Part shown: positions 1 through 64,000 of the stretch, in pieces
How positions within the stretch are numbered: the first letter of the stretch is position 1
Layout of the letters: each line of letters begins with the position of its first letter
Assembly (NCBI GenBank): GCA_963814375.1
Contig: CAWFCQ010000004.1
Coordinates: 192,001-256,000, forward strand
Origin: an uncultured Chloroflexia bacterium
GTDB lineage: Bacteria > Chloroflexota > Limnocylindria > QHBO01
DNA: 64,000 nt
Direction: 5' to 3'
Position numbers and translations under genes: made by a program
Notes under the pieces: generated by a model
What the model was told of the DNA's origin: nothing
Databases searched by the model: none
Seen by the model: only the letters and a program-made list of their open reading frames with translations

Positions 1-589
1 GCCACTCGTCGGTCAGCCGGATGGCCGCGTGGAGCGCGTCCGGCAGCCCTGCGACCTCCTCGCGCAGCTCGGCGCTGGTATCCATCTCGGCGACAAGCGC
101 GGCCAGCACGGCCAGCTCCGCCACGTAGGTCTTCGTCGCCGGCACGGCGCGCTCGCGTCCGGCCCGGCATGGGAGGCCGAGCTCGGCGGCGAGCTCCAGC
201 GGCGAGCCTCGCTCGTTCGTGATCGCCAGCGTGAGCGCGCCCGAGCGCCGAGCCGCCTGGACCACGGCGATGATGTCGGGGCTCCGGCCGGACTGCGAGA
301 TGGCGAGCACAAGCCCGCCGCCCCAATCGATCGAGGCGCCGTAGATGGTGGTGACCGACGGCTTCACGAGCCCCGTGGGCACGCCGAGATGGCGCTCGAA
401 GAGGTACTGCGCGTAGACGGCGGCGTGGTCCGACGTTCCGCGGCCGGCGATCATGATCCAGCGGGGCCGCGCCGCGGTGATGGCATCCGCCACCGTGCGG
501 AGCTCGTCCGGCCTCGAGAGGACTCGCTGGACAGCCGCAGGGATCTGCCCGATCTCGCGGCGCATCCGCGTCGCCGGGCGACGGATCAC
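1..589 (-). CDS. SIS-domain sugar-phosphate isomerase/glucosamine-6-phosphate deaminase (partial, runs off window start)
   Basis: Not in the ORF track because it has no stop in the window. Manual translation from GTG 589 (overlaps the GH4 stop): MRREIGQIP..IAGRGTSDHAAVYAQY..LAISQSGRSPDI..AITN..ERAVPATKTY, typical GlmS-C/SIS motifs. Confidence 0.85.
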   Translation of the reverse strand, partial: MIRRPATRMRREIGQIPAAVQRVLSRPDELRTVADAITAARPRWIMIAGRGTSDHAAVYAQYLFERHLGVPTGLVKPSVTTIYGASIDWGGGLVLAISQSGRSPDIIAVVQAARRSGALTLAITNERGSPLELAAELGLPCRAGRERAVPATKTYVAELAVLAALVAEMDTSAELREEVAGLPDALHAAIRLTDEW

Positions 590-1863
590 CGCACGGCGTC
601 GAAACGGGGAAGGTAGGCGCGGTTCGCCTCCAGCAGCGCATCGAGGAGCGGGCCGACGTCGCCGATCCGCGGTCCGACGAGCGGATGCGCGCTGAGCGCC
701 GCGCGGACGTCCTCGCGATCGCCGCTGAGCGCTGCCCTGATGGCCAGCCGCTCGAATGCCTTCACCTCGCGCACGAGGTCGAGCATCGCCGGCGGCATCG
801 GAGGCTGCGTGATCGGGTGCGCGCCGTCGCGATCGATGTGGGATGCGATCTCGACCACGTCGTCGGGGTCCAGCTCGGCCACCGCCTCACCGTTACGGAC
901 GTCGACGACCTGGACGTCACCGGTGCCGTCGTGCAGGGAGGCGAGCAGCCGCGCCGCGGCCTCGCTGTACCAGGCGCCACCGCGGTTTTCGAGGAGGCTC
1001 GGCTTGGTGTCGAGGGTCGGGTCGGCGTACATCTCCAGCAGCTGCCGCTCGAGGTCCATCACCTCCTCTGCGCGGCGGTAGCCACCTCGCTGCTCCGCGA
1101 GGACCTCGTCGAAGCGGTAGAAGTAGCGCAGGTAGTAGGAGGGCACCGCGCCGAGCTCGCGCACCAGCTCGACCGGAAGGTGCAGGTCCTCCGCGATCGA
1201 CGCGGCATGTCCGTCCAGCAGCTCGGGCAGCCGATCCTGCCCGTTGTCGTTCACGGCGGTGATCCAGCTCAGATGGTTGAGCCCAACGTGTCGAAGCTGG
1301 AGCCGATCCGGGTCGATTCCGAGCCGCTCAGCCATCGCGCGCTGAAGCGTGATCGCGACGTTGCAGAGCCCGATCGCCCGATGGCCCGCGTCGATGAGCG
1401 CCTGCGTCACGATGCCGACCGGGTTCGTGAAGTCGACGATCCAGGCATCCGGCGCAGCACGCCGGTGTGTCAGCTCGGCCAGATCGAGCACCACCGGTAC
1501 CGTCCGCAGCGCCTTCGCCAGCCCGCCTGCGCCGGTGGTCTCCTGGCCGATCGTGCCGAAGCGAAGGGGAAGCGTCTCGTCGGTGAGCCGCGCCGCCTGA
1601 CCGCCGATCCGAAGCTGGATGAGCACGAAGCTGGCGCCGTCGATGGCGGCCTCCGCGTCGCCGGTCAGGGTCAGGGTCCCCGGCCACTCGAGACGGGTGA
1701 GCATGCGCCGAGCCAGGCCGCCCACGACCGTCCGACGCTCTTCGTCGATGTCGTGGAGCACAAGCTCGTCGATCGGCAATCGATCGCGACGACTCGCGAG
1801 GCCCTCCACGAGCTCCGGGGTGTACGTGCTGCCGCCGCCGATGACCGCGACCTTGATCCCCAT
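586..1863 (-). CDS. GH4 6-phospho-beta-glucosidase (LicH/ChbF-like)
   Basis: IGGGSTYTPE, GQETTGAGG, DFTNPVGIVT, GLCN, GLNHLSW, RGGAWYS motifs. Confidence 0.92.
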   Translation of the reverse strand: MGIKVAVIGGGSTYTPELVEGLASRRDRLPIDELVLHDIDEERRTVVGGLARRMLTRLEWPGTLTLTGDAEAAIDGASFVLIQLRIGGQAARLTDETLPLRFGTIGQETTGAGGLAKALRTVPVVLDLAELTHRRAAPDAWIVDFTNPVGIVTQALIDAGHRAIGLCNVAITLQRAMAERLGIDPDRLQLRHVGLNHLSWITAVNDNGQDRLPELLDGHAASIAEDLHLPVELVRELGAVPSYYLRYFYRFDEVLAEQRGGYRRAEEVMDLERQLLEMYADPTLDTKPSLLENRGGAWYSEAAARLLASLHDGTGDVQVVDVRNGEAVAELDPDDVVEIASHIDRDGAHPITQPPMPPAMLDLVREVKAFERLAIRAALSGDREDVRAALSAHPLVGPRIGDVGPLLDALLEANRAYLPRFDAVR

Positions 1864-1880
1864 CAGCGCCTCACAGGGTA

Positions 1881-1908
1881 TTGACAGATTGCTTATAACG
1901 TTATGAGC
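1881..1908. promoter_or_regulatory. TTGACA -35 plus 18-bp near-palindrome GCTTATAACGTTATGAGC; putative GntR operator in the divergent promoter region
   Basis: AT-rich dyad at 1891-1908 (one mismatched pair) between GH4 and GntR; TTGACA at 1881-1886. Confidence 0.65.
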
Positions 1909-1964
1909 AGCCGATGGTCAACCCCATCTGGGATGTCCGACCATGGCCGAGCACGAGGGTCTGC

Positions 1965-2822
1965 ATGGCGCGGTTCCAACTGGAGCGGGGGCCGATTCCG
2001 CTCCACCACCAGGTCTTCCGCGACCTCACGGCGTCGCTCGATTCGGGCGAATGGCGACCGGGCGACCGAGTGCCGACGGAGCGCGAGCTGGCCGAGCGCT
2101 ACGGCTGCAGCCTCATCACCGTGCGCCACGCCCTCGGCGAGCTCGTCCGCGAGGGCCGGATCGAACGCATTCGTGGGCGCGGGACCTACGTCCTCCAGCC
2201 CCGCATCGACCGGGACATCGCCGGCACGATGAGCTTCGCCGAGGAGATGCGACGACGGGGGCTCGACCCTGCCACCCGGGTCATCACCGCCCGGATCGAG
2301 CCCGCCGGCGAGGCCATCGGAGCGCAGCTGGGGATCGCCCAGGACGCGCCGGTCGCCTACCTAGAGCGCGTCCGCCTCGGCGGCGGCGAGCCGATGATCC
2401 TGGAGCAGGCGCGTCTGCCCGCCGAACGCTTCCCCGGCCTTCTCGCATTCGACTTCGAGCACCGCTCGCTGTATGACGTCCTCTCCGATAAATACGCCAC
2501 TCGCATCATGCGCGCGCGGGAAACCGTCGAGCCGGTGATGCTGAAGCGCCGCGAAGCCGATCTGCTCGAGCTTCCGACGCGCGCCCTGGCGCTCCAGATC
2601 ACCGGCGTCGCCCACGCGGTCGACGGCACCCCCGTCGAAGCGGCGCGCAGCTTCGTGCGCGGCGATCGCACCCGCTATTACCTCGAGCGCGATGTCATCC
2701 GCGCGCATTGGATCGAGACCGCAACCCCGGAACGCATGCGCGTCGCGGTGGCCGGAGTCGGTCGCCGTGAGCAGGATCCCCCGCCCGGGGGAGAGGAGGG
2801 GAGCGGCTGGACGAACGATTGA
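1965..2822 (+). CDS. GntR/HutC-family regulator (wHTH + UTRA; NagR/DasR-like)
   Basis: PTERELAERYGCSLITVRHALGELVREGRIERIRGRGTYV; UTRA C-terminus; start may be 1914. Confidence 0.92.
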   Translation: MARFQLERGPIPLHHQVFRDLTASLDSGEWRPGDRVPTERELAERYGCSLITVRHALGELVREGRIERIRGRGTYVLQPRIDRDIAGTMSFAEEMRRRGLDPATRVITARIEPAGEAIGAQLGIAQDAPVAYLERVRLGGGEPMILEQARLPAERFPGLLAFDFEHRSLYDVLSDKYATRIMRARETVEPVMLKRREADLLELPTRALALQITGVAHAVDGTPVEAARSFVRGDRTRYYLERDVIRAHWIETATPERMRVAVAGVGRREQDPPPGGEEGSGWTND

Positions 2823-2857
2823 GGGCGTTTGGTGGTTCATCCTTTTGGAGGAGAGAT

Positions 2858-4300
2858 ATGCGGAGCACCGTCCTACGATTTGGCTCGTTCCTGGTAGTCC
2901 TGGCGCTGGTCCTCGCGGCCTGCGGCGGGTCGGGCACAGCGTCCGAGGAGCCGGAGGGAAGCGAGCCCGCCAGCAGCGAGCCGGCGACCGGCGAGGCCGT
3001 CGAGATTCGCTGGTTCTGCTGCATCGGTACGGGTGACAATGTCGAGACCCAGGTCCCGACCGAGGAGGCCGTGGTTGCGGCCTTCAACGAGGAGCACGAC
3101 GACATCGAGCTCGTGTTCGAGATGATCGACTACGACGAGGCATACGATGTGCTGGCGACCCAGATCGCGGGTGGGAATCCGCCCGATATCCTGGGCCCGG
3201 CCGGCGGCACTGCAGCGGCCGCATTCGAGGGTGAGTGGCTCGACCTGACCGACGTCATCGAGTCGTCGGGGCATGACCTGACGCAGTACGCGCCGGGGTC
3301 GGTCGAGTTCTACCAGGTCGAGGGGCAGGGCCAGGTCGGCCTGCCGTTCGCTACCTTCCCATCGATTCTGTTCTACCACCGGGCGATGTTCGACGAGGCC
3401 GGCCTCGAGTACCCGCCGCAGGCCTACGGTGAGCCGTACGTCCTCGATGGCGCGGAGGTGGAGTGGAACTTCGACACGCTCCGAGAGCTCGCCAAGCGGC
3501 TGACCGTTGACATCAACGGCAACGACGCGACGAGCCCGGACTTCGATCCGGAGTCGGTCGAGCAGTACGGATACGACCCGATCTACCAGGATGCCCGAGC
3601 CATTGGCTCCTACTTCGGGGCTGGCACTCTAGTCGCCGAGGACGGGACAACCGCCCAGATTCCGGATCCATGGCGCGACGCCTGGACCTGGCATTACGAG
3701 AACGTCTGGACCGAGCACGTGACGATGGACCAGGCGCTGCTCGATGCGCCCGAGTTCGGCAACGGGAACCCGTTCAACGCGGGGCGAGCAGCGATGGCGC
3801 TCTCGCACACCTGGTTTATCGGGTCGACCACCCCGCTTGACGAGGAAGACAACCCGATCGATCCCGATTGGGACATCGCAGTCGTGCCGTCGAACGGCGG
3901 CGTGACGACGGCGAACTTCAACGCCGACACCTTCCGCATCTGGGGCGACACCGAGCATCCGGAAGAGGCGTTCACGGTCCTGGAGTACCTGATCGGCGAC
4001 GCGTCGGCGGACCTGCTCGGCATCTACGGCGGCATGCCCGCCCGGACCGCCGACCAGGATCAGTTCTTCGCCGACCTCGACGAGCGATGGACGCAGGGCG
4101 TCAACTGGCAGGTCGCCAGGGACGGCACTGAGTTCGCGGACAACCCGAGCTTCGAGGCCTGGGTGCCGAACTACCAGGAGACCCTGGCATCGATCGTCAC
4201 CTGGGGTAACACGATGCGCACCGATGGCACACTGACCATCGATGCGGCTATCGACGACTTCCAGGCAGAGCTACAGGCCATCTTCGATGCCGCGGAGTAG
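2858..4300 (+). CDS. Sugar ABC transporter substrate-binding lipoprotein
   Basis: GGAGGA RBS; lipobox LAAC; family 1 SBP features; followed by two permeases. Confidence 0.9.
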   Translation: MRSTVLRFGSFLVVLALVLAACGGSGTASEEPEGSEPASSEPATGEAVEIRWFCCIGTGDNVETQVPTEEAVVAAFNEEHDDIELVFEMIDYDEAYDVLATQIAGGNPPDILGPAGGTAAAAFEGEWLDLTDVIESSGHDLTQYAPGSVEFYQVEGQGQVGLPFATFPSILFYHRAMFDEAGLEYPPQAYGEPYVLDGAEVEWNFDTLRELAKRLTVDINGNDATSPDFDPESVEQYGYDPIYQDARAIGSYFGAGTLVAEDGTTAQIPDPWRDAWTWHYENVWTEHVTMDQALLDAPEFGNGNPFNAGRAAMALSHTWFIGSTTPLDEEDNPIDPDWDIAVVPSNGGVTTANFNADTFRIWGDTEHPEEAFTVLEYLIGDASADLLGIYGGMPARTADQDQFFADLDERWTQGVNWQVARDGTEFADNPSFEAWVPNYQETLASIVTWGNTMRTDGTLTIDAAIDDFQAELQAIFDAAE

Positions 4301-4322
4301 GAACCCGGCATAGGTCAAAAAT

Positions 4323-4353
4323 GGGCCCGCCCGCCTGCGTGGCGGGTGGGCCC
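4323..4353 (+). other. Intercistronic stem-loop after the SBP gene (mRNA stabiliser/attenuator)
   Basis: GGGCCCGCCCGCC-TGCGT-GGCGGGTGGGCCC, 13-bp stem with no U-tract. Confidence 0.6.
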
Positions 4354-4390
4354 AGCCCTCAACTCACTCGATCGAGGTTCAAGTCAGCCG

Positions 4391-5344
4391 ATGTCGATCG
4401 TGGAGCTCGAGACGACCCGCGTGCCGGACGCCGGCGAGCCCCGGTTCAGCCTGGCGCGCATGGAAGCGATCTGGGGATACCTCTTCATCTCCCCCTGGAT
4501 CCTCGGTTTCGTCTTTCTGACGGCGATCCCCATGCTGGCCACGCTCGTCTTCACCTTCACCAACGTCTCGCTCGCCGGCGACGAGCCGCTCCGGTTCGTG
4601 GGGCTCGAGAACTACGAGCAGATGTTCGGCGATCCGCGCACGTGGGACGCGCTCGGCGTCACCCTCCGGTTCGCGGCAATTGCGCTGCCGATCGGGGTGC
4701 TCGTGCCGTTCGCGGTCGCCCTCATGTTGAACAGCAAGTCGCTGCGTGGGTCGCGCTACTTCCAGGCACTCTTCTTCATGCCATTCGTCATCCCGTTCGT
4801 GGCCGCGCTGTTCGCGTGGGCCGGCATGCTCAATCCGCAGACCGGCTGGATCAACGGGCTCCTGGGACTCCTCGGCGTCGAGGGGGTGGATTGGCTCAAC
4901 GATCCAACCTGGATCTTCCCGTCGCTGGTCCTCATCGGGATCTGGGGCATCGGGAGCGCGATCATCATCAACATCGCCGGCCTGCAGAACGTGCCGAGCG
5001 AGCTCTACGACGCGGCCCGCGTCGACGGAGCCGGCTGGTGGGGCCAGCTGCGCCACGTGACCCTCCCGCTCATGTCTCCCGTCATCTTCTACAGCGTCAC
5101 GCTCACGACGATCGGCGTGCTCCAGTACTTCCTCGTGCCCCTCGTCCTCAACGGCGGGGACGGCCGTCCGGCCGGGACCACGTACTTCATGAACGTCCAC
5201 ATCTACAAGACGTTCTTCACGTTCCAGGACATGTCGGCCGGCGCGACGCTGGCCTGGTTCCTGTTCCTCATCATCCTCGCGTGCACGCTCTTCCTGTTCT
5301 GGAGCGCGCGCCATTGGGTCTACTACGCGGGGGATACGAAGTAG
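4391..5344 (+). CDS. Carbohydrate ABC transporter permease (MalF-like)
   Basis: GYLFISPWILGF; EAA loop LYDAARVDGAG. Confidence 0.92.
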   Translation: MSIVELETTRVPDAGEPRFSLARMEAIWGYLFISPWILGFVFLTAIPMLATLVFTFTNVSLAGDEPLRFVGLENYEQMFGDPRTWDALGVTLRFAAIALPIGVLVPFAVALMLNSKSLRGSRYFQALFFMPFVIPFVAALFAWAGMLNPQTGWINGLLGLLGVEGVDWLNDPTWIFPSLVLIGIWGIGSAIIINIAGLQNVPSELYDAARVDGAGWWGQLRHVTLPLMSPVIFYSVTLTTIGVLQYFLVPLVLNGGDGRPAGTTYFMNVHIYKTFFTFQDMSAGATLAWFLFLIILACTLFLFWSARHWVYYAGDTK

Positions 5345-6448
5345 ATGGCGACCGACTCCGAGCTGCTGGCCGCTCCTCCCGTCCAGGCCTACGACACAGA
5401 GCGGGTCGCGCGCCGACCCGTGGACCGGCGTGGCATCCTGCGCTCGTTCGGTGTCACGTTCTTCGCCGTGGTGGTCCTCGCCGCCTTTCTCTCGCCGCTG
5501 CTCCGAACCACGGTGATGGCGTTGAAGACGCCGGAGCAGATCGGCGCCACGAACGCCCCGTTCTGGCCCGCGACGCCGTCGACGTTCGAGTACGAGGGCG
5601 AGGTGCTCGACGTCTATATCGTCCCGATGCCGGACGGCACATCGCCCGAGCTCGCGCTTCTCCAGCCCGGACGGCAGACGAGCACGTTCGTCGATCCGGC
5701 TAACCCCGATGCCGAGGCGATCACATGGGAGGGCTCGTGGCGCGTGCTCGAACGGCCCTGGGCGCTCGACGCGCATTGGGAAAACTTCGGCGAGGCGTGG
5801 ACGATCATCGACTTCCCCCTCCTCATCCGCAACACCGCGCTGCTGGCCGTCATCGGCACCCTTGGGACGTTGCTCTCGTGCGTGTCGGTGGCGTACGGCT
5901 TCTCGCGATTCCGGTTCCGCGGCCGCAACGTCCTCTTCCTCATCCTGCTGGCGACGATCTTCCTTCCAGTGACTGTCACCCTCATTCCCACGTACACGAT
6001 CTTCGTCAAGCTCGGCTGGGTGGGCACCTGGCTCCCGCTCCTGGTGCCGGCGTTCTTCGCGAACGCGTATGACGTCTTCCTGCTGCGGCAATACTTCATG
6101 ACGCTGCCGCGCGAGCTGGACGATGCGGCCAAGATCGATGGAGCCGGCCCGTTCCGGATCCTGTGGTCCGTGATCCTCCCGCAGTCGTGGGCAGTGATCG
6201 TGGCTGTCGCGGTGTTCCACATCGTCTACACCTGGAACCTGTACTTCGAGCCGCTGCTCTACCTGTCTTCGAAGCCTGATCTCCAGCCGATCGCCACCGG
6301 CCTGGCGCAGTTCAACAGCCGCTATGCGCAGCAGGTGGAGCTGGTCCAAGCGGCCACGCTCATGACGATCGTGATCCCGATGGTGATCTTCTTCATGGCC
6401 CAGCGCTTCTTCATGCGCGGCATCGTCATCACCGGTGTGGAGAAGTGA
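5345..6448 (+). CDS. Carbohydrate ABC transporter permease (MalG-like)
   Basis: LPRELDDAAKIDGAG; C-terminal FFMAQRFFMRGI. Confidence 0.92.
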   Translation: MATDSELLAAPPVQAYDTERVARRPVDRRGILRSFGVTFFAVVVLAAFLSPLLRTTVMALKTPEQIGATNAPFWPATPSTFEYEGEVLDVYIVPMPDGTSPELALLQPGRQTSTFVDPANPDAEAITWEGSWRVLERPWALDAHWENFGEAWTIIDFPLLIRNTALLAVIGTLGTLLSCVSVAYGFSRFRFRGRNVLFLILLATIFLPVTVTLIPTYTIFVKLGWVGTWLPLLVPAFFANAYDVFLLRQYFMTLPRELDDAAKIDGAGPFRILWSVILPQSWAVIVAVAVFHIVYTWNLYFEPLLYLSSKPDLQPIATGLAQFNSRYAQQVELVQAATLMTIVIPMVIFFMAQRFFMRGIVITGVEK

Positions 6449-7107
6449 CCGACGCCCTGAGGGTCGCTCTCACCTTCGACGCCGAGCACCCCGATCGTCC
6501 GCACCACGGCGAGAACGCGGCCTGGGTCCTCGACGAGCTCCGTCGCCTCCTGGTGCGCGCCACCGTTTTCCTCCAGGGCCGGTGGGTGGAGGCCAACCCC
6601 GATCTGGCCGCCCGAGTCGCCGATGAGGGCCACCTCGTCGGAAACCACTCCTTCTACCACGCCCGCATGCCGCTGCTCAGCCCCGACGGCTTCGCGGAGG
6701 ACGTGCGCGAGGCGGAGCGCGCGATCCGCGAGGCGACGGGCGTCGATCCGCGGCCATGGCTGCGCTTCCCGTTCGGCGCCGGCGCCGATGCCAGCGAGCT
6801 GGTGGATCGGCTGCCCGCACTCGGATATCGCCACATCGGGTGGGATGTCGAGGTCTACGAGTGGGATCCGGGTCGAACGGCCCACGAGATCGCGATGCGC
6901 GCGGTCGATGGCGTGGCCGCCCATGGGGACGGTGCCATCGTGCTCCTCCACACGTGGCCCGACCCCGTGGCTCCGGCGCTCGCCGAAATCGTCGAGGTGC
7001 TGCGCGAGCGAGGTGCCAGCTTCGTCGGCGTCGACGAGCTCGGCCTCGCCAAGGATCTGAGCCCCGTCGCCGCGCCGCGGCCGCCGGTGACCGCCGCTAC
7101 CACGTGA
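6445..7107 (+). CDS. Polysaccharide deacetylase (CE4/NodB)
   Basis: LTFDAE, GNHSFYH, RFPFG, IVLLH motifs. Confidence 0.88.
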   Translation: MTDALRVALTFDAEHPDRPHHGENAAWVLDELRRLLVRATVFLQGRWVEANPDLAARVADEGHLVGNHSFYHARMPLLSPDGFAEDVREAERAIREATGVDPRPWLRFPFGAGADASELVDRLPALGYRHIGWDVEVYEWDPGRTAHEIAMRAVDGVAAHGDGAIVLLHTWPDPVAPALAEIVEVLRERGASFVGVDELGLAKDLSPVAAPRPPVTAATT

Positions 7108-8093
7108 GCCGCGGTCGCCCGGCCGTCCTCGCCGTCGACGGCGGTAATTCCAAGATCGACCTCGCCCTCGTCTCGCGCGGCGGCGACCTCCTGGCGCTGG
7201 TCACCGGCCCGACCATCTCGCACCAGCAGGTGCCGATGGAGGTGGCGATCGACCGCCTCAGGGCCATGACCGATGAGGCGGCGAAGCAGGCGGGGGTCCG
7301 CGGGCGGCCCGGGATCGGATCCTTCTGCGTTGCGGGCGCGGACTTCCCGACGGACGTCCGGCTCCTGGTCGGGGCGCTGGATGCCGCCGAGGTCGCCGAT
7401 CGGATCAGTGTCCGCAACGACGCCTTCGCCGCGCTGCGGGCAGGCGCGCCGAAGGGATGGGGAGTTGTCGTGATCTGCGGCGCCGGGGTCAATGCGGCGG
7501 GGCTCGGGCCTGACGGGCGCACGGCGCGGCTGGCCGGGATGGGACCGACGTCGGGTGACTGGGGCGGCGGGCACGGCATCGGAATGGAGGCCCTCGGCGC
7601 GGCGGTTCGGGCCCGCGACGGACGCGGAGCCATGACGGTCCTCGCGCACCGCGTACCCGAGCGGTTCGGCCTGAAGCGGCCCAGCGACGTGACCCAGGCG
7701 ATCTACGACGGGCGGCTGGGCGACCGAAGCCTCGAGGATCTGGCGCCGCTCGTCTTCGAGACTGCGGCTGCGGGCGATGCGGTGGCTCGCCGGATTGTGG
7801 ACCGCCTGGCGGACGAGCTGGCCGTCATGGCCGTCGCGATCATCCGCCGGCTGCGGGTCGTGCGGGACGAGGTCGACGTGGTCCTGGCGGGGGGCGTCTT
7901 CCGGACCACGGATGGTGCGTTTCACCAGCGGATCGAGGAGCGCATCCTCGCACGTGTTCCCCGCGCGCGGGTCGCTCGTCTGACCGCGCGCCCGGTCCTC
8001 GGCGCGGCGCTGCTCGGCCTGGACGACCTGGGCGTGAAGGCCGGCGGGGCGGCCGAGCGTCGGCTGCGGCGGGAGTTTGCGTCCCGCGCCTGA
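7104..8093 (+). CDS. BadF/BadG-type N-acetylglucosamine kinase
   Basis: AVDGGNSKID, NDAFAAL, ICGAGVN, GDWGGG; GTG start overlaps the upstream stop. Confidence 0.85.
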   Translation: MSRGRPAVLAVDGGNSKIDLALVSRGGDLLALVTGPTISHQQVPMEVAIDRLRAMTDEAAKQAGVRGRPGIGSFCVAGADFPTDVRLLVGALDAAEVADRISVRNDAFAALRAGAPKGWGVVVICGAGVNAAGLGPDGRTARLAGMGPTSGDWGGGHGIGMEALGAAVRARDGRGAMTVLAHRVPERFGLKRPSDVTQAIYDGRLGDRSLEDLAPLVFETAAAGDAVARRIVDRLADELAVMAVAIIRRLRVVRDEVDVVLAGGVFRTTDGAFHQRIEERILARVPRARVARLTARPVLGAALLGLDDLGVKAGGAAERRLRREFASRA

Positions 8094-8137
8094 CCGGTGT
8101 CGCGGGACGGGGTCGACGATGGGCTAGGCTCTGCGCC

Positions 8138-9337
8138 GTGCCGAAAGGAGAGAAGCTTCATGGCGTCGAGCTGACCAATCTCGACCAGCCGCTCTTCGAG
8201 AACGCCGGAGCGACGAAGCGAGACCTGGTCGAGTATCTCGACGCCGTCCACGACAGGATCCTGCCCGAGCTGGTGGACCGGCCGCTCTCGGTGATCCGGG
8301 TGCATCGTGGCCAGGAAGCCTTCATGCAGAAGAACCTGCCGCGCTACACCCCGGACTGGGTGCGGAGGACTCGCCTCTGGTCGGAGTCCTCGCGGCGCGA
8401 TGTCGACTATGCGCTGTGCAACGACAGGCGAACCCTCATCTGGTTCGCCAACCAGCGGGCGGTGGAGTATCACCCGACCCTCGTGCGGGCGGATCGCCCC
8501 GAGAGCCCGACGCATCTTGTCATCGATCTCGATCCACCCGGCGCCGATGCCTTTGCCATGGCGGCGCGCGCCGCTCACCTCGTGCGCGCGGCGCTGGCCG
8601 AGGAGGGCCTCGAGGGCGCAGTGAAGACGAGCGGATCGAAGGGGCTGCACATCTACGTGCCGCTCCATGGACCCTCGATGGCCGACGTCGCGGCTGCGAC
8701 TCGCGCGATCGCTCAGCGCGCGGCCAACCTGGATCCCGACATCGCCACAACGGCGTTCATGAAGGAGGATCGGGGCGGGAGGGTCTTCGTCGACGCGACG
8801 CGCGTGGGCTGGGCCTCGGTCGTGTCCGCATACAGCCCTCGCGCGCGGCCAGGCGTGCCGGTGTCGTTCCCTGTGGGGTGGGAGCACCTCGACGATGTCT
8901 CGCCGGGCGAGTTCACCATCCATACCGCCGTCGCGCAGCTTGGCGATGGCGACCCGTGGGCGGCGCAGCTGCCGCCGCCGCAGCGGCTGAGCGCATCACT
9001 GATCGAGGAAGGCGCATCGATTCCCGGGGGCCGGGTGCAGGCGATGCACGAGGGCAAGCGTCGTGCTCGTGCCGCCAGGAGCGATCGACGATCGTCCGGC
9101 GCGGATAGTTCTCCTACATATTGTGGTATTGTCCGCGAGGGTACCACCACTGGTATAGGAGGACGGATCCGGCATGCGATGTCCACGCTGCGAGGAAACC
9201 GGGACGCGAGTCATCGACTCCCGCGACCTCGAGGCCGGCAGCACGATCCGCCGCAGGCGCGAGTGCGAGGCCTGCTCGTACCGGTTCACGACCTACGAGC
9301 GGCCCGAGGGCGCCCGGCTTGTCGTCGTCAAGCGTGA
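8138..9337 (+). CDS. Stand-alone LigD polymerase domain (Prim-Pol) protein; true 3' end probably near 9100
   Basis: LTNLDQPLF, FMQKN, EYHP, DLDP, KTSGSKGLHIYVP, YSPRARPG; the ORF tail overlaps nrdR. Confidence 0.85.
   Translation: MPKGEKLHGVELTNLDQPLFENAGATKRDLVEYLDAVHDRILPELVDRPLSVIRVHRGQEAFMQKNLPRYTPDWVRRTRLWSESSRRDVDYALCNDRRTLIWFANQRAVEYHPTLVRADRPESPTHLVIDLDPPGADAFAMAARAAHLVRAALAEEGLEGAVKTSGSKGLHIYVPLHGPSMADVAAATRAIAQRAANLDPDIATTAFMKEDRGGRVFVDATRVGWASVVSAYSPRARPGVPVSFPVGWEHLDDVSPGEFTIHTAVAQLGDGDPWAAQLPPPQRLSASLIEEGASIPGGRVQAMHEGKRRARAARSDRRSSGADSSPTYCGIVREGTTTGIGGRIRHAMSTLRGNRDASHRLPRPRGRQHDPPQARVRGLLVPVHDLRAARGRPACRRQA
9112..9127. promoter_or_regulatory. Putative NrdR box
   Basis: TCCTACATATTGTGGT resembles the NrdR consensus; 46 bp upstream of nrdR. 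Confidence 0.65.
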
Positions 9338-9635
9338 CGGCAGCCGCCAGGAGTTCGATCGCGAGAAGCTGCGTGCCGGTCTGCTCAAGGCGCTCCAGAA
9401 GCGGCCGGTGACGATCGACCGGGTCGAGGCCGCGGTGGACGAGATCGAGGCCACGTTGCGCGGGCGGACCGACGCCGAGGTGCCGTCGACCGAGATCGGA
9501 CGCCTCGCCACCGATGCCCTCAAGGAGCTCGACCAGCTCGCCTACATCCGGTTCGCATCGGTCTATCACGCCTACGACGACATCGAGACGCTGCAGCGCG
9601 AGGTCGATCGGCTGATCCGACAGCGCCCCGAGTAA
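9174..9635 (+). CDS. nrdR: Transcriptional repressor NrdR
   Basis: MRCPRC..VIDSR..IRRRRECEAC..RFTTYE, ATP cone, AYIRFASVY. Confidence 0.97.
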   Translation: MRCPRCEETGTRVIDSRDLEAGSTIRRRRECEACSYRFTTYERPEGARLVVVKRDGSRQEFDREKLRAGLLKALQKRPVTIDRVEAAVDEIEATLRGRTDAEVPSTEIGRLATDALKELDQLAYIRFASVYHAYDDIETLQREVDRLIRQRPE

Positions 9636-9647
9636 GATCAGCGCCAC

Positions 9648-10229
9648 ATGATCCTGTCCGACCGCGACATCCGGGGCGAGATCGAGGCCGGAAGGATCGT
9701 CATCGAACCGTACCTCCCCGAGGCGGTCCAGCCGTCGAGCGTCGACCTGCACGTGGGCAACCGGTTCCGAGTCTTCCGCAACAACCGCACCGCCGTGATC
9801 GACCCACGCGAGGAGCAGCCCGAGCTCACCGAGCTCGTGGAGATCCGCGGCGACGAGCCATTCATCCTCCATCCCGGCGAGTTCGTGCTCGGGGCCACCT
9901 TCGAGCGCGTGGGACTGCCCGACGACCTCGTGGCCAGGCTCGAAGGCAAGTCCAGTCTCGGACGCCTGGGGCTCCTCATCCACTCGACCGCCGGCTACGT
10001 CGACCCCGGCTGGGAGGGGACCCTCACCCTCGAGCTGAGCAACGTCGCCAACCTGCCGATCAAGCTGTACGACGGCATGAAGATCGGCCAGATCAGCTTT
10101 CAGCGGCTCTCCTCGGCGGTGGAGGTCGGCTACGGCGACGCACGAATCGGCAGCAAGTACCTCGGACAGACCGATCCGACCGCCAGCCGCTACCACGCGG
10201 ACTTCGAGCGCGGACGGATCAGGCGGTGA
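9648..10229 (+). CDS. dcd: dCTP deaminase
   Basis: [42 protein letters not shown]. Confidence 0.97.
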
Positions 10230-11110
10230 TCACGGAGCCCGTACATGCGATCTCGGAACCCCGTCGGTTCGCGGGCGGCATCTCCATCCGGATCGTCCGC
10301 GCCGGCTGGTTCCGGCCCGACGCGGGCGGGTTCTTCGGCGTCGTGCCGAAGCCGCTGTGGTCGCGATTTGTCGAGACCGATGAGCGCGGGCGGATCCTGT
10401 GCCGCCTCAACCTGCTCCTCGTCGAAGCGGATGGAAAGCGCATCCTGATCGAGACCGGAACCGGCGTCCGGATGACGGAGAAGGACCGCGACATCAAGGG
10501 CGTCGAGGGCGGAGACCCCGCCGCCGCGCTGCGCGCCGTCGGCGAGGACCCGGCCACGATCGACTTCGTGGTGCTGACGCACCTCCATTACGACCATGCC
10601 GGTGGGATGGTCGACGCGTCGTCGCGGCCGCTCTTCCCGAACGCGCGCTACGTCGTCCAGCGCGACGAGGCGGAGGCCGCCCACGGCGATGAGCTGCGGG
10701 TCCAGGGGATCATGGAGGTCGACCAGCTCGACGCCGTGCGTTCAGCGGGCCAGCTGGCCGAGGTCAACGGCGAGGTCGAGCTCGTGACCGGCGTCCGGGT
10801 CATCCGCACGGGCGGCCACACACGCGGCTCGCAGGCCGTGCTCATCGGCGTCGATCGGCCGGGGGGCCGTGCCGGCGACCCGACCGACCGCGCGATCTTC
10901 TGGGGCGATCTCATCCCGACCCGGTGGCAGATCCCGATCCGGTGGACGAGCGCCTTCGACGACTATCCGATCGACGCGATCGAGGTGCGCAACGAGCTCG
11001 TCGCGCGCGCTGCCGCCGAGGGCTGGTGGTGCTACTTCACGCACGACCCCGGCGAGCTACCGATCCGGATCGAGACGACCGAGAAGGGCGGCTTCCGCGC
11101 CGCCGGATGA
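10226..11110 (+). CDS. MBL-fold metallo-hydrolase (YtnP-like)
   Basis: [30 protein letters not shown]. Confidence 0.88.
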
Positions 11111-11181
11111 GCCGCGGCGGTATCATGCGGATGCCGCTTCCGACGCCCACCGAGACCACTCGTCGAAAGGACACTCCACCG

Positions 11182-11610
11182 ATGCTCTCAATGTCTGCCG
11201 CGCTGCGCCGCGGCGTGCTTCTCACCCTGGTCGCAATCCTTGCCCTGGCCCTCGCGGCGTGCGGCTCCTCGGAGCCGAGCGAGTCCGACGGAGGCAATGC
11301 CGGCGGCGGGACGGTCGCCGTCGTCGATGGCGAGGTCGCGATGACCGCGAACGACCTCGAGTTCGACGCGAGCACGATCGAGGCGCCCTCCGGCGAGGAG
11401 TTCACGATCACGTTCACGAACAACGAGTCGCAGCCGCACAACGTGGCGGTCTACACCGAGGAGGGTGGTGAAGCGATCATCCAGGGCGAGGTCATCACCG
11501 GCCCGGACGCGACCACCCAGGTCGTCGTCGAGGCGCTTGAGCCCGGCGAGTATTACTTCCAGTGCGACGTCCACCCGGACATGAGCGGGACGATCGTGGT
11601 GGAGGGCTGA
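11182..11610 (+). CDS. Cupredoxin-domain lipoprotein
   Basis: Lipobox LAAC; PHNV and YYFQCDVHPDM type-1 copper ligands. Confidence 0.88.
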   Translation: MLSMSAALRRGVLLTLVAILALALAACGSSEPSESDGGNAGGGTVAVVDGEVAMTANDLEFDASTIEAPSGEEFTITFTNNESQPHNVAVYTEEGGEAIIQGEVITGPDATTQVVVEALEPGEYYFQCDVHPDMSGTIVVEG

Positions 11611-11620
11611 CGCCCGACCG

Positions 11621-12179
11621 TCACGCTGCCTCGAGCAGCTCCTCGACGATCTCGACCATCCGGGCCGGCTCGAGCGGCCCGATCACCTCGCGCAGCACGG
11701 TGCCCGCCTCGCCGATGAAGTAGTGGCGCGGCAGGCCGTCGCTGCCCGCCCAGTCGTAGTAGGTCTTCAGCCCCGGATCGAGCAGGATCGGGTACGCCAC
11801 GCCGTACCGATCGACGAAGTCGGCGACCCCGCCGCGCTCCTCACCCCAGTTCACGCCGAGGACGAGCAGCTCATCGGCATGGGTCTCCGCAAGGGCCTGC
11901 ATCGCCGGCATCTCGCTGCGGCATGGCTCGCAGCTGGTGGCCCAGAAGTTCACCCACACCAGGCGGCCGTCGGCGTCGGTCGAGCGACCGTTCGTCGCCA
12001 TCGAGGTCATCCAGCTCGAGCGGGGGCGCAGGCTGCCCCACCAGCGCGCCGGCGCGCCCGTCGGGCTCGGCTCGAAGCAGCGGGATGAAGGCCAGCCAGG
12101 CGAGGGCGACCGCCAGCGCGACGATGAGACCGACCCAAAGCAGGCTCCCACGGCGCCGTCGCAGGGCCGACAGCGTCAT
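11621..12179 (-). CDS. TlpA/ResA-like thiol-disulfide oxidoreductase (one frameshift near 11980)
   Basis: N-terminal TM and GQPAPPLELDDLDG in one frame; VNFWATSCEPCRSEMP in the next. Confidence 0.82.
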
Positions 12180-12409
12180 CGGCCCGCCAGGATGTCGGCG
12201 AGGTCGGGACGAGTGATGACGAGCTCGAGCCGATCGACGCCGTCGATGGCGAGCACCGGGATGCGGTGTGCGTAGCGCACGAGGAGGTCGTCATCGGCGC
12301 TGATGTCGACCGCGTCCCAGCCATCGTTTCCGAGCATGTCATCGAGCAGGACGCCGGCTTCCTCGCAGAGGTGGCATCCCTCGCGGACATAGAGGGTCGG
12401 GCGCGGCAT
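12176..12409 (-). CDS. Glutaredoxin-like protein (DUF836)
   Basis: LYVREGCHLCEEA..RYAHRIPVL. Confidence 0.85.
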   Translation of the reverse strand: MPRPTLYVREGCHLCEEAGVLLDDMLGNDGWDAVDISADDDLLVRYAHRIPVLAIDGVDRLELVITRPDLADILAGR

Positions 12410-12443
12410 GGCGGCGATCATACGGTAGGATCGGCGGAGCGCC

Positions 12444-12519
12444 GCCCGCGTAGCTCAGTGGATAGAGCGCCGCCGTCCTAAGGCGGGCGTCGGGGGTTCG
12501 AGTCCCTCCGCGGGCGCCA
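12444..12519 (+). tRNA. tRNA-Arg(CCT)
   Basis: Acceptor GCCCGCG/CGCGGGC, D-arm GCTC/GAGC, anticodon arm CCGCC-GTCCTAA-GGCGG, TTCGAGT loop, encoded CCA. Confidence 0.93.
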
Positions 12520-12606
12520 CGCACGGGCATCGCCGATCCGGCGCGCAGGCCGTCGACATCGGCGTGTAAGGTGGGGGCGCTGATCCGATAAGGAGCTCCG
12601 CGAATC

Positions 12607-13317
12607 ATGCCGCGACTCACGTCCGTCCTCGTTGCCGAGGCCATCGGCACCTTTCTCTTCTTCTTCGTCGGCATCGGTGCCGTCGTGCTCGGTCCATTCA
12701 CGGGTGACACGAGCGGCGGGCTGATCGGCGTTGCGTTCGCTCACGGCCTCGCGCTCGCCGTCATGGTGTCCGCGCTCGGCGCGGTGTCCGGCGGCCATTT
12801 CAACCCGGCGGTGACCTTCGGGGTCCTGCTGACCGGACGGATCGAGCCGGCCCGTGCCGCGATGTACGTCGGTGCCCAGCTCGTCGGCGCCGTGGTGGCC
12901 GCCTTCGCCGTGCGCTCGGTCTTTCCCGAGTCGGCCTGGGAGCCCGTCCTGCTCGGTACGCCGGCGGTTGCCGACGGAATCAGCGTCGCGGGGGCGATCA
13001 TCATCGAGGCGATCCTGACGATGGTGCTGCTCGTAGCGGTGTTCGGCACCGCGATCGACCCGCGCGCGCCGAAGATCGGCGGCCTCGCGATCGGCCTGGC
13101 GGTGGCGGCCGACATCCTCATGGGCGGACCGCTCACCGGTGGCGCGATGAACCCCGCGCGCTGGTTCGGGCCAGCGGTCGTCTCGGGCACCTTCGACAAC
13201 TGGTACGTGTGGTGGATCGGCCCACTCGTGGGTGCCGCGATCGTCGCGCTGGTCTATCGCTACGTGTGGGAAGAGCGCGGCGAGCCCGAGGTGACACCCG
13301 CGACGCCGGAGGGCTGA
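12607..13317 (+). CDS. MIP family aquaporin
   Basis: SGGHFNPAVT and GGAMNPARW (two NPA motifs). Confidence 0.95.
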   Translation: MPRLTSVLVAEAIGTFLFFFVGIGAVVLGPFTGDTSGGLIGVAFAHGLALAVMVSALGAVSGGHFNPAVTFGVLLTGRIEPARAAMYVGAQLVGAVVAAFAVRSVFPESAWEPVLLGTPAVADGISVAGAIIIEAILTMVLLVAVFGTAIDPRAPKIGGLAIGLAVAADILMGGPLTGGAMNPARWFGPAVVSGTFDNWYVWWIGPLVGAAIVALVYRYVWEERGEPEVTPATPEG

Positions 13318-13321
13318 CCGG

Positions 13322-14029
13322 CTACAGCGCGAAGGTGAACAGCGTCGCCAGGCGTGCGAAGGCGTTGAGGTAGATGAGCACGCCGATGGCGACGATGAGG
13401 AGGCCGGTCACCACCTGCACGCCGCGGTGGTGCCGGCGCAGCCAGTCGACCAGCGGCCGAAGCCGCGGGAAGGCGATCGCCGCGGCCAGGAAGGGGATCG
13501 CCAGGCCGACGGAGTAGGCCGTCAGGAGCAGCGCCACCGCCGGCGCGGCGCCGCTCGAGGCGCCCATCGTGAAGATCGCGCCGAGGACCGGTCCGATGCA
13601 CGGCGTCCAGCCGATCGCCACGAGGGCGCCCAGCCCCACCGCGCGCCCCGTGCGGGCTGCCGGCAGCCACGTCGGGTCGACGCTGACCCGAAGCCGATCG
13701 AGCAGGGGACCGAAGACGCCAGTCGTGACGATGCCGAGCACGATCACGAGGATCCCGGCGATCTGGCGCGCCTCCGGGATGCGGAGCAGCGGACCGCCGA
13801 CGATGCCGATCGAGGTGCCGAGCACGACGAAGAGGATGCTGAAGCCGAGCACGAAGAGGAGCGCCTGGCCGAGGACGGCGCCGCGAGTCGCCGCAACGGT
13901 CCCGCTCTCATCGGCGACGGCGGCGTTGCCGAGAAACGCGAGGTAGACCGGGAGGAGCGCCAGGACACAGGGCGAGACGAAGCTGAGGGCGCCGGCGGCG
14001 ATGGCGACGGCGATGCTGACCTCGGTCAC
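13322..14029 (-). CDS. ccdA: Cytochrome c biogenesis protein CcdA
   Basis: SFVSPCVLALLPVY and GWTPCIGPVLG. Confidence 0.92.
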   Translation of the reverse strand: MTEVSIAVAIAAGALSFVSPCVLALLPVYLAFLGNAAVADESGTVAATRGAVLGQALLFVLGFSILFVVLGTSIGIVGGPLLRIPEARQIAGILVIVLGIVTTGVFGPLLDRLRVSVDPTWLPAARTGRAVGLGALVAIGWTPCIGPVLGAIFTMGASSGAAPAVALLLTAYSVGLAIPFLAAAIAFPRLRPLVDWLRRHHRGVQVVTGLLIVAIGVLIYLNAFARLATLFTFAL

Positions 14030-14038
14030 GGGCGGAGC

Positions 14039-15542
14039 CTAGCGGATGGCTGCAGGCGGAACCCCTGGCTCGACCACGATCGGCTGGGCGATGATCCAGA
14101 GGCTCAGGATCGTGTATCCGATCATGAGCGCCACCATCGGCAGGCCGGCAACCGTCGCCCTGCCGGCGGCGTCTCGCAGGGCGAGCCGATGCGCCAGGAC
14201 GATGCCGGCGATGTGGCCGCCGACGATGGCGGCAACGCTCAGGTACCAGATCAGCCCGATCGGGATCCAGTCGAGCAGCGGCGCCAGGCTGTTCAGCGGA
14301 TCGACGATGAGCGACGGAAGCCAGACCACGCCCTGGATGACGAGTGTCAGATAGTGCGCGATGAGATAGCCGGCGGCGATCGGCAGCAGCGACGAGGCAT
14401 ACACCCCGGCCGCGGTGTGGCCTCCGAGCCAACGCGTCAGCGCCTGCACCAGCGCGAAGGCACCGAGGAACGCGGCGACCACGAGCGCGAAGGCGATCGT
14501 ATCGGCGAGGAGGAAGGCGGTCAGGGTGATGCCGAAGGCGTCGGTCGCGGCCGGCAGAATCGCCTCGAGAAGAGCTCCCCCAAAGGCGGTCTCGCGCAGC
14601 CCGTCGAAGGTCACGCCCGCCAGCGCCAGGATGATGAAGGTCGCGTCCGACCAGCCCGCGCGCGTCACGTCGGTCAGCCCGACGAGCCACATGCGCCACG
14701 CCGGGCCGACGCTCGCCATCCTCCGCCGCGGTGGCGCACTCGGGACAGTCGATGCACCGATCCGGATCGCAGCCCTCGCCGCAGCCGGAGCACAGCTCGG
14801 GGCTCACCGCCCGCCGCCCGAGCGGACCGATGCGCCCAAGCCAGCCCAGCAGCACCTCGAACAGCTCCACGTGACGAAGCCAGGCGATCTGGCCGAAGAC
14901 GACCATTCCCGCCAGCGTGACGAGCGTGTAGATCACCATCAGGATCGCGACGGTCATGGCCTGGGCGCTGGCCGGCAGGATCAGCTCCGCCCAGATGCCG
15001 AGGGCAAGCAGCGCGACCGCCGGCCATCGACCCAGCGCGTCGGGGTACGCCAGGCCGAGGTCGAGCCTTTCGGCGCCGACGCGGCGGGCCGCCCACTCGA
15101 GCGCGCCATACGTGCTGCGGAATGGGCTCAGTGAGGGCCACGGATTGCCGATCAGCGCCGCGATGATCGGCAGCCCGACCCAGATGCCGATCCACAGGAG
15201 CACGCCGGGCAGCGGCGAGATGTCGCCGACGACGAACCCGACGACGATGGCGCCGTACCACCATCCGAGCCCGACGACACGCAGGATGACCCGGGCGGGA
15301 CCGGCGATCGACTCCGAGATCGGCCGCAGCGCGTACGGTGCGTCGCTCGGGCGGCGCGCGATGACGACGGTCGCCACGAACGACGCGCCCACCGCGATTG
15401 CCGCCCCGGCGAGGTAGAGCCACAGCGGCACCGGCAGCTGGAAGGTGCCACCGAGGGCATGCGCCGCCGCGGTGGCCGGCCAGCTCGCGGCCAGCGCCGC
15501 CAGCACGAGGGCGACGCCGCCCGGCGCCGCCCTACGGCTCAT
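14039..15542 (-). CDS. Polytopic membrane protein ('fenitrothion hydrolase'-like annotation class), frameshift near 14696
   Basis: Signal peptide then AHALGGTFQLPVPLWLY; C-terminal half TFDGL..SLLPIAAGYLIAHY..GHIAGIVLAH..MIGYT in the next frame. Confidence 0.7.
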
Positions 15543-15909
15543 GGACGGTGAGGAGGCCGACTCCAATGCCCGTCGGATCGTCGGCGGGATGCAGCTCGAT
15601 CGGGAACTGCCCGCTGCGGATGGCGGTGAACGTCAGCGTCAGCGTCTCGCCCGCCCGCACCTCGGCCGCCGGGACCTCCTCGTCGTAGCCGTGGATGTGG
15701 AGGAAGCCATCCACCTCGGACGCGACTTCGACGGTCAGCTCCTGGCCTTCGCAGGCGGCGGGATCGTCCGGTGTCAGCGTCGTCGCCGACAGCTCCAGCT
15801 CGATGGTGGCCGTCGGCTCGTCGCAGTCCGCCGAGCGTGTCGCCGGCACGCACCCCGACGCGGCGGCCAGCACGATACCGAGCAGCGCCAACGTCATCCT
15901 GCGACCCAT
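15532..15909 (-). CDS. Cupredoxin-like lipoprotein
   Basis: Lipobox ASGC; LHIHGYD and GQFPIELH. Confidence 0.7.
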   Translation of the reverse strand: MGRRMTLALLGIVLAAASGCVPATRSADCDEPTATIELELSATTLTPDDPAACEGQELTVEVASEVDGFLHIHGYDEEVPAAEVRAGETLTLTFTAIRSGQFPIELHPADDPTGIGVGLLTVHEP

Positions 15910-15953
15910 GGCAGGAGCAAGCCACATGCGAGGGCATCCTCGTAAGCTGCGTC

Positions 15954-18158
15954 TCATTGGTCGCCCCATCGCTCACGCAGGTAGGCGATCAGGTCCGACC
16001 TCTCGTCCGGCGTCAGCATTCCGGCGAACGCCGGCATCGGCGTGCCGGCCACGCCGGTGGCGATACGGTACGACAGCGCGGCGTCGGAGGTCGTGGGGAT
16101 CACCTGGGCCAATGGCGCCGGGGCCGGCAGGACCGACACCGGACCGTGCCCGTCGCCATCGGTCCCGTGGCAGCTGGCGCAGTTCGCCTGGTACAGAGCC
16201 CGGCCCGCGGACGCATCGCCCCTCGTCGCTGACGAGCCGGCCAGGGCATCGGCCGGTGGAGCGTTGGCGGCGGTGATGAGGGCACGGGAGCCCGTCGCCG
16301 CGACAACCAGGAGCAGCAGTGCGGCCGCCGCCCCGCGCGCGACCGATCGCCCAAGAGAGGGGCGGAGGCGGCCCAGGACGAACAGCGCCGCCGCTGCGAT
16401 GACGGCCACGAGGAGGCCGGCTGGGCCTGCCGGCAGGAGGCTCCACGTGGCGCCGAGCAGTCCCGGGACACCGATCCCGGTGTCCGCGGGTGGGGCGAGC
16501 TCGCCGCCGCCCGGATCGGCTACCGGAAGGTCGTAGGAGAGGGTGGCATCGGCGATGCCCTGCCGCCCGATGACGACATCGATGTGCCAATCGCCGACGA
16601 CCGGCGTGTGCGCCCCCGCCGTCGCCCACACCTCGGCCTCGGGGTCGCGCTCGAGCTCGACGCGCTCGCGCGGCAGGTCGCTCCCTGTCGGTGGGTCGAA
16701 GGCCAGGATGACGCGCTCGAGATCGGCGGCAGGCTCACCCGACGCGTCCCGCACCGTGACCCGATACGACTGCCTTCCCGGCGCGGGCAGGCTGACGGCG
16801 AGGTGCACGCGATCGCCGTCGAGGACGTCGAAGAAATGCGCCGGTCGCACGGCCGATGCGGTCCGGGTGTCCTGTCGGGCGGCAGCGGGCTGGATCGTGA
16901 CCATGGTCGCCGCGACTCCGACGGCCAGCAGCCCGACCGCGAGCTCCGCGCCGATCAGCCCGGCGCGGGCGGTCCTGCGCCGCCCGCGGAGCGCGAGATG
17001 GTTGACCGCACCGATGCCGAGCGCGACGCTGACAAGAATGGCCTTGGCCAGGAGGAGGTTTCCGTACTCGCTCCCGACGAGGTCCCGGGATCGGCCCAGC
17101 ACGAGCGGGGAGTTCGCGATCCCGGTCAGGATGACGAGCGGCGCAGCGACGAGGGCGAGGGATCCGTGGCGTCGGAGGATGTCGCCGAGCAGGCTGCGGC
17201 GACCTGACGCCGCGCGGCCGGCAAGGACGATGGCGGCGGGCAGTCCCCCGAGCCAGGCCGCAACCGCGATGAGGTGAAGAAAGTCGAGCGCCGCGAAGCC
17301 GGGCCCGCCGACCGCGGCCACGTGGCCCGCTGCGCTCATGCCGGCAGCAGCGACACCGAGGAGGAGGCCGGTGACGAGCGGCGCCCGCGCGCTCCACCCG
17401 CGCCGGTGAGCGAACGCCGAGGTTGCGGCGGCTGCCAGGGCCCCAAGAAAGGCAACGCGCGTCGCGACCGCGAATGGCGTCCATCCCAGTGCCGCCGGAT
17501 CCGCGCCGGTGCCTGATCGCGACCCCAAGGCCAGGTACGCTGCCATGCCGATGGCCGTCGCGAGTGCTGTGCCTCCCACCAGCGGCCAGGGAGGGCCATG
17601 TTCGAGGCCGGGTCGCAGCGCGAGGACCGGTCGGCCGGCCGTCGCCCACAGGATGAGGCTGCCGAGCGAGACGAGAAGGGCCGCCAACGTGAGCCAGCGG
17701 GCGGCGATCGTCAGCCCATCGACCGATGGGGATGTCGAGCTTGCCGTGTCGGCCGGCGGAGGTGCCGCCCCGGAAGGGTCGACGAGAAAGGCGAAGACAC
17801 CCTCGGTGACATGGCCGTCGACGGTCGAGACGACCCGGTAGGAGACCGTGTAGATCCCGCTCGCCAGGTCAGGCAGCGCTGCGATGAGCGCCCGATCGCC
17901 CTCGACCTGCGCCTGGCCGACTCCCGCGACCGGCAGTGATCGCGCGTCGAGGAGCTCGATGTGCGCCGAGCCCGGGTCGATCGCCTCGGTGAAGAGCAGC
18001 GTCAGGCGCTCGGGTGCCGCGACGACGGAGCTGTTCGGCTCCGGGGTGGATCCCACCAGCTCTGCGTGGGCGAGCGATGTTCGTGGCGTGGCGGCCAGTG
18101 CGAGAACGACGGCGACGATCGGGAGCAGAGGCCGGAATCGGCGACGAGATCGGGACAC
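15954..18158 (-). CDS. CopC-CopD-(YtkA-like)-cytochrome c fusion protein
   Basis: GGAGG RBS and GTG; HAELVGSTP, VSTVDGH (CopC); GHVAA, HLIAVAAWLGGL (CopD); C-terminal CASCHG..GTPMPAF. Confidence 0.85.
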   Translation of the reverse strand: MSRSRRRFRPLLPIVAVVLALAATPRTSLAHAELVGSTPEPNSSVVAAPERLTLLFTEAIDPGSAHIELLDARSLPVAGVGQAQVEGDRALIAALPDLASGIYTVSYRVVSTVDGHVTEGVFAFLVDPSGAAPPPADTASSTSPSVDGLTIAARWLTLAALLVSLGSLILWATAGRPVLALRPGLEHGPPWPLVGGTALATAIGMAAYLALGSRSGTGADPAALGWTPFAVATRVAFLGALAAAATSAFAHRRGWSARAPLVTGLLLGVAAAGMSAAGHVAAVGGPGFAALDFLHLIAVAAWLGGLPAAIVLAGRAASGRRSLLGDILRRHGSLALVAAPLVILTGIANSPLVLGRSRDLVGSEYGNLLLAKAILVSVALGIGAVNHLALRGRRRTARAGLIGAELAVGLLAVGVAATMVTIQPAAARQDTRTASAVRPAHFFDVLDGDRVHLAVSLPAPGRQSYRVTVRDASGEPAADLERVILAFDPPTGSDLPRERVELERDPEAEVWATAGAHTPVVGDWHIDVVIGRQGIADATLSYDLPVADPGGGELAPPADTGIGVPGLLGATWSLLPAGPAGLLVAVIAAAALFVLGRLRPSLGRSVARGAAAALLLLVVAATGSRALITAANAPPADALAGSSATRGDASAGRALYQANCASCHGTDGDGHGPVSVLPAPAPLAQVIPTTSDAALSYRIATGVAGTPMPAFAGMLTPDERSDLIAYLRERWGDQ

Positions 18159-18260
18159 GCAACCTCCGCGAGCGCGGCGAGACCACGATCGTGGTGACGG
18201 GGCCGGGCTGAGTATACGGATGGCGTTCGGCAGGAGGAGCACGAAGTGCGGCCCGCGCGG

Positions 18261-18276
18261 TGGCGTGCGGCTTGCA
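18261..18276 (+). promoter_or_regulatory. Putative sigma54 promoter
   Basis: TGGCGT-GCGGC-TTGCA upstream of the SRPBCC gene. Confidence 0.6.
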
Positions 18277-18313
18277 TCGGCAGGACGCATAAGACATCCC
18301 ATGGAGGATCCAG

Positions 18314-18778
18314 ATGGCCTCGGTTATCGAGAGCGTTGATGTAAAGGTGCCGGTCGGCACGGCCTATGACCAGTGGACGCAGTTCGAGGACTTTCCAAGC
18401 TTCATGGAGGGAGTGAAGTCGGTGACCCAAACCGATGACACGCACCTTCGCTGGGTGGCGGAGATCGGCGGCGTCGAGAAGGAATGGGACGCCGAGATCA
18501 CCGAGCAGCACCGCGACGAGCGCGTGGCATGGCGTGCGACCGCCGGCGCCGAGAACGCGGGAGTGGTCACCTTCCACCGCCTTGACGACGAGACGACGCG
18601 GGTTACGCTCCAGTTGGACGTCGATCCGGAGGGAGTCGTGGAGGGTGTCGGCACGGCGCTCGGGTTCCTCGATCGCCGCGTGAAGGGCGACCTCGAGCGG
18701 TTCAAGGAGTTCATCGAGGCGCGTGGCTCGGCCACGGGCGGATGGACGGGCGAAGTCGAGGCGCCGGCCCAACGATGA
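18314..18778 (+). CDS. SRPBCC/polyketide cyclase family protein
   Basis: AYDQWTQFEDFPSFMEGV..DLERFKEFIE. Confidence 0.9.
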   Translation: MASVIESVDVKVPVGTAYDQWTQFEDFPSFMEGVKSVTQTDDTHLRWVAEIGGVEKEWDAEITEQHRDERVAWRATAGAENAGVVTFHRLDDETTRVTLQLDVDPEGVVEGVGTALGFLDRRVKGDLERFKEFIEARGSATGGWTGEVEAPAQR

Positions 18779-19026
18779 ATGATCGAGCGTCCTCCGGTGG
18801 CGGCCTCACCGGCGCCACCGGCGACCTCACGCCGGACGAGGCGCAGCGCGAGTTCGAGCCGGGTGAGTTGCGCGAGGTGTCAGATCCGCTTCATCGCGCC
18901 GACGTCACCCAGGCGCAGGCCGCGCACTCATCCGAGCACGCGGACGTGACGGGGACGCATGGTGGCGCCGATCGCGATCCTCGCATCGGCGGCGATGAGA
19001 GCGCCGATCACGAGGACCACCTCTAG
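18775..19026 (+). CDS. Small acidic hydrophilic hypothetical protein
   Basis: ATGA overlap with the SRPBCC stop; GC3-rich codons. Confidence 0.6.
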   Translation: MNDRASSGGGLTGATGDLTPDEAQREFEPGELREVSDPLHRADVTQAQAAHSSEHADVTGTHGGADRDPRIGGDESADHEDHL

Positions 19027-19032
19027 GCGGTC

Positions 19033-19284
19033 TCAGCCAACCGGCTGCTTGACGTTGCTGTCCTCGTCGACCTCGATCCCGAATCGCTCCGCCGCCTTCA
19101 GGATCTTCTTCCGTGCGTCGTCCTTGGCAGTGTCGCTCTGGAAGTCGGTCTGGTTGAAGCGCGCGATCGCGTTTCGCACGTGTGACTCATCGTTGATCGG
19201 CAAATGCTCGCCACCGTCACGATCGACGTACGCGAACTGATCCTTGCGCAGGTCGTCGCGGTCCTTCGAGTCGAGCTCAGCCAT
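19033..19284 (-). CDS. DUF6582-like small protein
   Basis: GGAGGAG RBS; FAYVD..HLPINDESHVRNAIARFNQT. Confidence 0.8.
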   Translation of the reverse strand: MAELDSKDRDDLRKDQFAYVDRDGGEHLPINDESHVRNAIARFNQTDFQSDTAKDDARKKILKAAERFGIEVDEDSNVKQPVG

Positions 19285-19347
19285 GGGGTCTCCTCCCATT
19301 AGTTTGGCGAGGACAGATGTGGCACGTGGCGTGCCTGATGGCGGGCG

Positions 19348-20079
19348 ATGACGGAGCCAATCCGCATCGGCACCTCCGGTTGGGAGTACGACCACTGGGC
19401 GGGATCCTTCTATCCGGAAGGCCTGCCGCATACCCGATGGCTCGAGCACTACGCCGAGCACTTCGATACGGTTGAGCTCAACAATTCGTTCTACCGATTG
19501 CCTGCGGCCGACACGTTCCGCACCTGGTCCGGGCGCGTTCCCGACGCCTTTACCTTCGCGGTGAAAGCGAGCCGCTACCTGACGCACATAAAGCGGCTGC
19601 GCGATCCGGAGGAGCCCCTTCACCGGCTCTGGACTCGCGCGCGACGGCTCGGCGATCGGCTCGGCCCGGTTCTGTACCAGCTGCCCCCGCGATGGACGCC
19701 GGATCCCGGCCGGCTGCAGGCATTCCTTGCGGCGCTGCCCACCGGGCCGCAGGCAATCGAGTTTCGCGACCGGCGCTGGTATGTCCCTGATGTTCTCGGG
19801 GCCGTCGAGCGGGCATCGGTGGCGCTATGCCTTCACGACATGCCGGGATCGGCCACTGCGCCCAGCGCCGTCGGCCCGTTCGTCTATGTCCGTTTTCACG
19901 GATCGGGAGCGACGTACGGTGGTCGCTATTCCTCGCAGCGTCTCAGCGGCTGGGCGGATCGCATGTCCGGCTGGGCTGCCGAAGGGCTGCCGGTGTGGGC
20001 GTACTTCAACAACGACATCGGCGGTCATGCCTTCCGCGACGCCGTCCGCCTGCGCGATATGGTCGAGCGTCGCACCTAA
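19348..20079 (+). CDS. DUF72 family protein
   Basis: IGTSGWEY, VELNNSFYRLP, KASRYLTH, EFRD, YFNND. Confidence 0.92.
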   Translation: MTEPIRIGTSGWEYDHWAGSFYPEGLPHTRWLEHYAEHFDTVELNNSFYRLPAADTFRTWSGRVPDAFTFAVKASRYLTHIKRLRDPEEPLHRLWTRARRLGDRLGPVLYQLPPRWTPDPGRLQAFLAALPTGPQAIEFRDRRWYVPDVLGAVERASVALCLHDMPGSATAPSAVGPFVYVRFHGSGATYGGRYSSQRLSGWADRMSGWAAEGLPVWAYFNNDIGGHAFRDAVRLRDMVERRT

Positions 20080-20117
20080 GCCCTCGAATCACGTTGACAG
20101 GCAAGCGCTCGGTCGGT

Positions 20118-20133
20118 CGGCACGCCACTTGCG
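20118..20133 (+). promoter_or_regulatory. Putative sigma54 promoter
   Basis: CGGCAC-GCCAC-TTGCG. Confidence 0.6.
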
Positions 20134-20145
20134 AAGGGCGCCGGC

Positions 20146-21147
20146 GTGACGACCGCTACGACCGCACCGACACCACCGGCCGCTCCAGTCGGCGGACGCC
20201 CGATTATCAGCGCGCGCGAGATGACGCGGGTCTTCGACGGCCGTGCCGCGGTCGACGAGCTCTCCTTCGATGTGATGCCTGGGACGATCCTTGGGCTCGT
20301 GGGCCCGAGCGGCTCCGGCAAGACGACGACCGTGCGGATGCTGACCGGCACGCTCAGCGCGACATCGGGCGTCGTCCGCGTGCTCGACGAGGAGCCGATG
20401 CGCTTCAGCCGTCATACGCGCGGTCGGATCGCGTACATGCCGCAGCTGTTCAGCCTGTACGAGGACCTCACGGCGAGCGAGAACGTTGGGTTCGTCGCGT
20501 CGCTGTACGGCATCGGCCCCTTCGGTCGCGGCAGCCGAATCCGGCACGCCCTGGACGTGGTCGACCTGTCCGATGCCCGCGACCGTCTCGCGCGCGACCT
20601 CTCCGGCGGCATGCAGCGACGACTCGAGCTCGCGTGTGCCCTGGTCCATGATCCCGACGTCCTCTTCGTCGACGAGCCGACGGCCGGGATCGACCCGCTG
20701 CTGCGCCAGTCGATCTGGGACGAGCTGCGCCGGCTTCGCGACGAGGGCCGCACGCTCCTCGTCACGACCCAGTACGTCTCCGAGGCCGAGTACTGCGATC
20801 ACGTGGCACTCATCGTCGATGGCCAGCTCGTCGCCCTCGACACACCGGAGGCATTGCGTCAAATGGTCTTCGGCGGCGACGTCCTCCAGGTCGACACGAC
20901 CCGCGCGGTCGACCCGGAGACCCTCGCCAACGTCGCCGGCGTCGAGAACGTCCGCCAGACCTCGCCCCGGCAGCTGATGGTCACCGCCGCCGACGCGTCG
21001 ACCACGACGACCGGCATCATCGACGCGCTCCGAGCGGGCGGCGTCGACGTCGCCAGCATCGAGGAGCACCAGCCGACCTTCGACGAGGTCTTCACCGCGC
21101 TCGTCGAGCGCCGGAGGGCCAAAGCGCCGGACGAGCTCGATGCGTAG
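20146..21147 (+). CDS. ABC-2 exporter ATP-binding protein
   Basis: GPSGSGKTT, LSGGMQRR, DEPTAGIDP. Confidence 0.93.
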   Translation: MTTATTAPTPPAAPVGGRPIISAREMTRVFDGRAAVDELSFDVMPGTILGLVGPSGSGKTTTVRMLTGTLSATSGVVRVLDEEPMRFSRHTRGRIAYMPQLFSLYEDLTASENVGFVASLYGIGPFGRGSRIRHALDVVDLSDARDRLARDLSGGMQRRLELACALVHDPDVLFVDEPTAGIDPLLRQSIWDELRRLRDEGRTLLVTTQYVSEAEYCDHVALIVDGQLVALDTPEALRQMVFGGDVLQVDTTRAVDPETLANVAGVENVRQTSPRQLMVTAADASTTTTGIIDALRAGGVDVASIEEHQPTFDEVFTALVERRRAKAPDELDA

Positions 21148-22336
21148 CATCGGTCACAGCCTCGTCCGCATCGGCTCCTTCATGGGCAAGGAGCTGCGCG
21201 AGGTGGTTCGGCGACCGGGCATCCTGGTCAGCCTCATCGTCGGGCCGTTCCTGATCATGCTGATCTTCGGGCTCGGCTACTCGGGCTATCGCGATCCGTT
21301 CGTGACCGAGATCGTGATACCCGAGGGGAGCGGCCTGCCGACCGACCCGGAGTCTTACGCCGCGCTCGCGCCCGGCCGGCTCGACGTTCGCGCCGTCGGG
21401 ACCGATGCGGCGGCCGCCGAGGCGCGTCTCGTGGCGCGCGAGATCGATCTCGTCATCGTGGCGCCCGAGAACGCCGGCGCCGAGCTGCGCAGCGGCCGGC
21501 AAACGACCATCGGCGTCCTCTGGAACCAGGTGGACCCGGTCTACGACCAGCTGGCTGGGCTCGCGACCTCGATCCTCGTGAGCAGCCTCAACGCGGAGAT
21601 TGTCGAGATTGCGGCTGCCGAGGGGATCTCGCTCGCCGCCGGCGAGCTCGGCCCGGCGGTCGAGAACGTTCCGCCGGAGGTCATCGCCCGCCCCACCACG
21701 GCTGAGACCGAGAACGTGGCGCCGACCGAACCCAGCGTCATCAGCTTCTTCGGCCCGGCGGTCTTCGCGCTCGTCATCCAGCACCTGGCCATCACCCTCA
21801 CGGCGCTGTCGATGGTGCGCGAGCGACTGAGCGGCCAGATGGATCGGTATCGCGTGGCGCCGGTGACCTCGATGGAGCTGCTCGTGGGCAAGTACGTCGC
21901 GTACGCCGTCCTCAGCGTGGCGGTGACCGTGATCGTCGGCGCGCTGCTCGTCGGTGTCCTGGGGGTCCCGCTGCTGGGCGGCTGGCTGCCCTTCGCCGGG
22001 ATCGTGCTGCTCCTGACATTCGCCTCGCTCGGCGTCGGCCTGCTGATCTCGCTCATCGCCGACTCCGAGCGCCAGGCGGTGCAGCTGTCGATGCTCATCC
22101 TGCTCGCCAGCGTCTTCTTCTCCGGCTTCGTGCTCCCCGTATCCGACTTCGCCCCGTGGACGCAGTACCTGGCCTGGGCGCTGCCGGTCACCCACGGCAT
22201 CAGCCTCCTCCAGGACCTGATGCTGCGGGGCAGCATCGGGCAGACCTGGATGATCGGCGCGCTCGCGGCGATCGGGCTGATCCTGTACGTCGGGTCGCTC
22301 ATCCGGCTGCGGAGGATCCTGAGAAGCGCGGACTGA
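21140..22336 (+). CDS. ABC-2 exporter permease
   Basis: SMVRERLSG, ELLVGK, FFSGFVLP. Confidence 0.9.
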   Translation: MRSIGHSLVRIGSFMGKELREVVRRPGILVSLIVGPFLIMLIFGLGYSGYRDPFVTEIVIPEGSGLPTDPESYAALAPGRLDVRAVGTDAAAAEARLVAREIDLVIVAPENAGAELRSGRQTTIGVLWNQVDPVYDQLAGLATSILVSSLNAEIVEIAAAEGISLAAGELGPAVENVPPEVIARPTTAETENVAPTEPSVISFFGPAVFALVIQHLAITLTALSMVRERLSGQMDRYRVAPVTSMELLVGKYVAYAVLSVAVTVIVGALLVGVLGVPLLGGWLPFAGIVLLLTFASLGVGLLISLIADSERQAVQLSMLILLASVFFSGFVLPVSDFAPWTQYLAWALPVTHGISLLQDLMLRGSIGQTWMIGALAAIGLILYVGSLIRLRRILRSAD

Positions 22337-22342
22337 GCCGCC

Positions 22343-22960
22343 TCAGGCCGCGGTCGAGGCCCCCCGGTTCAGCATGGCCAGGCCGAGCAGGATCGAGCCG
22401 ACCGCCGGCACGGTGATCCACGCCAGCAGCAGGACCACGAAGAAGCGCAGCTGCGGCCCGCCGCCGGCGGCCTGCGTGTCCGCCTGGAGTGACTCGATCT
22501 CCTCCGCCAGAACCGTGAGCTCGTCCCCGATCTGCCCGACATCGGTGCGGGTGGCGTCCAGGGAGAAGGCAACCTCGTCGAGGGTGCCGGCCAGTGCCTC
22601 CGCCTGATCGGCCGTCGTCGCGAAGCTCGAGGCGAGCGGGAGCAGCGGCTGCGCTCCGAAGATCGAGATCTGCATGGCGCTCGCGAGGTCGTCGAGATTC
22701 TCGCCGGTGCTTGCCGCGAGGGCCGCTGCCTCCCGCGCCGACTCCTGCCCGCTCTCGAGGCTGGCATCGATGCTCTCGAAGCTATCGCCCGCGGCGCGCA
22801 GGCTGCTCGCCGCCGCCTCGATGGTGTCGTCCGCTGCAACCGTGAGCCGCTCGATGCGCTCGGCAACGCCAAGCCCGATCACCGCTCCGCTGATCACCAG
22901 GGCGACCCCGAGCACGCCATAGACGATCAGGCCCCAGGCGATCGAGCGGCGGCGAATCAC
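22343..22960 (-). CDS. Membrane protein with two TMs flanking a helical domain
   Basis: N- and C-terminal hydrophobic helices; start inferred at GTG 22960. Confidence 0.7.
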   Translation of the reverse strand: MIRRRSIAWGLIVYGVLGVALVISGAVIGLGVAERIERLTVAADDTIEAAASSLRAAGDSFESIDASLESGQESAREAAALAASTGENLDDLASAMQISIFGAQPLLPLASSFATTADQAEALAGTLDEVAFSLDATRTDVGQIGDELTVLAEEIESLQADTQAAGGGPQLRFFVVLLLAWITVPAVGSILLGLAMLNRGASTAA

Positions 22961-22964
22961 GCAG

Positions 22965-23501
22965 TCAGTCTTCGGCGAAGAATGGGTCGTCGCCGTAGAG
23001 CTCGAGCCAGCGACGGCGCATCTGCCGGATGGTGGCCACCACTGCGCGCTCGCTCGTACCGGGCGGCAGGAGGCTGGCGATGGCGGCGCGCACCCGGTCG
23101 CTGCCCTCCATGCCGAGCAGGGCGAGGTAGTCGGCCACGCGCCGCGCGGGGCTCTTGCCGTGAGCGCGCTGCCGAACGAGCACATCCGCCTCGTGCTCCA
23201 GGGCGCCGTCGTAGTCGGCGTCGGTTCGATCCAGCTCGGCCAGCAGCAGCGGCACGTCCTCCAGGCGCGGGTCGGAGTAGGCCCAGCGCACGAAGCTGTC
23301 ATGGGGTCCATCGTCGCGGTCGTGGTGTCCCGCGTGGAACTGCTGGAGGTACTGGCGGCGTTCTGCCTCCGTGCGCGTCAATGCGATCTGCACCAATTGG
23401 CGCATCTCCGGCGTCCAGCGTCGAAGCGATTCGACGAATTGGCGCAGGCTGAGAGAGCCTGCCGGCTGAGGGCGAAATCGGTGCTCATGGACGTGCTGCA
23501 C
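22965..23501 (-). CDS. Hypothetical protein
   Basis: 178-aa ORF with native codon usage. Confidence 0.7.
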   Translation of the reverse strand: MQHVHEHRFRPQPAGSLSLRQFVESLRRWTPEMRQLVQIALTRTEAERRQYLQQFHAGHHDRDDGPHDSFVRWAYSDPRLEDVPLLLAELDRTDADYDGALEHEADVLVRQRAHGKSPARRVADYLALLGMEGSDRVRAAIASLLPPGTSERAVVATIRQMRRRWLELYGDDPFFAED

Positions 23502-23569
23502 GGCGACCGTATACTAGCCGCCGTGCGCCGACCCCTCCCCATAGGAACGTCCCTGAGACGGGGGGTCGC

Positions 23570-25123
23570 ATGCGGCGACTGACCCGGGTCGCGGCGGCGG
23601 TCGCGGCAGCCGTGATCGCACTCTCCCCGAGTATCTCCGGAGGCCCGACCGAGGCCGCAGGCCCACCCCTGCGCTACCTCGCCGGCCCGCCTGGAAGGCT
23701 CGACCCGGCTTACATCGCCGATGCGGCCGACGTCCAGCTGCTCCTTCAGCTTTACGCGGGCCTGACTCGTCTCGACGAGTCAGGTGAGCCCTACCCGTCG
23801 CTTGCCTCGGGATGGGAGATCAGCGACGACGGGCTGACCTACGATTTCGCGATCCGCGAGGGCCTGACCTTCAGCGACGGCACGCCGCTGGTGGCGGAGG
23901 ACGTTCGCCGCTCGTGGCTGCGGCTCCTCGATCCGGAGGCCGGCGCCACCGCGCCCGACGTGCTCAACGTGGTCGAGGGCGCATCCGAGCGGCTCGCCGG
24001 AGAGGTGGACGAGGAAGACGTCGGCATCGAGGCGCCCGACGACGCGACGCTCATCGTCCGTCTGCGCCACCCGGCCTCCTACTTCCTCGACATTGTCGCC
24101 ACGCCGGCGACGTTCGTCGTGCCACCCGGTGCGGACACGACGGACGGCTGGCAGACCGCCGACGCCTTCGTCGGTAGCGGCCCGTACGTGCTCGACGGAA
24201 CCGAGGGCACCGATCTTGTCCTGCGCGCCAACGACCGATACGTGGCGGGGCCGCCGTCGATCGACGAGATCCGCTGGATGAGCGTCATCGATGGCGACAC
24301 GGCGACCGCCTTCGAGGCCGGCCAGGTCGACCTCGCCCAGGTGCCCGGATGGGACGCCACCTGGATCGCCTACGACGCGTCACTCGGACCGCGGCTCAAC
24401 GCGGCAGAGCCGCTCACCGTGACGTACTTCGGCTTTGACACCACGCAGCCTCCGTTCGATGACGCACGGGTCCGGCGTGCCTTCGCGCTCGCGCTCGACC
24501 GGGAGCGGCTCGTCCCGCTGGCAGAGGGGGCGTCGTCCACCGCGGCTTCCAGCCTCGTGCCGCCGGCGATCTGGCCGGAGGGGTTCGAGCCCGAGATCGC
24601 CCACGATGCCGAGGAGGCCGCTCGGCTGCTCGACGAGGCGGGCTACGAAGATCGCTCCGATCTCGGGCCGATCGTCGTCAACGGCTCCGGCCTCGGGGTC
24701 GAGCCGGCGGTCGCCGTCTGGCGCGAGGTGCTCGGCGTCGAGGTCGAGATCGAGACGATGGAGTTCGGCGACTTCCTCACCGTTCTCGACACGCAGCCGC
24801 CGCAGCTCTTCACGATCAGCTGGATCGCCGACTACCCGTCGCCGCATTCGATCTACAGCCTCCTCCTCGAGCCCGGCGCAGTCAGCAACTACGGCGATTG
24901 GCGCGACGAGGAGTTCGCCGCCCTGCTCGAGGATGCGGCGCGCGCTCCCGAGGAGGAGGTCGGCGAGGCCTACGACGCCGTCGATGCATTTGTCGCCCAG
25001 GAGGCGCCCGTCATCCCGTGGGCCTACGGCGAGACATGGTGGCTGGTGGCGGACGGCCTGCGGGGGGTCGGCAACCTCACGATCGGGCTCCTGGACTTCG
25101 GCGGTGTCTCATGGGACGGCTGA
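23570..25123 (+). CDS. Peptide ABC transporter substrate-binding protein (family 5, OppA-like)
   Basis: LYAGLTRLD, TFSDGTPL, GSGPY, PFDDARVRRAFALALDR, WIADYP. Confidence 0.9.
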   Translation: MRRLTRVAAAVAAAVIALSPSISGGPTEAAGPPLRYLAGPPGRLDPAYIADAADVQLLLQLYAGLTRLDESGEPYPSLASGWEISDDGLTYDFAIREGLTFSDGTPLVAEDVRRSWLRLLDPEAGATAPDVLNVVEGASERLAGEVDEEDVGIEAPDDATLIVRLRHPASYFLDIVATPATFVVPPGADTTDGWQTADAFVGSGPYVLDGTEGTDLVLRANDRYVAGPPSIDEIRWMSVIDGDTATAFEAGQVDLAQVPGWDATWIAYDASLGPRLNAAEPLTVTYFGFDTTQPPFDDARVRRAFALALDRERLVPLAEGASSTAASSLVPPAIWPEGFEPEIAHDAEEAARLLDEAGYEDRSDLGPIVVNGSGLGVEPAVAVWREVLGVEVEIETMEFGDFLTVLDTQPPQLFTISWIADYPSPHSIYSLLLEPGAVSNYGDWRDEEFAALLEDAARAPEEEVGEAYDAVDAFVAQEAPVIPWAYGETWWLVADGLRGVGNLTIGLLDFGGVSWDG

Positions 25124-26439
25124 TCCGCTGGCCGGCGGCCGCGCTGCTCGCGTGCTGCATCGGCGCATTCGCCGCGGATCGGGTCAGCGCGTTCGACGGG
25201 TTCGGCGAGCCGACCGCCGACTCGACCTATGGCGAGGAGATCAGCTTCGAGGTTGCATTCGACGGGACCGCTCCCGACCGGCTCGAGCTGCTGATCAGCA
25301 CCCCCGGCAACGAGGGCTCGTTCGTCGCTCCCGTCGATCCGTCCGAGGGCAGGGCGACGTACACCTGGAACACGGCGGTCGACCATGTGACTCCGAACAC
25401 GCCGATCACCTACCAGTGGCGGGCGACCGATCGCGAGAACCTCACGCTGTCCGAGTCGGCGACGATCACCTACGACGATGACCGACCCGGCCTCGACTGG
25501 GAGCAGGCGCAGCTTGGCGAGGCGACGGTGCATTGGTACGGCGACGCCGAGAGCCAGGCGCGACGTTTCGGCGAGGTGACCGCGGTGGGCGTGGAGCGCG
25601 CCGAGAGCCTGCTCGGCAGCGAGCTCGCCGGTCCGGTCGACGTGTTCGTCTATGAGTCGCGTGACGAGTTCTTCGGTGCGCTCGGGCCGGGCGCCAGGGA
25701 ATGGACGGGAGCGGCCGCGTTCAGCGACATCCGAACCATCTTCATGTGGCTGGAGGGCGGCTCGGCGGACTATCTCGAGGTGGCGATGGTCCACGAAGTC
25801 ACTCACATCGTCTTTCACGATGCCACCGACAACTCATTCCATGAGCCTGCGCGCTGGCTGAACGAGGGGATCGCGACCTGGTCCGAGCAGGGAGATGCCG
25901 GCGCCGAGCGCTCCATCGTCGAGTCCGAGGCGGAGGGCGATGGCCTCTTCGCCTTCGAGGCGATCAGCGAGCAGTTCCCGATCGGCGAGCGCGGCAGCCG
26001 CCTCTCGTACGCCCAGGGGACGACGATGGTCGACCTCATCGTCGACAGCTACGGCCAGGAGGCAGTCGCGCGGATCGCGGCCGCCTACCGGGATGGCGCA
26101 TCCGACGACGAGGCGCTCGAGGCTGGAGCGGGGACTGCCGCCGATGAGCTGTACGCAGACTTCTTCGCAGAGTTCGGGGTGGATGAGCCGATGCCGATCG
26201 CGGCCGAGCCGATCGGCGACTCGACCGCCGAGCGCCCGGAGGTGGGCGAGGTCGATTCCGGCGGTGTCGAGCCCGGTGCAGCGCCCCAGCCACCACCCGG
26301 TGAAGCCTCGCCGGGCGAGGGCGATCCGCCTGAAACCAGCTCCACGGCGCTGGTCGTCCTCGGCGCCGTGGCGGTCGTCGGGATCGTGGCCGCGGCATTC
26401 GTCCTCCTGAGCCGTCGCGGCCGGGGGGCCGAAGAATGA
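25111..26439 (+). CDS. Peptidase MA-like secreted zinc metallopeptidase with C-terminal anchor
   Basis: HEVTH..RWLNEGIA; signal peptide and C-terminal TM. Confidence 0.85.
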   Translation: MGRLIRWPAAALLACCIGAFAADRVSAFDGFGEPTADSTYGEEISFEVAFDGTAPDRLELLISTPGNEGSFVAPVDPSEGRATYTWNTAVDHVTPNTPITYQWRATDRENLTLSESATITYDDDRPGLDWEQAQLGEATVHWYGDAESQARRFGEVTAVGVERAESLLGSELAGPVDVFVYESRDEFFGALGPGAREWTGAAAFSDIRTIFMWLEGGSADYLEVAMVHEVTHIVFHDATDNSFHEPARWLNEGIATWSEQGDAGAERSIVESEAEGDGLFAFEAISEQFPIGERGSRLSYAQGTTMVDLIVDSYGQEAVARIAAAYRDGASDDEALEAGAGTAADELYADFFAEFGVDEPMPIAAEPIGDSTAERPEVGEVDSGGVEPGAAPQPPPGEASPGEGDPPETSSTALVVLGAVAVVGIVAAAFVLLSRRGRGAEE

Positions 26440-27221
26440 CCCGTCGCGCTCCGGCGCGCGCGCGCCTCGGCCGTCCCCAATGGGCCATCAGCGTCGCGGT
26501 GGCGCTCGGCGTCATCGGCTTCGTCGCCGCCGCCCAGTGGAACAGCTCGCTCGGGCGACAGGAGTTCGTCACCTCCGCCCAGCGGGTGCTCGTCACGGAG
26601 GCCGAACAGCTCCAGCTGGAGCAGGAGCAGCTGCGTGCCGAGATCGAGGCGGCGGAGGAGCGGGTCCTGGGCTTCCAGGAGGCCGATGTCGGATCGCAGG
26701 CAACGCGCGCGGAGATCAACCAGGAGCTCGCAGCCGCCCGCCTCGCCGCAGGGCTGACCGAGGTCACCGGTCCGGGGATGGTGCTGGAGATCGCCGACAG
26801 CCAGCGCGAGGTGCCGGTGGGCGAGTCTCCGACGAACTACATCGTCCTCGTTGACGACCTCCGGGACATCGTGACCGCTCTGTGGGCGTCGGGGGCCGAG
26901 GCCATGACCATTTCGGGCGGCGCCTCCCAGGGCGCTCCGGCCGAGCGGGTGGTGGCCACGACCTCCATCTATGGCGTCGGCGCCTCGATCCTGGTCAACA
27001 CGGCATTCCTCTCGCCGCCATTCCGCATCGAGGCCATCGGCCCCGATGGCCTCCACGAGCGGTTCCTCGCCCATCCGAGCTACCTCGGCCGCGTCTCCCA
27101 GCGGATCGAGGCCTACGGCCTCCAGTTCGCCAGCGAGCCGCGGGACGAGCTGACGCTGCCCGAGTTCATCGGCAACACCCAGCTGCGCTGGGGAGCGCCG
27201 TTCGAGAGCGAGGAGGAATGA
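26436..27221 (+). CDS. DUF881 protein
   Basis: GLTEVTGPG, DIVTALWASGAEA, PFRIEAIG. Confidence 0.85.
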   Translation: MTRRAPARARLGRPQWAISVAVALGVIGFVAAAQWNSSLGRQEFVTSAQRVLVTEAEQLQLEQEQLRAEIEAAEERVLGFQEADVGSQATRAEINQELAAARLAAGLTEVTGPGMVLEIADSQREVPVGESPTNYIVLVDDLRDIVTALWASGAEAMTISGGASQGAPAERVVATTSIYGVGASILVNTAFLSPPFRIEAIGPDGLHERFLAHPSYLGRVSQRIEAYGLQFASEPRDELTLPEFIGNTQLRWGAPFESEEE

Positions 27222-27892
27222 TGACCGCGCGGCTCGCCCAGCTGAGCCTCTTCGTCGTCGCTCTCGTGATCGGCGTGCTTCTCGTCGGACAGCTCCGTTC
27301 GCAGGCACGGCCCATCGAGCTGTCGAGCCTCTCCGCGCAGGAGCTCTCGACGCTGATCGAGACGCTCAGCGCGCGCAACGTCGAGCTGAACGACGGCCTC
27401 GCCGTACTGCGCGAGCAGATCCGCGACTACGAGCGTGCCGAGCTCCAGGGACAGTCCGACCTCACGATCAGCGAGGAGACACTCCACCGCATCAGCGCGT
27501 TCGGCGGCCTCGAGGCCGTCGAGGGGCAGGGGATCCAGATCGACGTCGAGGGATCGTTTGACCCGACGGCGGTCAACGACCTCATCTACGAGCTGCGCAA
27601 CGCCGGCGCGGAGGCGATCGCCGTCGACGACATCCGCATCACCGCCCGCTCAGTTGCAGCCCTTGGCACGGGCGCGATCGAGATCGACGGCGTCGAGATC
27701 GGGCGAAGCTTCCGGATCAGGGCCATCGGCTCGCCTGATGGGCTTCAGGCCGCGATCGAGCGACCCGGCGGCATCCTGACCCTCCTCCAGCAGTCGATCA
27801 GCGCCCGATTCACCGTCAGCCAGGTCGAGATGCTCACCGTCCCCGAGACCGAGCGCGATCTGCTGCCGCAGGCTGCGAGCGCGGTCGAGTAG
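27218..27892 (+). CDS. DUF881 protein
   Basis: ELRNAGAEAIAV, IRAIGSP. Confidence 0.85.
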   Translation: MMTARLAQLSLFVVALVIGVLLVGQLRSQARPIELSSLSAQELSTLIETLSARNVELNDGLAVLREQIRDYERAELQGQSDLTISEETLHRISAFGGLEAVEGQGIQIDVEGSFDPTAVNDLIYELRNAGAEAIAVDDIRITARSVAALGTGAIEIDGVEIGRSFRIRAIGSPDGLQAAIERPGGILTLLQQSISARFTVSQVEMLTVPETERDLLPQAASAVE

Positions 27893-27934
27893 CCTGTGCG
27901 TCCGGACCACATCTGACCACGACACGAGGCTGCC

Positions 27935-29383
27935 GTGAACGAACTGATCGACCGGGTCCTGGATGCCGCCCAGCGAGGCGGTGCAGGGTATGCCGACGTC
28001 CGCATCGTCGAGCGTGAGAACGAGGCCCTGACCGTCAAGAACGGCGCCCTCGAGGCCGCCTCCTCGAACACCAGCGCCGGATTCGGCGTGCGCGTGCTCG
28101 TCGACGGTGCATGGGGATTCAGCTCGAGCGCGGTCCTCGAGGCGGAGGAGGGGGAGCGGATCGCGCGCGAGGCGCTCGAGATCGCGCGCGCATCGGCCAT
28201 CGCGCAGCGAGAGCCGGTCGAGCTCGACGAGACGCCACCGATCACCGATAGGTACCGCACGCCGTACGAGGAGGATCCGTTCGCGGTCTCGCTCGACGAG
28301 AAGCTCCGGATCCTGATGGACGCCGATGCGGCCATGGCCCGCGTCCCGGGCGTCGCCATCCGCGAGGGCAGCATGGTCGCGGGGCGTGAGCGAAAGACGT
28401 TCGCGTCGCTCACGGGAGCGCGGATCGAGCAGGAGATCGTCGAGGCCGGCGGAGGAATCGAGGCCACCGCCGTCAATGAATCGGAGATGCAGCAGCGCAG
28501 CTACCCCAACTCCTTCGGTGGCCAGGCCGTCACCGGCGGATTCGAGGCGGTCCGGGCGCTCGAGCTCGCCGAGAGCGCCCAGGAGACCGCGGAGCTGGCG
28601 GTCGCGCTGCTCGACGCTCCCCAGTGCCCATCCGGCGAGATGGATCTCATCCTCGACTCCACCCAGGTCGCGCTCCAGATTCACGAGTCGTGCGGCCATC
28701 CGAGCGAGCTCGATCGCGTCTTCGGCACGGAGGCCAGCTTCGCCGGAACGAGCTTCCTCACGACCGACAAGCTCGACCAGCTCCGCTACGGCAGCGAGCT
28801 GGTGACCATCGACGCCGATGCCACCGCGCCCGGGGGTCTCGGGACGTTCGGCTACGACGACGAGGGGGTGCCGGCACAGAAGGCGCCGATCATCGATCGC
28901 GGCCTCCTCGTCGGCTACCTGACCAGCCGGGAGACCGCTCCTCGCATCGGGCGCCGCAGCATGGGCAGCGCGCGCGCATGGACATGGAGCCACATTCCGC
29001 TCATCCGGATGACGAACATCAACCTGCGTCCGGGCGATGCCGGGAGCCTGGAGGACCTGATCGCCGATACGAGCGACGGCATCTTCATGAGCATCAACAA
29101 GAGCTGGTCGATCGACGATCGCCGCCTCAACTTCCAGTTCGGCGACCAGGCCGGCTGGATCATCAAGAACGGCAAGCGCACGCAGCTGGTGAAGAACCCG
29201 ACCTACACCGGCATCACTCCCGAGTTCTGGGGCAGCTGCGACGCGATCTGCGGACAGGACGAATGGACGCTGTGGGGCCTGCCGAACTGCGGCAAGGGCG
29301 AGCCGATGCAGGTCGGCCATGTCGGCCACGGGGCGGCCCCCGCGCGATTCCGCGGCGTGAAGGTTGGGGTGGGACGATGGTAG
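27935..29383 (+). CDS. tldD: TldD metalloprotease subunit
   Basis: HESCGHPSE, GYDDEG, IRMTN, CGKGEP. Confidence 0.92.
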   Translation: MNELIDRVLDAAQRGGAGYADVRIVERENEALTVKNGALEAASSNTSAGFGVRVLVDGAWGFSSSAVLEAEEGERIAREALEIARASAIAQREPVELDETPPITDRYRTPYEEDPFAVSLDEKLRILMDADAAMARVPGVAIREGSMVAGRERKTFASLTGARIEQEIVEAGGGIEATAVNESEMQQRSYPNSFGGQAVTGGFEAVRALELAESAQETAELAVALLDAPQCPSGEMDLILDSTQVALQIHESCGHPSELDRVFGTEASFAGTSFLTTDKLDQLRYGSELVTIDADATAPGGLGTFGYDDEGVPAQKAPIIDRGLLVGYLTSRETAPRIGRRSMGSARAWTWSHIPLIRMTNINLRPGDAGSLEDLIADTSDGIFMSINKSWSIDDRRLNFQFGDQAGWIIKNGKRTQLVKNPTYTGITPEFWGSCDAICGQDEWTLWGLPNCGKGEPMQVGHVGHGAAPARFRGVKVGVGRW

Positions 29384-30744
29384 CCACGCGCACCGACATC
29401 GACGCGCTCCTCGACCGGGCGCTGGCGCACTCGAGCGCCGACCAGTCGGAGGCGCTCTATCTCGGCCAGGACTCCGCGCTGACGCGGTTCGCGACGAACC
29501 AGATCCACCAGAACGTGCGCGAGCACGACGCACAGCTCCAGGTCCGTGTCATCCACGGCGACCGGATCGGCGTCGCCAGCACCAACCGGCTCGATGAGGC
29601 CGGCATTCGCGACGTGGTCGCGCGCGCCGAGGCCATCGCCGAGCGTTCTGCGCCGAACCCGCGTGCGGCTGTCATGCCCGAGGCCGATGGACGAGAGCAC
29701 GATCCTGACCTCGGGTTCGTGCCGGCCACCGCGGACGCCGGCGCCGACGTGCGCGCTCGCGGCGCCCGGGCGGTCATCGACGCCGGCGAGGCCGCCAAGC
29801 TCCAGACGGCGGGCTCGTTCGCGACCTCGGTCATGACGATCGCGGCAGCCAACTCGAAGGGGATCCGGGCGGAGCATCGCTCGACGCGCTCAACGCTGCT
29901 GACGGTGATGATGGACGGGTTCGCGTCGGGTGCCGCCTCCGGCTACGCGCAGGCCGGCTCCCCGGATGTCGGCGAGATCGACGCCGAGGCGCTGGGCGCC
30001 GAGGCCGCATCCAAGGGCGACCGGATGCGCGGCGCCACGAGCCTGGAGGCGGGGGAGTACGAGGTCATCCTCGAGGAGTACGCGGTCGCCGGCCTGCTCG
30101 AATATCTCTCCTACATCGGCTTCTCCGGTCTTGCGCACGAGGAGGGCCGCTCGTTCATGGAGCTCGGCAGCCGGGTGATGGGCGAGAACGTGTCGATCTG
30201 GGATGACGGCGCCGATCCGTCGGGCATGCCCGGCCCGATCGACTTCGAGGGCGTCGTGCGTCGCCGCGTCGACCTCATCGAGGCCGGGATGGCGAAGGCG
30301 GTCGTCCACGACGCCGCGACGGGCGCCCGGGCGGGCACCGGCTCAACCGGCCACGGCCTCCCGGCGCCGAATCTGACGGGGCCGATGGCCCTCAACCTGT
30401 TCATGGCGCCGGGCACGGCGGCGCGCGACGAGCTGATATCCGGGGTGAAGCGCGGCGTGTGGGTCACGCGCTTCCACTACATCAACCCCGTGCACCCGAA
30501 GAAGGCGATCCTGACGGGCATGACCAAGGATGGGACCTTCCTCATCGAGGATGGAAAGCTGGCCGGCCCGCTGCTGAACTTCCGCTTCACGCAGTCGATC
30601 CCGGAGGCGTTCAGCGACGTTCGGGCAGCCAGCCGCGAGACGAAGCTCGTGCCCGGCGAGTTCTTCGGTGCTGCACGCGTCCCCGCCCTCCATCTCGGCT
30701 CCTTCAACTTCACCGGGGTGACGGCCGCCGAGGGCGCCGGGTGA
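29377..30744 (+). CDS. TldE/PmbA family subunit
   Basis: LTRFATNQIHQN, STGHG, TGMTKDG; follows tldD. Confidence 0.9.
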   Translation: MVATRTDIDALLDRALAHSSADQSEALYLGQDSALTRFATNQIHQNVREHDAQLQVRVIHGDRIGVASTNRLDEAGIRDVVARAEAIAERSAPNPRAAVMPEADGREHDPDLGFVPATADAGADVRARGARAVIDAGEAAKLQTAGSFATSVMTIAAANSKGIRAEHRSTRSTLLTVMMDGFASGAASGYAQAGSPDVGEIDAEALGAEAASKGDRMRGATSLEAGEYEVILEEYAVAGLLEYLSYIGFSGLAHEEGRSFMELGSRVMGENVSIWDDGADPSGMPGPIDFEGVVRRRVDLIEAGMAKAVVHDAATGARAGTGSTGHGLPAPNLTGPMALNLFMAPGTAARDELISGVKRGVWVTRFHYINPVHPKKAILTGMTKDGTFLIEDGKLAGPLLNFRFTQSIPEAFSDVRAASRETKLVPGEFFGAARVPALHLGSFNFTGVTAAEGAG

Positions 30745-30746
30745 GG

Positions 30747-30956
30747 ATGGCGCCGCCGCTCGCGCTGCGGATCGGTGACCGGCTCCGCCTGCGCAAGGAG
30801 CACCCCTGTGGCAGCCGAGACTGGGATGTCGTTCGGCTCGGTGCGGACATCGGCCTGGTGTGCGAGGGCTGCGGCCACCGCATCCTGATGGACCGCCTCG
30901 ACGTCGAGCGCCGATTCACCGAGTACCTGGCGCGCGGCCCCGAGGCGGACGCGTAG
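30747..30956 (+). CDS. DUF951 protein
   Basis: LRKEHPCGS..RLGADIGLVCEGCGHRILM. Confidence 0.9.
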   Translation: MAPPLALRIGDRLRLRKEHPCGSRDWDVVRLGADIGLVCEGCGHRILMDRLDVERRFTEYLARGPEADA

Positions 30957-30959
30957 GGC

Positions 30960-32414
30960 ATGGCGCACGTCGACCTGCCATCCGACGGCGCCGGCGACTT
31001 CACCGGCGCCGGAACCGTCTTCCGGAATCGGTCGTTCGTCTTCCTCTGGTCCGCCCAGACCCTGAGCCAGCTGGCGAGCAACATGGTCCTCGCCGCGCTG
31101 ATGGCGACCGTGCACCGGTCCACGGGCGGTTCCGACACTTCCGTCGCGATCCTGCTCCTCACCTTCCTCGTCCCCGCCGTGCTGTTCAGCACGCTGGGTG
31201 GGGTGCTCGTCGAGCGCAGCAACGCACGGGTCATCATGCTCGCCACGAACATCGTCCGCGCCGTCGGCACGATCGGGTTCATCTTCGTGGCTCCCTCGAC
31301 CACCGACGCGAACGTCCCGCTCATTTACGTCATCAACTTCGGGATCGCCACGGCGACGGCCATCTTCGCGCCGGCGGAGCTCACCGCCATCCCGCGCATC
31401 GTCGACCGCCGGAACCTGATGGCGGCCAACTCGATCTTCGTCCTCACCATCAACGCGACCTTCGCGATCGGCTTCGGGTTCCTGGGCCCGCTCATCCTCA
31501 ACGTCTTCGGGTCGATCGCGGTCTACGCCGTGGTGGCGTTCATGTTCGGCGCCGCGGCGCTGGCGATCATCCCGCTGCCGGCGATCCGCCCTGACCACGT
31601 AGTCGCTTCCGCCGGCAACGCGGCCGGACGCGCCATGCAGGAGCTGTTCAGCCAGATGGGGGAGGGCGTCACCTTCGTCAGGCGCCACCACAAGATCGCC
31701 TGGAGCCTGGCCTACCTGGGCATCAGCTCGAGCCTCATCGGGGTCCTCGGCGCGATCGGTCCCGGGTTCGCCACCGACGTCCTGGGCCTGACCAGCGAGA
31801 ACTTCTTCTTCATCATGGGCCCGGCCGGGCTGGGAGCCATCCTGGGCATCCTCTTCCTCAACTCGTACGGGAAGGGCATCCCGAAGCGGCTCGTCATCGA
31901 CGTCGGCCTGGTCGCCATGGGGGTCACGCTGGTCCTTCTCGCGATCGTCAAGCCGGTGGCGAACGCGGTCGGTGGCGCGGCCACGCCGCTCGAGGAGGCG
32001 GTTCCGGCGATCGCTCCGCTCATCAGCCTGATCGCCGTGGTCGTCGTCATCGCGGTCTTCGCCGGGCTCGAATACTCGTTCGTCGCCATTCCATCGCAGA
32101 CCGCCCTCCAGGAGGACCTTCCTCCCGACGTGCGCGGCCGGATCTTCGGCATCCTCAACACGCTCCTTTCGGTCGCCTCCTTCCTGCCGGTCATCCTGGC
32201 GCCGTTGATGGCCGACATCCTCAACATCTTCTTCGAGGGCGCAGGGATCCCGGCGGTGATGGCGCTGCTCGGGCTCCTGACGCTCGGCGCGGGGATCGCG
32301 TCGTGGCGCCGCAACTCGAGCGAGGGGCTGCACAGCCACGACCGCGGCCTGCCGCCCGCGGAGGCCGTGACCGAGATCACGGCGCCAGGCGTGCCGGACA
32401 GCGATGGGGACTAG
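30960..32414 (+). CDS. MFS transporter
   Basis: FLWSAQTLSQ, FAPAE, RGRIFG; about 12 TMs. Confidence 0.9.
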   Translation: MAHVDLPSDGAGDFTGAGTVFRNRSFVFLWSAQTLSQLASNMVLAALMATVHRSTGGSDTSVAILLLTFLVPAVLFSTLGGVLVERSNARVIMLATNIVRAVGTIGFIFVAPSTTDANVPLIYVINFGIATATAIFAPAELTAIPRIVDRRNLMAANSIFVLTINATFAIGFGFLGPLILNVFGSIAVYAVVAFMFGAAALAIIPLPAIRPDHVVASAGNAAGRAMQELFSQMGEGVTFVRRHHKIAWSLAYLGISSSLIGVLGAIGPGFATDVLGLTSENFFFIMGPAGLGAILGILFLNSYGKGIPKRLVIDVGLVAMGVTLVLLAIVKPVANAVGGAATPLEEAVPAIAPLISLIAVVVVIAVFAGLEYSFVAIPSQTALQEDLPPDVRGRIFGILNTLLSVASFLPVILAPLMADILNIFFEGAGIPAVMALLGLLTLGAGIASWRRNSSEGLHSHDRGLPPAEAVTEITAPGVPDSDGD

Positions 32415-33735
32415 GGCCGTCGCCCTCTCCTTCCTCATCGTTTCGGGGCTGGTCGCGTGGATCACGATCACGGTGCCATTCGCCGCTCGCGTGCTCCAGC
32501 TCCTGATCGCGGTCTCGATTGCGTACGTGGCGTGGCTGGCGTGGAGAGGGGCGCGGGTCATGCGCCTTGCGCTGGCCGACGGTCGAAGCGGCGCGGCCGA
32601 GCCCACCGGCCGTGCGGAGGCATTGCCGTTCGTTTCGCTGGTCCTTCCTGCGCGCAACGAGGCGTCCGTGATCGCCGAGACGGTGGCCGGTCTGTGCCGG
32701 CTCCGCTACGCCGGCGCCGATGGCGAGCCTGCCTACGAGGTCCTCGTCGTGGACGACGGCTCGACCGACGAGACCGGCCGGCTGGCCACCACGGCCAGCG
32801 CCGACGCCGCTCACGTGCAGGTTCGGCGACGCGAGCCCGGTACCGGTCGTCCGACCAAGGGCAGCGTCATGGCCTGGGCCATGCCATACCTGCGCGGCGA
32901 CGTGATCGGGGCGATTGACGCCGACACGCGCGTCGAGCCGGCATTCCTCGAGCGGGCGATGCGCGCCTGGCGGCGAGACCTCGCGGCCGATGCGCTCCAG
33001 GTCGCGCGGAGACCCCGGAACGCATCGGTCTCGTGGCTGACCCGCGCCCAGGAGGAGGAGCAGCTCATGGACATCGCCTCGCAATGCGGGCGCTGGGCGA
33101 CCGACGGCACCGCCGAGCTGCGCGGGAACGGCATGTTCGTCCGGCGCGAGGCGCTCGACGCGGTCGGCGGGTGGAGCGAGCGCGCCATGACCGAGGATCT
33201 CGAGCTCTCGACGCGGATGGCGACGCACGGCCGCCACGTCACCCTCGCGCCGGAGGTGGCGGTCAACGAGGAGGCGGTCGAGACCCTCAGCGCGCTGTGG
33301 CGCCAACGGCTGCGCTGGGCAGAGGGAAGCATGCGGCGCCTGCTGGAGCATGCGCCGGGGATGCTCCTCGGCAGGCAGTCCCTCAGCCGCAAGGCCGACT
33401 TCATCGCCTTCACGGCCGAGTTCCTGGTCCCGCCGCTGTTCGCGACCACGATCGTCGCCAGCCTGCTCACCGTCCCGCTTCCACGCCCGGCGGATTGGAG
33501 CGTCCCGGCCGCGCTGTTCGCCAGCTACGGGCTCGGCGTCTTCCTGCTGGCATGCGGTGGTCTTGCGGCGACGGGGGAGCGAGGGCTTCGGATGGTCGGC
33601 CGCGCGATCCGCGGCGCCCTCTTCCTCTCGCACTGGCTGCTCGTGGTGCCCGTTGCCCTGCTCCGGATCGCGCTCGGCCCGGAGCCGAAGGGCTTCGTGC
33701 AGACACCGCGGTTCAGCGGTGGCCCGGACCGATGA
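32404..33735 (+). CDS. Glycosyltransferase family 2 (processive, membrane)
   Basis: PARNE, DDGSTD, DAD, TEDLE, QRLRW. Confidence 0.92.
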   Translation: MGTRAVALSFLIVSGLVAWITITVPFAARVLQLLIAVSIAYVAWLAWRGARVMRLALADGRSGAAEPTGRAEALPFVSLVLPARNEASVIAETVAGLCRLRYAGADGEPAYEVLVVDDGSTDETGRLATTASADAAHVQVRRREPGTGRPTKGSVMAWAMPYLRGDVIGAIDADTRVEPAFLERAMRAWRRDLAADALQVARRPRNASVSWLTRAQEEEQLMDIASQCGRWATDGTAELRGNGMFVRREALDAVGGWSERAMTEDLELSTRMATHGRHVTLAPEVAVNEEAVETLSALWRQRLRWAEGSMRRLLEHAPGMLLGRQSLSRKADFIAFTAEFLVPPLFATTIVASLLTVPLPRPADWSVPAALFASYGLGVFLLACGGLAATGERGLRMVGRAIRGALFLSHWLLVVPVALLRIALGPEPKGFVQTPRFSGGPDR

Positions 33736-35363
33736 CGGCTCCTGCCGATCTCGTCGTCGCCGGTGAGGTGGTGGTGGCGGCCGAGCCCGGCGGCCTCGAG
33801 ACCGCCGAGGCCATCGGCATTGCCGGCGGTCGTGTCGTGTCGGTCGGTGCGCGCCGGGACGTCGTGGAGGCTGCCGCTGCCGGTGCTCGCGTCGTGGACG
33901 CGGGGCGATCCGCCGTCGTGCCCGGACTGCACGACTTCCACATCCACCTCGTCGGGCTGGCACGGACCCGTGCCGGCGTCCTCCTTGATGACGCGGCCGA
34001 CGGTGGCGAGGTGGCCGATCGCGTCCGCCGGGCCGCCGAGCGCCTTCCCGATGACGCCTGGCTCACCGGGCGTGGATGGTCGGAGGCGCAGATGGCGACC
34101 ATGCCCGCGCACGCGCTCGATGCCGCGGCGGGCGAGCGGCTGGCGTTCCTCTCCAGCCATGACGGTCACTCGGCATGGGCCTCGCCAGCGGCGCGCCGCG
34201 CGGCAGGTCTATCAGCGATGACGCTGGACCCCGCCGGCGGGCGCATCGAGCGGAGCCCCGCCGGGGAGCCGTCGGGAGTTCTGCGTGAGACGGCGATGGA
34301 CCTCGTCACCGCCCACGTGCCCGAGCCACAGGCCGCGGCCCTGCGTCCGTTGCTCGACGCGACCCTGCGCGACCTGGCCGGGCTCGGCGTGACCGGGGCA
34401 TCCGAGGCGGGGGATTACACCGACGCTCACGGGGTCGGGGCCGACGCTGCCTTCGGCGACTCGTACTCGTCGCTGACCGACCTCGGCGACCTCGTCGATG
34501 GGCGGCTGCGGATGACCGTGGGCATTCCGGCAGATGCGATCGCCGCTGCCGCCGCCCGCGGGCTCCGCACCGGCGCGGCGCTTGTCGGACGCCGCACCAT
34601 GCGCTTCGGGTGGGCCAAGGAGTACGCCGACGGCGCGCTCGGGTCCGGCACGGCCGCGCTCTTCGAGCCGCGCACCTGTGATGAGCCCGACACCGGCATC
34701 CTCCGGGTCACCGACGACGAGCTCGACGCCCTCTTCAGCGCGGCGCGCCCGGCGGGCATCGGCCTGGCGATCCATGCCATCGGCGACCGCGCCGCGGCAG
34801 TCGTGCTCGACGCGGCCTCGCGCGCCGCGCCACGGACGGGCGGCGTCCCCAACGACCGGATCGAGCACGCACAGCTGCTGCGTGAGGACGAGATGGGGCG
34901 GTTCGCTGCGCTCGGCGTCACCGCCAGCATCCAGCCGATTCACGCCGCCGCGGACCGCGACCTGGTGGAGGCGTGCTGGGGTGGGCGGCAGGATTCATCG
35001 TACGCGTGGCGGTCACTTGTGCGGGCCGGCGCGCACCTGGCAGCCGGCTCCGACGCGCCGGTCGAGGCGGTCAATCCGTGGCTCGGGATCTTTGCGGCGG
35101 TCCACCGGCGGATGCCCGACGACGCGCGAGACGACTGGCGCCCGGCGCAGGCGCTGACGTTGGCCGAGGCGCTGTCGGCCTATACGCTCGGGCCGGCGCG
35201 AGCCATCGGCACCGGCGACGAGGGGCACCTGCGCGTCGGCGCGCATGCCGATCTCGCCATCCTGTCGTGCGGCCTCGACACGCTTCGCGCGGCAGACGAG
35301 CGGCTGGCCGACGTTCGCTCGACGCTCACCTTGCTCGACGGTGTCGAGGTGCCTGCCGGCTGA
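33732..35363 (+). CDS. Amidohydrolase 3 (YtcJ-like)
   Basis: [32 protein letters not shown]. Confidence 0.9.
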
Positions 35364-35433
35364 ACGTCGTTGCACCGCCGGTGACGAGTCGGATAGGATG
35401 CTCGGCGGGCGGGCAAGCGCAGCGGAGGATGCA

Positions 35434-35688
35434 GTGGCCGATCGGGACGACTCGTTCGAGGTCTCGGGCGCCGGGCGCGTCCCGGTAGGGCCGGGAAGTG
35501 ACTCGAACTTCGACTCGACCAGGCTGGACTTCGGCCATCACGCCGGCCGCACCCTCGCGGAGCTGGCCGAGACCGATCCGGACTACCTGCGCTGGCTCGC
35601 GCGCCACCCGTCAGGAGTCCGGTATCGGTCGGAGATCGCCCGCGTGCTGGCCTCGGCCGTTCCGCACGCGGGCGACTGGGAGCGCTGA
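35434..35688 (+). CDS. Small hypothetical protein (FG..G.TL.E....DPDYL.W motif)
   Basis: GGAGGA RBS and GTG; LDFGHHAGRTLAELAETDPDYLRWL. Confidence 0.7.
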   Translation: MADRDDSFEVSGAGRVPVGPGSDSNFDSTRLDFGHHAGRTLAELAETDPDYLRWLARHPSGVRYRSEIARVLASAVPHAGDWER

Positions 35689-35705
35689 TCTACTCCCCTA
35701 AGGGG

Positions 35706-36146
35706 TCAGCTCTCGGACGGCGACCCTTCGCAGCCGAGGCCGTTCGCCATCTCGCTGTGCGCGTCCCTGACGGCATCGATGCCCGGCTGGATCGTGGCGA
35801 GGGCATCCTCGATCGGCTCATCCGACGGGAAGTCGTCGATCGCCTGCGCGACCTCGTTCCACGCGGAGTCGAGCGCTGCGTCGTCGGCATCGTCGATTCC
35901 GGTGATCTCCTCGCGGACCTGGTCGAAGCTCGCCTGGACGTCCTCGCGGGCGGCCTGGACATCCTCGATGCTCGCGCTGGCGGGATCGAGGTCGGCGAGC
36001 GCCTGGAGCGATGAGTCGAGCTCGGCGAGGCTGTCGCAGACCGCGGTCTCGGCCTCGGACTGGGTCGCCTGGTTCGTGCACGCCGAGACGACGAGCATCA
36101 GCAGGACGCCGATGGTGAAGGCAGTGCGGGTGCCTATGGATCGCAT
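35706..36146 (-). CDS. Acidic helical lipoprotein
   Basis: Lipobox VSAC; GGAG RBS. Confidence 0.75.
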   Translation of the reverse strand: MRSIGTRTAFTIGVLLMLVVSACTNQATQSEAETAVCDSLAELDSSLQALADLDPASASIEDVQAAREDVQASFDQVREEITGIDDADDAALDSAWNEVAQAIDDFPSDEPIEDALATIQPGIDAVRDAHSEMANGLGCEGSPSES

Positions 36147-36260
36147 GTTCTTCTCCAGTGGGTGATGCGTTGGATACGACCGTCCCTTGCACGGTGGATG
36201 CCGTGGCGCGCCATCTCTCGAATCGTGACAGTGCCTGAGGGGACGCTATGATCCGGTAGC

Positions 36261-37511
36261 GTGATTGCCCCACCTGCGCCCCCTGCGGACCGATCCGCGC
36301 ATGCGCGCGCCGAATGGCGGCGACTTCGTGCCTGGCTTTCGACGATCTCACCCCAGGACGTCGGGCGGTCGCTGCTGGCGCTGTCGGTCGGCGGCTTCAC
36401 CTTGTGGCTCACGATCGCGACGTGGCCGGCACTCCTGCCGTTCTTCATCGGCGCGGCGCTCGCATACGCGGTCCTGCCCCTCGTCAACGCGATGGACACC
36501 GTGCTGCCGCGGTTCCTGGCCTCACTCTTCGCGATGGTCATCGTGCTCGCCGGAATCGTGGCCGTCTTCGTGATCATCCTCCCGCCCATGGCGCGCGGAG
36601 TGGGTCAGCTGGCCCAGGAGCTGCCGACTCGAGAGGAGATCGCCACGTGGATCGCGAGCGTTCAGGCCTCTCTCGGCGACCAGGGCGGTCCGGTGGCGCC
36701 GCGACTGGCGGAGCTGATGGAAGGTCTGGTTGCGGCGGCCCGGGGCGGGCTCACCGGCTCGACCGAGGATCTCGCAGAGCTGGCGCCGGCCGTGCTCCAA
36801 GGCGTCATCGGCGCTGTATCGGCCGTCCTGGGTCTCGTCGTCCTCCCGACCTGGATCCTGACCGTGGTCAAAGATCAGCGAGTGGGACGCGGCGCCATCT
36901 TCGCCGCCATGCCGGCCGCGTTTCGCGCCGACCTCTGGGCCGTCGTGCGGATGGTCGATCGCGTGGCCGCCACCTACATCCGTGGCGGGGTTCCGCTCGG
37001 GATCATGGTCGGGGTCATCATGTGGCTCGGACTCAGTGCCGTCGAGCGGCTCGGGTTCTCGGCTTTCCGCGAAGCGGGCCCGATCTCCGTTCTCGCCGGC
37101 GCCTTCCAGGTGATCCCGGAGATCGGACCCCTCATCGGCTTCCTTCCAGCGCTTCTCATCCTGCCGATCTCGGTGGAGCGTGCGGTGATCTACGTCGTGG
37201 TCTACGTCGCCAGCCGCTGGCTGGCCACGACCATCCTTGGGCGACGCGCCGCAGGCCGCAATCGCCTGCATCCGGCCATCCTCGTGCCGGCGATCGTCGC
37301 GCTGACCCAGTTCGGCCTGCTCTGGCTGTTCCTCGCCGGCCCGATGCTCGCGATCGGCTTCGACTTCGTCCGCTACGTGAACGGGCGGCTGTCCAGTCCG
37401 GCTCGACCGGCGGGGCTGATCCCCGACGAAGCGCCGGATGCGGCGTCGGCTGGCGCGGCCGCAGTTCAGCCTCTTCCGACGAGGCGTGCCCCGGTGATCA
37501 TCCATGGTTGA
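36261..37511 (+). CDS. AI-2E (PerM) family transporter
   Basis: LAYAVLPLV, YIRG, IPEIGP, LHPA. Confidence 0.85.
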   Translation: MIAPPAPPADRSAHARAEWRRLRAWLSTISPQDVGRSLLALSVGGFTLWLTIATWPALLPFFIGAALAYAVLPLVNAMDTVLPRFLASLFAMVIVLAGIVAVFVIILPPMARGVGQLAQELPTREEIATWIASVQASLGDQGGPVAPRLAELMEGLVAAARGGLTGSTEDLAELAPAVLQGVIGAVSAVLGLVVLPTWILTVVKDQRVGRGAIFAAMPAAFRADLWAVVRMVDRVAATYIRGGVPLGIMVGVIMWLGLSAVERLGFSAFREAGPISVLAGAFQVIPEIGPLIGFLPALLILPISVERAVIYVVVYVASRWLATTILGRRAAGRNRLHPAILVPAIVALTQFGLLWLFLAGPMLAIGFDFVRYVNGRLSSPARPAGLIPDEAPDAASAGAAAVQPLPTRRAPVIIHG

Positions 37512-38706
37512 GCAGACCCCGGTTGCCGCGACTCCAGCCCCTCCGCCGCCGGCACCTGCGCCCGCCCCGGTCGAGGTGCAGACGCAGCTGACTCAGGTGC
37601 GGGTGCCGCTGTCCGATGCCGCGGATGCATTCACCGTGGCGGACGCGTACGGCCGGTTCCCGATCGTCGTGCTCACCGGCGAGCGCAGCCGTATCCGCAA
37701 CGAATTCGTCGTTGCCGGCATCGGCCTGGTCCTGGCGGCACTCCTGCTCGGCGTCAACATCGCGCTGCGAGGAGGGCTGGTCGCGGCCGGCGTGGCCCTG
37801 ATCGTCCTCGGACTCTTCAGGTCATTCATCGTGCGGGTGCCGGAGGGCGCCCAGGCGCTCGCACTGCGTGCCGGGCGGTTCGATCGCGCGCTTCCCGCGG
37901 GGAACCATCTGATGTGGCCGTGGATCATGGTCAGCCATGTCGTCACGCGCCGGGAGATTCCCTTCATGGCCGCGGGATCGAGGATTCCGACGGCCGATGG
38001 CGTCGGCGTGGACGTGTCCCTCCTCGTGACATTCGCGATCCGGGACGCCGATCGGTTCGTCTTCTCGATTTCGGCCCCCGACTTCGACCTGGTGTGCACC
38101 GCCGCCAGCCAGGAGGCTCTGCGGCGCCACATTCGCGGAGTGCCGTCCGCGGAGGTGCTCGACCTGGCAGGGGAGGCATCAGACGCGCTGCGCGGAGCGA
38201 TCGCGGTGGACCTCGAGACCTACGGTGTCGTCGTCCACAAGGTCGTCGTGGTCACGGTCCGCCTTCCGGCGGAGTACATGGCCTCGCTCGAGTCTCGCCG
38301 GCTCGCGGAGGTGCAGCAGGCCGAGCAGGCCGAGCGCCACACGCTCGAGCGCCGGGTCCAGGCCGACCGCTACGACCTCCAGCGCCAGAAGGCCCAGGAG
38401 CACCGGAAGCTTATCGACATCGAGGCGGCGAACGAGGCGGCTCGTCTCGAGCAGCTCGAGGCGCGCATCGGCGCCTTCCCGCAAGCCGCCGCGTGGGACG
38501 TTGAGAGCCAGCGCATGGACATCGCCAGGACCTTGGCGGGCAACGACCACGCGATCGTGTCAGTCGGCGATCCGGCGAAGCTGGCCGATGCGCTGATCGT
38601 CGCCGCAGGCCAGAACGATCTCCCCAGATCGGCGCCGTCGGCCACGAAGAAGCCGCCAGCGCCGCGAGCCGCTCAGAAGGCGAAGGGCGACTCGACACCG
38701 ACCTGA
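37504..38706 (+). CDS. SPFH/band 7 domain protein
   Basis: Two TMs, VRVPEG, PTADGV, coiled-coil C-terminus. Confidence 0.85.
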   Translation: MVEQTPVAATPAPPPPAPAPAPVEVQTQLTQVRVPLSDAADAFTVADAYGRFPIVVLTGERSRIRNEFVVAGIGLVLAALLLGVNIALRGGLVAAGVALIVLGLFRSFIVRVPEGAQALALRAGRFDRALPAGNHLMWPWIMVSHVVTRREIPFMAAGSRIPTADGVGVDVSLLVTFAIRDADRFVFSISAPDFDLVCTAASQEALRRHIRGVPSAEVLDLAGEASDALRGAIAVDLETYGVVVHKVVVVTVRLPAEYMASLESRRLAEVQQAEQAERHTLERRVQADRYDLQRQKAQEHRKLIDIEAANEAARLEQLEARIGAFPQAAAWDVESQRMDIARTLAGNDHAIVSVGDPAKLADALIVAAGQNDLPRSAPSATKKPPAPRAAQKAKGDSTPT

Positions 38707-38826
38707 TCTGGGAGCCGATGACCTCGCGTTGATGTCCAGTGGAACACCGCAGCGAGCATTCCGGTGCCATGGGCACCTGCGTCCCAACGACGCTCTCGGC
38801 GACCGCTGACGGGAGCAGCGCAGCCG

Positions 38827-40111
38827 TTAGCGGGGAGTCGGATCGAGGGGATCGGGAAGCCCGTCGTTGTCGTCGTCCGGATCACAGGCGTCGCCGAGGG
38901 CGTCACCGTCGGCGTTCTCCTGCTGGGGATTGGGGATCAGCACGCAGTTGTCAGGCCCGACACCGAGCGCCAGGTCGGGCACACCGTCGCCGTCAGTGTC
39001 GAGCGCGACGATCGGCGTGGGGGTCGGCGCCGGAGGCTGAGGGGGCGCGGGTGTCGGGCGTGGGGTAGCGGCGGGCGGCGGCGGTGGTGCGCCGGCGGCC
39101 GGTGGCGGCGTGGCGCTTGGTCCCGGAGCCGTAGGACCGCCCGTTGAGCCACCGCCAGTCGCACCGCCTCCCGCCGTTTCCCCTGCCGCAGATCCACCGC
39201 CGTCCACCGCCGCAGTTCCACCACCGGCAGCCGTTCCACCACCGGCATTCGTTCCACCGCCTGCAGCGGTGCCGCCGCCTGCAGTCAGTCCTCCACCTTC
39301 GCCGGGGGAGCTCGCAGGAGCGGGCGTCTGGCCACCACCAGGCGATGCTTTCGGCACGTCGAAGGTCAACCGCGAGCCGCGTGGTGAGGGTGGAGTCCCG
39401 CCGAGGACGTTGCCGCCTGGAGACGCGTTTGCGCCAACTTCCGGATCGGCGACTCCGGGCCATCCCGAGCCCACGAGGGCGACCCCGACCCCGATGATGA
39501 ACAGCAACACCGCCGCCGCAGCGTAGAGTCCGCGCCGCGACCGATAGTCCTCGGCAAGGCGCGCGAGCAGTCCGGGACGGGCAGCTGACGACGCGGCCGG
39601 CAACACGATCGGAGGCGCATCCGGCGCGGGTGCAACAGCAGCCGGCTCAGCGCTCGCCGCCCGGAGCGCGACTCCGGCTGCCTGCGCGTGTCGTTGAATC
39701 CGATCTGCCAGGGGCTGTGCTCGCAACGCATTCGCACCGGAGAGCCGTGCCAGCGCCCGCAATCCGACCCGCTCCGCGACGGTGACCTTGATGGCCAGAC
39801 ACGCGGTGTCGATCCGTGGGTCGCGGTCGTCGCCGGCCGGGCTCGGCGCCACCAGGGCCCAAGCCTCCGTCGCCGCCTGCCGGAGCCTGAAGTCGGCTCG
39901 ACGAGCCGTCCTGAGGCTAGCTCCGGCGGCCGCGCCCGGTGGCGGCGGGTGCGGTCGCCGTCGCGCACACGGTGCAGCGGCTTCTCGAGGAGTTCCAGCA
40001 GCCCCGGCACACGTACAGGTTGCATTCGAGGCAGTAGTGCGCGCTCGCGAGGTCGGCAGCCACCGAAACGCCACAGGCTTCGCAGTGAATCGTGGGTACG
40101 AATTGGTCCAC
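38827..40111 (-). CDS. Zn-finger/TM/Gly-Pro linker/thrombospondin type 3 repeat protein (frameshift near 39930)
   Basis: Four CxxC pairs in one frame; helical region, TM and [33 protein letters not shown] in the next. Confidence 0.6.
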
Positions 40112-40182
40112 GGTCGCCGTAGTGCACGTTCGAGGCCTACGTGTCGCCAGGCAACATACGCCGTAAGTCGGCATCCCGCGGC

Positions 40183-41199
40183 TCAATTGCCGGCTTGGGC
40201 GAGCCAGAGCCTCGAGCTCGCGTCGCCGAGGACCTCCACGAGCAGCATCGTGGCGCCGCGGTCCTCGAGGGCGACGAACGAATGGAGCCCGGGCGCGCCA
40301 GGGAAGTCGTCGGACGCGAGCGCGTGCCGGCCGGACGCGCACGCCCACTGCACGCCGTCCGCGCTCGTTGCCGCGAGGATCTGCATTGCATCGTCCTCGC
40401 CTTCGAGCATGACCCCGAAGAAGAGCAAGTGGCCGTCATCGGTCGACAGGAGATGCGGCTCGAACATCGTTCGGGCCTCGACTCCGCAGGCGCTGGGTCC
40501 GAGGGCCTGATCGTCATCCGCTCCTTCCAGCGTGGCGGCCAACCGCGTCCAGCTGACGCCGTCGGGCGAGGCGGCCATCCCGATGCGGTTGCGGTTTGGC
40601 TGCGCGACGCCGGCTCCGCCATAGCCCATGACGTAGCCATCGGCTTCCTGGATCACGCTCGGGTGGTCGGTGATCGCGCCGTCCCATCCTTCGCCGTCCG
40701 GCTCGAGAACCGGGTACGGGTGCGCGGTCCACGGTCCATCCGGCCCGGGAGCGGTCGCGCGCCACACGATCGGATCGTTGCCGCCGGGTAGGCGGCCGCC
40801 GCCGTACATGACCCACGTGCCGTCATCGTCGATGAGCACGGAAGACGGGACCGCGCCGATGTCGTCCAGCTCGATCTCGAAGTCCGCCAGCACCGATGCG
40901 GACGGGTCGCCCGACCAGCTCCTGCCATCCTCCGAGGTGAGGTGCAGGACCCGTGGTGGCTCCGCCGGATCCGCGTAGAAGGCGACCGGGTACAGGTGAT
41001 ACGTCCCGTCGTGCACCACCCCCGCGCCGGGCAGCAGAAAGGCCGCGCCGTAGTCAGCGGGCTCGATCACAGGCTGCTCGCCCACGATGACGAAATTGAT
41101 CGCGGCTCCCGAGGACGCGGGCGAATCCACGCTCGCGGTAGGCGCCTGGCAGGCGACAACCGGCACCATGCACACCACGAAGGCCAATCGGACCTTCAC
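40183..41199 (-). CDS. Lipoprotein with five-bladed beta-propeller glycosidase-like fold
   Basis: Lipobox VVAC; repeated SxDGxxW motifs, WDG..DHPSV. Confidence 0.7.
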   Translation of the reverse strand: MKVRLAFVVCMVPVVACQAPTASVDSPASSGAAINFVIVGEQPVIEPADYGAAFLLPGAGVVHDGTYHLYPVAFYADPAEPPRVLHLTSEDGRSWSGDPSASVLADFEIELDDIGAVPSSVLIDDDGTWVMYGGGRLPGGNDPIVWRATAPGPDGPWTAHPYPVLEPDGEGWDGAITDHPSVIQEADGYVMGYGGAGVAQPNRNRIGMAASPDGVSWTRLAATLEGADDDQALGPSACGVEARTMFEPHLLSTDDGHLLFFGVMLEGEDDAMQILAATSADGVQWACASGRHALASDDFPGAPGLHSFVALEDRGATMLLVEVLGDASSRLWLAQAGN

Positions 41200-42035
41200 G
41201 CTGCGCTGGCCGCTCGTCGGTGCGCGTTGACACGGTCACGCCACGCCAGGAAGGCGCGGCCATCCTCCACGCGCCAATCCGGCCCACCGAAGCCGAGGGT
41301 GAACTGCGTGAATCCCAGCTCGAGGTATCGATCCGCGTCCTCGCGCAGGAAGCGGTCGATGTCGTCCGGCTGGAGGCCAACGCTCCACTCGATCTCGTAC
41401 GGGTCGCGGCCGATCGCCGTGCAATGGCCGATCAGCGCATCGACGGCGGGACGCACCTCGTCCAGCGAGTCCGGGAAGAAGGCGTGCCAGGCATCGGCGT
41501 GGCGGGCGACGATCGGCAGCGTCAGCTGGAGGCCGACGCCGGCGATCAGGATCGGCATGCGCCGCATCGGAGGAGGGTTGAGCGTCGCCAGGCGCTCGAT
41601 GATCTCGGGCACCGCACGGCCCAGCGCCCGGATCCGGCTGGCCCTCGTCCCGTATTCGTACCCGTAGCGCTCGTAGTCGCGTTGGAACCACCCGGCGCCG
41701 ATGCCCATGATCACGCGACCACCGCTGACGTGGTCGACAGTCCGCGCGATGTCGGCGTGGAAGTTCGGGTTGCGGTACGAGTTGCAGGCGACCAGCGGGC
41801 CGATCTCGATCCGTGAGGTCGCCTCCGCCCAGGCAGCGAGGAGGGACCAACACTCGAAGTGCTTGCCGTCCGGCTCACCATCGAGCGGGCTGAAGTGATC
41901 CCACGTGTAGAGGATGTCGTAGCCGAGCACCTCGCTGCGGATGGCGGAGGCGCGAATGTCGCGCCAGTCGCCGTGCTGCGGATGGAGCTGGGCCGCGATT
42001 CTGACCGGTCGGGTCGCATGGAGTGGTTGTTTCAT
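41196..42035 (-). CDS. LLM-class F420-dependent oxidoreductase
   Basis: QLHPQH, WDHF, ECWSLLAAWAE, CNSYRNP, GIGAGWF. Confidence 0.9.
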   Translation of the reverse strand: MKQPLHATRPVRIAAQLHPQHGDWRDIRASAIRSEVLGYDILYTWDHFSPLDGEPDGKHFECWSLLAAWAEATSRIEIGPLVACNSYRNPNFHADIARTVDHVSGGRVIMGIGAGWFQRDYERYGYEYGTRASRIRALGRAVPEIIERLATLNPPPMRRMPILIAGVGLQLTLPIVARHADAWHAFFPDSLDEVRPAVDALIGHCTAIGRDPYEIEWSVGLQPDDIDRFLREDADRYLELGFTQFTLGFGGPDWRVEDGRAFLAWRDRVNAHRRAASAA

Positions 42036-42045
42036 GCGTCTCATG

Positions 42046-42074
42046 CTTGACCTTCCCCCAAGGGGAAAGTCAAG
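42046..42074. promoter_or_regulatory. MerR-type operator/divergent promoter
   Basis: CTTGACCTTCCCC-CAA-GGGGAAAGTCAAG dyad containing TTGAC -35 elements on both strands. Confidence 0.8.
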
Positions 42075-42086
42075 GTATGAGGCAAC

Positions 42087-42878
42087 ATGTTCCCGATCGG
42101 CCGATTCGCCCGCCTCGGCGGCCTCAGCGCCAAGCAGCTGCGCGCCTACGACGCGCTCGGCATTTTTCGGCCGGTGTGGGTCGATCCGTCGAGCGCGTAT
42201 CGCTACTACTCTCCGGCGCAGCTGCCGGAGCTGCGTCGCATCCTCGCCCTGCGTCAGCTCGGGATGCCGCTCGACGAGATCGGCGAGCTGATCCGTGGCG
42301 GCGACCTGCGTACGGCGCTCTCCCGAAGACGCAAGGAGCTGGAGCGGGAGCGCCGCCTCGTCGAGGAGCGGCTGGCAGCCCTGGACATCAGCGTCGGGGA
42401 CACAGATGTCGTCGTCCGCCCGGTGGCCGTGGAGCCGGTGGCCGTCATGCGGGTCGACGACGCCGTCGAGCACGCGTTCGACGAGCTCGAGGCGTACGTC
42501 CGCGACCTCGGCCGCAGGGCGCATCGCCCTCCCGGCGCCATCCCGTCGCGGCGCGAGATCTTCGTGCCGGTCACCGGTCCGATCGCCGAGTCCGACCGCG
42601 TCTCGTATCGGCGGTTGCCGGCGGCGCGGGTCGCATCGGTCATCCATCGGGGCCCGTACGAGGGCATCGCGCGCGCTCGCGAGGCGCTGCTGCGGTGGGT
42701 GGAAGCCTCCGGCCTGGCGCCGGCAGGACCGATGCGGACGCTCTACCTCCAGTTCGGCGCCGATCCCGCCCTCGGCCTCCCACCCGGCTGGGTGGTTGAG
42801 CGATCCGAGGACCTCGTCACCGAGCTCCAGCTTCCCGTGACAGACGCTTCGGAATTCGCGCGCAGTCCTGAGGTCTGA
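42087..42878 (+). CDS. MerR-family regulator with GyrI-like effector domain
   Basis: IGRFARLGGLSAKQLRAYD..YRYYS; HRGPYE. Confidence 0.9.
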   Translation: MFPIGRFARLGGLSAKQLRAYDALGIFRPVWVDPSSAYRYYSPAQLPELRRILALRQLGMPLDEIGELIRGGDLRTALSRRRKELERERRLVEERLAALDISVGDTDVVVRPVAVEPVAVMRVDDAVEHAFDELEAYVRDLGRRAHRPPGAIPSRREIFVPVTGPIAESDRVSYRRLPAARVASVIHRGPYEGIARAREALLRWVEASGLAPAGPMRTLYLQFGADPALGLPPGWVVERSEDLVTELQLPVTDASEFARSPEV

Positions 42879-42925
42879 TACGATCCGGACCTGCTCAATT
42901 GAGCACGAAACCGGCGCAATCGAGT

Positions 42926-43002
42926 GGGCGGCTAGCTCAGCTGGTTAGAGCACTTGCTTGACATGCAAGAGGTCACTGGTTCGAGTCCAGTGTCGCCCAC
43001 CA
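42926..43002 (+). tRNA. tRNA-Val(GAC)
   Basis: Cloverleaf with anticodon arm CTTGC-TTGACAT-GCAAG, TTCGAGT loop, encoded CCA. Confidence 0.96.
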
Positions 43003-43077
43003 AGACACCGATCTGAGCACGAAAATGACCGCCATCACGGCGGTCTCGCGGCTTCCGGGCGTGGCAAGCCCGATGCG

Positions 43078-43335
43078 ATGTCCTTCGACATGGGACGCCG
43101 CTGGTGGTTCTTCATCATCCCGCTTGGCCACATCGCCATTTTCGCGGTGTACTGGTTCCTGAGCTATGACCCAGCCGGCACCGTCATGTCGGTCCTGTTC
43201 GCCGTTGCCATCGCGGTCATGGGCTTCACCTTGCTCCCCACCATCCGCGACGTGGGACCGACCGCACCGGTCGATGAGGATTGGGATCGGAATCGGTCGG
43301 AGTCAGCCGAAGCCGCGGAGCCGGCCGACCGGTAG
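43078..43335 (+). CDS. Small two-TM membrane protein
   Basis: Two hydrophobic helices and an acidic tail. Confidence 0.65.
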   Translation: MSFDMGRRWWFFIIPLGHIAIFAVYWFLSYDPAGTVMSVLFAVAIAVMGFTLLPTIRDVGPTAPVDEDWDRNRSESAEAAEPADR

Positions 43336-43470
43336 GCTGGGCAAGGCATCGCGTTTTCCAATCCGTCACCAAGCGGAACGCCTTGCGTCGGCAACGCGCT
43401 CGCCGGTGGCCCGCCAAGTGGTCGGCTGTCCCGCGCGGGAGGGAAGGATGCGTCGGGGGCGCGGCGGCCT

Positions 43471-43963
43471 CTAGTTTGCGGCCGCCTCCGTAGTTCGCTC
43501 GCGGAGCAGGAAAATTCCTACGCCGAGCATGATGCCGCCCCAGACCAGGAAACCGATGTCGTAGAGGAGCTCGTCTGGGCCGGGCCGCACGTGGTGCACG
43601 CCCAACAGGTGGTGGTCTACCAAGCCCTCGACGACGTTGAAAGCGCCCCATCCGGCGAGCATGCCCCCGACGAGGTGGGACCAGCCCAGGGAGGCACCAC
43701 TCCGCACCCCTCCCCAAATGAGCACGACCCCAATCAACGTGAAGACCCAGGTCGCGGCATGAAAGAGCCCATCAGCGAGCGTATTCAGCTCGAGATTCGC
43801 GATTGAGTTGGGGGGCGTGTGAGCCGACAGCATGTGGTGCCACTGCAGGATCTGGTGCAGCACGATGCCGTCGAAGAAGCCACCGAGCCCGAGCCCTAGC
43901 AAGATCGTACCGGCGGTAACGAGCGACCCGCCAGAGACCTGCGACTCGAGCCCGGTGCTCCAC
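43471..43963 (-). CDS. DUF2243 membrane protein (start uncertain; possible frameshift near 43960)
   Basis: GGFFDGIVLHQILQWHHM, DGLFH, GWGAFNVVEG..HHLLGVHHV. Confidence 0.85.
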
Positions 43964-43968
43964 CGACT

Positions 43969-44448
43969 CTAGGCGCTGGCGATCTGGACCGCGAAGTCGG
44001 CCAGGCTCTTGCCCAGCTCGTCCGCGCCGGCCTTGATCTCGCGCTTCATCCTGGTGGCCGCATCGCGGAGATCAGTGTCCTTGCGATCGCGGGCGATCTT
44101 GATGACCGCATCGGCGCTGTCCTGCTGCTTGCGCTTCAGGTTGAGGAGCACCGCATGCGCCTCGTAGGCCTCGCTCTCCTCGCTGTCGGCCTTGGATGCC
44201 GTCTCCTCTGCCAGGGTCGATAGGGCCTCGGCCACCTCTTCCCGCTTGCCAGCGGCGCCGAATGGCTTTCCGAACTTGACGAGCTGGTCGAGGTGGCGCT
44301 GGTCGATCTTGCCCGCGGCTTGGAGCTGACGCTTGACCTTCGCGACCGGGTGCTTCGTCGCCAGTTGCTTCCCGGTTTCGACGATGGTGGTCTGGATCGC
44401 GATGGCCTCGTCGAACTCGTGCTTGATGAACTCGGTCCCCGCTGGCAT
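43969..44448 (-). CDS. Helical-bundle (ferritin-like?) hypothetical protein
   Basis: GGGAGGAG RBS; all-helical 159 aa. Confidence 0.75.
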   Translation of the reverse strand: MPAGTEFIKHEFDEAIAIQTTIVETGKQLATKHPVAKVKRQLQAAGKIDQRHLDQLVKFGKPFGAAGKREEVAEALSTLAEETASKADSEESEAYEAHAVLLNLKRKQQDSADAVIKIARDRKDTDLRDAATRMKREIKAGADELGKSLADFAVQIASA

Positions 44449-44500
44449 GACTGTTTCTCCTCCCGATGATTCATGGGGGGCGGCTGCCCGAGCCCCGTAA

Positions 44501-44544
44501 AGCAGGGGCTGTGCCAGCCCGCTGAATTTGGCACAGCGGTTGCT
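44501..44544. promoter_or_regulatory. Back-to-back sigma54 promoters
   Basis: Minus TGGCAC-AGCCC-CTGCT (44516-44501); plus TGGCAC-AGCGG-TTGCT (44529-44544). Confidence 0.75.
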
Positions 44545-44665
44545 TTTAGAGCCCGTCGACAAGAACAGCGTTCGGAGGGGATGGACGTGGCTCTTGCACC
44601 CACCAAACGGCACGACCGGCCGGACGACCACTGGCTTGGAGCGCCGTAGGCTGCTCCGCCGACTC

Positions 44666-44821
44666 ATGATTACGTGTCCCGTCACTGGAGCGGCGACCGA
44701 CACCGGACTTGACCTGTTCGATGTGCCTGAGGTCGGCACCAGACCGCAGCTCTTGATCGATTGCCTCGAGTGCGGGCAGGACCACCTTTGGAACATCGAT
44801 GAGGTAGTGGTCGACAACTAG
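44666..44821 (+). CDS. Small Zn-ribbon protein (may start at 44581 through a frameshift)
   Basis: ITCPVTG..CLECGQDHLW. Confidence 0.7.
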   Translation: MITCPVTGAATDTGLDLFDVPEVGTRPQLLIDCLECGQDHLWNIDEVVVDN

Positions 44822-44897
44822 GCTGACTTGGCTCTCACGCCCGTAGCGCGGTGAGGAATTTGGGGGAGTAGCATCGAGTCGTCTAGGGTCTCTCAGC

Positions 44898-45122
44898 TTG
44901 ACCCTGGCAGGAGGCCAGACCTTGTCGGATGCAACCCCAACCGAGGGCAATCGGAGTCCTAAGGGTGGATGGAAGCGTGCCGGGTTGGCCGCCTTGGCGG
45001 TATTCCTGATCTTCCTGGTGCTGTACGTCGTCGGAGTGATCCCACAGACCGGCGCGTGGGCGGCCGCTTGGATGCCATTCGCGGCGGTGGCGGGGTGGCT
45101 AGGGTACCGCGGCACAATCTGA
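44898..45122 (+). CDS. Small membrane protein
   Basis: Two hydrophobic segments; start uncertain. Confidence 0.45.
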   Translation: MTLAGGQTLSDATPTEGNRSPKGGWKRAGLAALAVFLIFLVLYVVGVIPQTGAWAAAWMPFAAVAGWLGYRGTI

Positions 45123-45189
45123 CAAGCCATTGCCCTGGCATCCTGCTCTCCGCAGTTGTTCCGAAGTCAGGCGACGCCATGATCGGTGC

Positions 45190-45491
45190 GTGACGGACGG
45201 AATTGCCTGGAGTCGAGCGCTCATCGTCGGCCTAACAGTCGGCCTCGGCTTCGCCGTGATCGGAACGCTGAGCGCTGTCGCCGGGACCCTTGCAGAGCGG
45301 GAGTGGACCGAGTACTTCTTCAACTTTCTGATCGAAGCAGCCCTCTACGTCCCGATTGCAGTTGTGACTTCAGCGATCGCGATGAAGCTTCGACCCAATT
45401 GGGGGTGTGGTGCGCTGGGCTGTGCCGCAGTCCTTGGAGTCTTCACGTGGGAGGAGTAGTCATCGCCCTGATCGTCCCCCTCCTCAGCTAG
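45190..45491 (+). CDS. Small membrane protein (probable frameshift near 45450)
   Basis: Three hydrophobic helices; the last continues GGVVIALIVPLLS in an alternate frame. Confidence 0.5.
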
Positions 45492-45764
45492 CCGGGAGGA
45501 TTGCGTCTGGATTGCTGCGGATGTAGCGCTTGTCGCCCGGGTCCGGCTCGACTAGTTCGCATTTGCGGAGAGCTAGAGGACTCAAGGTCGCGGCGATTGG
45601 CAGTCGCTCGGAGCGGCATTGGGCTACGACGCGGGTCTTGTCTGCGAATTGACAAGTCTCACGTCGGCCATCGGCTATGCATCTAGCGTCCCAAAGCCAA
45701 ACCTCGACAGAACATCTCGGCCAGCGCAGACTGCGCGTACCAGCCGGGACGGAGGAATTTGGGC

Positions 45765-46705
45765 ATGAGCGACACACCACTTGCCATCAAGGTCGCAGGG
45801 GAAGGCACTCGGGCCCACGCGTCCGCGTGGACCTCAGACGACGAGACGTGGATCAAGCAGCTGAGCGATTCCGAGAAGGTGGTTCGGATCCGGATCCCCG
45901 CGGATTCAGACTCAGACACCGAGGGTCACGCGATCTCGACCGCCGTGACCGTATTCGTCGACGCGGACGATGACGACACCGAAGGCCATACGCTGAGGCT
46001 GCACTTCCCGTCGGTTCATGAAGCGAACGACTTCCGTCGGAATCTGATGGCCGCGGGGCTGCTCACCGCGACCCTGGCGGTCGGCGCGGCAGGTGGAGCG
46101 GCAATCGGCATGGCCGCCTCCGGCATCGACGCGAACGAAGCCAGCATCGTCTCGAGTGTGGGCCAGTACGATCCCGCCAACATGGGTGGCACCATCACCA
46201 CCTCGGCTGCCAGCTTGGGCCAGGCCGATCCGGCCAACATGGGTGGCACCATCACGACCTCGGCTGCCAGCTTGGGCCAGGCCGATCCGGCCAACATGGG
46301 TGGCACCATCGCGCCAGCGGCTGCTAGCTTGGGCCAGGCCGATCCGGCCAACATGGGTGGCACCATGCACGTCGGCCGCCAGCTTGGGCCAGGCCGATCC
46401 GGCCAACATGGGTGGCACCATCGCGCCAGCGGCCGCCAGCTTGGGCCAGGCCGATCCGGCCAACATGGGTGGCACCATCGCGCCAGCGGCCGCCAGCTTG
46501 GGCCAGGCCGATCCGGCCAACATGGGTGGCACCATGCACGTCGGCCGCCAGCTTGGGCCAGGCCGATCCGGCCAACATGGGTGGCACCATCACGTCGGCC
46601 GCCAGCTTGGGCCAGGCCGATCCGGCCAACATGGGTGGCACGCCGCCGTCGGACACCAGCAGCGAGGAGGACGCCCCGCCGTCGACCCCGCCTGGCATCC
46701 GTTAA
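45765..46705 (+). CDS. Membrane-anchored tandem-repeat protein (2x DTEGH, TM, 9x SLGQADPANMGGT), two frameshifts
   Basis: GGAGGA RBS; removing the extra G in two 'atgcacg' units gives a continuous 312-aa ORF ending at TAA 46705. Confidence 0.7.
46155..46642 (+). repeat. Coding tandem repeat: 9 copies of a 39-bp core, period 57/55/54 bp
   Basis: Cores AGCTTGGGCCAGGCCGATCCGGCCAACATGGGTGGCACC at 46155 (degenerate), 46212, 46269, 46326, 46381, 46438, 46495, 46550, 46604. Confidence 0.95.
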
Positions 46706-46801
46706 GCAGCCCAGAGGGTCACTCGGGCGGCTTTCTTAGACCTGCGTGACGACCCGCCGAGCGCTTTGAGCAATCCATAGCCGCTTGACGGCCGAGGACC
46801 G

Positions 46802-47752
46802 TCACAGCCACCCACGCCATTTGGCCGCGATGAGCGTGCCGGCGGCCATCGCCAGCATCGCGCCGATCACAACCCAGAAGAGGTCGGGCTGGTCGAACAG
46901 CGGGACCTTGAAGTTCATGCCCATGACGCCGGCCAGGACGACCGACGGCAGGAGGATCACCGACGCGAGCGTCAGGATCCGCATGGTGTCGTTCGTCCGC
47001 TGCGCCATGCGCGTCATGTGGATGTCGAACGTGCCGATCAGCATCTCGCGAACGTTGCTGATCGCATCGCCGGCGCGTTCGAGCCGCTTGGCGACGGCCA
47101 CGAACGCGTCGGCATGCTCGGCCATCGACGCCGGCAGGAAGTCCGGCCGGGACAGCTCGGCGGCCAGGTCCCGATGCGGGATCAGGATGCGGCGCACGCG
47201 CGCGATGCGGCGACGAACCTGCACCAGCCTATCGACGAGGTCGCGCTCGGTGCGCAGCGCCGCGTCATCGAGCCTGTCGACGATACGCTCAAGCTCGGCC
47301 GCGGCATTGAAGAAGGTGTCGACATGCCAGTCCATGATCGAGGCCATGAACTCCACCGACGTGAGGCGCCCGACCTCGCGCTGGTCCTGGATCAGCTCGC
47401 GGTGAGCGTCGAGGAACGGGACCGATTCAGCATGGTGTGTAACCACCCAGCCCTCGCCGGCGAGGATGCGCATTGGCACCGGATCGGCCTCGAGGTCGTC
47501 GGCCTGCGTCAGGAGGACGACTTCCACGGCGCCGTCATGGATGCTGGCGGCCGGCCAGTCCGCGTCGTCAAGCAGCCGCGCGGCGAGGTCGTCGCCGATG
47601 CCCAACGCGCGGGCGATCGCGTGGGGGTCGTCGGGCTCGTCGGCATCGACCCACAGCAGCTCGTCGGCGGCGAGCGGTCGCGACTCCCATTCGGCGATGT
47701 CGACCGCCTCGTCGGTACCGTCGGCCCTGCAGAAAAGTGCCGTGATGCTCAT
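46802..47752 (-). CDS. CorA-family divalent cation transporter
   Basis: LLWVD, NDTMRILT, GVMGMNF. Confidence 0.92.
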   Translation of the reverse strand: MSITALFCRADGTDEAVDIAEWESRPLAADELLWVDADEPDDPHAIARALGIGDDLAARLLDDADWPAASIHDGAVEVVLLTQADDLEADPVPMRILAGEGWVVTHHAESVPFLDAHRELIQDQREVGRLTSVEFMASIMDWHVDTFFNAAAELERIVDRLDDAALRTERDLVDRLVQVRRRIARVRRILIPHRDLAAELSRPDFLPASMAEHADAFVAVAKRLERAGDAISNVREMLIGTFDIHMTRMAQRTNDTMRILTLASVILLPSVVLAGVMGMNFKVPLFDQPDLFWVVIGAMLAMAAGTLIAAKWRGWL

Positions 47753-47777
47753 CGGGAGCGCGTGCCGCGCCGACGGG

Positions 47778-47897
47778 TCACTTGCGCCATCGGCGAAGCC
47801 GACTCAGAAGCGCAGGCAGCGCTCGATACGCTCGTGTGCGATCGACGGCGAAGGTCACGAGAACGACGACGATGACGGGTGCCACCAACGCCTCCAC
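47778..47897 (-). CDS. Putative 39-aa single-TM microprotein
   Basis: VEALVAPVIVVVLVTFAVDRTRAYRALPALLSRLRRWRK fills the gap before corA. Confidence 0.45.
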   Translation of the reverse strand: MEALVAPVIVVVLVTFAVDRTRAYRALPALLSRLRRWRK

Positions 47898-47900
47898 GGC

Positions 47901-48080
47901 CTAGTTCTCGCTCGCCACGGTGATGATCGCCTCGTCGCGGCGCCATTCGTGGTCGGCCCCGCAACGGTCGCAGCCATTCAGGACGTTGACCGTTGGTAGC
48001 TCGTCCAGCTCATCGCGTGAGAGCCCGGTTGGCACCATGTCACCGGTAGTCGGGCAAGTAATCAGAACCACCGACCTCAC
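47901..48080 (-). CDS. Small Zn-ribbon protein, paralog of 44666-44821
   Basis: ITCPTTG..CDRCGADHEW; start uncertain. Confidence 0.7.
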   Translation of the reverse strand: MRSVVLITCPTTGDMVPTGLSRDELDELPTVNVLNGCDRCGADHEWRRDEAIITVASEN

Positions 48081-48198
48081 TCGAGGGCCCCAGTTTCCTC
48101 TAGCCGGCGGCAGCTTCCGGTGAGTGCAGATGGAGGTGGACCCCGGCCGACCCATCAGGGCACGTGAGTCATGGCCGTGGCCCCCTGTGTCCCTTCAA

Positions 48199-48214
48199 TG
48201 CAACCGGCGTGCCG
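48199..48214 (-). promoter_or_regulatory. Putative sigma54 promoter
   Basis: CGGCAC-GCCGG-TTGCA. Confidence 0.7.
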
Positions 48215-48234
48215 CTGCGGACACCGAGCAGGCG

Positions 48235-48471
48235 CTAGCCGCCGGCCAGCGTGTCCTCGCTCGGCGGCAGCGGCGGGCTGATCGGGAGCAAGTCCTCGAG
48301 GGATGCGAGTAGGCTCGCCGAGCTCACCTCGTTTTCAGGCGTGCACTCGGCCAGGTTGGGTTCGGTCCCCGGCGTGAACGGCCCATGTGCTCTCGCCAGC
48401 GAGCCGTCCTCGGCTCGAATGACCAGGTACGGCATGTTGTCGTAAATGACCCGCACGGCATCGGCGACCAT
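48235..48471 (-). CDS. Small hypothetical protein
   Basis: GAGG RBS; 78 aa. Confidence 0.6.
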   Translation of the reverse strand: MVADAVRVIYDNMPYLVIRAEDGSLARAHGPFTPGTEPNLAECTPENEVSSASLLASLEDLLPISPPLPPSEDTLAGG

Positions 48472-48492
48472 GGCTTCCTCGTAAATAGGGAA

Positions 48493-48527
48493 GAGACTGG
48501 GCCGCAAAAGCGCATTGGCCCAGTCTC
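48493..48527 (-). terminator. Hairpin with pyrimidine tail
   Basis: GAGACTGGGCC..GGCCCAGTCTC perfect 11-bp stem followed by TTCCCTATTT on the minus strand. Confidence 0.55.
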
Positions 48528-48646
48528 CGCTGTCCCCCGAGCGCGATCCCGTCCGGCCCTGCAGGGCTTTGCGAGCGGTCAGCTCACCGTGGCGGGTACG
48601 GCTCTCGGTTCAGCCTATTGCAGGATTGTGGCCAGTCCGGTCGCAG

Positions 48647-49238
48647 TTAGCGGTCGGAGCGGCTTGAACCACCCAGCAGTGAGCCGAGCAGGTCATCGAG
48701 GCCCTGTGACTGCGTTCGTGGCGTGGTCGTGGAGCCGGTGCTCCCACCGCCCAGGATCCCGCCCAAGAGGTCGTCGAGCCCGAACCCGCCGGCGCCACCG
48801 CTCTGCCGCTGCTTGCGCCCGAGCATGTTCATCACGATCGGGGCGAGCATGGAAAGCAGCGGACCGATGGTGCCCATGTCGAGGCCGCTCTTCTTGGCGA
48901 CTGCCTCCTCGGCCGCCGTCTGGCGATCACCGAGGGCGTGCTTCAGGATTCCGGTGCCGTCGGCGCGCCGACCACTGACGTTCCCGGCCAGGTAGTCGTC
49001 GAGGTCGTCGAGCAAGCTGCCGTCGTGATCTTCGGCGAGAGCGCGCGTCAGTCCGGGCGCGGCATTCGGGTCGGACGCCTCCGCCCCGAGTGCGCCGACC
49101 AAGAGCGGGAGGGCATCGTTGATTGCGCTCCGTGGTGCGATCGGGGTCAGCCCCGATCCGAGTGCTGATGCGCTGCACGCGCTCATCGGAGAGCTCGTCA
49201 TTGAGGCTATCGATCAGGGTCGCTGTTGGGGACGTCAT
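48647..49238 (-). CDS. DUF937 protein (frameshift near 49132)
   Basis: RISTRIGADP joined to AINDALPLLVGAL, HDGSLLD, GILKHALG, LAPIVM. Confidence 0.8.
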
Positions 49239-49393
49239 CGGATTACCTACTTTGCTGGGTTCGATCCAGCAGTCAATCGCAAGTCCGATGCCGCGGATCG
49301 AAATCGCTAGCCCCGGGTGCTCTCAGGAGCCAGCCCAGGAGACGCGATTCAACGCCCCGCGGAACGAACACGTGGACGACGAGGAATGCTGCC

Positions 49394-49675
49394 TCAGGCC
49401 CCCGGCAGGCGGCCGGTGGCCTGCTCGTACATCGCGGATGCACACTGGCCGCACCCCAAGCCATCGGTGAACTCGTGGGGCTCATCCTGCTCGACCTCTT
49501 CGACGGCGAGCACCTGGCCGCAGAGGGCCACGAGTTCGATCGCGCTCCCGGAGTGACGCTGCCATGCGATCCGGTGCCACGGTCCGCCTCCGTCCGGGCT
49601 GCCGGCCCACACGTGCGTCACCGGCTCGAGATCCGGAGAGGCACCCGCCACTGATGTCTCAGGTTCCTGCTCCAT
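49394..49675 (-). CDS. Small Cys/His hypothetical protein
   Basis: GGAGG RBS; WH..ALCG..CGQC. Confidence 0.6.
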   Translation of the reverse strand: MEQEPETSVAGASPDLEPVTHVWAGSPDGGGPWHRIAWQRHSGSAIELVALCGQVLAVEEVEQDEPHEFTDGLGCGQCASAMYEQATGRLPGA

Positions 49676-49767
49676 CGTCCACGCCCTCCAGTGTCTCCTC
49701 GGAGCGGACCTGACGCATGACCTGTGCCAGCGGCCCACCGCGACGCCGACACGCGCACGCCGAGTCG

Positions 49768-50454
49768 TCAGCCGGAGGCGGCTGCCTCGGGGACGAACGC
49801 GACGCAGCAGCCGCCCGGACGCGCGTCGAGGACCGGCCGCAGGTCGTCGGCATGTGCGCCGCGCACCAGCCCTTCGGCCATGGCGAGGTTCGTGCCACAC
49901 ACCAGCGGACGGTGCTCGTTTGCCAGGGCGTGGAAGGGACAGTTCCGCAGCCGGATCGTGCCGTCGGCTTCGGTCACCGGCTCGTAGCCGCCGTCCTCGA
50001 GCGCCGCGACCAGCCTCCCGGTCGGTGTGCGTCTCCGTGACCGCCGGGCGAGCCGCTCACCGAGATCGCGCGCTGCCTGCTCGAGCGGCATCGGCACCGA
50101 TCCGGAGCCGATCTCCTCGAGAACCGATGCGAACAGCTGAGCCGCCCGCTCATAGCGCCGGTCGGGGAGCGAGACGGCGAACTCGCGATCGGCGCGCCAG
50201 TAGACGCGAGCGGGACGGCCCGCACCCGGGCCGACCTTGCCGGTCAGGCGCCGGTAGCCCGCATCCAGCAGGCCGGCGTGCTCGAGCCGGTCGAGGTGGA
50301 AGGTCGCGAGCGCCCGCGTGATGTGGAGGGCCTTCGCGGCCTCTTCGCGCCCCACGGGCCGATCCTGGTCCACGACCCAGTCGTAGAGCGCGCGGCGCAC
50401 CGGCTCGTCGAGGAGCGCGAGAGCGTCGAGGTCCTGGTCGCGGGATGGTGGCAT
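49768..50454 (-). CDS. ArsR-like HTH transcriptional regulator
   Basis: FHLDRL..GAGRPARVY, LRNCPFH, VCGTN, CCV. Confidence 0.88.
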   Translation of the reverse strand: MPPSRDQDLDALALLDEPVRRALYDWVVDQDRPVGREEAAKALHITRALATFHLDRLEHAGLLDAGYRRLTGKVGPGAGRPARVYWRADREFAVSLPDRRYERAAQLFASVLEEIGSGSVPMPLEQAARDLGERLARRSRRRTPTGRLVAALEDGGYEPVTEADGTIRLRNCPFHALANEHRPLVCGTNLAMAEGLVRGAHADDLRPVLDARPGGCCVAFVPEAAASG

Positions 50455-50548
50455 CGGCGCAATCTATCACATGGTCTGGCTCACAATAGATTGGCGGCGG
50501 GCCGTGCTGCGCGCCCCGCGCGCGAAGCTGGATCCGGTGCGCCACCGG

Positions 50549-51556
50549 CTAGCGACCGATGCGGCGGACGAGCCCAATCACTCCGAGCATGAGCCCGGCC
50601 AGCGCGACCCGCTTGCGCTCAGGGTGGAGCTCGAAGTGCGTCGTGAAGACGCTGCTCGACTTCGATCCGACGCCGAAGTCGCCGGTTGTCGAACCCGTAC
50701 CGGTGCTCGGGTCGAAGAGGTTGTCGCCGGCCTTGTCCGGACGCCGGGTCACCTGCTGCTTCCACGCTCGGCCGCCCTGGAGCATGTAGCCGTCGAGGAG
50801 CGTGGGGCTCAGCCACTGGACGACGGTGAGCAGCTTGCCCCAGCCGCCGACCACCACCTCGCGGCCGCCGTGCTCCGCGACGTGGCAGATTGCCTCGGCC
50901 ACCACGCGCGGCTCGTAGACCGGCGGCACCGGCACCGGCTCGACGCCGAGCTTCGAGCGCGCGGAACGGAAGAGCGGCGTATTCATGGACGACGGCATGA
51001 CGAGAACGACGTCGATGCCCGACCCGTCGGCCATCAGCTCCAGGCGCAGCGCCTCGCTGAACCCGGCAACCCCGTGCTTGCTCGCGACGTAGGCCGACTG
51101 GAGCGGGATGGCGCGGTCCGAGAGGGCGGAGCCGACGTTCACGATCGTCCCGCCCCCGGCCCGGCGGAGATGGGGGATCGCCGCCCGGGCGCCGTACATC
51201 TGGCCCAGCAGGTTGACCTGGATCAGCCGCTCCATCTCGTCCGGCTCGAGCCGCTCGGCCGGCGCGTAGATGCTCACCCCGGCGTTGTTGACCCAGGTGT
51301 CGATCCGGCCGAAGCGCTCGACCGCGCGTGCGGCCAGGCGATCGACCTGCTCCGCATCGGCGACGTCGGTAACGACGGCCTCGACCTCGCCGCCGATGCG
51401 CTCCACCTGCCGCGAGAGCTCCTCCAGGGCCTCCTGGTTTCGTGCGGCGACCACCACCGACGCGCCGCGCGTCGCGAGCTGGAGCGCCGTCTCGCGGCCG
51501 ATCCCCTGGGAGGCACCGGTGATGACGACGACCTGCTCCGCGATCGGCCTTCCCAT
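50549..51556 (-). CDS. SDR family oxidoreductase
   Basis: TGASQGIG, NNAG, YVASK. Confidence 0.93.
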   Translation of the reverse strand: MGRPIAEQVVVITGASQGIGRETALQLATRGASVVVAARNQEALEELSRQVERIGGEVEAVVTDVADAEQVDRLAARAVERFGRIDTWVNNAGVSIYAPAERLEPDEMERLIQVNLLGQMYGARAAIPHLRRAGGGTIVNVGSALSDRAIPLQSAYVASKHGVAGFSEALRLELMADGSGIDVVLVMPSSMNTPLFRSARSKLGVEPVPVPPVYEPRVVAEAICHVAEHGGREVVVGGWGKLLTVVQWLSPTLLDGYMLQGGRAWKQQVTRRPDKAGDNLFDPSTGTGSTTGDFGVGSKSSSVFTTHFELHPERKRVALAGLMLGVIGLVRRIGR

Positions 51557-51558
51557 GA

Positions 51559-52011
51559 TCAGACGGGGCCGATCTCCTGGCCGACCTTCTTGAGCTCCAT
51601 CATGCGCGCGCCCAGCTGCTCGAGCTCGTCGGCCTCGAATGCCTGGCGCGCCTTCGGGAACATCTCACCCTCCTCCTCCTCGATGTGGTGCTCGATGTTC
51701 TCCTTCATGACCTTGAACTTGGCGCCCCACGTCTCGTCGGTGACGTCGGTGGCCTCGAGCTCGCCCATGATCTCGTCCACGACGTGATGCTCCTCGAACC
51801 CCTCGAGCACGATGTCGCGCGCCTTCGGGTGCGCCTTGAGCGCCGGGTAGAAGATCTCCTCCTCGATCCGCTCGTGGAGGACCATCTCCTCCTTCAGCTT
51901 CGCGAAGAGCTCGGTGCGCGTCTTCTCACCGCGCTCCGTGGTCGACTCGCCCTCGGCGAGCATCCTCTTGACCTTGGCATGGTCGTCCTTGAGCAGCGAA
52001 ATCGCGTCCAT
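51559..52011 (-). CDS. Hemerythrin-domain protein
   Basis: LKDDH, HERIEEEIFYP, EEHH, HHIEEEE..FP. Confidence 0.92.
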   Translation of the reverse strand: MDAISLLKDDHAKVKRMLAEGESTTERGEKTRTELFAKLKEEMVLHERIEEEIFYPALKAHPKARDIVLEGFEEHHVVDEIMGELEATDVTDETWGAKFKVMKENIEHHIEEEEGEMFPKARQAFEADELEQLGARMMELKKVGQEIGPV

Positions 52012-52077
52012 CGGTCCTCCAACATTGCTGAAGATTTCTACGAGGGCCGATACGCACGCCGCGTGCCGAGGCGGCGG

Positions 52078-52980
52078 TCACGCTGGGGACAGCAGCGCCA
52101 GGATCTCTTCCCGGGTCGGCATCCCGGCCCGCGCGCCAGCCGATGCGACCGACAGGGCACCTGCCGCGTTGGCCGCCGCGATCGCCTCCGGCAGAGCCGC
52201 GCCCGACGCCAGCCAGGCGGCGAGCACGCCGCAGAAGGTGTCGCCCGCGCCCGTCGTGTCGACGAGCTCGGCGGCAACGTGGCCGTGGAATCGCTCGCGC
52301 TGACCACCCTCGGCCAGCAGGGCGCCGGCGGCGCCCTGGGTGACCACGATCGGACCCCGGTGGCGGACGGTCAGCTCCTCGAGGGCGGCATCGGTGTCGT
52401 CGTTGCCGATGGCGACGATGAGCTCGTGCTCGTTCGGCGTGAGGATCGGCCCGAGCGCGAGGACTTCCGCCGGGAGCGCCCGGGCCGGCGCCGGGTTGAG
52501 GATGGCGAGCGTTCCTCCGTCGGCGGCGGCACGAAGTCCGGCCACGATGGCGTCGTTGGGGACCTCGTGGTTCGTGAGCAGGACGTCCGCCTCGCGGATG
52601 GCGCCGAGGTCGTCATCGGTGAGGGAGAGGAGGCTATTGGCACCCGGCGCGACGGCGATCTGGTTCTCGCCGCGCGGTCCGACCACGATCAGCGCGACGC
52701 CCGTCGGCTCTGCATCCAGCCGGCGGACGCGCCCGACATCGATGCCCTCCTCCTCGAGCGCGGCAACGCCGTGGTCACCGTGCTCGTCGGCTCCGACGGC
52801 GCCGATCATCGTGACGCCGGCTCCGGCGCGTGCCGCGGCGACTGCCTGGTTGGCGCCCTTTCCGCCGTGGTGGATGGCGAACCGACCGCCGAGCACCGTC
52901 TCGCCCGGCGCCGGCAGGCGGTCGGTCGTGACCACCAGATCCACGTTGATCGAGCCGATGACGACGACGCGAGACGACAT
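52078..52980 (-). CDS. rbsK: Ribokinase
   Basis: GSINVD, GGKGANQAVAAAR, NPAPA, DTTGAGDTF. Confidence 0.9.
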   Translation of the reverse strand: MSSRVVVIGSINVDLVVTTDRLPAPGETVLGGRFAIHHGGKGANQAVAAARAGAGVTMIGAVGADEHGDHGVAALEEEGIDVGRVRRLDAEPTGVALIVVGPRGENQIAVAPGANSLLSLTDDDLGAIREADVLLTNHEVPNDAIVAGLRAAADGGTLAILNPAPARALPAEVLALGPILTPNEHELIVAIGNDDTDAALEELTVRHRGPIVVTQGAAGALLAEGGQRERFHGHVAAELVDTTGAGDTFCGVLAAWLASGAALPEAIAAANAAGALSVASAGARAGMPTREEILALLSPA

Positions 52981-53011
52981 GGCGCTGAGTATGCGCGTCC
53001 GCGTTCCGATG

Positions 53012-53611
53012 CTACGGCTGGAGCCGACGCGGGTGCCAGGAGCCGTCCGCGCCACGCCGATACTCGACCCGGTCGTGCAGCCGGTCCTGACGGCTCTCCC
53101 AAAACTCGACGTTCCGCGGGCTGATGAGGTAGCCGCCCCACGTCGGCGGCAGCGGGACGTCGTCAGGATGGCGATCCGCGATGGTTCTCACCAACGCCTC
53201 GAGCTCCTCGCGAGAGCCGATCTCCTGGCTCTGCGCCGATGCCATCGCCGACAGCTGGCTGCCTCGCGGCCGTGAGCGCCAGTAGGCGAGCGACTCCTCC
53301 TCGCCGAGCAGCCTGATCGGCCCGCTGACCCGTGCCTGCCGATCCAGCGCCGGCCACCAGAACGCGGCGGCGGCCCATGGGTTCACGGCCAGCTCGCGCC
53401 CCTTGCGGCTGGCGCGGTTGGTGTAGAAGCGGAGCCCCTCGCCATCGAGGCCGTGGGCGAGGACGAAGCGCACCGAGGGCACACCATCGGCATCGGCGGT
53501 CGCCAGCGCGAAGGCATTCGGGAGGGCGACCCCGGCGTCGGTGGCTTCCTCGATCCAGCGTCCCAGCTGGCGCACGGGGTCGGCGTCGAGGGTGGCGGGA
53601 TCGATCGGCAT
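53012..53611 (-). CDS. pdxH: Pyridoxamine 5'-phosphate oxidase
   Basis: FYTNRASRKG, RPRGSQ, WGGY, EFWESRQDRLHDR, RLQP. Confidence 0.93.
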   Translation of the reverse strand: MPIDPATLDADPVRQLGRWIEEATDAGVALPNAFALATADADGVPSVRFVLAHGLDGEGLRFYTNRASRKGRELAVNPWAAAAFWWPALDRQARVSGPIRLLGEEESLAYWRSRPRGSQLSAMASAQSQEIGSREELEALVRTIADRHPDDVPLPPTWGGYLISPRNVEFWESRQDRLHDRVEYRRGADGSWHPRRLQP

Positions 53612-53613
53612 GG

Positions 53614-54816
53614 TCAGGCTGGGACGAGCAGCGCGGGGAGAGCGGTGGCCAGCCGCTCGATGTCGTCGCGGGACACGTACGGCGCGGCGCTGACGCGGAT
53701 GAGCCGCCGCCACCGGGCGTCCTCCGAGCCGGGCGGCCACGAGCTCACCGCCACCTGGATGCCGGCCTCGATGAGCGCGGCGTGGACGGAGTCCGCGTAC
53801 GTGCTGGTCGGACGAACGTCGGCGGCCGCCCACGGCAGCGGGACCGAGACCATCGCGCCGATCATGATGTCGGGCGCCGGAGGCGGCTCCCCGAGCCGAT
53901 TGCACAGAAGATCCCGCGCCTCGATCGCCAGCCGATGCCCGCGGTCCCGCAGCGCTGGCCATCCTCCCGCGACGAGGCCATCGCCGAAGGCGATCGCATC
54001 GGGGATGGCGAGCCACGGGCTGGGGTCGTATGTGCCGGTCCAGTCGTGCTCGAGGCGGAATCGGCTGCGATCGGTGCGTGGCGAGTTCGCGCCGTGGCTG
54101 ATCGAGAGCGGCCGGATGCGGTCCTGGCGGTCGCGCCGGACGTGGAGGAAGGCGCTTCCCTTGGGCGTGAACATCCACTTGTGGCAGTTGGCGGCGGTAT
54201 ACGCGGCGCCGATGGCATCGAGATCGAGGTCGATCATCCCCGGCGCGTGAGCGCCGTCGACCAGCGTGTCGATCCCGCGCTCATCGAGCGCCGCAACGAT
54301 CTCGCGCACCGGCAGGACGAGCGCGGTCGGGCTGGTGACGTGGTCGACCATCACGATTCGGGTGCGCTCGCTGGTCGCCGCGAGAACCGCGTTCAGCGCC
54401 GCCTCGGGCGTCGCGCCGGGGTAGGGGAGCGCTGCGGTCACGACGCGCGCACCGGCAGCGACGGCGGCCGCCTCCATGGCGTTTCGGGCGGCGTTGTAGG
54501 CGTGGTCGAGCACGACCACCTCGTCACCTGCCGCGAGACGGAGCGAGCGGGCCACGGAGTTGATGGCCGCCGTCGCGTTCGGGACGAGAGCGAGGTCGTC
54601 CGGATCGGCGCCGACGAATCGGCCCAGCTCCTCGCGTACCTCGTCGAGCGCAGGCTCGAGGTCGCGCGCGAAGAAGGCCACCGGCTCGCGTTCCATCCGC
54701 TCACGCCATCGGTCCTGCGCCGCGAGGACCGCGCGCGGCGTCGCGCCGAACGAGCCATGGTTGAGGAAGGTGACCGCCGGGTCGAGCGACCAGTGGGCGG
54801 CGAGCTCGGAGGGCAT
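53614..54816 (-). CDS. Class V PLP enzyme (isopenicillin N epimerase/EgtE-like)
   Basis: FLNHGSFGA, DGAH, NCHKW. Confidence 0.88.
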   Translation of the reverse strand: MPSELAAHWSLDPAVTFLNHGSFGATPRAVLAAQDRWRERMEREPVAFFARDLEPALDEVREELGRFVGADPDDLALVPNATAAINSVARSLRLAAGDEVVVLDHAYNAARNAMEAAAVAAGARVVTAALPYPGATPEAALNAVLAATSERTRIVMVDHVTSPTALVLPVREIVAALDERGIDTLVDGAHAPGMIDLDLDAIGAAYTAANCHKWMFTPKGSAFLHVRRDRQDRIRPLSISHGANSPRTDRSRFRLEHDWTGTYDPSPWLAIPDAIAFGDGLVAGGWPALRDRGHRLAIEARDLLCNRLGEPPPAPDIMIGAMVSVPLPWAAADVRPTSTYADSVHAALIEAGIQVAVSSWPPGSEDARWRRLIRVSAAPYVSRDDIERLATALPALLVPA

Positions 54817-54837
54817 CGGGTCGGTATCGTACGACCC

Positions 54838-55500
54838 ATGCCATCTGTGCCGCGCCCCGCAGCGATCGTGTTCGACCTCGACGGGACCCTGGTGGACACG
54901 GTCGATGCGCGCATCGCCGGCTGGGAGGAGGTCTTCGCGCAGGACGGCATCCCGGTGACCCGCGAGCAGCTGAAGCCGATGATCGGCATGGATGGCCGCC
55001 GGCTGGCGATCGCTGCCGCGGCGTCGGTGGGGGTTCAGGTCGACGAGGACGACGCGGCCGAGATCGACCGCCGGGCGGGCGCGCTGTTCGACCGCCACAA
55101 CCGCGACCCACGGCCGCTCAGCGGCGCTCGCTCCGCGCTGGCGCGCCTCGACGCCGCCGGCGTGACGTGGGCGATCGCCACCTCCTCGCGCGCGGAGCAG
55201 GTGACGGCGTCGCTTGCGGCGCTGGACCTCGCGACGTCGCCTCGCATCGTCGACGGCAGCTCGGTGGCGAACGCGAAGCCCGAGCCGGACCTGCTGCTCA
55301 AGGCAGCCGAGGAGCTCGGGGTGGCACCTGCCGGCTGCTGGTACGTGGGCGACTCGACGTGGGACATGCTGGCGGCGGTCGCCGCAGGGATGCATCCGGT
55401 TGCCGTGCTCGCCGGCGCCGCCGTTGACCGCGAGGCGCTGGAGGAAGCCGGGGCTGCCGTCGTCCTCGACACCCTCGACCAGCTCGAGATCGGGCGCTGA
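54838..55500 (+). CDS. HAD-family hydrolase
   Basis: FDLDGTLVDT, KPEPD, VGDSTWD. Confidence 0.92.
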   Translation: MPSVPRPAAIVFDLDGTLVDTVDARIAGWEEVFAQDGIPVTREQLKPMIGMDGRRLAIAAAASVGVQVDEDDAAEIDRRAGALFDRHNRDPRPLSGARSALARLDAAGVTWAIATSSRAEQVTASLAALDLATSPRIVDGSSVANAKPEPDLLLKAAEELGVAPAGCWYVGDSTWDMLAAVAAGMHPVAVLAGAAVDREALEEAGAAVVLDTLDQLEIGR

Positions 55501-55504
55501 TCCG

Positions 55505-58093
55505 ATGCCGCTGGAGGAGTATCGGCGCAAGCGCGACTTCGAGGTCACGCCGGAGCCGGCGCCCGGCGATGTCGTGGCGCGCAGCGGGCGCTTCACCGTC
55601 CAGCGCCACCGCGCCACCGCGCTGCACTACGACTTCCGCCTCGAGATCGATGGCGTGCTCGTCAGCTGGGCCGTTCCGAAGGGACCGACCCTCGACTCAC
55701 GCGCCCGGCGCCTGGCGATGCGGACCGAGGATCACCCAATCGAGTACCTCCCATTCGAGGGCGTGATCCCGGCCAAGGAGTACGGCGGCGGTGACGTCAT
55801 CGTCTGGGACTGGGGCATCTTCGAGCCCGAGGACGAGACCCCTGACCCGGCCAAGGGTCTGCGCCGGGGCGAGATAAAGTTCATCCTCCACGGCGAGCGG
55901 CTCCACGGCCGCTACACGATCATCCGCACCGACTCCGACGACGGCCGCGAGCGCTGGCTGCTGCTGAAGAAGAAGGACGAGGCCGCGATCGAGGGCTGGG
56001 ATGCCGAGGACCACCCGGCCAGCGCCAAGACGGGCCGCACGAACGACGAGGTGCGCGATGGTGTCGCGCCGCGCTTCACCGCCGATCCGCCGCGAGCGCC
56101 CGGCGAGATCGATCTTGCCGCCGCGCGGGAGGCGCCGATGCCGGACTTCATCCCGCCGATGCGGGCGACCCTCGCCACCGATCCGTTCGACGATCCCGAC
56201 TGGGTGTTCGAGGTGAAGTGGGATGGATACCGGGTCGAGGCCGTGGTGCGCGACGGCGCGGCGAAGCTCTGGACGCGCAATCGCCAGGATGCCGCACGCT
56301 ACTTCCCCGAGCTGGCGGGGGAGACATCCTGGATCGCCGCCAAGCAGGCGATCGTGGACGGCGAGGTGGTTGCCCTCGACGAGCAGGGCCGCCCGCGATT
56401 CAGCCTGCTCCAGGACCGGACCGGCATCCATACCGGCCGAGTGCCGGGGACAAACCGACGGGGACCGCCGGCGCCGGTCGTGTACCAGGCCTTCGACCTG
56501 CTCCACCTCGACGGCCGCTCGCTGCTCGGGGTCCCGCTCGAGGAGCGGAAGCGCCTCCTCCGCAGTGTCCTTCGTCCGCACCCACGAGTGAAGTACGCCG
56601 GCCACATCGAGGCGAATGGGACCGATGTATTCCGCGCCGCCCGCGATCAGGAGCTCGAGGGCATCGTGGCCAAGCTCAAGCGCTCCCCATATGAGCCAGA
56701 CCGGCGGAGCCGGTCGTGGCTCAAGCTCAAGGCCAGGCGTGAGCAGGAGGTCGTCGTCGTCGGCTGGCTGCCGGGCCAGGGGACGCACACCGACATCGGC
56801 TCGCTCATCGTCGCCGTGCGCTCCGGCGAGCGGTGGGCGCACGCCGGCCAGGTCGGCAGCGGGATCAACACGAGGACCCGGCGCGAGCTCCATCGGCAGC
56901 TGGAGGAGATGGAACGGCCCGACCCGCCGCTCGATCCCGCGCCGCGGCTCAAGGGAGCGCGCTGGGTCGAGCCGCGGCTCGTCGCGCGCGTCGAGTTCGC
57001 GGATTGGACGGCGGAGAATCTCCTGCGCCAGGCCGCCTTCAAGGGGATCGAGGCCGGCCGTGACCCGCGCACCGTCCGGCGCGAGCGTGCGGTGGCCACC
57101 TCGCGAGCCACTGCGGAGGCAGAACGGACCCATACTGAACGGCCGATGCGAGCAGCCGATGACGCCGTCGCCGCGCTCGATGCCCTGGAGCGCGAGGGCA
57201 CGTGGAACGTGGATGGTCGGGAGATCCGCGTCACGAACCTCGACAAGGTGCTGTTCACGCCGGTCGAAGGCGGAACGCCGGTGACGAAGCGCGACCTGCT
57301 CCGCTATCACGTGCAGGTGGCACCCACGCTCGTGCCGTACCTGGCCGGCCACGGGCTGACGGTCCAGCGCTACCCCAACGGGATCGAGTCGAAGGGGTTC
57401 TGGCAGAAGGACCTGCCGAAGCACGCCCCCGACTGGATCGAGCGCTGGACGTACCACCACCGGGAGGAGGGGCCGAAGGACTACGTCGTCGTCGACTCGG
57501 CCGCGACCCTGGCGTGGCTGGCGCAGGAGGCGGCGATCGAGCTCCATCCCTGGACCAGCACGACCGATGCACCCGACCGGCCCAGCTACGCCCTGATCGA
57601 CATCGATCCCGGGCCGGAGACGGCCTGGGAGGAGGTCGTCACGCTGGCGCGCCTGTATCGGACCGCGCTCGGCCATCTCGGGGTCGCCGGCCATCCCAAG
57701 GTCACCGGCAAGCGCGGCATCCAGGTCTGGATCGGCATCGAGCGCGGGCCCACCTTCCATGAGACGAGCGCGTGGGTGGAGGGCCTCTCACGAGCGGTCG
57801 GCAGCACGGTCCCGGACCTCGTCAGCTGGGAGTGGGCGAAGCGCGCGCGCAAGGGCAAGGCCCGGCTCGACTACACCCAGAACGCGATCAACAAGACCCT
57901 CGTCGCGCCGTACAGCACCCGTCCGGCTCCCGGCGCCCCGGTCAGCATGCCGTTCGCGTGGGACGAGCTCGACGACCCCGCCCTCCGCCCGGATCGCTGG
58001 ACGATCGCCGATGCCATCGAGCGGATTCGGGAGGCCGGTGACCCGTTCGCGCCGGTCCTCACTGATCGCCAGCCGTTGCCACCGCTCGGCTGA
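55505..58093 (+). CDS. ligD: NHEJ DNA ligase D (phosphoesterase-ligase-polymerase)
   Basis: HYDFRLE..SWAVPKGP; EVKWDGYR; TNLDKVLF, DIDP, RLDYTQN. Confidence 0.95.
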   Translation: MPLEEYRRKRDFEVTPEPAPGDVVARSGRFTVQRHRATALHYDFRLEIDGVLVSWAVPKGPTLDSRARRLAMRTEDHPIEYLPFEGVIPAKEYGGGDVIVWDWGIFEPEDETPDPAKGLRRGEIKFILHGERLHGRYTIIRTDSDDGRERWLLLKKKDEAAIEGWDAEDHPASAKTGRTNDEVRDGVAPRFTADPPRAPGEIDLAAAREAPMPDFIPPMRATLATDPFDDPDWVFEVKWDGYRVEAVVRDGAAKLWTRNRQDAARYFPELAGETSWIAAKQAIVDGEVVALDEQGRPRFSLLQDRTGIHTGRVPGTNRRGPPAPVVYQAFDLLHLDGRSLLGVPLEERKRLLRSVLRPHPRVKYAGHIEANGTDVFRAARDQELEGIVAKLKRSPYEPDRRSRSWLKLKARREQEVVVVGWLPGQGTHTDIGSLIVAVRSGERWAHAGQVGSGINTRTRRELHRQLEEMERPDPPLDPAPRLKGARWVEPRLVARVEFADWTAENLLRQAAFKGIEAGRDPRTVRRERAVATSRATAEAERTHTERPMRAADDAVAALDALEREGTWNVDGREIRVTNLDKVLFTPVEGGTPVTKRDLLRYHVQVAPTLVPYLAGHGLTVQRYPNGIESKGFWQKDLPKHAPDWIERWTYHHREEGPKDYVVVDSAATLAWLAQEAAIELHPWTSTTDAPDRPSYALIDIDPGPETAWEEVVTLARLYRTALGHLGVAGHPKVTGKRGIQVWIGIERGPTFHETSAWVEGLSRAVGSTVPDLVSWEWAKRARKGKARLDYTQNAINKTLVAPYSTRPAPGAPVSMPFAWDELDDPALRPDRWTIADAIERIREAGDPFAPVLTDRQPLPPLG

Positions 58094-58118
58094 GCCGATG
58101 TCGGCTACCATGGGCACG

Positions 58119-58703
58119 ATGATTGAGCAGCTCCTGAGCGTGACCCCCGAAGCACGCGAGAAGATCGACAGCGTCCGCACCTTCAACGACTTCCCCGAGG
58201 CGGTGCTGCGCGTTCGCGTTCTTGCCCGCGAGGGACCGAGATTCCGCTACGAGATCGCCCTCGAGGATCCGCGCGAGCGAACCGAGGACGACCTCGCTGT
58301 CGAGCTGGACGGGCTCGGCCTCGTGGTCGATCCCAGCAGCGCCGCGGATCTCGCCGGCGCCACGATCGACCTGGATCCGGCCGTCACCGGCGGCGGGCTC
58401 CGCATCGACAATCCCAACGAGGGTTGGCAGGACCCGCTCGCGAAGGCGGTGCAGGAGGTCCTCGACCGCCAGATCAACCCCGGCGTCGGATCACACGGCG
58501 GGATGGTCTCGCTCGTGGAGGTGAAGGAAGGCACCGCCTACCTGCGCTTCGGCGGCGGCTGCCAGGGGTGCGCGGCGGTGGACGTCACCCTCAAGCAGGG
58601 CGTCGAGACCGCCATCAGGGCGGCGGTCCCGGCCATCTCGGCGATCGTGGACGCCACCGACCACGACGCGGGCGCCAACCCGTACTACAAGCACGCGCAC
58701 TGA
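58119..58703 (+). CDS. nfuA: NfuA-like Fe-S biogenesis protein
   Basis: Degenerate A-type N-domain; INPGVGSHGG..GGGCQGC..TDH..NPYY. Confidence 0.88.
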   Translation: MIEQLLSVTPEAREKIDSVRTFNDFPEAVLRVRVLAREGPRFRYEIALEDPRERTEDDLAVELDGLGLVVDPSSAADLAGATIDLDPAVTGGGLRIDNPNEGWQDPLAKAVQEVLDRQINPGVGSHGGMVSLVEVKEGTAYLRFGGGCQGCAAVDVTLKQGVETAIRAAVPAISAIVDATDHDAGANPYYKHAH

Positions 58704-58726
58704 CTGAGACGCCCACGGCGGGCAAC

Positions 58727-58755
58727 AAAAACGGGGCCCTTCGGGGCCCCGTTTC
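58727..58755. terminator. Bidirectional intrinsic terminator
   Basis: AAAA-ACGGGGCCC-TTCG-GGGCCCCGT-TT between convergent nfuA and the peptide gene. Confidence 0.88.
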
Positions 58756-58762
58756 GCTTTGC

Positions 58763-58888
58763 CTAGCGGCGAAGCGGGAAGTCGCCCCCGCCCGTTGCCG
58801 CCAACACGGTCGAGGCGAGGGTGAGGATGCTCAGGGCCGCCGCCGAGCCGGCAACCACGAGCGATCGAAGGATTCGACGTGTGCGCAT
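58763..58888 (-). CDS. 41-aa secreted propeptide (putative signalling peptide)
   Basis: AAGGAG RBS; MRTRR-ILRSLVVAGSAAALSILTLAS-TVLA|ATGGGDFPLRR; terminator directly downstream. Confidence 0.8.
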   Translation of the reverse strand: MRTRRILRSLVVAGSAAALSILTLASTVLAATGGGDFPLRR

Positions 58889-59014
58889 CGGTCCTGTGCT
58901 CCTTAGATGGTGCGGCCGAAGGCTTGGTCGGGGAGTGGCCGCGCTCGTGCGCAACCCTCCCCCCGATGGGACCAACCGGCAATGACCCGGGAGTCCCGCC
59001 ACCGATGCAGTGGG

Positions 59015-59069
59015 GTGGTACTTTCGGTCTGGGCCCTTGTCAAGTCATGCTTGCCAAGACGTGTAGACT
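59015..59069. promoter_or_regulatory. Divergent promoters with tandem CTTGnCAAG palindromes
   Basis: CTTGTCAAG at 59036-59044 and CTTGCCAAG at 59050-59058; minus TTGACA-N17-TACCAC; plus TAGACT 6 nt before ATG 59076. Confidence 0.7.
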
Positions 59070-59075
59070 GCCGCC

Positions 59076-60374
59076 ATGCCCAGAACCAGGACCGGCGCCC
59101 GCGCCCCCGAAAAGGACCGCGAGCTTGCGCGGCGGATCGGCCTCCGTATCCGCGAAGCCCGTCATCGCGCCGGCATGACCCAGCAGCAGCTCGCCGGCGA
59201 GCGCTACACAAAGGCATACGTGAGCGCCCTCGAGACGGGGATCGCCCGGCCCTCGATGGTCGCTCTCAGCTTCCTCTGCGAGCGCCTCGGCCTGCCGGCC
59301 AGCCACTTTATCGACGAGGCCAATCCGGTGTGGACGCGGCTCGAGGTCGACATGCGCCTCGCCGCCGGCGACTGGCAGACGGCAGCCGACGGCTACGAGA
59401 GCCTTCTCGCCGACGCGTCCGACGACTCGATGCGCGCCGACCTGCTCCGCGGCCTGGCCGAGGCATCGGCGCGTCTCGACCGCGGCACCGAGGCGATCGC
59501 GGCCGCTTCGGAGGCGACGCGCATCTACGCAGCCGCCGGGCGTGAGGCCGATGCCGCGCTGGCGCGCTACTGGATGGCATACGGCCTCTATCAGTCCGAC
59601 AACGAGCTCGATGCCCGCAGCGTCCTGACGGCGCTGCTCGAGCAGGTGCGTGGCGGGCTCCACGTCGAGCCGGACTTCGAGATGCGGCTTCTCACCTCGC
59701 TGGCGGCGGTCGAGTCGCGAGCCGGGCAGCCGTCGCGGGCGCTCACATACCTGGAGGAGGCGCGAGGGCTGGCCGCCGACCTCGACGACCGGCGGCGGGC
59801 CGCATTCCTCTTCAACCTGGCCATCAACTACCGCGAGGTCGGCGACTTCGAGGCGGCCATCCGGGCCGGCACGCAGGGCATGGCGCTCTATCGAGCTGCG
59901 GGCGCGATCTTCGAGTCAGCTCGGATCGAGAACGACCTGGCCCTGGCCTACCTCGCCACCGGGCAGATCGAGCGCGCGCGCGAGCTGGCCTCCGACGCGC
60001 GCCACCAGATTGAAGAAACCGGCGACGAGCGTTGGATGGCCGCAGTGGTCGACACCGAGGCACAGGTCGCCCTTGCCAGCGGGGACGTGGACGAGGCGCT
60101 GCGCCTGGCCAGCGTGGCGCGCGGCCACGCGGCCCGCAGCGGCAACGAGTTCAACGGGCTGATGGCGATGCTGACCGAGGCTCGCGCCCTGCGTGTCGGT
60201 GGCCGCAACGCCGAGGCCGAGGAGCGCTTCGCGGAGGCCGCCACGATCGCCCGAGCCAGCCGAGCACCAAGCCGGCTCCGCGAGGTCCTGCGGGAGTGGG
60301 CCGACCTTCGCGCCGAGTCAGGTGATCACCGCGGCGCCTACGAGCTCTCGAGCGAGGCGCTCGCGGTCAATTGA
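59076..60374 (+). CDS. XRE-HTH plus TPR transcriptional regulator (RRNPP/NprR-PlcR-like)
   Basis: RIREARHRAGMTQQQLAG..TKAYVSALETG..PS; TPR-like helices FLFNLAINY, RIENDLALAY. Confidence 0.88.
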   Translation: MPRTRTGARAPEKDRELARRIGLRIREARHRAGMTQQQLAGERYTKAYVSALETGIARPSMVALSFLCERLGLPASHFIDEANPVWTRLEVDMRLAAGDWQTAADGYESLLADASDDSMRADLLRGLAEASARLDRGTEAIAAASEATRIYAAAGREADAALARYWMAYGLYQSDNELDARSVLTALLEQVRGGLHVEPDFEMRLLTSLAAVESRAGQPSRALTYLEEARGLAADLDDRRRAAFLFNLAINYREVGDFEAAIRAGTQGMALYRAAGAIFESARIENDLALAYLATGQIERARELASDARHQIEETGDERWMAAVVDTEAQVALASGDVDEALRLASVARGHAARSGNEFNGLMAMLTEARALRVGGRNAEAEERFAEAATIARASRAPSRLREVLREWADLRAESGDHRGAYELSSEALAVN

Positions 60375-60412
60375 GTGTTGACAGGTGCGGTCGGGGGACC
60401 GTACGCTGTCGG

Positions 60413-60482
60413 CCGACGAGTCGGATGGGCACGCCGACTTGCCTGACGGGATCGGAGATGGGGCACGTCTCCGGTCCCTTTT
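60413..60482 (+). ncRNA. Putative ~70-nt two-hairpin sRNA with GGGCAC loops
   Basis: TTGACA(60378)-N18-TACGCT promoter; two hairpins with a shared loop motif; ends in TTTT. Confidence 0.6.
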
Positions 60483-60503
60483 CGCGTCCCATTCGCGTTC
60501 CCA

Positions 60504-61061
60504 TCAGGGGCTCGCCGAGCCACTCGGCACCGGTTCGACCAGCGTGAACGTCCCCCCGGCGATCGGCGCGGCGTTGGGGTCAAGGTGGATCCGCATCTCG
60601 TAGGTCCCGGCGCCCCACGCGTCGAGTAGCGCCGCCGCTGCGACCGTGAAGCCGATCACGGTCCGATCGTCGGGGACGGTCTGCGCCTCGACCGGCGCCT
60701 GGACCTGCTCGCTGGGCGATGGATCGATGCGCTGCACCTCGACGAAGATCGCGGCCGCCGCCGGCGATCCCGCCACGGCATAGGCGAAGGTGTCGCCACG
60801 GGCGAAGCGATCGGTTTCCGAGCCGTCTGCGATGGCGCCGCTGGGGGCGAGGGCTGCGCCGAACTCGATCGGCAGCAGCTCTGCGCCGGTGCCAGCGGCG
60901 GACGGGCTCGCGCCGGGTGCGGCCGTGTCACCCTCGCCACCCAGCAGCCGCACGATCCCCGCCACGCCGAGGATGAGGACCACGGCGACCAGCCAGCCGC
61001 CGATCCGCATGGCCCGCGGCGACAGCGAGATCCGACGTCCGGGACCGGGCCGTCGCGCCAT
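60504..61061 (-). CDS. Single-TM hypothetical protein
   Basis: Basic N-terminus, TM, beta-rich domain. Confidence 0.7.
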   Translation of the reverse strand: MARRPGPGRRISLSPRAMRIGGWLVAVVLILGVAGIVRLLGGEGDTAAPGASPSAAGTGAELLPIEFGAALAPSGAIADGSETDRFARGDTFAYAVAGSPAAAAIFVEVQRIDPSPSEQVQAPVEAQTVPDDRTVIGFTVAAAALLDAWGAGTYEMRIHLDPNAAPIAGGTFTLVEPVPSGSASP

Positions 61062-61176
61062 CGACCGGTTTCGGAGGGGCCGCAGACGCTGTCGGATCGC
61101 CGAGGCCTGACCGCGACTGCCGGTGCTCATCTGCACCGTCCACTGTATCGGGGCGGTGCACGGTACGATGGGCCTC

Positions 61177-61704
61177 ATGACACGGCGGCTGTTCATCTTC
61201 GACGAACCCGATCGATTCGTGGCCGGCACGGTCGGTCAGCCCGGCGATCGGGCCTTCTACCTCCAGGCTCGGAAGGGCGGCGCGCTGGTCAGCGTCGGCA
61301 TCGAGAAGGTGCAGGTCGCCGTGCTCGCCCAGCGACTGGATGACCTGCTCGACGCCGTCGATGCGCCCGCAGGCGCCGAACCCGGCGAGGAGCACGGGCT
61401 CGAGGAGCCTGTCGTCGAGCTGTTCCGTGTCGGAGCCATGGCGCTTGCATGGGACGCGGGCACCGGCGCCGTGGTGATCGAGGCTCAGACGCCGACCGAG
61501 GACGGGGAGTACGCCGAGCTGCCTGATGACGCCGATGATGGACCCGACCTGCTCAGGGTCCGGATCGACGCAACCAACGCTCGCGGCTTCGTGCGCCGAG
61601 CTGAGGCTCTCGTGGGCGCCGGGCGCCCGGCCTGCCCGTTCTGCGGCCAGCCGCTCGACGCGCAGGGCCACTTCTGCGCGCGCGGCGACGGCCAGCTCAA
61701 CTGA
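61177..61704 (+). CDS. DUF3090 family protein
   Basis: FVAGTVGQPGDRAFYLQA..EKVQV..GRPACPFCGQPLD..GHFC. Confidence 0.9.
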   Translation: MTRRLFIFDEPDRFVAGTVGQPGDRAFYLQARKGGALVSVGIEKVQVAVLAQRLDDLLDAVDAPAGAEPGEEHGLEEPVVELFRVGAMALAWDAGTGAVVIEAQTPTEDGEYAELPDDADDGPDLLRVRIDATNARGFVRRAEALVGAGRPACPFCGQPLDAQGHFCARGDGQLN

Positions 61705-61708
61705 GCTG

Positions 61709-62302
61709 ATGGTCGAGCCGCTCGACCCACCGCTTCGGGTCGACTGGCTCGACGCCGACGACGTCGGAGACGGGCTCCCCGGCCGGCTGGGGTTGACCTT
61801 CCTTCCCGGCAAGCACGGCGCTTCGACGCGCTATCCCGGGCGCGTCTATCGCCGTGAGCTGAGCCGCGACCTGGCGAGCCTGCGTGGCTCCGGCGTGCGT
61901 CTGCTGCTCCTCCTGGTCGAGGATCACGAGCTGGAGCGCTGGGGGGAGCCGGAGATCGTCGCCCGAGCCGCTGAGGCGGGGCTGCGCATCGAGCGCCGCC
62001 CGGTGCCCGACGGTCACGCGCCGGCATCGGTCACGGAGATGGACGCGATGATCGCCACGCTGACCGGCGTGCGAAGGTCTGGCGACGTGGCGGTGGCGTG
62101 CATGGGAGGCGTGGGTCGAACCGGGATGGTCGCCGCCTGCGCGCTCGTGTCGGGCGGACGCGCCGCCGCCGACGCGATCGTCCGGGTGCGGGCGGTGCGG
62201 CATCCGACCGCCGTGGAGACGGCGGAGCAGGTCGCCTTCGTCCGTGCCTACGAAGGTCACATTGCCACGAGGGACCCTCGCTCGGGTACGGTGGCGACAT
62301 GA
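61709..62302 (+). CDS. Cys-dependent protein phosphatase (CDKN3-like)
   Basis: GLTFLPG, PVPD, CMGGVGRT (CX5R), AVETAEQ. Confidence 0.88.
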   Translation: MVEPLDPPLRVDWLDADDVGDGLPGRLGLTFLPGKHGASTRYPGRVYRRELSRDLASLRGSGVRLLLLLVEDHELERWGEPEIVARAAEAGLRIERRPVPDGHAPASVTEMDAMIATLTGVRRSGDVAVACMGGVGRTGMVAACALVSGGRAAADAIVRVRAVRHPTAVETAEQVAFVRAYEGHIATRDPRSGTVAT

Positions 62303-62931
62303 ACGAGCGATGGGTCTGCAAGCGCTGCTTCGCCGACAACGAGGCATCGAGCGGCGCCTGTGTGAAGTGTGGGCTGACGCGCGGCGCGGAATCGAGCGAG
62401 TCGGACCGCGCCACCTGGGTCGCGGCGTCGCCCGCGGGGGCGCCGGCCGAGCGCCCGGCCTGGCAGCGGTGGCTGCGCTACTGGTGGGTGCCGGCACTGG
62501 CGGTCGTGCTGCTGGTCGGGTATTTCGCGAGCGCCCGTCGCGGGGATGACGGCTCGCTTGAGAACGCCGGGACGCTCAGCGTCGAGGATCTCCGGACCGG
62601 TGACTGCTTCAACGGTGGGGACGAGACCGAGATCAGCGACGTGGACGGCGTGCCATGCACCGAGGCACACGAGTACGAGGTCTTCGCGGTCGCGACGCAC
62701 GAAGCCGAGTCGCTTCCGACCGATACGGAGATGGATGGCATCTTCATCTCCCGGTGCGAGCCGCCATTCGAGGCCTTCGTCGGCACCCCCTACGCCGAGT
62801 CCGAGCTCTACGGCTCGATGATCACCCCTTCGGAGGAATCCTGGAACGACGGGGACCGGAGCTTCGTCTGCATCCTCTACGACCCCGAGAATCCCGAGCT
62901 CACGTCGTCGATGCAGGGTGCGAACCGCTAG
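62299..62931 (+). CDS. Zn-finger plus TM plus septum-formation-family domain protein
   Basis: WVCKRC..CVKC; GDCFN, VPCTEAHEYEV, PSEESW..GDR..C. Confidence 0.85.
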   Translation: MNERWVCKRCFADNEASSGACVKCGLTRGAESSESDRATWVAASPAGAPAERPAWQRWLRYWWVPALAVVLLVGYFASARRGDDGSLENAGTLSVEDLRTGDCFNGGDETEISDVDGVPCTEAHEYEVFAVATHEAESLPTDTEMDGIFISRCEPPFEAFVGTPYAESELYGSMITPSEESWNDGDRSFVCILYDPENPELTSSMQGANR

Positions 62932-64000
62932 CGGTTTCCGCGAGCTCCGCGAACTGGCATAGCGCGTTCGCCAGCCGCATCTGCGCCGGCGTTCTGGCTC
63001 GAACCCGAAGCAGGGCGGGTTCGGCGACCACGACCGCGACACACCGCGCCCGAGAGGTGGCGACGTTGAGCCGGTTCCGGGAGTACAGGAAGCCCATGCC
63101 ACGTGGCGCGTCCTCCGGCGAGCTGGACGTCATCGAATAGATGCTGACCGGCGCCTCCTGACCCTGGAACTTGTCGACCGTGCCGACTCGCGCCTCCGGC
63201 GGCAGAAGCGCGGCGATCGCCCCGACCTGGGCGTTGTAGGGGGCGACGACGAGTACCTCGCGGTACGTGATGGGGTGTTCCAAGCCGTCCTTGTCAATCC
63301 ATGTCGATCGACTGTCGACGATGGCGCGCACGAGCCCAGCCACCTGGTGCGCTTCCTCGGCGGAGATGCTGTCAGCGCCGACGTGATCGGCCGCGACCAG
63401 GCGTATGCCGGAGCCTCGCATCGGCTCCGGGCCGAACAGGCGCTGGGTCTCCAGGTTCGGACGTGACGCGAGTTTGCGCTCGTAGAACGCAGTTGATGTA
63501 AACGCCGTTACCGCGGGATGGAGCCGCCACGTGTGCTGGAGGAACAGGCCGAGCTCCTCCGGGATCGCGTCGTGTTCGCCGAGCAGGTGTGCCAGCGCCG
63601 AGCGATCCGCACCCGGCGGGTGCGAACCCTGGAGCGGCTGCTCGAGCTGCTGCGGGTCGCCGAGGAGCACGATGGAACGCGCCCCGCCGGACATGGCCAG
63701 CACGTTGGCCAGCGACATCTGCCCGGCCTCGTCGACGAAGAGGACATCGACGATCTCGCGGCTCGTGTCGGCTGCCCACAGCCAGACCGTGCCGGCGGCA
63801 ACGTTGAATCGACCGCGGGCGAGTCCGTCCTGCACGGCCGCGTTGTCTCCCACGTGCGTCACCCGGTCGTCCTCTGCCCGCGCTGAGCCGTCCGATACCT
63901 TCTGAGCGGCGCGCACCTCGACGACGCCGGTGGCTGCGGCGAGGACCTCCTCGAGAAAGTGCGTGATCACCTTGTGGCTCATGGCGCTGATGCCGATGCT
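62900..64000 (-). CDS. Superfamily 1 (DNA2/NAM7-like; TM0106-type) helicase, C-terminal part (partial)
   Basis: VDEAGQ, LGDPQQL, APYNAQV, GTVDKFQGQEA, RLNVATSRA. Confidence 0.9.
   Translation of the reverse strand, partial: SIGISAMSHKVITHFLEEVLAAATGVVEVRAAQKVSDGSARAEDDRVTHVGDNAAVQDGLARGRFNVAAGTVWLWAADTSREIVDVLFVDEAGQMSLANVLAMSGGARSIVLLGDPQQLEQPLQGSHPPGADRSALAHLLGEHDAIPEELGLFLQHTWRLHPAVTAFTSTAFYERKLASRPNLETQRLFGPEPMRGSGIRLVAADHVGADSISAEEAHQVAGLVRAIVDSRSTWIDKDGLEHPITYREVLVVAPYNAQVGAIAALLPPEARVGTVDKFQGQEAPVSIYSMTSSSPEDAPRGMGFLYSRNRLNVATSRARCVAVVVAEPALLRVRARTPAQMRLANALCQFAELAETASGSHPASTT

Follow-up and report, generated by a model that had tools for sequence, protein, structure and literature searches.

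Whether linear peptides that are exported, re-imported and bound by TPR receptors serve as signals outside the Bacillota is the question raised by a divergent gene pair in a soil bacterium of Candidatus Limnocylindria, a group of abundant, uncultured soil and freshwater Chloroflexota. The pair lies in a metagenome-assembled genome, within a stretch of DNA of 64,000 nucleotides that was analyzed as a whole (the window). A sequence-only reading of this DNA had guessed at a Chloroflexota host, in agreement with the identity of the genome, and had proposed that the pair forms a cell-cell signalling module homologous or analogous to the RRNPP systems.

Peptide quorum sensing through TPR receptors is described as known from Bacillota, their plasmids and their phages. 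In the sections available, a 2025 study (PMC12700828) assigns RRNPPA receptors to "gram-positive Bacillota" and calls for an outgroup, a 2026 review (PMC13220807) likewise places RRNPPA in Bacillota, and the scan reported in PMC10075063 covers Firmicutes and viruses only. Literature searches for RRNPP together with Actinobacteria or Streptomyces, or outside Firmicutes, yielded no such system, and those with Chloroflexi yielded a reference-list mention only. A search on peptide quorum sensing and TPR proteins in Chloroflexota led to a single study, on secondary metabolites in an anoxic basin. No description of such a system in Chloroflexota was found in the literature; the supplementary subfamily lists of PMC10075063, PMC12700828 and PMC10518010 could hold non-Firmicutes cases.

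The receptor gene and its product

Inspection of the locus confirmed both ORFs of the proposed pair, of which the larger (59076..60374, + strand) encodes a 432-aa protein consisting of an XRE-type HTH followed by a nine-repeat TPR superhelix. The HTH DNA-binding domain (residues 21-76; 59136..59303, + strand) was assigned by Pfam and, when compared as a single sequence, matched the HTH of PlcR (1.1e-3) as well as those of Rgg (5jub, 0.019) and ComR (0.37). The superhelix (residues 84-430; 59325..60365, + strand), presumed to be the peptide-binding domain, comprises nine helix pairs according to the secondary structure of the model described below. Pfam matches were to HTH_31 at residues 21-75 (1.7e-8), HTH_3 (4.9e-6) and TPR_12 (1.9e-14, in three stretches). 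A hydrophobic segment is absent, the maximum 19-aa hydropathy being 1.19, and the protein is therefore presumably cytoplasmic. RRNPP(A) receptors are cytoplasmic proteins with a TPR-type sensor superhelix of five or nine repeats and, in all members except Rap, an N-terminal XRE-type HTH output domain; the protein encoded here combines these features. Neither Pfam nor NCBIfam yielded an RRNPPA-specific family at E values of 0.1 or below. Assignment to the TPR regulators of actinomycetes was rejected, since the protein scored 28.6 bits against NsdA_fam_reg (NCBIfam cut-off 75) and 23.5 bits against AfsR (cut-off 1430).

The earlier reading had also pointed to asparagine residues in the TPR helices. 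That of ENDLA (N286) is Asn in 18 of 27 aligned receptors, whereas that of FNLA (N247) is Asn in just 8 of the 27, so that only the former of the two is conserved. N286 counts, with R204, Y252 and W408, among the conserved helix-A residues.

The receptor was found in all 24 genomes of the same genus. It had no tblastn match in 72,556 plasmids at 1e-8, and the one match among viral contigs was limited to the HTH. Short fragments of the gene (59425-59587, 59518-59679, 59605-59755 and 59748-59970; 0-4 mismatches) were present in RNA-library contigs of two studies, for which DNA carry-over may be the source. Bins 58792-59047, which include most of the smaller ORF, were without cover in all four runs searched as contigs (three metatranscriptomes and one DNA run), and because cover was missing even from the DNA run, nothing follows from this on expression.

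The micro-ORF and its predicted peptide

The candidate propeptide is encoded on the - strand at 58763..58888 by a micro-ORF of 41 codons (58888..58766) plus stop (58765-58763), which sits inside a longer 79-aa GTG frame and has the product MRTRRILRSLVVAGSAAALSILTLASTVLAATGGGDFPLRR. Its ribosome-binding site, AAGGAG (58899..58904, - strand), is placed 10 nt before the ATG, in line with the Shine-Dalgarno sequence mentioned in the earlier reading, and GGAG-like sites precede nearly all orthologous micro-ORFs, including the 12-codon forms considered below.

Residues 1-30 (58799..58888, - strand) were read by rule as a Sec-type signal, beginning with MRTRR, continuing with a hydrophobic core and ending in V-L-A. 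Four Arg residues occur in residues 2-8, the hydrophobic maximum over 19 residues is 1.95, and V-x-A occupies positions -3/-1, in keeping with the signal suggested beforehand. Cleavage by signal peptidase at this point is predicted to leave an 11-residue tail, ATGGGDFPLRR (58766..58798, - strand), which was delimited by alignment, codon table and tail list. Across 42 relatives, position 28 is Val in 41 and position 30 is Ala in all. The conserved core of the tail is [ST]GG[GA]D[FW]P, and the residues that follow Pro vary in number (0-5) and sequence. The operational definition in the available part of the RRNPP_detector paper (PMC10075063) asks that a small gene, of 10-100 aa and coding for an exported propeptide, lie next to the receptor; the micro-ORF is of this size and position, and its product carries a Sec-like signal as judged by rules. 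No family in Pfam or NCBIfam matched the peptide.

Two other export routes were considered and rejected. The sequence T-R-R-I-L-R resembles a twin-arginine motif, yet position 4 is Arg in only 15 of 42 relatives (Lys in 15, Ser in 6 and others in 6). A lipoprotein is likewise not a general feature of the family, given that Cys follows the cut site in few clades only and that the residue at this position varies (Ala, Val, Ser, Cys or Gly).

Residues G33, G34, P38 and A30 are invariant among 42 ORFs, each being specified by four synonymous codons. The ratio pN/pS, computed over all pairs and hence from pairs that are not independent, was 0.52 in the signal part and 0.09 in GGGDFP. Judged by its codons, the micro-ORF is a coding sequence under purifying selection, which is strongest on the tail.

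Conservation of the pairing

Of the distinct orthologous loci that extend 250 nt or more upstream, 81 of 81 have the micro-ORF with its start, frame and stop kept, or 80 of 80 when the unpublished genome G006 is left out. By comparison, when 5000 stretches of 1.1 kb were drawn at random from this genome, the filter for micro-ORFs fired in 178, which implies that the occurrence of the micro-ORF beside the receptor is more than chance.

Relatives of the receptor are accompanied by short ORFs of different orientation, each group with its own short tail. Paralogues within the genus (45-49% identity) are followed in 8 of 8 loci by a convergent ORF of 35 codons that ends in ...ALAEGQPPFPR or ...ADSHPPIPR. 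Micro-ORFs also accompany the receptors of other families of the class. The f3 orthologues have divergent ORFs with endings such as ...LAGGGGAPFPR, and upstream of the f2 relatives, at about 30% identity, a co-directional ORF with two Cys lies in 5 of 5 loci. Further paralogue loci contained a micro-ORF in 14 of 20 cases. In another Chloroflexota family, f19, ORFs of 25-29 codons (e.g. ...AVADSFPCGK and ...ACAETVWPNP) were found in 12 of 15 loci. Where several paralogues occur within one genome, each has a distinct peptide. No third gene common to the clades was found beside receptor and micro-ORF. Taken at the level of gene order and reading frames, receptor and peptide have stayed paired despite rearrangement and paralogy, both across one class and in a further family of the phylum. 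A lack of adjacent secreted micro-ORFs beside receptor homologues had been named beforehand as the result that would overturn the signalling proposal; the orthologues, the in-genus paralogues, other families of the class and most loci of f19 gave the opposite result.

The pairing was not recovered in all distant homologues. The first set of distant loci gave a convincing micro-ORF candidate in 5 of 20 only, and a crude search for shared tail words revealed no conserved micro-ORF in three more remote families (f24, f25 and f29, with 8 loci from each), the word shared in f24 being the end of a normal upstream gene. As far as such a search can tell, these three families count against a reading of the RRNPP type. 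The same is true of the peptide core, which hardly varies within the genus, whereas many Firmicutes systems display pherotype diversity. Peptide type tracks receptor clade in the tree, but vertical descent alone would give the same pattern, and the tracking is accordingly no proof of co-evolution.

When 1.84 billion representatives were searched with a profile, 420,448 matched at E up to 0.001 and 7,866 at 1e-30, counts that are no measure of family size because giant generic TPR proteins dominate among the matches. Clusters of similar appearance in Dormiibacterota and Actinomycetota are leads only.

Model of the receptor and co-folding with the propeptide

The AlphaFold2 model of the receptor (pLDDT 89.5, pTM 0.71) contains 18 helices over residues 84-430. 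In VIA alignments, the closest peptide receptor was Rap phi105 with bound peptide (Z 27.3, rmsd 3.5, 328 aligned residues), followed by RapI (Z 24.8), NprR-NprX (24.6), Rap pLS20 (22.9), RapH (22.0), AimR (20.9 and 19.6) and PlcR (19.3). Generic TPR proteins aligned with comparable scores, namely APPBP2 (Z 28.3), LGN (28.1) and MalT domain III (23.6), and a Foldseek search returned LGN/Pins first and PlcR (3u3w_A, E 3.2e-7) at rank 28. The comparison with NprR and PlcR proposed in the earlier reading thus found both, although generic TPR proteins score equally.

A profile searched against PDB sequences matched PlcR (8.2e-12) in one colinear stretch, from query residues 18-246 to PlcR residues 3-239, and also NprR (1.8e-10) and RapH (2.1e-10); these values are inflated by the likeness of TPR repeats to one another, designed consensus TPRs scoring 1e-65. 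The model has the HTH plus nine-TPR build and a fold close to those of Rap and NprR. It matches generic TPR proteins as well as it does RRNPPA receptors, and the predicted fold is consequently not a unique link to the latter. The proposal of a homologous or analogous signalling module is supported by the conserved pairing.

Co-folding of receptor and propeptide gave a score of 0.33 (0.33, 0.32 and 0.36 in three runs) against 0.13 for the best of three controls, with at least 36% of contacts in common between runs, a partner pLDDT of at least 35 and no interface reported. In the calibration of this procedure, 58 of 80 solved complexes and 2 of 110 mismatched pairs reached the mark; scores up to 0.60 comprised just 7 of the 80 solved complexes and both of the mismatches that passed, such that for a guess without good prior likelihood a pass at this level is wrong in more cases than it is right. 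The co-fold therefore separates the propeptide from its controls and, by its calibration, lends the predicted binding weak support.

The intergenic region and candidate operators

Micro-ORF and receptor gene are separated by a divergent promoter region of 187 nt (58889-59075). Alignment of 76 intergenic regions revealed a conserved block at 58968..58997, an inverted repeat GGGACC...GTCCC around CAATGACCC, which is a candidate operator. A second conserved block in the intergenic alignment, GTCAAGT.A.GCTTGCCAAG (59039..59058), contains the palindrome CTTGcCAAG, is unique in the genome and may be an operator or a promoter element. A third conserved stretch, TGTAGACTGCC (59062..59072, + strand), includes TAGACT, a -10-like hexamer that ends 6 nt before the receptor ATG; a ribosome site is absent, and the receptor mRNA may be leaderless. 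A scan for sigma-70 promoters found none. With regard to a regulon, no second target site was found in the genome, the conserved intergenic words being too short or unique.

A G+C-rich hairpin with flanking A- and T-runs is present at 58729..58754. Its folding energy is -31.3 kcal/mol (z -3.4), and 1 of 200 shuffles folds as well. An A-run flanks the hairpin on one side, a U-run flanks it on the other, and it lies 26 nt past the stop (58701-58703) of a convergent NifU-like gene. Its two-sided runs and position make it read as a two-way terminator common to both genes; the dedicated terminator assigned to the micro-ORF in the earlier reading is in this respect a shared one. A simple terminator scan did not list this hairpin.

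Proposed mechanism and alternative explanations

On balance, the pair probably represents a signalling peptide and its cytoplasmic receptor of the RRNPP type, outside the Bacillota. From the features described above, we infer export, the cleavage site, re-import, binding, an effect on DNA binding and density dependence. In the proposed sequence of events, the 41-residue product of the micro-ORF would be exported by Sec and cut after V-L-A, the mature peptide being ATGGGDFPLRR or a trimmed form around GGGDFP. The peptide would build up outside the cell and be taken back, most likely via an Opp/Dpp-type ABC importer. Five Opp/Dpp-type binding-protein (SBP_bac_5) loci show that such importers exist in the genome, an observation that is permissive only as to peptide uptake. 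Once inside, the peptide would dock in the concave groove of the nine-TPR superhelix and alter the seat of the HTH regulator on the conserved sites of the 187-nt region, the output being at least the pair itself plus further targets.

A competing explanation, though unlikely, is that the HTH-TPR protein responds to another cue, be it a small molecule, a protein or a stress, and does no more than control the micro-ORF, with no feedback on the TPR domain, and that the exported peptide acts outside the cell or via another receptor, for example a membrane kinase. No arrangement is commoner in bacteria than a regulator divergent from its target. TPR domains bind many ligands, and MalT domain III and LGN resemble the model no less than Rap and NprR do. 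Peptide-receptor binding is weakly supported in silico, and histidine kinases and response regulators lie beside some relatives (a hybrid kinase at locus L021, RR-HD-GYP proteins at L149 and L166). Against such a scheme, receptor and micro-ORF are the sole unit kept through three arrangements and many paralogues, and a distinct peptide for each paralogue fits cognate ligand-receptor pairs better than a generic effector. Genes for immunity, transport or modification are not shared among the clades, and Gly/Pro-rich tails of 8-12 residues are unlikely effectors.

The leaderless members of the family bear on a different, distinctly less probable explanation, in which the peptide, at least in its 12-codon form, stays inside the cell as a co-translated ligand or antagonist in an autoregulatory loop. 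In one monophyletic clade (SH-aLRT 99), the micro-ORF is reduced to 12 codons with the sequence M-R-x-x-x-x-G-G-G-W-P-x and has no signal. Both the ATG and the stop are kept in 14 of 14 loci, Ser12 is coded by both AGC and TCC, and the same form was found in 8 of 8 further loci. There is no linked exporter, and the want of an evident export route in this clade counts against the RRNPP-type reading. However, 67 of 81 orthologous micro-ORFs keep the full signal part with its conserved V-x-A, which would be pointless for a cytoplasmic ligand, and the tree indicates that the leaderless form arose by loss of the signal part within an otherwise signal-bearing family. According to the available part of PMC10518010, secretion and re-import do occur in Firmicutes even for leaderless peptides of the RopB/SIP class.

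That the micro-ORF encodes the precursor of a modified peptide (RiPP or lipopeptide), its tail being an enzyme-modified core and the TPR protein serving biosynthesis or its regulation, is very improbable. A weak NCBIfam match (E 0.042; 11.9 bits, where the cut-off is 1125) to a TPR protein of cyclophane-RiPP type, the Cys-first tails that follow a lipobox-like V-A-A in one clade (ACSNGNGFP) and the two Cys of the f2 tails are opposed by the HTH of the receptor-type protein and by the fact that no modifying enzyme is conserved beside the pair in any clade. Finally, a chance open frame in G+C-rich DNA, where spurious ORFs abound (71 ORFs were listed in 7 kb), can be given practically no weight and is refuted, as far as comparison of sequences reaches, by the retention of start, frame and stop, the synonymous variation at invariant residues, the low pN/pS of the tail and the conserved ribosome site.

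Comparison with known peptide-receptor systems

The locus resembles NprR-NprX of the Bacillus cereus group in architecture. Both have an HTH and then nine TPRs in about 420-430 aa, together with an adjacent small gene for a Sec-exported propeptide (here predicted) whose C-terminal part is the signal. NprR-NprX (4gpk_A) aligned with the model at Z 24.6 over 332 residues, with about 11% identity in the structural alignment. It belongs to another phylum, and the core motif GGGDFP is unrelated to NprX. Whereas nprX is co-directional with and downstream of nprR, the micro-ORF is divergent and upstream; NprX requires further processing, whereas the signal-peptidase cut alone would leave the 11-mer here.

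PlcR-PapR of the same group, in which the regulator likewise combines an XRE HTH with TPRs and is encoded next to an exported propeptide (here predicted), provides the best sequence link, through the HTH in single-sequence comparison and through the HTH and first TPRs in the profile search, but PlcR has five TPRs in 285 aa and aligned with the model at an rmsd of 10.2. Rap-Phr of Bacillus, its plasmids and phages offers the closest fold among peptide receptors; as here, one genome contains several paralogous cassettes, and their peptides differ from one another. Rap proteins lack the HTH that the present receptor has. They act on response regulators, and phr overlaps rap or follows it co-directionally.

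The micro-ORFs of f19, in which M-Y-R and a hydrophobic run are followed by Asp or Glu plus 5-8 residues, are similar to those of Rgg-SHP and ComR-XIP of streptococci in size and layout and are often divergent from the receptor. Rgg and ComR differ in having five TPR-like repeats and in matching the receptor by sequence at the HTH only, and the 41-codon micro-ORF has a full Sec-type signal (predicted). In RopB-SIP, as the available sections of PMC10518010 describe it, the mature peptide is the direct product of an ultrashort ORF next to the receptor gene, free of signal and processing sites, as in the 12-codon clade; the SIP peptide has 8 residues rather than 12, and the leaderless form found here appears to be derived by signal loss. 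AimR-AimP, the arbitrium system of Bacillus phages, shares the HTH plus nine-TPR receptor and adjacent exported propeptide (here predicted), but is phage-borne, whereas the present pair is chromosomal with no phage context. The motif D-P-G, reported as widespread in AimP in the accessible text of PMC12700828, occurs in the tails of a side clade.

Implications

A wider proposition, to which we incline a little less than to its opposite, is that signalling by re-imported linear peptides and HTH-TPR receptors is not a Firmicutes invention. Such signalling would then be the property of a large, old and paralogue-rich family that runs through the Chloroflexota and may reach further. This family would have its own peptide code (Gly/Pro-rich with an aromatic-Pro core), need no maturation step beyond the signal-peptidase cut and have evolved a leaderless form independently.

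If the signalling reading is true, Limnocylindria would with this pair have their first proposed system of cell-to-cell signalling, and the range of TPR-receptor peptide signalling would be widened to a second phylum. It would be directly testable, consisting of a 432-aa soluble protein and an 11-mer peptide. The 12-codon clade would represent a second, independent origin of leaderless communication peptides. An HTH plus nine-TPR lineage outside the Bacillota would furthermore supply an outgroup with which to root the RRNPPA tree, and this outgroup could decide between a nine-TPR and a five-TPR ancestor of RRNPPA receptors.

The Receptor Gene and Its Divergent Micro-ORF

As the sequence-only reading had described, the receptor gene (59076-60374, plus strand; 432 residues) lies divergent to a 41-codon micro-ORF, MRTRRILRSLVVAGSAAALSILTLASTVLAATGGGDFPLRR (58888-58766, minus strand). 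AAGGAG is located 10 nt ahead of the micro-ORF ATG. Pfam places HTH_31/HTH_3 at receptor residues 21-76, together with TPR_12, and a hydropathy scan of the protein sequence revealed no hydrophobic segment. The micro-ORF product carries four arginines within its first eight residues, followed by a hydrophobic core and V-L-A preceding the tail, a signal peptide predicted from sequence rules and conservation. The hairpin 3' of the micro-ORF (58729-58754; fold -31.3 kcal/mol, z -3.4), previously taken for a dedicated terminator, also ends a convergent NifU-like gene (Pfam NifU; stop at 58701-58703) and is therefore common to both genes.

Alignment of intergenic regions revealed conserved blocks that could serve as operators or promoter elements: GGGACC...GTCCC, an inverted repeat (58968-58997), GTACTTTCGG (59018-59027), GTCAAGT.A.GCTTGCCAAG (59039-59058), and TGTAGACTGCC, which ends 3 nt ahead of the receptor ATG. 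At 59062-59078, a conserved -10-like TAGACT ends 6 nt upstream of this ATG and a ribosome-binding site is absent, which may mean that the receptor mRNA is leaderless.

Upstream, a long ORF (55214-58093) encodes a three-domain DNA ligase D-like protein; its listed TTG start yields an Arg/Ser-rich N terminus resembling over-extension, and the real start probably lies further in. Downstream of the receptor are a 241-residue membrane protein with no Pfam family (60504-61229, minus strand) and a DUF3090 protein (61123-61704, plus strand). No tie between the cassette and either gene was seen, and tblastn matches to a membrane segment like that of the 241-residue protein were weak and at chance level in the orthologous loci. 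Of five loci for Opp/Dpp-type binding proteins in the genome, one, an SBP_bac_5 gene (3.0e-74) at 23786-24880, lies in the window, 34 kb from the cassette.

Conservation of the Micro-ORF among Orthologues

The orthologous loci analysed encode 85 distinct receptor sequences, 81 of them with 250 nt or more of sequence upstream. A divergent micro-ORF was present in all 81 (80/80 without the unpublished genome G006, which is also counted in an 18-locus set and as one receptor-tree row), preceded by a GGAG-like ribosome site and with a start-to-start distance to the receptor of 164-193 nt. Among 42 ORFs of the clade sharing the GGGDFP tail core, A30, G33, G34 and P38 are invariant as residues, each being encoded by four synonymous codons. 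Summed over all pairs, which are non-independent, pN/pS was 0.52 (codons 2-30), 0.21 (codons 31-38) and, within GGGDFP, 0.09; the strongest constraint falls on the short tail, not on the signal. Residues after the tail proline vary in number (0-5) and sequence (LRR, RLR, VRR, RFR, R or none). Judged by this conservation, the micro-ORF is a real gene.

Receptor Fold and Modeled Peptide Binding

The AlphaFold2 receptor model, built with 27 aligned relatives (pLDDT 89.5, pTM 0.71), comprises an HTH followed by 18 helices arranged as nine TPR-like pairs. The Foldseek comparison with NprR/PlcR proposed in the sequence-only reading did match PlcR, but only at rank 28, with LGN/Pins first and Rap at ranks 46-47. 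A Foldseek-independent structure search returned APPBP2 (Z 28.3), LGN (28.1) and Rap of phage phi105 with peptide (27.3; rmsd 3.5, 328 aligned), then RapI (24.8), NprR-NprX (24.6), MalT domain III (23.6), Rap pLS20 (22.9), RapH (22.0), AimR (20.9) and PlcR (19.3). The family profile matched PlcR at 8.2e-12 in a single colinear stretch over the HTH and first TPRs, and also hit NprR (1.8e-10) and RapH (2.1e-10); its scores against designed consensus TPRs are much higher. Model, searches and profile thus suggest that the receptor has the build and fold of nine-TPR RRNPPA receptors; neither the fold nor the profile tests set these apart from generic TPR superhelices.

Co-folding, also proposed earlier and performed with the propeptide as partner, scored 0.33 (runs 0.33, 0.32 and 0.36), above the best of three controls (0.13), but is rated 'weak support'. 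The runs had at least 36% of contacts in common and a partner pLDDT of at least 35. Of 80 solved complexes, 58 pass the mark, as do 2 of 110 mismatched pairs; scores of 0.60 or below include only 7 of those 80 complexes, and both passing mismatches. The co-fold nudges up the odds of receptor-propeptide binding, and no more. A regulator beside a secreted peptide that is merely regulated, an arrangement compatible with the generic fold scores, seems unlikely.

A Leaderless Clade

One receptor-tree clade (15 rows, SH-aLRT 99) has an ORF of only 12 codons, e.g. MRSASTGGGWPV, MRSAHTGGGWPS and MRTIHNGGGWPV, in which start and tail are retained and the signal core is lost. The ATG is in place in 14/14 and the stop falls at codon 13 in 14/14; both CGC and AGA are used for Arg2, and both AGC and TCC for Ser12. 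This form occurs in eight more loci of the family, two of them MQHVTNGSGFPA. One MAG contains two cassette copies on separate contigs (L107 and L109), with 12-mers differing in the final residue alone (L/F), which may reflect a strain mixture or recent duplication. A broad distribution of leaderless communication peptides among Firmicutes is described in one account (PMC10518010). An intracellular cofactor, which the 12-codon form would accommodate more readily than the predicted signal of the longer form, is an improbable role for the peptide.

Pairing across Paralogues and Families

The refuting condition named in the sequence-only reading, receptor homologues lacking adjacent secreted micro-ORFs, is contradicted by orthologues, paralogues and the related families f2, f3 and f19, most loci of which have a micro-ORF beside the receptor. 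In-genus paralogues (45-49% identity) have a convergent, downstream, 35-codon micro-ORF in 8/8 loci, ending ...ALAEGQPPFPR, ...ADSHPPIPR or ...ADGQPPIPR. In f3 orthologues (47-53% identity) it is divergent and ends ...LAGGGGAPFPR, ...ALADGGGSPFPK, ...ALADNTPFPH and similar; in f2 (~30% identity) it is co-directional, upstream and contains two cysteines, e.g. ...AAACDPGNGGLCS (5/5 loci). Further paralogue loci of the class have a micro-ORF in 14/20 cases, with a tail distinct in each (...VLADNDKGGWP, ...ALANKPPPGWP, long ones containing D-P-G). In f19, another family of the phylum, 15 loci include upstream sequence and 12 of these have 25-29-codon ORFs, either divergent (...AVADSFPCGK or ...TAEILPPR) or co-directional (...ACAETVWPNP), and there are as many as four cassettes per genome. 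An aromatic-Pro core recurs across nearly all tails.

Pfam analysis of the neighbours of eleven loci revealed no third gene common to the clades; on these comparisons, the conserved unit is the receptor and micro-ORF pair, not the neighbourhood. A RiPP precursor is very doubtful beside a regulator with no other shared partner. A chance ORF is hardly credible given the 81/81 orthologous loci, a similar filter being passed by 178 of 5000 random stretches of 1.1 kb from the same genome (the f19 filter was slightly looser, with no Arg/Lys condition and 18 codons accepted).

Within f19, a response-regulator/HD-GYP (HD_5) gene directly follows the receptor at L149:2818-3816 and L166:527-1531, with a stop/start overlap in L149, which hints at a peptide receptor linked to cyclic-di-GMP turnover. 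A 60-codon ORF (L209:419-601) replaces the usual 25-29 codons at another f19 locus, and its tail word I-W-P-N occurs twice; it is possibly a tandemly duplicated propeptide. An extra 104-residue XRE-HTH gene in f3 (L021:1731-2042, also genome G036) lies between micro-ORF and receptor, co-directional with the latter. A receptor side clade (L035, L196, L197, L201, L204) has longer tails (19-35 residues), all with D-P-G/D-P-W near the end; D-P-G is reported in one study to be common among the peptides of arbitrium (AimP) and of Paenibacillaceae (PMC12700828), a likeness that may be chance.

Distribution

The 80 nearest loci in a species-level genome collection come from MAGs titled Candidatus Limnocylindria, 'uncultured Chloroflexia' or Chloroflexota, a few being labelled otherwise. 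Six loci (L048, L054, L059, L064, L095, L096) from MAGs titled Steroidobacteraceae, Binatia or Angelobacter are 68-86% identical to the window's and fall inside the Limnocylindria locus tree; these MAGs are probably mislabelled bins or contain mis-binned contigs. The receptor was found in 24/24 genomes of the genus, and a relative is encoded in 533 of 537 pattern stretches. Across the phylum, 186 of 401 genomes match (184/399 without the unpublished G180 and G303). The window's own assembly is 2.52 Mb in 8 contigs and 89% complete.

Relation to Known Systems and Proposed Mechanism

RRNPP_detector defines these systems as a 250-500-residue TPR receptor adjoining a 10-100-residue Sec-exported propeptide and, as its report describes, was applied to Firmicutes and viruses only (PMC10075063). 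One study, which places RRNPPA receptors in gram-positive Bacillota, does not decide between a nine-TPR and a five-TPR ancestor and asks for an outgroup (PMC12700828), and a 2026 review, in its general framing, stays within Gram-positive/Firmicutes (PMC13220807). Literature searches on RRNPP in Actinobacteria, Streptomyces, Chloroflexi/Chloroflexota and outside Firmicutes, supplementary tables aside, turned up no account of such a system.

By analogy with PlcR-PapR and NprR-NprX, from which all steps are drawn, the propeptide would leave the cell via Sec and be cleaved after V-L-A, a short Gly-rich, aromatic-Pro peptide would build up outside, and an oligopeptide permease would take it back up; docking in the TPR groove would then switch the HTH at intergenic sites. 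Chloroflexota are single-membrane bacteria, which would make peptide traffic easier. The evidence presented covers gene-level conservation, pairing and fold only.

The receptor/micro-ORF pair noticed in the sequence-only reading is confirmed by the ORFs, Pfam domains and conservation, and comparative genomics and fold favour its RRNPP-like interpretation, the function itself being predicted. Sequence comparison and modeling together support the locus as one of a family of RRNPP-type cassettes in Chloroflexota that has a peptide code of its own and includes a leaderless offshoot.
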